Source: Oligoflexus sp. (lineage in GTDB: Bacteria; Bdellovibrionota_B; Oligoflexia; Oligoflexales; Oligoflexaceae). Taken from it: a stretch of DNA of 17,344 nucleotides. Position numbers and translations under genes: made by a program. The DNA lies in the NCBI GenBank assembly GCA_041736305.1, contig JBGSTX010000119.1:1-17344 (forward strand), given 5' to 3'. The notes under the pieces are model-generated. The model ran no database searches and was not told where the DNA came from. It worked only from the letters and a program-made list of their open reading frames with translations. Every line of letters begins with the position of its first letter. Positions within the stretch are counted from its first letter, which is position 1. Below are positions 1 to 17,344 of this stretch, piece after piece.

Positions 1-1
1 T

Positions 2-121
2 TACCGTCCTTATGTAGCGCTTGCTCGGTATGCGGGTGACTTTGTCGATCCAGAAAATGTCGCCAATAGCGAAGAACGCTCAAAGACGGATCTCATGCTC
101 GGTCTCACAGGTAAGTTCTAA
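2..121 (+). CDS. 3' fragment of a probable outer-membrane beta-barrel protein (porin-like), 5'-truncated by the window edge
   Basis: Frame 2 is open from the edge: YRPYVALARYAGDFVDPENVANSEERSKTDLMLGLTGKF*, TAA at 119-121. The alternating hydrophobic last strand ending in Phe fits a BAM beta-signal. Not in the ORF track. Confidence 0.6.
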   Translation, partial: YRPYVALARYAGDFVDPENVANSEERSKTDLMLGLTGKF

Positions 122-329
122 TCTTTGACTGCCAGGGCTCAGGTTGCTTCTCAGATGCTGCCTGATCCCTGTCTTTCCCTGCCTACGAAACTTCCCGAAA
201 ATCAATCGAACACAAGTGAACTTTTGCTGCCTGCTTATTGACGCTTGCCAGTAGACACGCAATTGCTCTATACGGAATTTTGCGGTAGCCGTGGCGCTCT
301 GCTTATATGTCATAATAAGTGAGAGTGTT

Positions 330-581
330 GTGCATCAAAAATGGCGGCATAGTATTTGGAGCAAGTTGTCGGCGGCAGGTTTCATAAGTCTAGTCGTATT
401 AGGCAATATCTGGTTTATCCTAGGTATGTCTCACCCCCAGGCACCACACTGGCTCCAGCTCACGTTCGTGGTAAATATTTTCTGGCTGCTGGTGAGCGGT
501 TTAGGCTTGGGGTTGCATATCCTCCTGCAATCAATTCGACCCAAAGAGGATCCTGAGCGAGACCATAACGTGCAAGAATGA
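330..581 (+). CDS. Small hypothetical membrane protein (2 predicted TM helices)
   Basis: ORF 291-581; the likely start is GTG at 330 after GAGAG. Two hydrophobic segments (AAGFISLVVLGNIWFILGM; LTFVVNIFWLLVSGLGLGLHILL) and a charged tail. Stop is 13 nt before the helicase start. Confidence 0.55.
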   Translation: MHQKWRHSIWSKLSAAGFISLVVLGNIWFILGMSHPQAPHWLQLTFVVNIFWLLVSGLGLGLHILLQSIRPKEDPERDHNVQE

Positions 582-594
582 GGACTCCCTATCG

Positions 595-2019
595 ATGAGC
601 ATCAGTCTTCGCTACGAGCAGGGAATGCTAGCGCTTGCCGCTCCCCTCGACGTTCGTGATCTTGGGAATGGGCCTAGCGAATGGGCTAAACGTCTCCCTT
701 TCTTCCAACTTGACCCCCGGACAAAAGACTGGGTTGCCCCAGCTTTCCGCTATCGAGATATAGTCGTCAAGGCCGTGGAACAGAAGATACCTCTTCTTGA
801 TCAGGCGCGTGCATATCAAGCTCTAGCACTCAGCCTCAAAGAGGCTATCGTTCCGCGGGAACACCAGGCTGCTGCGCTGAAAGCTTGGCGCGAACAGCAT
901 TCGCGGGGGGTTGTATCTTTGCCAACTGGGGCTGGCAAAACCATACTTGCAGTCTTGGCAATGGTCGCGACTCAGCGCCCGACTCTAGTCGTGGTACCAA
1001 CTATCGATTTACTTTTGCAGTGGCAGACAGTGCTCGGTAGGTACTTTGGAATCCCCATAGGAGCTCTTGGAGGCGGCGTCCGCGATCTCCAGGCCGTAAC
1101 GGTTGCAACCTATGATTCGGCTTACCTTCTTATAGAGACTATAGGTCAGCGCTTCGGACTTTTGATTTTTGATGAGTGCCATCATCTACCTTCGACTCAG
1201 TATCAAATGATTGCTAAGGCGGCAATCGCTCCCTTTCGCTTGGGTCTGTCCGCTACTGTAGAGCGTACCGATGGGCGAGAAGAACTGATCTACGATCTGC
1301 TCGGCGACTTGTGTTACGAAGGTCAGATTCGGGATATGGTTGAGCGTGTGCTTGCTCCATACGATGTAGTGAGCGTTGAGGTGCCCTTAAGCGAAAGAGA
1401 AAAAGCCGCTTATTTGGAAGCGCGCGGTATATATACGCAGTTTTTGCGAAAGCATAGGATAGACTTCTCTTCCCCACAGGGATGGCAGGACTTTATCCGC
1501 AAAGCAGCGACTTTGCCTGGAGGCCGGGAGGCGATGGACGCCTACCGCGAACAAAAGCGGCTGGCCCATGGCGCGGAAGGCAAACTGGATGAGCTTTGGC
1601 GGATCCTGCAGAATCACCGGGGAGACCGCCTTCTTGTTTTTACCCAAGATAATTCGATGGCCTATCAGATCGGTAGGACGCTGTTTCTTCCCGTTCTGAC
1701 TCATCAGACAAGGCCCAAGGAACGGAAGCAAATGCTCCAGGCGTTTCGAGATGGTGATATCGATGTTATGGTGACCTCAAAGGTTCTCAACGAAGGAGTT
1801 GATGTCCCTGAGGCCAGCGTCGGCGTAGTCATATCAGGAAGTGGTACAGTTCGAGAACATGTACAACGATTGGGACGCATACTCAGGCATCAGGAAGGCA
1901 AGCGGGCGGTTCTGTACGAGGTTATCTCCAAGGACACCAGCGAATACTATGTGAACAAACGCCGACGGAACCATCATGCTTACCAAAGACCTGCTCAAGT
2001 ACACCATACGCGCGGATAA
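595..2019 (+). CDS. xpb: XPB/Rad25(Ssl2)-like SF2 DNA helicase
   Basis: Walker A LPTGAGKT, DECHH box, motif III GLSAT, motif V VLNEGVDVP, motif VI QRLGRILR; GAGGA RBS upstream; adjacent to a DUF790 gene. Confidence 0.9.
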   Translation: MSISLRYEQGMLALAAPLDVRDLGNGPSEWAKRLPFFQLDPRTKDWVAPAFRYRDIVVKAVEQKIPLLDQARAYQALALSLKEAIVPREHQAAALKAWREQHSRGVVSLPTGAGKTILAVLAMVATQRPTLVVVPTIDLLLQWQTVLGRYFGIPIGALGGGVRDLQAVTVATYDSAYLLIETIGQRFGLLIFDECHHLPSTQYQMIAKAAIAPFRLGLSATVERTDGREELIYDLLGDLCYEGQIRDMVERVLAPYDVVSVEVPLSEREKAAYLEARGIYTQFLRKHRIDFSSPQGWQDFIRKAATLPGGREAMDAYREQKRLAHGAEGKLDELWRILQNHRGDRLLVFTQDNSMAYQIGRTLFLPVLTHQTRPKERKQMLQAFRDGDIDVMVTSKVLNEGVDVPEASVGVVISGSGTVREHVQRLGRILRHQEGKRAVLYEVISKDTSEYYVNKRRRNHHAYQRPAQVHHTRG

Positions 2020-3199
2020 GATTTTTCCTAAGTATTTGAAGCCCACTGATAGGGCTTTTACCTCACTTGCTAGTGAGCTCGAGGGATTTTACGCACGCAG
2101 CATCGGTCGCCGTTATCGCGAGCTCGGCGAAGACTTGAAGCAGTCGCCGCAGGCTGGAGAGACAGTTTTTCAAGGTTTTTGTAAGCTTCTTGAAGACCGT
2201 TGCACTTTTTCGGGGGTGGATCTTGAGGTAGAGGAGCAACGGTGGAACTGGATGCTTAAGGCACGAGCCCTGCGGCAAGAAACTTATAGCTCATATGCAG
2301 AATTTCAAGGTGCTGTAAGTCAAAGTCTGGGAATATCATTGCTTGAAATTCAAGATCGGCTTTATGGGGATCTTGAAGAAAACAAAGTCATGATCAGCTT
2401 CGAGCCCCTGGGTGGAGAGCGTTTGGTCCATCGTTACAATCTGGCGCAGATTCAAGGCCTGCTCTTGAGAGCAGTTCGGGTCCGTGTGAAAGTTCGTTCG
2501 GCCGACCTTTTGGAACGCCGCCGTCTCTTGCAGAGACTTCGTTTTTGTCATCTGCTGGCCGAATTTAGCGAAGAAGAGAATGAGCTAAGTCTTGAGCTCT
2601 CCGGTCCCCTTGCTCTGTTCGAGCAGACTCAAAGCTATGGAATGCGCTTATGTCGGTTTTTTCCTTATATTGTTCTCTTTGATCAGTGGACGCTTGAAGC
2701 TGATATTCGAATAGGTGAAAAATCTCTTAGTCTATCGCTCGACGATAGCCGCCCGATTCGCAGTCATTATAGAAGTTTTACTGGCCATATTCCGGAGGAA
2801 TTTAAGGAACTTATTAGCGCTTTTAATCAACTGTCTGAGGCAGAGCGCAAGGGATGGACGGTCGAGATTGGGAGCGAATGTTTGAACCTGGGTCAGCAGA
2901 ACTACTGCGTTCCGGACATGAGCTTTAGGCATCCAGCTGGTGCGGTACGGCATTTAGAGATATTTCATCGTTGGCACAAAGCCGAACTTTTAAGGCGTCT
3001 CGAAGGTTTAGGATTAGAACAAAATGAAAATTTCTTTTTTGGCGTATCAAAGGATATTAGTAAAGACAGTGACTTAGAAGCAAGACTTGCAAAGTTTCAG
3101 GAAAGGGACATAAGTATTTTTACCTTTAGGCAGTTCCCTAGCCTAAAGGCAATATTGACCTACCTGGCAAAGGTGAAAGTTCCGATTGCAGTGCTATAA
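1976..3199 (+). CDS. bax1: DUF790 family / Bax1-like endonuclease (XPB partner)
   Basis: N-terminus MLTKDLL..IFPKYL, LYGDL, RYNLAQIQGLL, LSGP.ALF..T.SYG, and C-terminal VPDMSF...LEI...W match DUF790/Bax1 motifs as recalled. Overlaps the helicase gene by 44 nt. Confidence 0.85.
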   Translation: MLTKDLLKYTIRADKIFPKYLKPTDRAFTSLASELEGFYARSIGRRYRELGEDLKQSPQAGETVFQGFCKLLEDRCTFSGVDLEVEEQRWNWMLKARALRQETYSSYAEFQGAVSQSLGISLLEIQDRLYGDLEENKVMISFEPLGGERLVHRYNLAQIQGLLLRAVRVRVKVRSADLLERRRLLQRLRFCHLLAEFSEEENELSLELSGPLALFEQTQSYGMRLCRFFPYIVLFDQWTLEADIRIGEKSLSLSLDDSRPIRSHYRSFTGHIPEEFKELISAFNQLSEAERKGWTVEIGSECLNLGQQNYCVPDMSFRHPAGAVRHLEIFHRWHKAELLRRLEGLGLEQNENFFFGVSKDISKDSDLEARLAKFQERDISIFTFRQFPSLKAILTYLAKVKVPIAVL

Positions 3200-3200
3200 T
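3192..3200 (+). promoter_or_regulatory. Extended -10 promoter element (TGnTATAAT) for the DHH gene
   Basis: TGCTATAAT at 3192-3200, overlapping the bax1 stop codon; a weak -35-like GTGAAA lies at 3173-3178. Confidence 0.55.
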
Positions 3201-3265
3201 AAGGTAAAGACTCAACCCTGTCTGAGCTTGCAGACAGTGCTTTTTCTAGCCTTTCACAAGCGTAA

Positions 3266-4495
3266 ATGGAAGGAGTAAGGCCTTTGACAAGCATGGACAA
3301 TACCCGCATTAAAGAAAAAGAGGCTGAGCTCATCAGCCTCAAGAAAAAAGTCAAAGCGCAGAAAGAGATGAGCACAAGTACCGACGCTGACTTGCTAGAG
3401 GCAGATTTGAGCCCAGAGCCCGTGAAATCCGAGAAGAAAAGTAAGACTGAAGAGCTCATTGATATTTTAGAAAAAGCTAGGGGCAAGCGCTTGCTTGTCA
3501 CGATAAAAGGTTATCCCGATCCGGATAACATAGCAACTTCGCTTGCTCTCAGTTACATGGCAGCACAGTTCGATATTCAATCAACTATTCTTCATTTCGA
3601 GCAAATTTCTCATCACGAAAATCGAGCATTGGTGAAGAAGCTCGATCTCGACATCGAAGAATACTCGGACCAGTTCGATTATTCGAGCTACGACTACTAT
3701 GCTGTCAATGATTCGCAGAATACAGAGTTGCCGATCAAGTTACCCGAAACCTGTGAGCTCTTGGTCTTCGTCGACCATCATAGGAAGCTCGGGACGATTA
3801 AGGCCCATTTTCTAGATATTCGGGAAAACGTTGGCTCGACTTCAGCTATCTATGGCGAGTATCTGCAGAATCCCCGCTTCAATTTCACCGGCGATAGCTT
3901 AGAAGAAGCGAAGATTGCAACAGCCCTCATGCACGGCGTGAGAACCGACACAGATAATTTCGTTAATGCTACTCCTCTCGACTATAAAGGGAGTGAGTTT
4001 TTGTCTCGCTATGTGGATAAGGACCTGCTGGCGCTTATTTCGCGCCAGTCTATTCCCGCGAAGACAATGGATCTCACTCAGATTGCCCTGCAGCGGAAAG
4101 ATATTCGGGGTACATTCATGTTTTCCGGTGTCGGCTATGTGCGAGAAGAGGATCGCGACGGGATTGGCCAGTGCGCCGACTATCTTCTCAATCGCGAAGG
4201 TATCGATACCGTGGTCGTCTACGGGGTTGTAGGGGGTGAATTTGTTGATGGTTCACTCCGCACTAAATCTCATACTTTAGATCCTGATAAGTGGATCAAA
4301 GACGTTTTCGGTCAGGATCAGCATGGGGTGTATTACGGCGGTGGTCGTAAAGATAAGGGTGGCTTCCAGATTCCGCTTGGGGTCTTCGGTAAGTGCTCTG
4401 ATAAAGAACTACTTTGGATCCTTATCAAGAAAACCATCGATGAACTCTTTTATAACAAGATCGGGATCGACGACAGCGAATCCAACAACGATTGA
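3266..4495 (+). CDS. DHH/DHHA1 family phosphoesterase (NrnA/exopolyphosphatase-related)
   Basis: Motifs PDPD, VND, VDHH, DTDNF, GSLRT and GGGR. Alternative start TTG at 3284 lies 8 nt after AAGGAG. Confidence 0.85.
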   Translation: MEGVRPLTSMDNTRIKEKEAELISLKKKVKAQKEMSTSTDADLLEADLSPEPVKSEKKSKTEELIDILEKARGKRLLVTIKGYPDPDNIATSLALSYMAAQFDIQSTILHFEQISHHENRALVKKLDLDIEEYSDQFDYSSYDYYAVNDSQNTELPIKLPETCELLVFVDHHRKLGTIKAHFLDIRENVGSTSAIYGEYLQNPRFNFTGDSLEEAKIATALMHGVRTDTDNFVNATPLDYKGSEFLSRYVDKDLLALISRQSIPAKTMDLTQIALQRKDIRGTFMFSGVGYVREEDRDGIGQCADYLLNREGIDTVVVYGVVGGEFVDGSLRTKSHTLDPDKWIKDVFGQDQHGVYYGGGRKDKGGFQIPLGVFGKCSDKELLWILIKKTIDELFYNKIGIDDSESNND

Positions 4496-4511
4496 GATAC
4501 TTTACTCATGC

Positions 4512-4538
4512 AAAAACCTCCTTCTGGAGGTTTTTTTT
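4512..4538. terminator. Bidirectional intrinsic terminator between the DHH gene and cutA
   Basis: AAAAA-CCTCC-TTCT-GGAGG-TTTTTTTT between convergent genes. Confidence 0.85.
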
Positions 4539-4561
4539 ATTTGGGGCCGTGTGCGGCGCTA

Positions 4562-5005
4562 TTAATCCCAGGGAGGAAGACCATCATCTTCGCCCTCGTT
4601 ACCAGGGTTTTCCTGCAAAGGCATAGCTGTCTTTGCTTTTGGAGCTATCGGCCCTACAGCAGGGACGACCTTGACCTGCGTCGCAAGCCAAGCAGAGTAT
4701 TCAGGGTTGATAGAGCGGGGTTCTAGTTCCAAAAAACAAGGGCAGTCATAGCTGTGGAGTTCCTTTAGTCGCTTCAATAGTCCAGATCTGGCCTGAGGAA
4801 TCGTCTTTAAGATAAGTACGGATTCCTGAGTATTTTTAATTTCACCTTCCCACCTGTATATAGACTTCGCTTCGGGAATTATCTGAGCACAAGCGATAAG
4901 GTTCTCTTCCAGAAGTTGCCTGGCCAAGTTTTCAGCTATAGTTTCAGTAGCACAAGGGACATAAAAGACAGCAATTGCCGGTCGCGATGCAGGTTGGGGG
5001 CTCAA
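4562..5005 (-). CDS. cutA: Divalent-cation tolerance protein CutA with C-terminal extension
   Basis: A..LA..LLEENLIACAQI, SIYRWEGEI, LILKT, LHSYDCP, Y..WL; TTG start preceded by GAGGAGG. Confidence 0.88.
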   Translation of the reverse strand: MSPQPASRPAIAVFYVPCATETIAENLARQLLEENLIACAQIIPEAKSIYRWEGEIKNTQESVLILKTIPQARSGLLKRLKELHSYDCPCFLELEPRSINPEYSAWLATQVKVVPAVGPIAPKAKTAMPLQENPGNEGEDDGLPPWD

Positions 5006-5158
5006 GCTTCCTCCTCTGGCGTTTGGTCTGACTCAATTGCTCGATCATGAGGCTCGGCGGAAACTTATCCGCACTTTCTAGCTAAAAGCCCTTTTTTTTC
5101 ATGGTGACTCTGGGCTAATTTCGAGGCAACGACCCACGAATAGCTTAAGGAGTAGGTT

Positions 5159-6793
5159 GTGTCAAAAGCAAAGCGGAGAGTCCTGGTTGTCGTCATGGAT
5201 GGGGTCGGTGTGCGCTCTAGTAACTACGGGAATGCGGTAAAGCTCGCTTACACTCCTTATATGCACTTTCTTGAGAAAAAAGGACTGTACCGAACCCTCA
5301 AGGCTCACGGGACTTATGTGGGCCTGCCTAGCAATGCCGACATTGGCAATAGCGAAGTCGGACATAACGCGATGGGAGCCGGACGTATATTCGATCAGGG
5401 AGCCAAATTGGTACAAGAGGCTATTGATTCAGGGAGGCTCTTCGAAGGCCAGAGCTGGCAGGAACTCATATCAAACGTAGTCCAGAAGAAATCCACCTTG
5501 CACTTTTTAGGGCTCCTCTCGGACGGCAATGTCCATGCGCACGAGCAGCATCTCTATGCCATGATGAGAAGGGCAAAGCGAGAAGGGGTGTCGAAGGTTC
5601 GACTCCATCTTTTATTTGACGGGCGCGATGTTGGGGAAAAGACGGCGGAAGTTTACCTGGCTCGTCTTCAGGCAGTGATAGACGAGTTGCAGGGCCCAGC
5701 TTTCGACGTGAAAGTAGCGTCGGGTGGGGGCCGGATGAGTATAACGATGGATCGTTATGAAGCCGATTGGAGCATGGTCCAGCGGGGCTGGGAGACTCAT
5801 GTGTTAGGCGAGGCCCCTAAGACTTTCAGCTCCGCGCACGAAGCTATAGACTCTCTTCGCTTGATGGATAGCAAGGTCACCGATCAGTATTTGCCTCCTT
5901 TCGTAGTTACAGACCACGGTATGCCAGTGGGCCCTGTTCTTGATGGCGATAGCGTCATACTTTTTAATTTCCGTGGCGACCGGGCCATCGAAATCGCGCG
6001 AGCCTTTTCAGAACCGACTTTTGCGGCCTTTCCTCGGCGACGATTTCCTGCCGTGAAGTTTGCCGGAATGATGGAATACGATGGCGATCTTCATATCCCC
6101 CCTCTTTTTTTGGTGACCCCTCCACAGATTGATAAGACCCTGACCGAATATCTGGTCAACGCGGGCGTTCGACAGTTTGCTTGCTCAGAGACGCAAAAGT
6201 TTGGGCACGTAACATATTTTTGGAATGGTAACCGCTCAGGAAAGTTCGACGAAACGCTCGAAGATTACGTAGAAATCCCCTCCGACAACATTCAGTTTGA
6301 TCTCAAACCCTGGATGAAAGCCGCAGAGATTACGCAGTGCACAATCGATCATATGCAAGCTAAGGATTTCAACTTCGGCCGCATCAATTATCCTAACGGT
6401 GACATGGTTGGACATACAGGTAATCTCAGTGCCTGCATAGTTGCAGTGTCCACAGTCGATCTTTGTTTAGGACGACTCATCGAAGCCGCTCGTGAGACAG
6501 ATACCGTGTTGATGGTGACAGCTGATCATGGCAATGCTGATGAGATGTTTGACACAAATAAAGAAGGCCCGGCTGATTGGTTGGACCTTTCTCCTGAGAG
6601 TTGGCCGAAGCCGCGTACTGCGCATACGGTCAGTGAGGTTCCTTTCTATTTTTTCGATCCTCGAGGGCCTGGTGCCTATCGTCTCGCTGATATTCCTGAG
6701 GCAGGTATAGCAAATATAGCGGCGACGGTTCTGACGGTTATGGGTTTGCCGCCTTGTCCGGATTATCTTCCGAGCTTACTGGAGCCGTTATGA
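5159..6793 (+). CDS. gpmI: 2,3-bisphosphoglycerate-independent phosphoglycerate mutase
   Basis: VMDGVG, GNSEVGH (catalytic Ser), DGRD, MDRY, FNFRGDR, SETQKFGHVTYFWNG, NGDMVGHTG, TADHGNA; AAGGAG RBS before the GTG. Confidence 0.95.
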   Translation: MSKAKRRVLVVVMDGVGVRSSNYGNAVKLAYTPYMHFLEKKGLYRTLKAHGTYVGLPSNADIGNSEVGHNAMGAGRIFDQGAKLVQEAIDSGRLFEGQSWQELISNVVQKKSTLHFLGLLSDGNVHAHEQHLYAMMRRAKREGVSKVRLHLLFDGRDVGEKTAEVYLARLQAVIDELQGPAFDVKVASGGGRMSITMDRYEADWSMVQRGWETHVLGEAPKTFSSAHEAIDSLRLMDSKVTDQYLPPFVVTDHGMPVGPVLDGDSVILFNFRGDRAIEIARAFSEPTFAAFPRRRFPAVKFAGMMEYDGDLHIPPLFLVTPPQIDKTLTEYLVNAGVRQFACSETQKFGHVTYFWNGNRSGKFDETLEDYVEIPSDNIQFDLKPWMKAAEITQCTIDHMQAKDFNFGRINYPNGDMVGHTGNLSACIVAVSTVDLCLGRLIEAARETDTVLMVTADHGNADEMFDTNKEGPADWLDLSPESWPKPRTAHTVSEVPFYFFDPRGPGAYRLADIPEAGIANIAATVLTVMGLPPCPDYLPSLLEPL

Positions 6794-7647
6794 ATGAGGA
6801 GGATTGGCTAGCTGAACTCGATCAGCGAGCAGAAGCTGCAGGGGCCTTGTTCGGAGGATTTGTAAAAACCATCGCAGCATTGCGTCATCCTCAGAGCGGC
6901 TGCCCATGGGACCTAGAACAGGACCATAAAACGCTGCGGCGCTTTATGTTGGAAGAAGCCTATGAAGCAGCCGAAGCTATGTTGGGCGACGACGAACAGC
7001 ACCTTCTAGAGGAGTTGGGCGATGTACTCTTGCAAGTAGTTCTGAATGCCCAACTCACCAGTGATCGTGGTGTAGGAGATATTCGTGCTGTCATCACCGG
7101 GATTGAAGAGAAGATGCGGCGGCGGCATCCCCATGTATTCGGTCTAGATAAAGGAGGGAATCAAAGTCAGAGCCGGCTACAGCCTGTGGAAGTAAAAGTC
7201 TCGTGGGAAGCAATCAAGAAAGCTGAGCGTCGGGAAAGTGATGCTGGGATCGAAACCTTTGCGAGCGAAGAAAAAATAATCCCCGCCCTGACGCAAGCTT
7301 ATAAAATCGGCAAAAAAGCGAAAAAAATTGATTTCGATTGGAAAGATTCGCTGGAAGTCCTGGGTCAGCTCCGTTCGGAACTCGGTGAGCTGGAAGCTGA
7401 GCTGAGAGCTGCAAAACCTGACCGAATGGCGATCGAGCAAGAGCTTGGAGATGTATTTTTTACTCTAGCCCAATTGGCGAGGCATCTGGACTTTGAGCCA
7501 GAAGCTGCCGCACAAGCCGGAAATGTGAAATTCCTCAAGCGGTTTAAAGTTGTCGAGGCTATGGCGAAAGAAGGAATGAAGTCAGTTGAAGAGCTAACGC
7601 AAAGCCAGCTCGAAGACTTATGGAAGAAAGCGAAAAAAAAGAAATAA
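6790..7647 (+). CDS. mazG: Nucleoside triphosphate pyrophosphohydrolase MazG
   Basis: GCPWD, EEAYE, EELGDVLLQ, RRHPHVFG and a second-domain ELGD. ATG at 6790 overlaps the gpmI stop (ATGA) with GGAG upstream, preferred over the track start at 6754. Confidence 0.93.
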   Translation: MNEEDWLAELDQRAEAAGALFGGFVKTIAALRHPQSGCPWDLEQDHKTLRRFMLEEAYEAAEAMLGDDEQHLLEELGDVLLQVVLNAQLTSDRGVGDIRAVITGIEEKMRRRHPHVFGLDKGGNQSQSRLQPVEVKVSWEAIKKAERRESDAGIETFASEEKIIPALTQAYKIGKKAKKIDFDWKDSLEVLGQLRSELGELEAELRAAKPDRMAIEQELGDVFFTLAQLARHLDFEPEAAAQAGNVKFLKRFKVVEAMAKEGMKSVEELTQSQLEDLWKKAKKKK

Positions 7648-7670
7648 AAAAAGCCCAGCAAGAGCAGGGC
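7646..7670 (-). terminator. Intrinsic terminator downstream of rpsT
   Basis: Minus strand GCCCTGC-TCTT-GCTGGGC followed by TTTTTTT. Confidence 0.65.
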
Positions 7671-7692
7671 AATTCAGGCAAAACTCTCGAAC

Positions 7693-7959
7693 TCAGGCAG
7701 TTTTGGTTTTTACTAGAGCAACCAAACGAGCTACCTTGCGAGAGGCGTTGTTGCGGTGGATGAGACCACGCGACGCTGCTTTGTGCAGTAGAGATTGAGC
7801 TTCGGCCAGGAGAGTATTGGCTTCAGCGGTCTGACCTTTTTCTACAGCCAAGCGGAACCTTTTCACAGCAGTCCTAACTGAAGAGATATAAGACTGATTG
7901 CGAGTGCGCTTTTTGGCGTTAGTCAGGATGCGTTTTTTAGCCGATTTATGTTGTGCCAC
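7693..7959 (-). CDS. rpsT: 30S ribosomal protein S20
   Basis: MAQHKSAKKRI...RN...S.VRTAVK...GLIHRNNASRK; GTG start after AGAGGA. Confidence 0.96.
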   Translation of the reverse strand: MAQHKSAKKRILTNAKKRTRNQSYISSVRTAVKRFRLAVEKGQTAEANTLLAEAQSLLHKAASRGLIHRNNASRKVARLVALVKTKTA

Positions 7960-8022
7960 TTTTCGTTCCTCTTATGCTTCTTCTGTCTCTGATCTCTATC
8001 AGCAGTTTCAGTGAGACCCTGT

Positions 8023-8051
8023 CTGATAACAGCCTGAGTCAGGCTCGTCAA
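8023..8051 (-). promoter_or_regulatory. Putative sigma70 promoter of rpsT with a palindromic spacer
   Basis: Minus strand TTGACG-17 nt-TATCAG with TG extension; the spacer contains AGCCTGA-C-TCAGGCT. Confidence 0.45.
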
Positions 8052-8074
8052 GTAATTTCAATGAGGTCTATGCC

Positions 8075-8551
8075 TTATAGGCTTGATTTGGAGAGGGTTT
8101 CTGTCCAGAGACCTTGCTTAGCAAGCAAGGCAGCCTGACGTGCAGCCTCATCAACTCTTTCATTTTCAGGGTGCCCAGCGTGGCCCTTTACCCAGGTCCA
8201 TTTTAGCCGGTGCCGACGAGTCTGCTCTTCGAGTTCTAGCCAGAGGTCCTGGTTTTTTACCTCTTTGTTGGCAGCGGTCTTCCAACCATTAGCATGCCAA
8301 TTTTTCAGCCAATTCTTTTCGAAGGCATCCATTACGTAACGACTGTCGACCACAAGCTCGACGTCACAGCTTTCTTTCAGATACGCCAATCCACGTATCA
8401 CAGCCATGAGTTCCATGCGATTGTTGGTGGTGAGCTTCTCGCTGCCAGAAAGCATCTTCTCATGCTCTCGATAGCGCAAAAGTGCAGCCCATCCGCCTGG
8501 CCCAGGGTTGTCGAGACACGCACCATCGGTGATCAACATGACTTTTTTCAT
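8075..8551 (-). CDS. rnhA: Ribonuclease HI
   Basis: TDGAC.DNPGPGGW, TTNNRMEL, DSRYV, NGWKT, VKNQDLW, WVKGHAGHPENERVD; likely start ATG at 8551 (MKKVMLITDG). Confidence 0.96.
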   Translation of the reverse strand: MKKVMLITDGACLDNPGPGGWAALLRYREHEKMLSGSEKLTTNNRMELMAVIRGLAYLKESCDVELVVDSRYVMDAFEKNWLKNWHANGWKTAANKEVKNQDLWLELEEQTRRHRLKWTWVKGHAGHPENERVDEAARQAALLAKQGLWTETLSKSSL

Positions 8552-8562
8552 CGAAAGCCCTG

Positions 8563-8597
8563 CAAAAAGCAAAAGCGCCCTACGGCGAGAGCGCTTT
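8563..8597 (-). terminator. Intrinsic terminator ending the rpsR-rpmB-smORF operon
   Basis: Minus strand AAAGCGCTCT-CGCCGT-AGGGCGCTTT followed by TGCTTTTT. Confidence 0.65.
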
Positions 8598-8620
8598 GCG
8601 GTCGAGGCGAAGCCTCTCTT

Positions 8621-8731
8621 TTATTTAGCAGATTTGCCAGCTTCGATACGGCGCTTACGGCGAGCCTTCAATTTACGGCGAGCCTTGGAGCGCTTGACTT
8701 TGAGTGTTCTGCGATTATCCCCGCGTCCCAT
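8621..8731 (-). CDS. 36-aa highly basic small protein, Thx (bTHX/PSRP4)-like ribosomal protein candidate
   Basis: MGRGDNRRTLKVKRSKARRKLKARRKRRIEAGKSAK*. GAGG RBS directly after the rpmB stop, followed by a terminator; N-terminus resembles the Thx MG(K/R)GD..T motif. Absent from the ORF track. Confidence 0.75.
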   Translation of the reverse strand: MGRGDNRRTLKVKRSKARRKLKARRKRRIEAGKSAK

Positions 8732-8740
8732 ATATACCTC

Positions 8741-8971
8741 TTACTTCAGTTTTAGGCCGTTTTTGCGTGCAAAACTATCCAGACCAAGCTTATCGATCGT
8801 CCGAATAGTAGATGTCGAAACTTTCAAGGTGATGAACTTTTTCAGCTCAGTCGACCAGAATTTCTTCCTCTGAAGATTGGGAAGGAAGCGGTGCTTGGAT
8901 TTAATGTTGGAATGCGATACGCGGTTTCCAACCAAAACACCCTTGCCAGTCAATTCACAGCGACGAGACAT
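8741..8971 (-). CDS. rpmB: 50S ribosomal protein L28
   Basis: MSRRCELTGK...GNRVSHSN.K...RFLPNLQ...LKVST..IRTIDK.G. Confidence 0.96.
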   Translation of the reverse strand: MSRRCELTGKGVLVGNRVSHSNIKSKHRFLPNLQRKKFWSTELKKFITLKVSTSTIRTIDKLGLDSFARKNGLKLK

Positions 8972-8973
8972 GT

Positions 8974-9333
8974 TTATTCCTCTCCGTCACGATTTGGCTT
9001 GTCTTCAGAACGAGGACCCCTTGGGCCGCCGGACCGGCTAGAAGTGCCCATAGCTGAAGTAGCAATCGCGGACATTTCCGTTGCAAAATTGCGTTCTTGA
9101 CGATGGCCGAGACTGTAGGGGATCAGGGCCAGATACCGAGCTCTCTTAACCGCGTTACAGATCGCGCGTTGCTGCTTGGCAGTAGCACCCGAAATGCGGC
9201 GTGGAATGATTTTACCACGGTCAGTGATGAAGCGCCGAAGGACTTCTGGGTTTTTGTAGTCGATAATGATGCTCGGGTCCAAGGTCCGCTTGCGACGGAA
9301 CATCAGACGTCTTTTTTTCCTAGCGTTTGCCAT
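8974..9333 (-). CDS. rpsR: 30S ribosomal protein S18 with C-terminal extension
   Basis: [31 protein letters not shown]....[13 protein letters not shown]; start set to ATG 9333 because GGAGG precedes it. Confidence 0.93.
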
Positions 9334-9460
9334 TGCGGCCTCCGGTAATGCTAAATCAGATATTCTTGCGATCTGATGGGGGATGCTAGTAGTTTCAACA
9401 ACACGCATAAGCCAGGAGTCTTGCTCCCGGCCATGTGGGACACCACCCTAAAGGTGTTGC

Positions 9461-9489
9461 AAGTTAACTCAAACACGCGTTACTGGCAA
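9461..9489 (-). promoter_or_regulatory. Putative sigma70 promoter of the rpsR operon
   Basis: Minus strand TTGCCA-17 nt-TAACTT. Confidence 0.5.
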
Positions 9490-9585
9490 GCGTAAATAGA
9501 AAGCTAGGCAGGTCATTTTGCCTTGTTTTTAAGCGCAAAAATAGAAGATCCAGCTCCTCAGACGATTTTGGAAGGCGTGGTGCCC

Positions 9586-11880
9586 GTGCATTATCTCGAT
9601 ATTTCTATCCCCGTTGCCTTAGACCAAAGCTTTACTTACCTCGCCAGCAGCGATATTCCGGCGGGCTGTCGGGTATTAGTGCCTTTTGGAGAGCGGAACC
9701 GCAAAACTGTAGGCGTTGTTTTAGGTGCGAGCCCCCATAGGTCTGCAGGCAAAGGACCCCTGAAGGAGGTTCTAGAACGGCTCGACGATGGACCGGCTTA
9801 TAGTAGCGAGCTTATGCGTCTCGCTCAGTGGATAAGTCAATATTACCTATACCCTCTTGGCGAAGTTCTGCGGAGCATGCTCCCCGCCTCGCAAACCAAG
9901 ACGAAAGCTAACAAAGTCCGCATGAGCGTGGAGGGGGAAGTAGCATGGAAAGACGAAGCTCACCCTTTGCATCAGACTTTGCGTGCTCTCTGGAAAAAGA
10001 GGGGTACAGTCAGTTTGACCGTATGGACGAAGCGTTTGCAGCTCTTCTTAGAAACAGCACCTCCAGGTAAAAAGTTAAGTCTCAGCCGCATGGAAAAGGA
10101 CGGCTGGCTCATCAAAGAAAGCAGCCAGAGTACGAGCGTGAGACGCTGGAAGGACTTTGACGACGAACTCGCGGCAGGTGGGACGGCAGAATTTGAAAAA
10201 GACTTGAGCGAAGCACAAAAAACCGTGCTCGAGGCTCTCTCTCTCGCTGCTCAATCCAAGCCTGAAGAAATGAAGCCTGTTCTTCTTCATGGTGTAACCG
10301 GTGCAGGTAAGACCGAGCTTTATCTCCAGCTCATCGCCCGTTATCTGAGTTCTGACGCTGATTCTCAGATACTCGTTCTAGTGCCAGAGATCGCGCTTAC
10401 TCCCCAGATGACACGCGTCTTCACACACAGGTTTCCGCAGCGGATTGCCGTCGTGCATTCGGCGATGAGTCCAAGTGATCGCTGGGCCCAGCTGACGGCA
10501 ATCAAGCAGAAGCAAAAAAGCATTCTCATAGGTCCGCGATCAGCAGTTTTTGCTCCCTTTACTTCGTTACGACTTATCATCGTCGATGAAGAGCATGACA
10601 GTAGCTACAAGCAGGGTGCGGGGTTGAGTTATAATGGCCGGGATGTAGCCGTTATGCGAGGGCATCTGGAAAAAGTTCTCGTCGTCTTGGGCAGCGCCAC
10701 TCCTTCTATGGAATCCTACGCCAATGCAGAACAGGGTAAATACCAACTTCTGAGGCTGTCAGAGAGGGCTCTGGGAAGGCCGATGCCGCACATTACTCTT
10801 ATCGAGCCAGAAATGAGCCAGTCATATGCCAAAAGACTGCAGCGGCCTGGTGTCGAACTCACGCTTCTCGACCTTCCTGTTGATCCCAGAATACTGACGG
10901 CTCTCCGGGAAAATCATGCTAAAGGGCTGCAATCGATGGTCCTTGTCAATCGTCGTGGCTATGCCTATTACCTATTCTCGCTGCGCGAACGAAAGGCAGT
11001 CACCTGTCCTCAGTGCAGTATTTCACTTACTGTTCATAAAAATTCGAGTCTGCTGCGGTGTCACTACTGCGATTACCAGCGGCGACTCGATCAAATGCTG
11101 GGCAGTGAGGATAGAGATGCCTATGTGCTAGTTGGTTATGGCAGCGAGCAAATGGAAATTTTTCTCGGCGAAGCCCTTCCTGGGGTGAGAATCCAAAGGG
11201 TCGATTCCGATACTGTCACCCAGCGTGACGCTCTTCCAAAAATTTTGGAAGATTTTCGGATGGGGCGTATCGATGTCTTGGTCGGAACCCAGATGCTGGC
11301 TAAGGGTCACGATTTTGCAAAGGTGACTCTTATTTGCATTCTTGAAATCGACCAAACCCTGAATCTTCCAGATTTTCGTGCCGGTGAAAGAACTTTTCAG
11401 CTCATGGTACAGGCTGCCGGTCGAGCCGGGCGAGATGCTTGGGCTGGTGAGGTTCTCATCCAGAGTCAGAAACAAGGCCACCCTGTGCTCGAGGCAGGCA
11501 TCGCTCAGGATTACCTGGCTTTTTGGGATGATCAGAAAGCTTTCCGCCGTGTCCACGGCTACCCGCCTTACTCCCGCATGATACTTTTCGAAATATCTTC
11601 AGCGAAGAAGGACCTTCTGGAATCCTGGGTTCGTGGGCTGAGTCAATGGCTCAGCAGTCTGCAGAAGCGTTACCCTACAGAGCTGTCAAGGCTTCAAATC
11701 CTCGGTCCAGCCGTACCTCCCATCGAGATGATAAGAGGGCGTCTGCGGCGTACGTTACTCCTCATCAGTGAAGATCGTCACAGTCTCTGGTCGCTTGCAA
11801 AGCAGCTCAAAAGCGACTTTGCAAAGCTGCCAGGCGATTTACAGCTACGCGTCGACGTCGATCCGCAGAGTCTCATGTAG
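9586..11880 (+). CDS. priA: Primosomal protein N' (replication restart helicase)
   Basis: G.RVLVPFG, GVTGAGKTELY, LVPEIALTPQ, VDEEHD.SYKQ, GSATPS.ES, NRRGY, GTQMLAKGHDF, PDFRA.ER, Q.AGRAGR, YPPY, VDVDP. Start uncertain (GTG 9577/9580/9586; track gives TTG 9523). Confidence 0.95.
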   Translation: MHYLDISIPVALDQSFTYLASSDIPAGCRVLVPFGERNRKTVGVVLGASPHRSAGKGPLKEVLERLDDGPAYSSELMRLAQWISQYYLYPLGEVLRSMLPASQTKTKANKVRMSVEGEVAWKDEAHPLHQTLRALWKKRGTVSLTVWTKRLQLFLETAPPGKKLSLSRMEKDGWLIKESSQSTSVRRWKDFDDELAAGGTAEFEKDLSEAQKTVLEALSLAAQSKPEEMKPVLLHGVTGAGKTELYLQLIARYLSSDADSQILVLVPEIALTPQMTRVFTHRFPQRIAVVHSAMSPSDRWAQLTAIKQKQKSILIGPRSAVFAPFTSLRLIIVDEEHDSSYKQGAGLSYNGRDVAVMRGHLEKVLVVLGSATPSMESYANAEQGKYQLLRLSERALGRPMPHITLIEPEMSQSYAKRLQRPGVELTLLDLPVDPRILTALRENHAKGLQSMVLVNRRGYAYYLFSLRERKAVTCPQCSISLTVHKNSSLLRCHYCDYQRRLDQMLGSEDRDAYVLVGYGSEQMEIFLGEALPGVRIQRVDSDTVTQRDALPKILEDFRMGRIDVLVGTQMLAKGHDFAKVTLICILEIDQTLNLPDFRAGERTFQLMVQAAGRAGRDAWAGEVLIQSQKQGHPVLEAGIAQDYLAFWDDQKAFRRVHGYPPYSRMILFEISSAKKDLLESWVRGLSQWLSSLQKRYPTELSRLQILGPAVPPIEMIRGRLRRTLLLISEDRHSLWSLAKQLKSDFAKLPGDLQLRVDVDPQSLM

Positions 11881-11910
11881 TCCTCGCAGCCAGAGACGGC
11901 GAAAAGCGAT

Positions 11911-11940
11911 TTGCATTTACCCGGCTCACGACTATAGAAT
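11911..11940 (+). promoter_or_regulatory. Putative sigma70 promoter for clpP (possibly also tRNA-Leu)
   Basis: TTGCAT-18 nt-TAGAAT. Confidence 0.45.
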
Positions 11941-11986
11941 ATATGAGATTACTAGGTTTTCTGCCAGAATGGGGACAGGAGTGGTC

Positions 11987-12568
11987 ATGAGCAGTATGGA
12001 TCTCGATCAGTTGGCGGGCCAGCAGAGTGAAAACAAACTTCTCGAAAAGAGAGTCATATTTGTATCTGAAGCAATTAATGCGACCGTTGCAAAACGAGTC
12101 GTCAGCCATCTCTTAGCTCTCGATGCCCAAGATACCGGCAAACCCATCTATATGTACCTCAATAGTCCTGGTGGGGAAGTTAACAGCGGCTTTTCGATCT
12201 ATGACACGATGCGTTACATAGGGTCTGAAGTGCACGTTGTTTGTACAGGCCTCACAGCTAGCATAGCTACGGTTATGCTTCTTGGGGCACCGCGTCAGCA
12301 TCGTTACAGCATGCCGAATACTCGCTTTCTGATTCATCAGCCTCTTATCGGTGGTCATGTGCAGGGGCAGGCTTCAGACCTTGAGATTACTGCACGGGAA
12401 ATCATCAAGACCCGCGCTAAAATCAATCAAATGCTTGCCAAAGAGTGTAAGCAAGCACTTGAAAAAGTTGAAGAAGATACAGTGCGCGATTATTGGATGA
12501 ACGCCGAAGAAGCACTTGCTTATGGCTTGATCACAAAAATTGTAGCGAACATGAAAGAGATCTTGTAA
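11987..12568 (+). CDS. clpP: ATP-dependent Clp protease proteolytic subunit
   Basis: YLNSPGG, IYDTM, ASIA (catalytic Ser), IHQP (His), RD.WM.AEEA..YGL; ATG at 11987 after AGGAG, preferred over the track start inside priA. Confidence 0.95.
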   Translation: MSSMDLDQLAGQQSENKLLEKRVIFVSEAINATVAKRVVSHLLALDAQDTGKPIYMYLNSPGGEVNSGFSIYDTMRYIGSEVHVVCTGLTASIATVMLLGAPRQHRYSMPNTRFLIHQPLIGGHVQGQASDLEITAREIIKTRAKINQMLAKECKQALEKVEEDTVRDYWMNAEEALAYGLITKIVANMKEIL

Positions 12569-12602
12569 AAGCGAGATCTCTATCTCATACGAGAGATGAT
12601 CC

Positions 12603-12688
12603 GCGAAGGTGGTGGAATTGGTAGACACGCTAGTCTCAGAAGCTAGTGGGCGTAGCCTTTGGGGGTTCAAGTCCCCCCCTTCGCACCA
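12603..12688 (+). tRNA. tRNA-Leu (anticodon CAG)
   Basis: Acceptor stem GCGAAGG/CCTTCGC, discriminator A, encoded CCA, D-loop GAATTGGTAGAC, anticodon arm CTAGT-CTCAGAA-GCTAG, long variable arm, T-arm GGGGG-TTCAAGT-CCCCC. Confidence 0.96.
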
Positions 12689-12727
12689 GCTCCTCTATAG
12701 TAGTCTTGCATACCGACTGAGTATCCC

Positions 12728-14554
12728 TTGATAAAACCTTTCCTGAAGCGCCGGCTCGTCTCCTTGAGTGTAGCTACAGCCTGTACCTTCATTCTTGGAA
12801 TCGTTTCGGCTCTAACTTTTGCGATGCTCGGTCCTGCCGTGCAAATTCTCAGTAATCCCCATCGTCTGAGCGAAGTCCCTCTCACGGAATTATTTGGCCC
12901 CCGTCTCGCACCCTACCTTGAATATGTAATAGGCCGTCAGAGCGTCAGTGCTGGTGAGCTTTGGGATTCTTTGCCACTCTTCATCCTGATAGCAGCTTTC
13001 CTTCGAGCTATTCTGGCGATGATGCAGTGGTTTCTTTGGGAAAAAAGTAGCGAACTGATAGCTCGTGACATGCGACAGGATTTGATCACTCGCTATCTCA
13101 GCCTGCATCCAGAAGCCAGGCGTGATCGCACCCAAGAGGTCGATAAAGAGATAGCTGCGGGAGTAAGTAGTGATATCCGTCTGGTCCGCGAATACCTGGT
13201 GCATTTCTTCGGCGGATTTCCCCGGGAATCTTTGCAGGTCATTCTTTATCTCATTACCCTTTTTCTGCTGGAGCCGACGCTCGCAGCTTTTTTTCTTCTC
13301 GGACTTGGGCCTTCGGCGCTCCTTCTTTCACGGCTCGGCAAAAAGATGCGCAAACGATCGCAGCGCGTGCTCGACAACAGCAGTGTGATGATCGAATGGC
13401 TCCAGCAAAGACTTTCCGGTATTGAGACCATAAAGCAGTTTCGAACTGAGAAATTGGAAGAGGAGCAGCTTCATCGCTATTCAGAAAGACTCTTTCAACT
13501 TTTTGTAAAGGCCGCTCGTCTCAAGGCCCGAACTTCACCTCTGCTTGAAGTTTTTGCCATTGCAGCCATGATGTTTGTGCTTGGTTACGCGCTGCAGAAA
13601 ATTGCTGGCGGAAGTCTTAACAGCAGCGTTCTTTTATCTTTTTTTGCAGTTCTTGCTAACCTTTCGCAATCAGCCGCGAAGCTGGGCCGCTACTTCAACA
13701 GCAATAAGGAGGGCGAAGCGGCTTTAGCCAGACTCAATAAACTGAGCGAGTCGATGGAGCAAGGGAGTCGTAAGCTACGAACTCTCACTTTGCGTCCTGA
13801 GCAGGAAAGCCGGCTCCTCATTAGCAAACTGAGCTACAACTACACCTCTGCCAGAGGGGATAAGTCGAAAAAAGCAGCGCTTGAAGACATCAACCTGGTT
13901 TTTGGCAAAGGACGTATCTATGCGATTGCGGGTCCCTCTGGATCAGGAAAGACAACTCTTCTCAAGCTAATCCTCGGGCTCTGGCAGGTCCAAGATGGTT
14001 CACTTTCCTATGGTCTCACCCGAACAGAAGATCTTGGCTATCTGCCGCAAACAGTTCAGCTCATGCCTGGAAGCATTGCAGCTAATATCTCTTACCCTCA
14101 TCCTGAAACTGATCAAGTTCGACTTGAAGATGCCTTGCGGCGGGTAGGTTTGCACGATTTCGTGAAAGCTCTTCCTGAATCTTGGCAGAGCGAAGTCGGT
14201 GAGGGGAGGGCTGTAACTCTTTCGGGAGGGCAAGCCCAGCGAATCAAGCTAGCCCGTTTAATCTACCACCGCTTTCCCCTGGTCGTGATCGACGAAGGCA
14301 CATCAGCCCTCGATCCTGAGACCGAGGCAACTATCTTTAAGACTCTCAGAGAAATGGCTGAAGAGGGAGCCACTCTGATCATGGTTGCTCATAGAATCTC
14401 AGCCCTGCAGATTGCTGACGAATTAATAGTGCTGAGACGCGGCCAAGTCTTCTATCAAGGCGCACCTCTGAAGATTCTGCAAAGCGAGAACTGGCGTGAG
14501 CTTTTTGATGAGCAGGAAAAGAAAGCTGAAGCAGAAACAGAAGAGCTCGGCTGA
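12728..14554 (+). CDS. ABC exporter, fused permease/ATPase (MsbA-like)
   Basis: N-terminal multi-TM domain; Walker A GPSGSGKT, Q-loop LPQ, LSGGQ signature, Walker B VVIDE, D-loop SALD, H-loop AHR. Confidence 0.88.
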   Translation: MIKPFLKRRLVSLSVATACTFILGIVSALTFAMLGPAVQILSNPHRLSEVPLTELFGPRLAPYLEYVIGRQSVSAGELWDSLPLFILIAAFLRAILAMMQWFLWEKSSELIARDMRQDLITRYLSLHPEARRDRTQEVDKEIAAGVSSDIRLVREYLVHFFGGFPRESLQVILYLITLFLLEPTLAAFFLLGLGPSALLLSRLGKKMRKRSQRVLDNSSVMIEWLQQRLSGIETIKQFRTEKLEEEQLHRYSERLFQLFVKAARLKARTSPLLEVFAIAAMMFVLGYALQKIAGGSLNSSVLLSFFAVLANLSQSAAKLGRYFNSNKEGEAALARLNKLSESMEQGSRKLRTLTLRPEQESRLLISKLSYNYTSARGDKSKKAALEDINLVFGKGRIYAIAGPSGSGKTTLLKLILGLWQVQDGSLSYGLTRTEDLGYLPQTVQLMPGSIAANISYPHPETDQVRLEDALRRVGLHDFVKALPESWQSEVGEGRAVTLSGGQAQRIKLARLIYHRFPLVVIDEGTSALDPETEATIFKTLREMAEEGATLIMVAHRISALQIADELIVLRRGQVFYQGAPLKILQSENWRELFDEQEKKAEAETEELG

Positions 14555-14586
14555 AGGCTATTTCTCCTCATGAGGAGAAATAGCCT
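14555..14586. repeat. Perfect 32-bp palindrome between the convergent ABC exporter and etfA
   Basis: AGGCTATTTCTCCTCA|TGAGGAGAAATAGCCT; no spacer and no U-tract. Confidence 0.85.
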
Positions 14587-14592
14587 AGCGAT

Positions 14593-15561
14593 TTACCCGC
14601 GAAGTTCTTTAATTTTCTTGGTCATAGCTGGTACGACTTTGAACAAGTCGCCTACGATCCCGTAATTGGCGATTTTGAATATGGGCGCTTCTGGATCAGT
14701 GTTGACGGCAACAATGACTTTCGAAGTTCTCATACCTGCCATGTGCTGAATTGATCCACTTATACCTGCAGCAAAGTAGAGATTCGGGTTAACGGTCTTG
14801 CCCGTCTGGCCTACCTGCATATCATGAGGTGCGAAACCGGCATCAACAGCAGCGCGGGAGGCGCCGACAGTTGCGCCAAGAGTATCCGCAAACTCATGAA
14901 GAATGGAGAAAGCATCGGCTGAGCCCAGAGCTCGGCCGCCGGAAACGATGACACTTGCCTCGGTAAGGTCGGCTTTCTCGCTCTTACCCTTTCTGATTTC
15001 TACTGTCTCCAGCTTGCCAGTAACAGGAGACACGTCGAGTTTCGTTAGCTGTGCATTGCCATCACCGGTGCTGTCGCCCTTGAACACATTAGGACGGAGG
15101 CTGGCGAAGTGAAGCTCGGCGTTTTGCAGCTGAAGCTGGGCGAAGCACTTGCCTGAATACATAGGCTTGGTGCCGGAAATCGTCCCATTTTCGTTTTTGA
15201 TATCGACCAGGTCCGTAGCCATTCCTGCATCAAAGCGAGCGGCGAGGCGGGGTAGGAGATCGCGGCCCATAGGGGTTGCCATGGCTAGAACTAGCTTAGG
15301 TGCGAAGGTCTTGATAGCCTGCTCGAGAGCGGCGGCGTAGTTGAGTACGTTGTAATGATGGAATGCGTTTCCACTCACCGAGTAAACGGTATCAGCTCCG
15401 TAACCTTTGATCTCTGATGTAAGGCCTTCGACGCTGCCGCCAACGACTAGTGCTGCCACGTCGCTGGCAGATCCAGCGAGCTTTCTGGCGGTCGCGAGGG
15501 CTTCATGAGAGCTTTTCTTCAGCTTATTTTCGCGCTGCTCGACAAAAACTAGAACTTTCAT
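14593..15561 (-). CDS. etfA: Electron transfer flavoprotein subunit alpha
   Basis: VIVSGGRALG, VGASRAAVDAG, QVGQTGKTV.P.LY.A.GISGSIQH.AGM, NTDPEAPIF; GGAGG RBS. Confidence 0.96.
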   Translation of the reverse strand: MKVLVFVEQRENKLKKSSHEALATARKLAGSASDVAALVVGGSVEGLTSEIKGYGADTVYSVSGNAFHHYNVLNYAAALEQAIKTFAPKLVLAMATPMGRDLLPRLAARFDAGMATDLVDIKNENGTISGTKPMYSGKCFAQLQLQNAELHFASLRPNVFKGDSTGDGNAQLTKLDVSPVTGKLETVEIRKGKSEKADLTEASVIVSGGRALGSADAFSILHEFADTLGATVGASRAAVDAGFAPHDMQVGQTGKTVNPNLYFAAGISGSIQHMAGMRTSKVIVAVNTDPEAPIFKIANYGIVGDLFKVVPAMTKKIKELRG

Positions 15562-15573
15562 AGAGAACCCTCC

Positions 15574-16365
15574 TTAGATCACTTTCGCTTCTTCGCGCAA
15601 GAGTTTGACAACCTTCGCCACCATTTCATCGACGCCTTCGCCCTTGAAAACCTGTCCGGCTTTTTTCTCAGGTGGGTACTGATAACTCTTTATCGCGACC
15701 TTAACTTTCCCTTGAAGCTGGGCTTGGTCGAGCCCGAGGTCGGAGATTTTCTTGACATCAAAAGGCTTTTTCTTCGCCTTCATAATGCCCGGAAGAGCCG
15801 CGTAGCGAGGGTTGTTCAAGGTCTTGTTCGCACCGATAACTGCCGGAAGTGGGAATTTATAAACTTCAACGTAGCCACCTTCTGCTTCGCGTTCGGCAGT
15901 GGCATTACCACCTTCAATGCTCAGCTTGTTGACTACGTTAACGTGAGCCCAACCGAGCAGCTCAGCGAGCATAGGCGCTATGTGCATGTTGTCGTCGTCA
16001 ATCGCTTGCTTACCGACTAAGACCAGGTCGGGGTTCTCAGCTTTGACGGCCGCTGCAAGAATTTTAGCGATAGTCAGAGAATCAGCATCAGCAAGGCCCT
16101 GATTGGAGATGAGTAGGCCGCGGTCACCACCCATCGCGAGACCTTTGATAATCAATTCACGCACACTGTCATCACCGTAGCTACCAATGACAACCTCGGC
16201 ACCGCCGCTGCGCTCTTTGATTTGAATCGCTTCTTCGATAGCGTATTCATCGTAAGGATTGATAATAAACTTAACGTCACCGCTCTCGATCGCAGAATTG
16301 TTGTTCGACAGCTGGATCTTGGTTTCTGTGTCGGGAGTCTTTTTTAGAAAAACCAAAATTTTCAT
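15574..16365 (-). CDS. etfB: Electron transfer flavoprotein subunit beta
   Basis: MKILV.LK..PDT, INPYDEYAIEEA, LAMG.D, GKQAIDDD, PRY..L.GIMKAKKK. Confidence 0.96.
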   Translation of the reverse strand: MKILVFLKKTPDTETKIQLSNNNSAIESGDVKFIINPYDEYAIEEAIQIKERSGGAEVVIGSYGDDSVRELIIKGLAMGGDRGLLISNQGLADADSLTIAKILAAAVKAENPDLVLVGKQAIDDDNMHIAPMLAELLGWAHVNVVNKLSIEGGNATAEREAEGGYVEVYKFPLPAVIGANKTLNNPRYAALPGIMKAKKKPFDVKKISDLGLDQAQLQGKVKVAIKSYQYPPEKKAGQVFKGEGVDEMVAKVVKLLREEAKVI

Positions 16366-16766
16366 AATATCTCCTCACAAGGATACCCACCAATTTATTG
16401 GTGGGAGGAATTAGAGTAAGCTATCTCCCAGGACGGAGATGATCTCTAAAAAGGGTGCCGGTCTTTTCCGGCTGTCAGTCTCGTGAGAGACAGTCCTGGT
16501 TTACACCAGGGTTCTCCGCTTGCGCGGGTAAAGGTCACCTTGCCGAAGTTATCGAGCAGTTTACTTGCAAGTAGCACTGGCCTAATCCCCTTACTCCTGT
16601 TTAACCACTTGCCTTAGAGCCCAGGACTGGTGAAGCATCCGGGGGTAACTATCTGACTCGCTCGTAACGTAGCTTGAGAGTTGCCCCTCTTGCTCGGGCG
16701 GGTCAACGTGAGACATGTTCAGAACCAATCTTCACATGCCTGCCTCTTTAAAGGCGGGTAGTTGAC
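16366..16766. mobile_element. Non-autonomous IS200/IS605-family element of the IscB/HEARO type (401 bp; no tnpA or iscB)
   Basis: Left end: target TTCAT (16361-65), guide tetranucleotide GATA (16382-85) at the foot of hairpin CCCACCAAT-TT-ATTGGTGGG (16386-16405). Right end: CATG (16735-38) at the foot of imperfect hairpin 16739-58, terminal TGAC (16763-66). Both guide/cleavage-site pairs fit the IS608-type pairing pattern. An omegaRNA scaffold lies inside. Confidence 0.85.
16512..16766 (-). ncRNA. HEARO / IscB omegaRNA scaffold (stand-alone); guide encoded by the flank starting at 16767
   Basis: Minus-strand hallmarks in the expected order: GTCAACTACCC...GTTGACC, CTACGTT, GGATGCTTCACCAGTCCTGGGCTCT, GGTTAAACAG, CAGTG, AACTTCGGCAAGGTGACCTTTACC, GNRA hairpin CCGC-GCAA-GCGG. 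Pseudoknot-compatible TCACC/GGTGA pairing. The 3' boundary is approximate. Confidence 0.85.
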
Positions 16767-16826
16767 TCTAAACCTCGGTCCGCTTAGTCCTCGTTAGTAA
16801 AATCTACCTGAACTATCAGGCTGCTG

Positions 16827-16855
16827 AGAGTAGCAGGTGCCTTCTTCCTTGGCAA
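16827..16855 (-). promoter_or_regulatory. Putative sigma70 promoter of etfBA, now reading into the omegaRNA
   Basis: Minus strand TTGCCA-17 nt-TACTCT with extended TG (TGCTACTCT). Confidence 0.6.
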
Positions 16856-16875
16856 CTGCTCTAAAACCCACTTCG

Positions 16876-17343
16876 CTATTGCCGAACATGCAACAAAGAC
16901 TGCATCGCAGCCCCAACTCCTGAGCCCAGCGTATGCCTGTAACCCAAGCGTTGCAGCCCCATTTCAAAGGCTGAAATACCACTGAGGAGATCGAGTTCAT
17001 CGACCATACCCAGGTGAGCAATCCGCATGATTTTGCCTTTGAGATGGTCTTGCCCTCCAGCGATTATGGCCCCGTAAGCGCTTCGGCAAACTTTGACGAG
17101 CGCCGAGCCATCGATCGCAGCAGGCAGGCTCACAGCAGTCAGCGCTTGCGAAGGGTGACTTTGCGCAAAAAGGCCCAAACCCATGGCTTCTGCGGCCGTC
17201 CGACAGGCCACAGCCAAGCGACGGTGATGGGCATCGCAGCCTTCTACGCCTACGGCAGCGAGCTGTCGCAGCGCACTGAGGAGGGCAAGTACCAGCGTAG
17301 TGGCTGGAGTCCAGGCCATTTCGCCTTTTTCTTGGCCTGCACG
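16876..17343 (-). CDS. Class V PLP-dependent aminotransferase (alanine/serine-glyoxylate aminotransferase-like), 5'-truncated
   Basis: Frame open to the window edge (RAGQEKGEMAWTPA...); C-terminal IAGGQDHLKGKIMRIAHLG and G.GV.AA motifs. Confidence 0.85.
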   Translation of the reverse strand, partial: RAGQEKGEMAWTPATTLVLALLSALRQLAAVGVEGCDAHHRRLAVACRTAAEAMGLGLFAQSHPSQALTAVSLPAAIDGSALVKVCRSAYGAIIAGGQDHLKGKIMRIAHLGMVDELDLLSGISAFEMGLQRLGYRHTLGSGVGAAMQSLLHVRQ

Positions 17344-17344
17344 T

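What the first reader, a model, noticed from the sequence alone, without database searches (positions are those of the whole stretch)
8621..8731. Unannotated 36-aa Thx-like basic protein closing a ribosomal protein operon
Seen: MGRGDNRRTLKVKRSKARRKLKARRKRRIEAGKSAK (18 of 36 residues K/R), with its own GAGG RBS, 9 nt after the rpmB stop and followed by a terminator. It uses CGT/CGC/GCT/AAA-type codons and has an internal KARRK duplication. Known: bTHX/PSRP4 begins MG(K/R)GD..T and binds the 30S head. Here the GK...G..G part of Thx is replaced by a probable basic helix more like bS22/mS38-type peptides. Inference: a divergent or new lineage-specific small ribosomal protein.
Basis: partly seen in the sequence, partly recalled or inferred. 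Interest (0 to 1): 0.7.

Follow-up and report, generated by a model that had tools for sequence, protein, structure and literature searches.

The report
New tiny basic ribosomal-operon protein family
A real, conserved 36-residue, very basic protein is encoded at the end of a ribosomal-protein operon in Oligoflexus and belongs to an unnamed family spread over predatory and gliding bacteria; it is probably an undescribed small ribosomal protein, but this has not been shown at the bench.

Summary
It is a real gene: third codon positions vary 2.6 times more than first and second, and close pairs give dN/dS of 0-0.18. It has one copy in 124 of 131 genomes of its phylum (Oligoflexia-type Bdellovibrionota).

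In 26 of 30 loci from that phylum it closes an rpsR-rpmB-X operon. In 16 of 50 loci from a second phylum (Bdellovibrionota proper) it sits directly upstream of rpsR. So it is linked to bS18 in two different gene orders.

No Pfam, NCBIfam or PDB sequence matches it or 104 relatives. It is not a member of bTHX, bS22 or bL38 by their models. A profile-profile comparison with 58 Thx sequences aligns only the first 8 residues (MGrGDNRr against MGKGD~RT). That match beats all 200 column shuffles.

AlphaFold2 gives a loop at residues 1-9 and one helix at 10-35 (pLDDT 90).

Best reading (0.6): an undescribed family of tiny rRNA-binding ribosomal proteins, probably of the 30S subunit, with a Thx-like N-terminal anchor. 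Ribosome binding is inferred, not shown.

The parts
8621..8731 (-). Gene X: 36-aa basic protein (stop TAA at 8621-8623), member of an unnamed family with consensus MGRGDNRxTxKMRRRKxQxKxKARxKR
   Evidence: ORF; orthologs; selection; 151 representative clusters at E<=1e-3; loop 1-9, helix 10-35
8737..8740 (-). Shine-Dalgarno-like GAGG, 5 nt before the ATG and directly after the rpmB stop codon
   Evidence: SD-like motif in 20 of 20 orthologous loci, with a gap of 9-13 nt from the rpmB stop to the ATG in 19 of 20
8741..8971 (-). rpmB (bL28), 76 aa
   Evidence: TIGR00009 90.2 bits; PF00830
8974..9408 (-). rpsR (bS18). This is the longest ORF; the likely start is the Met at 9330 (MANARKKRR...), as in relatives. 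It carries a conserved C-terminal extension of about 45 aa
   Evidence: TIGR00165 80.2 bits; alignment A4
8562..8616 (-). Operon end: small hairpin at 8616-8604, then an intrinsic-terminator-like hairpin at 8597-8572 and a T-run
   Evidence: hairpin plus T-run also visible by eye after X in several relatives' downstream sequences; RNA-library contigs of a relative laid here cover only 8607-9439 (weak)
8075..8551 (-). rnhA (RNase HI), next gene downstream and beyond the terminator; context only
   Evidence: NF001236 209.8 bits
7693..7959 (-). rpsT (bS20), context. In three relatives (L009, L013, L019) it follows X directly without rnhA

Best explanation
Gene X encodes a member of an undescribed family of tiny (34-60 aa), very basic proteins. 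It most likely acts as a structural, rRNA-binding component of the ribosome, more probably of the 30S subunit. It is made from the same transcript as bS18 and bL28. After removal of the initiator Met, the conserved N-terminal loop G-R-G-D-N-R-x-T would act as an anchor in an rRNA pocket, as the matching motif of bTHX is thought to do. The 26-residue Lys/Arg helix would lie along rRNA and neutralise phosphate charge. Its narrow hydrophobic stripe (M/V12, L21, I25, I29) could pack against a neighbouring protein. Shown: the gene is real, under selection, single-copy and near-universal in its phylum; it sits in an operon with rpsR; it shares an N-terminal motif with Thx; it is predicted to be helical. 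Inferred: binding to the ribosome, the subunit, the binding site and the roles of the two parts.
For: Coding: across 20 orthologs, mean pairwise difference by codon position is 0.20/0.21/0.54, and close pairs give dN/dS of 0-0.18. Core-gene behaviour: exactly one match in 124 of 131 genomes of the phylum, and in 81 of 83 high-quality genomes. Operon: rpsR-rpmB-X in 20 of 20 loci and in 26 of 30 phylum loci. The gap is 9-13 nt in 19 of 20, an SD-like motif is present in 20 of 20, and a terminator follows X. In L009, L013 and L019, rpsT follows X directly. Second arrangement: in Bdellovibrionota proper, X lies directly upstream of rpsR on the same strand in 16 of the 50 loci examined (50 of 79 matches). 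In L207 the X stop overlaps the rpsR start. N-terminus: hhalign of 105 family members against 58 Thx sequences aligns columns 1-8 only, score 22.5, P 2.2e-4; 0 of 200 column shuffles reach that score (mean 8.5, sd 2.1, max 20.0). MG[KR]GD occurs only 4 times in the six-frame translation of the 5.0-Mb genome. Structure: AF2 pLDDT 90.2, helix 10-35. Composition: 50% K/R. Codon use leans to the r-protein style. Weak: contigs from RNA libraries of a relative about 91% identical bridge rpmB and X (8621-8911), and none of those laid covers rnhA (one sample). Precedents: bL38 is encoded after rpmB-rpmG in Bacteroidia (PMC11851116, passages read). bS22 went unannotated in Borrelia until cryo-EM found it (PMC10618245, passages read).
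Against: There is no protein-level or ribosome-level evidence. No chain of any solved ribosome resembles it in sequence. Outside the order of G000 and one Bdellovibrionota clade, the gene is not next to ribosomal genes: 29 of 46 genome-contig loci, 0 of 16 Myxococcota loci and 34 of 50 Bdellovibrionota loci. Its neighbours there are BamA/Skp, OMP barrels, a thioesterase, thymidine kinase, glyoxalase and others. The distribution is patchy: 62 of 201 Myxococcota genomes, 19 of which match only from model position 8 onwards, and 79 of 151 Bdellovibrionota genomes. Two genomes of its own phylum that are at least 94% complete lack it (family f17). One Bdellovibrionota subgroup has lost the GDN motif (MGKGRK...), so the 'anchor' is not invariant. 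Only 8 columns align with Thx, and short-motif convergence is possible. The 16 X-rpsR loci may be one clade and so one evolutionary event.
Confidence: 0.6

Rival explanations
1. X is the lineage's true bTHX orthologue. It would occupy the Thx site in the 30S head (between h41 and h42), with the C-terminal two thirds remodelled from a Gly/aromatic coil into a helix.
For: The shared N-terminal octapeptide beats chance. Canonical Thx was not found over the cut-off in 0 of 131 genomes of this phylum. The only 2 of 201 Myxococcota genomes with canonical Thx (G168, G179) have no X match. One Thermus-like Thx locus has rpsT directly upstream (L193), and rpsT abuts X in three relatives.
Against: The Thx model TIGR04560 does not list the ORF even at E<=10. 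A Thx HMM built here gives the ORF 1.6 bits, and at most 11.4 bits to any of the 150 family representatives returned, against a family cut-off of 26. The Thx core RGKIFRG[TS]YG..RP is absent. 0 of 82 Thx loci have rpsR or rpmB nearby. Mutual exclusion rests on only 2 genomes.
Confidence: 0.2
2. X is a bS22/eL41/mS38-type peptide. It would fill the conserved pocket formed by 16S h2, h27, h44 and h45 and 23S H68 at the subunit interface.
For: It has the same general make-up: 30-36 aa, 50-61% K/R, helical, often unannotated, and the pocket is conserved across bacteria (PMC10618245, passages read). AF2 predicts one long basic helix.
Against: COX24_C (PF08213) finds nothing in the genome at E<=10. 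None of 105 family members hits it at E<=1. PDB, which per PMC10618245 holds bS22-containing mycobacterial, Bacteroidetes and Borrelia ribosome structures, gives no match at E<=10 to the sequence or to profile A1, and only three unrelated hits (E 1.5-5.3) to profile A2. X has a non-helical 9-residue conserved head. The model shows no bend.
Confidence: 0.12
3. X is not a stoichiometric ribosomal protein. It is instead a general nucleic-acid-binding micro-protein, such as an RNA chaperone, a ribosome-assembly or hibernation helper, or a nucleoid-associated peptide, that happens to ride on r-protein transcripts in some lineages.
For: Gene contexts are varied and non-ribosomal in most Myxococcota and many Bdellovibrionota. 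In Kofleriaceae it has its own promoter-like element. The distribution is patchy. The hydrophobic stripe suggests a protein partner.
Against: Linkage to rpsR occurs in two different gene orders in two phyla. It is single-copy and near-universal in Oligoflexia. Accessory r-proteins such as bTHX, bS21 and bS22 are patchy too (PMC11851116 introduction).
Confidence: 0.2
4. The ORF is not translated. The conserved sequence would be a 3' UTR, a regulatory RNA or part of the terminator.
For: It is very short, lies next to a terminator, and no proteomic evidence exists.
Against: Variation follows the codon-position pattern and dN/dS is well below 1. The frame, start codon and SD-like motif are kept in 20 of 20 loci. 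The protein family is recognisable at 40-60% identity across three phyla in unrelated DNA contexts.
Confidence: 0.02

Closest known systems
bTHX (Thx / PSRP4; NCBIfam TIGR04560)
   Same: It is a tiny, very basic protein. The N-terminus MG[KR]GDxR..[TS] is shared: all 62 distinct Thx sequences fetched here begin MG[KR]GD, and the profile-profile match covers columns 1-8. It is variably present among lineages.
   Different: X lacks the Thx core RGKIFRG[TS]YG..RP and carries a predicted 26-residue helix instead. It fails the family model. It has one extra residue (N6) in the motif. It is linked to rpsR, whereas 0 of 82 Thx loci are. The binding site of Thx (30S head, h41/h42; PMC5737520, passages read) is untested for X.
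bS22 (and its analogues mS38 / eL41)
   Same: It has a similar size (30-36 aa), high K/R content and helical character. It is easily missed by annotation. It is the same kind of rRNA-pocket filler (PMC10618245, passages read).
   Different: No sequence relationship was detected. X has a conserved non-helical N-terminal head and no predicted bend.
bL38 (DUF4295, rpmL) of Bacteroidia
   Same: It is a lineage-specific small protein encoded as the last gene of an operon that begins with rpmB (PMC11851116, abstract and passages read).
   Different: bL38 is 5.6 kDa with a beta-hairpin plus helix and binds uL6 on the 50S subunit. X does not match DUF4295 and is predicted to be all-helical.

Membership tests
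bTHX (TIGR04560) | Scores over the curated model cut-off (26 bits) | tested here: not met
   No NCBIfam hit at E<=10. The ORF is not among the genome's hits at E<=10, with 48 candidates scored. It scores 1.6 bits against a Thx HMM built here from 58 sequences. The best of the 150 family representatives returned scores 11.4 bits.
bTHX (TIGR04560) | N-terminal motif MG[KR]GDx[RK][TS] | tested here: met
   hhalign aligns columns 1-8 with P 2.2e-4; 0 of 200 column shuffles reach the score. X has one extra residue (N6) before R-x-T.
bTHX (TIGR04560) | Gly/aromatic core RGKIFRG[TS]YG..RP | tested here: not met
   Alignments A1 and A2 against the Thx set; nothing aligns beyond column 8.
bTHX (TIGR04560) | Bound in the 30S head between h41 and h42 | not testable with these tools
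   Needs cryo-EM or crosslinking. The site is taken from PMC5737520 (passages read).
bS22 (Pfam COX24_C PF08213; solved bS22 chains) | Sequence match to the family model or to solved bS22 chains | tested here: not met
   PF08213 gives 0 hits in the genome at E<=10. 0 of 105 members hit it at E<=1. PDB gives 0 relevant hits at E<=10. Caveat: the model also failed to ring in the Bacteroides control genome, so it is narrow.
bS22 (Pfam COX24_C PF08213; solved bS22 chains) | About 30-33 aa, about 60% K/R, bent helix | tested here: inconclusive
   X is 36 aa and 50% K/R, with one straight helix at 10-35 after a 9-residue loop. A free-peptide model cannot show a bend that forms on binding.
bL38 (DUF4295, PF14128) | Match to DUF4295; beta-hairpin plus helix fold | tested here: not met
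   No Pfam hit at E<=10. The genome's only DUF4295 hit (E 1.65) lies elsewhere. The model has no strands.
Bacterial ribosomal protein (generic) | Encoded in an operon with ribosomal-protein genes, conserved across relatives | tested here: met
   rpsR-rpmB-X in 20 of 20 loci and 26 of 30 loci. X-rpsR in 16 of 50 loci of a second phylum. Not met in Myxococcota: 0 of 16 loci.
Bacterial ribosomal protein (generic) | Single-copy and near-universal within the lineage | tested here: met
   124 of 131 genomes, one match each; 81 of 83 high-quality genomes. Patchy elsewhere: 62 of 201 and 79 of 151.
Bacterial ribosomal protein (generic) | Physically present in purified ribosomes | not testable with these tools
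   Needs mass spectrometry or cryo-EM of ribosomes.

The most novel reading that the evidence does not exclude
X founds a previously undescribed ribosomal-protein family shared by Oligoflexia, Bdellovibrionota and part of Myxococcota. It would be built from a Thx-type N-terminal rRNA anchor fused to a new basic helix, showing that tiny ribosomal proteins evolve by swapping modules. It would sit on the 30S subunit as a partner of the unusually extended bS18 of these bacteria, with which its gene is linked in two different orders.
Probability: 0.3. Interest if true: 0.72.

Novelty: new variant of a known kind. Interest (0 to 1): 0.55.

Why it matters
Small lineage-specific ribosomal proteins such as bS22, bL37 and bL38 have so far been found only when a ribosome of that lineage was solved. 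The literature searches made here for a ribosome structure of this group, one on Myxococcus and one on Oligoflexus, listed none; Bdellovibrio was not searched.

This gene gives a concrete, testable candidate in at least one cultured organism. Oligoflexus tunisiensis Shr3 carries it (L038).

If confirmed, it would add a ribosomal protein to the bacterial catalogue. It would give annotation pipelines a model for a gene now left unnamed. It would also offer a case of partial, modular relatedness between two micro-proteins, bTHX and X.

If it proves not to be ribosomal, it is still a near-universal, strongly selected micro-protein of unknown role in predatory bacteria.

Tried and rejected
I used the search of protein representatives with a profile instead.
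The names that public records give these proteins could therefore not be seen, and 'unannotated' remains unverified.
- Pfam and NCBIfam gave nothing credible for the ORF or for 105 family members; there were only single chance hits.
- The PDB sequence searches gave only three low-complexity hits at E 1.5-5.3, to L22-type tails and a PfEMP1 domain. I judged these to be chance.
- Foldseek of the single-helix model against PDB gave 0 matches at E<=10. This is uninformative for one helix.
- The ESM Atlas lead to DUF6800 (carried by 19% of members of one cluster ranked 28th) was not borne out. PF20607 does not hit the ORF.
- The idea that X replaces bL33 or bS21 was rejected, because both are present elsewhere in the genome.
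- Complex prediction of bS18 (residues 27-144) with X returned 'no answer' (score 0.00 against a mark of 0.32). This is no evidence either way.
- Read laying: RNA-library contigs of a relative cover 8607-9439 only. The lack of cover over rnhA cannot be used as evidence. The runs come from one sample, and contigs do not show strand or transcript ends.
- Literature: 'MGRGDNR' occurs in 0 papers. The searches for Oligoflexus plus ribosomal protein and for Myxococcus ribosome cryo-EM listed nothing about this family.
- The search of earlier findings by sequence and by place found nothing.

Full report
**Observation**

The window's minus strand carries four genes in a row:
- rpsR (8974-9408; S18, TIGR00165, 80.2 bits)
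- rpmB (8741-8971; L28, TIGR00009, 90.2 bits)
- the 36-codon ORF (8621-8731)
- after a hairpin and T-run, rnhA and rpsT

The ORF reads MGRGDNRRTLKVKRSKARRKLKARRKRRIEAGKSAK, with 18 K/R in 36 residues. Its ATG lies 9 nt after the rpmB stop, and GAGG sits 5 nt upstream of the ATG. A terminator-like site on the minus strand (8597->8572, 10 pairs, then TGCTTTTTGC) follows the stop. The KARRK-L-KARRK repeat is real and rests on an exact 14-nt DNA repeat. Relatives read KARRKLKARIK and similar, so the repeat is local. Arg is CGT/CGC in 9 of 10 codons and Ala is GCT in 4 of 4, against 0.55 and 0.31 in 1274 long ORFs of the genome. This is a small sample that leans to the style of the neighbouring r-protein genes.

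**It is a real gene**

A search of 41 related genomes found the ORF in 38. In all 20 loci returned, it lies directly after rpsR-rpmB. In those same loci:
- The frame, ATG and stop are kept.
- An SD-like motif is present in 20 of 20.
- The gap to the rpmB stop is 9-13 nt in 19 of 20.

Over 33 aligned codons, the mean pairwise difference is 0.20, 0.21 and 0.54 at codon positions 1, 2 and 3. Mean pN/pS is 0.27, with pS near saturation. Six close pairs give dN/dS of 0-0.18. The reading 'untranslated RNA element' is therefore rejected.

**Who has it**

A profile of 18 orthologs found 151 clusters (representatives at 50% identity) at E<=1e-3 among 1.84 billion proteins. The consensus is MGRGDNRxTxKMRRRKxQxKxKARxKR, followed by a variable Ala/Lys/Pro tail.

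An exact-motif scan of 185,579 species genomes gave 46 loci. Their titles name:
- Oligoflexus, including the cultured O. tunisiensis Shr3
- Oligoflexales, Pseudobacteriovorax and Bdellovibrionia
- Kofleriaceae, Nannocystaceae, Bradymonadales and Myxococcales
- MAGs labelled only as Proteobacteria, Pseudomonadota or Deltaproteobacteria bacterium, plus one labelled Polynucleobacter

Whole-genome profile searches gave these counts:

| Group searched | Genomes with a match | Notes |
|---|---|---|
| The window's own phylum | 124 of 131 | One match each; 81 of 83 high-quality genomes. The 7 misses include two genomes at least 94% complete, both in family f17. |
| Phylum of a Bdellovibrionia genome | 79 of 151 | |
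| Phylum of a Kofleriaceae genome | 62 of 201 | 43 match from model position 1-2; 19 match only from position 8 or later. |

**Gene context**

In the window's phylum, 26 of 30 loci have rpsR-rpmB directly upstream. The 4 without it all belong to the other order. In three relatives, rpsT follows X within about 20-45 nt.

In Bdellovibrionota I examined 50 of the 79 matches: 10 returned loci plus the next 40 by E-value, which I fetched. In 16 of the 50, X lies directly upstream of rpsR on the same strand. In L207 the X stop overlaps the rpsR start, and in L202 the gap is 35 nt. These 16 may be one clade.

So X is linked to bS18 in two different gene orders in two phyla. This is the strongest argument for a ribosomal role.

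Elsewhere the neighbours vary:
- Kofleriaceae: a BamA-like gene upstream and a thioesterase downstream.
- The Bradymonadales-labelled locus: BamA and Skp upstream.
- A Bdellovibrionia locus: OMP barrels.
- Myxococcota: thymidine kinase, glyoxalase, Glu dehydrogenase, and RsgA about 750 nt away.

**RNA**

Contigs from two RNA-library runs of one sample, from a relative about 91% identical, cover 8621-8911 (bridging rpmB and X), 8607-8730 and 8739-9439. This shows the stretch is present in an RNA library and contiguous with rpmB. It does not show strand, transcript ends or translation.

**Known families tested**

Pfam and NCBIfam give no hit for the ORF at E<=10. They give none beyond single chance hits for 105 members at E<=1.

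| Family model | Result on the ORF |
|---|---|
| TIGR04560 (Thx) | No hit |
| PF08213 (COX24_C / bS22) | No hit |
| PF14128 (DUF4295 / bL38) | No hit |
| PF20607 (DUF6800, an Atlas lead) | No hit |

PDB sequence searches with the ORF and with both profiles find no ribosomal micro-protein. Canonical Thx is over its cut-off in 0 of 131 genomes of this phylum. It is over the cut-off in 2 of 201 Myxococcota genomes, and neither of those has X.

**Relation to Thx**

From those two Thx genes I fetched 80 metagenome loci, which gave 62 distinct Thx sequences. All begin MG[KR]GD and continue as [KR]RGKIFRG[TS]YG..RP.

- hhalign of the family (105 rows) against Thx (58 rows of 60 aa or fewer) aligns only columns 1-8 (MGrGDNRr against MGKGD~RT): probability 45%, P 2.2e-4, score 22.5.
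- With the Thx columns shuffled (Met kept in place), 0 of 200 trials reach the real score (mean 8.5, sd 2.1, max 20.0).
- HMM-to-sequence cross scores are at most 11.4 bits. The window's ORF scores 1.6 bits.
- MG[KR]GD occurs 4 times in the whole six-frame translation of the genome.
- 0 of 82 Thx loci have rpsR or rpmB nearby. One has rpsT upstream.

The N-terminal motif is therefore shared beyond chance, but X is not a Thx family member. Whether the shared head reflects common descent or convergence on one rRNA-binding solution is open.

**Structure**

AlphaFold2 with the 105-row alignment gives mean pLDDT 90.2, a loop at residues 1-9 and one helix at 10-35. Conserved non-basic positions (M/V12, A17, L21, I25, I29) form a narrow stripe on the helix. 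Foldseek finds nothing, as expected for a single helix.

**Mechanism (inferred)**

X is co-translated with bS18 and bL28. The initiator Met is removed before Gly2. The conserved head would insert into an rRNA pocket, and the Lys/Arg helix would lie in a groove, stabilising the local rRNA fold. This is how bTHX works in the 30S head (PMC5737520) and how bS22 works at h44/h45 (PMC10618245).

The genetic company (rpsR twice, rpsT, rpmB) leans to the 30S subunit. I put 0.6 on 'bona fide ribosome-bound protein of a new family'. Within that, I put about 0.2 on the Thx site and 0.12 on the bS22 site. I put about 0.2 on a non-stoichiometric or non-ribosomal nucleic-acid binder.

**Novelty**

No paper in the library holds the motif, and no model names the family. 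Tiny lineage-specific ribosomal proteins are a known kind, and bL38 is even encoded after rpmB (PMC11851116). So this is a new variant of a known kind, not a new category.

The public names of these proteins could not be looked up, and paper supplements were closed. An existing but obscure annotation therefore cannot be excluded.

Noticed in passing
window 8974-9408 (-); alignment A4: bS18 of Oligoflexales carries a conserved C-terminal extension of about 45 residues ([24 protein letters not shown]..., ending in acidic DGEE). The ORF call also adds 26 N-terminal residues that most relatives lack, so the likely true start is the Met at 9330. In the Bdellovibrionota genomes with X-rpsR, bS18 instead has a Gly/Arg-rich N-terminal extension.
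   Followed up: partly
L034, L037, L042, L049-L052, L055, L057-L059, L061, L065, L066 (Kofleriaceae-type loci), 13-16 nt before the ATG: In 25 Kofleriaceae-type loci the gene stands alone. 14 of them have no SD but carry a TA[TC]A[AG][GA] hexamer that starts 13-16 nt before the ATG, which suggests a leaderless or near-leaderless mRNA. 9 have AGGAG at -9 to -12, and 4 of those carry the hexamer further upstream at -26 to -30.
   Followed up: partly
L232, L236-L247 (Bdellovibrionota): A subgroup of the family has lost the GDN part of the N-terminal motif (MGKGRK..., MGMGRKR...) while keeping the KMK.RK.QAKKKA helix. The Thx-like head is therefore not indispensable.
   Followed up: no
L193:662-1024: In one Thermus-like metagenome contig, the 26-aa Thx gene lies 40 nt after rpsT. 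This echoes the X-rpsT adjacency in three Oligoflexales relatives.
   Followed up: no
window 8656-8687 (ORF nt 45-76): An exact 14-nt direct repeat with an 18-nt period inside the ORF produces the KARRK-L-KARRK duplication. Only the closest relative, L002, reads the near-identical KARRKLKTRRK. This looks like a recent micro-duplication or conversion.
   Followed up: partly
window 6754-7647 (+) and 9523-11880 (+): The flanking genes look like a MazG-type NTP pyrophosphohydrolase and the primosomal helicase PriA, read from the translations only. priA is divergent from the rpsR operon, which leaves about 115 nt for both promoters.
   Followed up: no
P0027, P0037, P0054, P0087, P0122, P0133: A few database representatives are 117-221 aa long, with the family sequence at the N-terminus. 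At least P0122 looks like a read-through call into the downstream OMP-barrel gene seen in L039, and so is probably an annotation artefact and not a fusion.
   Followed up: no

Follow-up and report, generated by a model that had tools for sequence, protein, structure and literature searches.

A protein-less IscB-type element lies between the native Shine-Dalgarno sequence and the start codon of etfB in Oligoflexus and ends in a Shine-Dalgarno-like motif

We found that the start codon of etfB in Oligoflexus sp. is separated from its native leader by a non-autonomous IscB-type IS200/IS605 element of 401 bp, which has no open reading frame (ORF) and occupies 16366-16766 on the minus strand of the window (the whole stretch of DNA analysed, 17,344 nucleotides). 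The insertion parts the native GAGG from the etfB ATG, and the element end supplies a Shine-Dalgarno (SD)-like motif; this observation, made in an earlier sequence-only reading, is confirmed here, and the interpretation given with it is partly supported as a whole. We consider it probable that the arrangement reflects docking at start codons, read-through transcription that would serve the omega RNA, and an element SD that would rebuild the host ribosome site.

The etfB gene (electron transfer flavoprotein beta subunit; 15574-16365, minus strand) is an intact ORF of 263 aa with a Pfam PF01012 ETF match (1e-40, residues 30-208). It abuts the element at the target or TAM pentamer TTCAT (16361-16365, plus strand), the reverse complement of ATGAA, which is the etfB start codon and two further bases. 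On the far side of the element is the displaced native leader (16767-16782, minus strand; native SD GAGG at 16776-16773), which doubles as the guide-equivalent flank for the omega RNA. In the left-end linker of 20 nt, TATCCTTGTGAGGAGATATT (16366-16385, minus strand), the SD GAGGAG (16376-16371) stands 5 nt upstream of the ATG, and the filled minus strand reads ...CCTTGTGAGGAGATATT followed directly by ATGAAA. Removing 16366-16766 in silico restores the native SD and start, ...GGACCGAGGTTTAGA followed directly by ATGAAAATT. The earlier description of the target, the filled junction and the restored junction holds in each of these respects.

An empty etfB allele had been predicted, and we found it in all 12 congeners with an etfB match and in a contig of public run X2, each lacking the GAGGAG leader. 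The search covered 13 same-genus genomes, the 13th of which (72% complete) gave no match; the 12 matches are full-length at 71-76% nucleotide identity. In all 12, the leader runs unbroken into ATGAAAATT with CGAGGT 6-7 nt upstream, and the empty site at one congener locus (L026) reads ...GGCCGAGGTTTAGA followed directly by the same start. The sequence GAGGAGATATT precedes the start in none of the 29 relatives' loci examined. The X2 contig (1749 nt, about 97% alike) joins 16365 to 16769 via TT, which is the empty site with one substitution, and a contig of public run X3 continues past 16365 with leader-like sequence. What distinguishes filled from empty alleles is exactly 16366-16766; no bases are duplicated at the target site, and joining the guide-equivalent flank to ATGAA reproduces the empty allele exactly. 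All four public runs compared are assembled contigs and hence hold no information on transcripts.

The element was delimited from the empty sites and 22 matches in its own assembly, and most of its length is guide RNA scaffold. A HEARO RNA, the IscB omega RNA scaffold, begins at the right end (GTCAAC...) and spans 16528-16766 (minus strand); it matches all 211 positions of the Rfam RF02033 model (1-211) with 113.9 bits (gathering score 83) and E 2.7e-23. HEARO was reportedly first described by Weinberg et al. in 2009. The genome has 14 RF02033 matches, eight of them above the cut-off. The usual HEARO lies directly upstream of an IscB ORF; in contrast, the ORF list shows none in 16366-16527, and in four congeners the same family has an IscB of 429-431 aa in the position that is empty in the window copy. 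Hence, the window copy is a deletion derivative. Comparison with full-length congener copies resolves the 401 bp into about 255 nt of omega RNA, a 64-nt filler and the final 82 nt of the 1.65-kb full-length form. The window element, which the earlier reading left unnamed, is thus a protein-less derivative of an IscB/omega-RNA transposon (ISC, IS200/IS605 superfamily). Its own genome has four matches to PF01797 (Y1 HUH TnpA), all of them fragments (48-98 aa); three lie at contig ends, and one has five stops. Only two PF14239 (RRXRR) matches occur in the 92.7%-complete assembly, both from another subfamily, whose omega RNA differs and whose end is of the WTAAA type.

Both ends of the element carry subterminal imperfect hairpins in place of terminal inverted repeats. 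The left-end hairpin, CCCACCAATTTATTGGTGGG (16386-16405), is presumably where TnpA binds; it is present in the minimum-free-energy fold, lies 20 nt from the element end and varies between copies on both stem sides (e.g. CCCATCAAT...ATTGATGGG). The right-end hairpin, GCCT(T/C)-TAAA-GAGGC, lies 10 nt from the end, inside the first HEARO stems. These features agree with the available text on ISC transposons (Kapitonov et al. 2016, J Bacteriol, PMC4810608), which describes subterminal hairpins, no terminal inverted repeats, no target duplication, a 5' end of GTCA... and N/ATGA targets in cyanobacterial and proteobacterial families. The window copy differs in being 401 bp long without iscB, whereas its congeners have full-length 1.65-kb copies with a 431-aa IscB. 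They also agree with ISGst5 of Geobacillus stearothermophilus, for which the main text of Meers et al. (bioRxiv 10.1101/2023.03.14.532601) gives TTCAT as the IscB TAM and target 5' of the left end, an omega RNA bounded by the right end, and a guide that lies 5' of that end and outside the element. The full-length HEARO match, its start at the right end and the guide outside that end are likewise as in other HEARO/OMEGA systems. PATEs, the protein-less IS200/IS605 derivatives named in the available text of PMC4810608, are similarly short and non-coding, and their mobilisation in trans by Y1 enzymes would be expected of the window element too; unlike PATEs, which keep only the two ends, the window element also keeps a complete 240-nt guide-RNA scaffold and an outward-facing putative ribosome-binding site.

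The sequence-only reading had suggested that the SD belongs to the element end, and comparison of copies bears this out. In 19 ends of the window element's family (family A; 10 from its own genome and nine from congeners), the end reads ...GGGTATCCTTG(T/A/C)(G/A)AG(G/A)n6-7 followed by ATGA, with GTGAGG in 17 copies and GTGAGA in two, one of which fronts a 157-aa ORF. Copies at different loci share the motif, including those away from genes (contigs C371, C164 and C347). The insertions lie 3' of a specific motif of 4-5 nt: ATGAA follows all 10 recognisable left ends in the genome and eight of nine in congeners, with ATGAT at the ninth (18/19 and 1/19 overall). Hence, the etfB site exceeds chance. 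Two loci of genome G069 (L074 and L075) have no recognisable left end. As a small natural control, the subfamily with the WTAAA-type end (C254, C59 and C194) has no SD at 5-9 nt.

The motif at etfB has the properties of an SD: it is purine-rich, lies at a spacing of 5 nt, within the usual 4-10 nt, and is accessible. In the minimum-free-energy fold it is weakly paired and largely free, with the ATG wholly unpaired; both are 3' of the left-end hairpin and are not sequestered by it. Its predicted duplex with a generic anti-SD, ACCUCCUUU, rather than with the genome's own 16S 3' end, has -8.6 kcal/mol. The earlier reading had left room for an SD selected after insertion. Selection of this kind could account at most for fine-tuning, and not for the origin of the motif, since copies at other loci have it too.

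A nucleotide search for the left end across 95 genomes of the order found the family only within the genus (6/13 other genomes, plus one weak match); the wider comparison was therefore run through IscB proteins, of which 364 relatives were found. In the phylum, GGAG, GAGG or AAGGA stands at a spacing of 4-10 in nine of 10 distinct linker types (examples are TTTCAATTGGAGAAAACTTG, TCTCCAATTCGAGGTGTAGG and TTTCCAAGGGAGCAAGAACGG); the exception, from genome G043, stands in front of S9. Such motifs precede 7.4% of 12552 ATGAA sites in the Oligoflexus genome and 44.4% of its 464 start-like ATGAA sites, and the binomial probabilities of 6e-10 and 0.004 against these two backgrounds are overstated because the linker types are related. 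The linker families are related by descent, and inheritance, not repeated selection, could therefore explain part of the motif's occurrence.

We considered whether the purine motif instead has a structural or recognition role at the left end, needed by TnpA or acting through its top-strand CTCC on the element's own genes, with its likeness to an SD incidental and downstream translation independent of it. Conservation in family A covers all of GGGTATCCTTGTGAGG, beyond GAGG, and linkers share a common plan in which T(A/T/C)TC by the hairpin is followed by the purine motif; both fit this explanation, as does the modest share of start-like ATGAA sites in the genome that have an SD-like motif (44.4%). 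Set against it, this share is exceeded by the nine of 10 phylum linker types with the motif. We regard the explanation as unlikely, and elements from other phyla supply evidence on both of its sides.

In this wide set, a strong motif was found at only 18 of 48 junctions and a weak one or none at 30. Left ends were called by a heuristic (hairpin, 14-24 nt, ATGA) that presupposes an ATGA target and made no call in 27 of 80 loci; of the 53 calls, five with a linker lacking the family-typical foot (L106, L117, L133, L136 and L142) were removed, two of which, L136 (+63, ORF 167) and L142 (+68, ORF 263), had better alternative calls that were also kept out of the 48. Right ends were taken from an nhmmer profile, using only matches that begin at profile position 1-2. 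The 30 SD-poor junctions are at gene starts as often as the rest, and their families are multi-copy. Hence, an SD is not required for tolerance everywhere. The genes behind SD-less elements look intact, which favours an incidental motif, and SD-independent initiation is thus evidently possible at such junctions. However, mobile multi-copy families without the motif, from Uabimicrobium (5 loci), the Thiomargarita/Parabeggiatoa type (6) and Chloroflexota (3), keep the hairpin and a T(A/T)TCC foot, and hence TnpA does not need the motif. Related Nitrospirae ends also speak against a structural role, as they differ precisely in the presence or absence of AAGGAG (...GCCGCATAATCTC in Nitrospirae X3 and ...GCGCCTAAGGAGTTCTC in a Nitrospiraceae genome with five scored copies); judged from these ends, the motif appears to have been gained within lineages. 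For the proposed model of an ATGA target with a built-in SD, start-codon docking and the SD in this lineage stand, whereas the SD as a general trait does not. Docking thus seems to be a trait of the whole clade, and the built-in ribosome site one of particular lineages.

The enrichment at start codons expected from this model was found both in the Oligoflexus genome and in the wide set. On the other strand, TTCAT is ATGAA, the commonest start-codon context in the genome (14.7% of crude gene starts), and the element therefore often lands between SD and ATG. Nine of the 19 family junctions open ORFs of at least 150 codons. In the genome itself, five of 10 family-A junctions do so compared with 3.7% of ATGAA sites (P 1.5e-5), and for families A and B together six of 12 are at ORFs of at least 100 codons compared with 23.8% of non-disruptive sites (P 0.044). 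Gene starts were also occupied at all four junctions of genome G119 and at 31 of 48 in the wide set (P 2.5e-9 if the Oligoflexus background is transferable). At gene-start landings the omega RNA is always in the sense orientation.

Retention, and not targeting, may account for the excess at starts, and a stronger form of this argument would dispense with adaptation of the element: any TTCAT is hit, selection removes insertions from gene interiors, and start-codon insertions persist only where a usable leader results by chance, so that the SD-like end is drift or local sharpening. Purging of in-gene insertions is by itself enough to bring the expected proportion at starts to 23.8%, up from 3.7%, and four of the 10 family-A junctions in the genome are non-genic (ORFs of 8-13 codons). 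The terminal 6-7 nt vary between copies (AGATATT, AAGTATT, CGGTTT, CAGTTTT), and the etfB copy has GAGGAG (-8.6) where its closest copies have GAGGAA (-5.6 to -6.2 kcal/mol), which is compatible with local tuning. However, the observed start occupancies (6/12, 4/4 and 31/48) exceed even the share expected at non-disruptive sites, and the frequency of the motif among phylum linker types is far from its 7.4% background. Furthermore, the GAGG core is common to unrelated loci, non-genic ones included, and hence is older than the individual insertions. We judge an account without element adaptation to be improbable, slightly more so than an incidental structural motif.

Beside the right end, six of 11 flanks in the genome, scored by eye, have a displaced native leader with 5-7 nt between its SD and the junction. 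Where the element SD is strong, the native leader duplex has a median of -6.4 kcal/mol (n=14), compared with -4.2 kcal/mol otherwise (n=21; one-sided Mann-Whitney 0.008, at the level of copies, which are not independent).

Genes fronted by insertions of this and other families of the phylum include IleS-, TrxB-, S9- and NrdR-like genes. In one cultured Oligoflexus species, a full-length copy precedes an endonuclease V-like gene. The NrdR zinc ribbon behind its junction aligns from residue 1 (residues 1-42 with profile 1-42 of 42), and S9 aligns over its whole profile (residues 13-133 with positions 1-121 of 121). These alignments indicate that the junction ATG is the true N-terminus of the downstream protein. 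The IleS-like, TrxB-like, class IV aminotransferase and EtfB proteins behind junctions are intact, and some of these genes are normally essential.

A promoter-like pair, TTGCCA (16855-16850) and TACTCT (16832-16827) with a 17-nt spacer (16827-16855, minus strand), lies upstream of the native etfB leader. The empty sites of the 12 congeners have a matching TTGCCA/TTGCAA-N17-TA(C/A)TCT some 55 nt upstream of the ATG, and we infer that the pair is the etfB promoter. A consensus scan of 16300-17000 found no promoter and did not flag this pair; its assignment therefore rests on its conservation. The same type of scan found no sigma-70-like promoter within the element, and inspection by eye found no outward promoter in its last 90 nt. 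In the only RNA runs found, six in all, 0.06-0.08 of the sampled words were present. According to the main text of Meers et al. (bioRxiv 10.1101/2023.03.14.532601), the omega RNA of IscB relies on transcription that begins outside the element, and its orientation is biased toward the upstream gene, a bias that they account for by omega RNA transcription. A likely second benefit of the etfB site, beyond those named in the earlier reading, would be that the host promoter transcribes the guide RNA.

The consensus scan found three terminator-like hairpins in the region, compared with 0.6 expected. One of them, GCCGG-AAAAGA-CCGGC followed by ACCCTTTTTA (16447-16472, minus strand), lies between the omega RNA and the SD, in the filler that replaces iscB, and this segment is missing from full-length copies. 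With its T5 run on the etfB strand (16472-16447), it could lower or stop read-through. The insertion might then not be neutral: a structured leader of 401 nt with such a hairpin would attenuate or re-regulate etfBA, giving a mildly deleterious or regulatory allele. The lack of a promoter-like site inside the element fits this idea, as does the polymorphism of the insertion between strains that are about 97% alike, which makes the insertion recent and unfixed. However, etfB is intact and full-length, the hairpin is short (5 GC pairs) with a T run that begins 4 nt past the stem, and strongly polar insertions of related elements before IleS-, S9- and NrdR-like genes would be hard to tolerate. We hold a non-neutral insertion to be very improbable, more so than either of the alternatives above.

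The explanation that we favour, docking with read-through and a rebuilt ribosome site, would proceed as follows. Single-strand 'peel-and-paste' transposition would put the element 3' of TTCAT, and where this is the ATGAA of a start codon, the element would land exactly between the host SD and the ATG with its omega RNA in sense. The host promoter would then transcribe the guide and scaffold RNA, together with iscB in full-length copies, as part of the 5' UTR. The last 20 nt, from hairpin to cut site, with GGAG or GAGG 4-9 nt before the ATG, would rebuild the ribosome-binding site, and the host gene would stay translated. Read-through transcription, ribosomal use of the element SD, and selection as the source of both the motif and the excess at starts are presumed in this explanation, and the insertion would be, as had been proposed, translationally silent.

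Two known systems offer parallels. IStrons are group I introns fused to IS605-type ends and are spliced out of RNA; like them, the window element would limit damage inside the expression path of a gene, whereas it stays in the 5' UTR and would supply a new initiation region. Integron attI sites provide a translation initiation region for cassettes that have neither a promoter nor an SD. Here too a mobile-element platform would give a ribosome-binding site to a gene that it did not bring, with the difference that the integron is a fixed platform into which genes move, whereas the window element moves before a resident gene and would replace the site that it displaced.

We found no statement linking the ATGA target, the start codon and a left-end SD in the literature searched, at the level of main texts. 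The available text of Kapitonov et al. (PMC4810608) mentions no start codon, initiation codon or ribosome, and neither links ATGA to translation starts nor places an SD in the 3' (left-end) terminus. The main text of Meers et al. contains no Shine-Dalgarno, ribosome or ATGA, its lone 'start codon' being a distance from the start of a transposon gene itself; neither host start-codon docking nor a left-end SD is described in that text for ISGst5. The available parts of a 2026 OMEGA review and of an Arc/IS605 preprint likewise do not mention start codons or ribosome sites of the host.

Cas9 descends from IscB/omega-RNA transposons, whose coexistence with their hosts is poorly understood. The results would join the known N/ATGA target, the TTCAT TAM and the transcription of the guide from outside into one picture of a start-codon target, a sense landing in the 5' UTR and, in some lineages, a rebuilt ribosome site. 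This picture would explain elements before ileS, rpsI, nrdR and etfB, their biased orientation and the persistence of protein-less guide-RNA relics, and it yields a readily testable model in which a transposon keeps its damage low at the step of translation initiation. It also bears on annotation, as a 0.4-1.7-kb 'intergenic' insert between a promoter and a start codon can belong to a working mRNA leader. More tentatively, and as a possibility that we stop short of calling probable, the TAM of the ATGA-targeting IscB clade may serve as a start-codon address. The element would then be an obligate 5'-UTR resident, its guide RNA and nuclease transcribed from a captured host promoter, with the host gene as the last cistron of the element operon, and an outward SD would have evolved repeatedly in the 20-nt linker of elements in SD-dependent hosts. 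If this is true, the element SD would be the translational counterpart of IStron splicing, and the omega-RNA guide would be the host gene's own translation initiation region, such that IscB homing would cut element-free alleles at their ribosome-binding site.

The etfB gene (15574-16365, minus strand; 263 aa; Pfam ETF, 1e-40) has 401 bases (16766 down to 16366) adjoining its ATG upstream on the gene strand, with ...GGACCGAGGTTTAGA farther out, and TTCAT at 16361-16365 is the complement of ATGAA, its first five bases. Removing the 401 bases in silico gives the leader GAGG-TTTAGA-ATG; with them present, the bases before the ATG read ...CCTTGTGAGGAGATATT, i.e. GAGGAG plus 5 nt. The insertion is sense-oriented and lies 5' of ATGAA; through it, the native spacing from Shine-Dalgarno (SD) to ATG is lost. 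Re-reading the last 1.8 kb of the window confirmed the sequence-only reading's description of the TTCAT/ATGAA, the native leader, and the GAGGAG end. The element SD and the etfB ATG are predicted to fold outside the left-end hairpin. The ORF that immediately follows etfB (14593-15561, also minus) encodes 322 aa and is an etfA candidate by position; a tRNA-Leu (anticodon CAG, 12603-12688, plus; ARAGORN and Rfam agree) bears no relation to the insertion.

The element contains a complete HEARO RNA (RF02033, 16766-16528, minus; 113.9 bits vs gathering 83; model 1-211 of 211). HEARO is the IscB omega RNA, and Meers et al. (bioRxiv 10.1101/2023.03.14.532601) place the IscB guide 5' of the transposon right end and outside it. 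The right end is therefore at 16766 and the left end at 16366, where a 20-nt linker separates the cut site from a subterminal hairpin (16386-16405). Meers et al. also give TTCAT as the TAM/target of ISGst5 IscB, as found 5' of our element, and the insertion fits the target of ISC transposons, N then ATGA with the junction between (Kapitonov et al., PMC4810608). An ORF search inside the 401 bp found none, whereas the 1.65-kb copies of congeners (same-genus genomes) encode a 431-aa IscB; compared with these, the element consists of omega RNA (first ~255 nt), a 64-nt filler, and the last 82 nt of the full-length element. The filler, in place of iscB, carries a terminator-like hairpin, GCCGG-AAAAGA-CCGGC, then ACCCTTTTTA (16447-16472, minus); it is missing from the congeners' full-length copies, and similar sequence occurs in mini-copies on contigs C273, C115, C59 and C194 of the window's own assembly. 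This hairpin might define a 3' end for the orphan omega RNA, and it counts against a fully 'silent' insertion. In that assembly (92.7% complete, 392 contigs, many ending in these repeats), we found no IscB of the element's family; the two PF14239 matches belong to a different subfamily. Y1 transposase is represented there by fragments alone (four PF01797 matches, 48-98 aa). Mini-elements of this left-end family (family A) may depend on proteins unassembled or absent there.

Among 13 congeners searched, all 12 with an etfB match have a leader running uninterrupted into ATGAAAATT, with CGAGGT 6-7 nt upstream. One such locus, ...GGCCGAGGTTTAGA joined directly to ATGAAAATT, is the empty allele that had been predicted, and the element and GAGGAGATATT are absent from all 29 relatives' loci examined. 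In a 1749-nt contig from a public run of another study (~97% alike), 16365 is joined to 16769 with TT between, an empty site with one substitution; a contig from a second run has the same kind of end at 16365. Comparing filled and empty alleles, we found no target duplication. By these alignments, the 401 bases are a recent insertion. A TTGCCA-N17-TA(C/A)TCT pair ~55 nt before the ATG is common to empty sites and retained in the window (16855-16827); because it is conserved there, we read it as a putative promoter, which a consensus promoter scan did not flag. If so, the transcript would run native leader (guide), omega RNA, filler, left end, etfB. Joined to ATGAA, the guide-equivalent 16 nt that precede the right end are exactly the empty etfB allele (16361-16782 compared).

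The assembly holds 22 element matches, many at contig ends, and a left-end motif search gave 13, including 10 clear ends, all followed by ATGAA. The three without ATGA were set aside (two probably chance, one a degenerate copy). Fourteen congener loci added nine ends, eight before ATGAA and one (L054/L093) before ATGAT; hence, the fifth target base is not absolute. This last copy fronts only a 50-codon ORF, with a LysR-like ORF starting 36 nt on. All 19 ends share ...GGGTATCCTTG(T/A/C)(G/A)AG(G/A) followed by 6-7 variable A/T-rich bases, the core being GAGG in 17 (AAGG in one of these) and GAGA in 2, so the proposed conservation of the SD motif among related ends holds in this family. The motif is also on copies away from genes. 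Since it is common to copies at other loci, including non-genic ones, it was not created at etfB; the option of selection after insertion is left with, at most, a sharpening there (GAGGAG, -8.6 kcal/mol, vs about -6 for GAGGAA in the nearest copies). On contig C80, the right-end flank (position 200 and upstream) reads ...TTAAGGAGCAGACATGTCT up to the element; the spacing of its native SD suits an ATG upstream of the junction, and the element thus appears to follow codon 2 (ATG TCT, then ATGAA...), and the element SD with the internal in-frame ATG would yield a protein two residues shorter.

Family-A ends in the assembly front ORFs of at least 150 codons in 5/10 cases (others 54, 13, 11, 9 and 8 codons), vs 3.7% of ATGAA sites being start-like (binomial 1.5e-5). 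Against non-disruptive ATGAA sites (461 starts, 1473 intergenic-like; 23.8%), families A and B (B being C115/C273) give 6/12 at 100 codons or more (P 0.044). Long ORFs follow 4/9 congener junctions, plus four ORFs of 50-79 codons, and 4/4 in G119, a complete genome from another class of the phylum (P 0.003). For a wide set, an alignment of six IscBs led to 364 relatives and 80 loci kept; a left-end heuristic (hairpin, 14-24 nt, ATGA, at most 200 nt after iscB) made calls in 53, of which 48 were kept, some repeating junctions already counted in the phylum. Here, 31/48 front long ORFs; of the rest, 2 are truncated by the end of the locus and 15 are shorter. P is 2.5e-9, provided that the background of the window's own genome can be transferred. 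Hence, the suggested enrichment at start codons appears as an excess over the non-disruptive background in the assembly, G119 and the wide set. ATGAA is the commonest five-base start (14.7% of 2611 crude gene starts in the assembly), and genes downstream of junctions are intact. Behind junctions, the NrdR zinc ribbon matches at residues 1-42 (profile 1-42 of 42) and ribosomal protein S9 at residues 13-133 (1-121 of 121); other Pfam-matched proteins are IleS, a TrxB-like reductase, a class IV aminotransferase, a histidine kinase, a trypsin-like protease, an SDR and EtfB. These matches show that the junction ATGs are real N-termini. By eye, 6/11 right-end flanks in the assembly have GGAG/GAGG 5-7 nt before the junction, which are displaced native sites.

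Family B differs in its hairpin and carries TTTCAATTGGAGA(G/A)A(G/A)CTTG as its linker before ATGAA. G119 has TCTCCAATTCGAGGT(G/A)TAGG (three copies) and TATCGAGCTTGGAGGGATG there, and further genomes of the phylum have GATTCATGGAGAGATTTG, TTTCTTGGAGATTTTGG, TTTCCAAGGGAGCAAGAACGG, TTCGAAAGGAAATTAGG, CACGAAAGGTTTTTAGG and TTTTCAAAGGAGAAAGC. With SD-positive fixed as GGAG, GAGG or AAGGA lying 4-10 nt before the ATG, 9/10 linker types in the phylum qualify; the assembly's background is 7.4% of 12552 ATGAA sites and 44.4% of 464 start-like sites. A third IscB subfamily in the window's own assembly (contigs C254, 3247-4721, C219, C59 and C194; two full-length ORFs, 394 and 377 aa) has a different omega RNA start, GTCAATCACCCCACCC. 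Similarity among its copies stops after ...GGT(C/T)G at (A/T)TAAA, a target without ATG, and their ends lack an SD-like motif at 5-9 nt; it is a natural control with only three ends.

Beyond the phylum, a strong element-borne motif (duplex energy -5.5 kcal/mol or stronger) is present at 18/48 wide-set junctions and weak or absent at 30/48. Strong families include those of a Desulfuromonadales MAG, of Nostocales, Scytonema and Nostoc, and of a Nitrospiraceae genome (CCTAAGGAGTTCTC), where one of five scored copies is mutated to AAGAAG. Weak or absent ones include Thiomargarita/Parabeggiatoa-type ends (TTTCCTTGCCGATATTTTT), Chlamydiota, Ca. Uabimicrobium (TATCCTCGCCACAAATTG, five loci), Chloroflexota, Planctomycetota and others. 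SD-less families are multi-copy; transposition therefore does not depend on the motif. Some Nitrospirae ends have AAGGAG and related ones lack it, which shows that a lineage can acquire the motif; the mutated copy (locus L148; -1.0 vs -7.7 kcal/mol for its AAGGAG siblings), which still fronts a 278-codon ORF, shows that a single copy can lose it. Where right ends could be placed by profile search, displaced native leaders were stronger in strong-motif hosts (medians -6.4, n=14, vs -4.2 kcal/mol, n=21; one-sided Mann-Whitney 0.008, copies not independent), a trend, not proof, that native-leader strength tracks the element motif. The interpretation of a built-in SD that keeps insertions silent is partly supported: it is strong at sequence level in the window's lineage but not general across the clade, and silence in expression would be its predicted effect.

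Taken as a whole, the compared sequences are best explained, quite probably, by docking at start codons, transcription from the host promoter, and an element SD that rebuilds the ribosome site. One RNA from the host promoter would carry guide, omega RNA (plus iscB in full-length copies) and host gene; Meers et al. (bioRxiv 10.1101/2023.03.14.532601) argued that transcription of IscB omega RNAs has to come from outside the element, and found an orientation bias. Ribosomes in this lineage would then use the element-borne SD-like motif at canonical distance, and selection for omega-RNA expression and against host-gene loss could produce both start occupancy and the SD. The ISC/IscB element type, HEARO/omega RNA, the N/ATGA (TTCAT) target and the need for outside transcription are already known. 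In the portions of the literature covered by our searches, we found neither the target as a start-codon address, nor an insertion pile-up between ribosome-binding site and ATG, nor a replacement SD in the left-end linker of some lineages. The likeness to IStrons is in effect: IStrons splice, whereas this element is proposed to act at initiation. On this reading, the protein-less omega-RNA element would reside in the 5' UTR and bring its own translation initiation region, and a cognate IscB with its omega RNA would target the etfB ribosome-binding site and start codon on element-free chromosomes.
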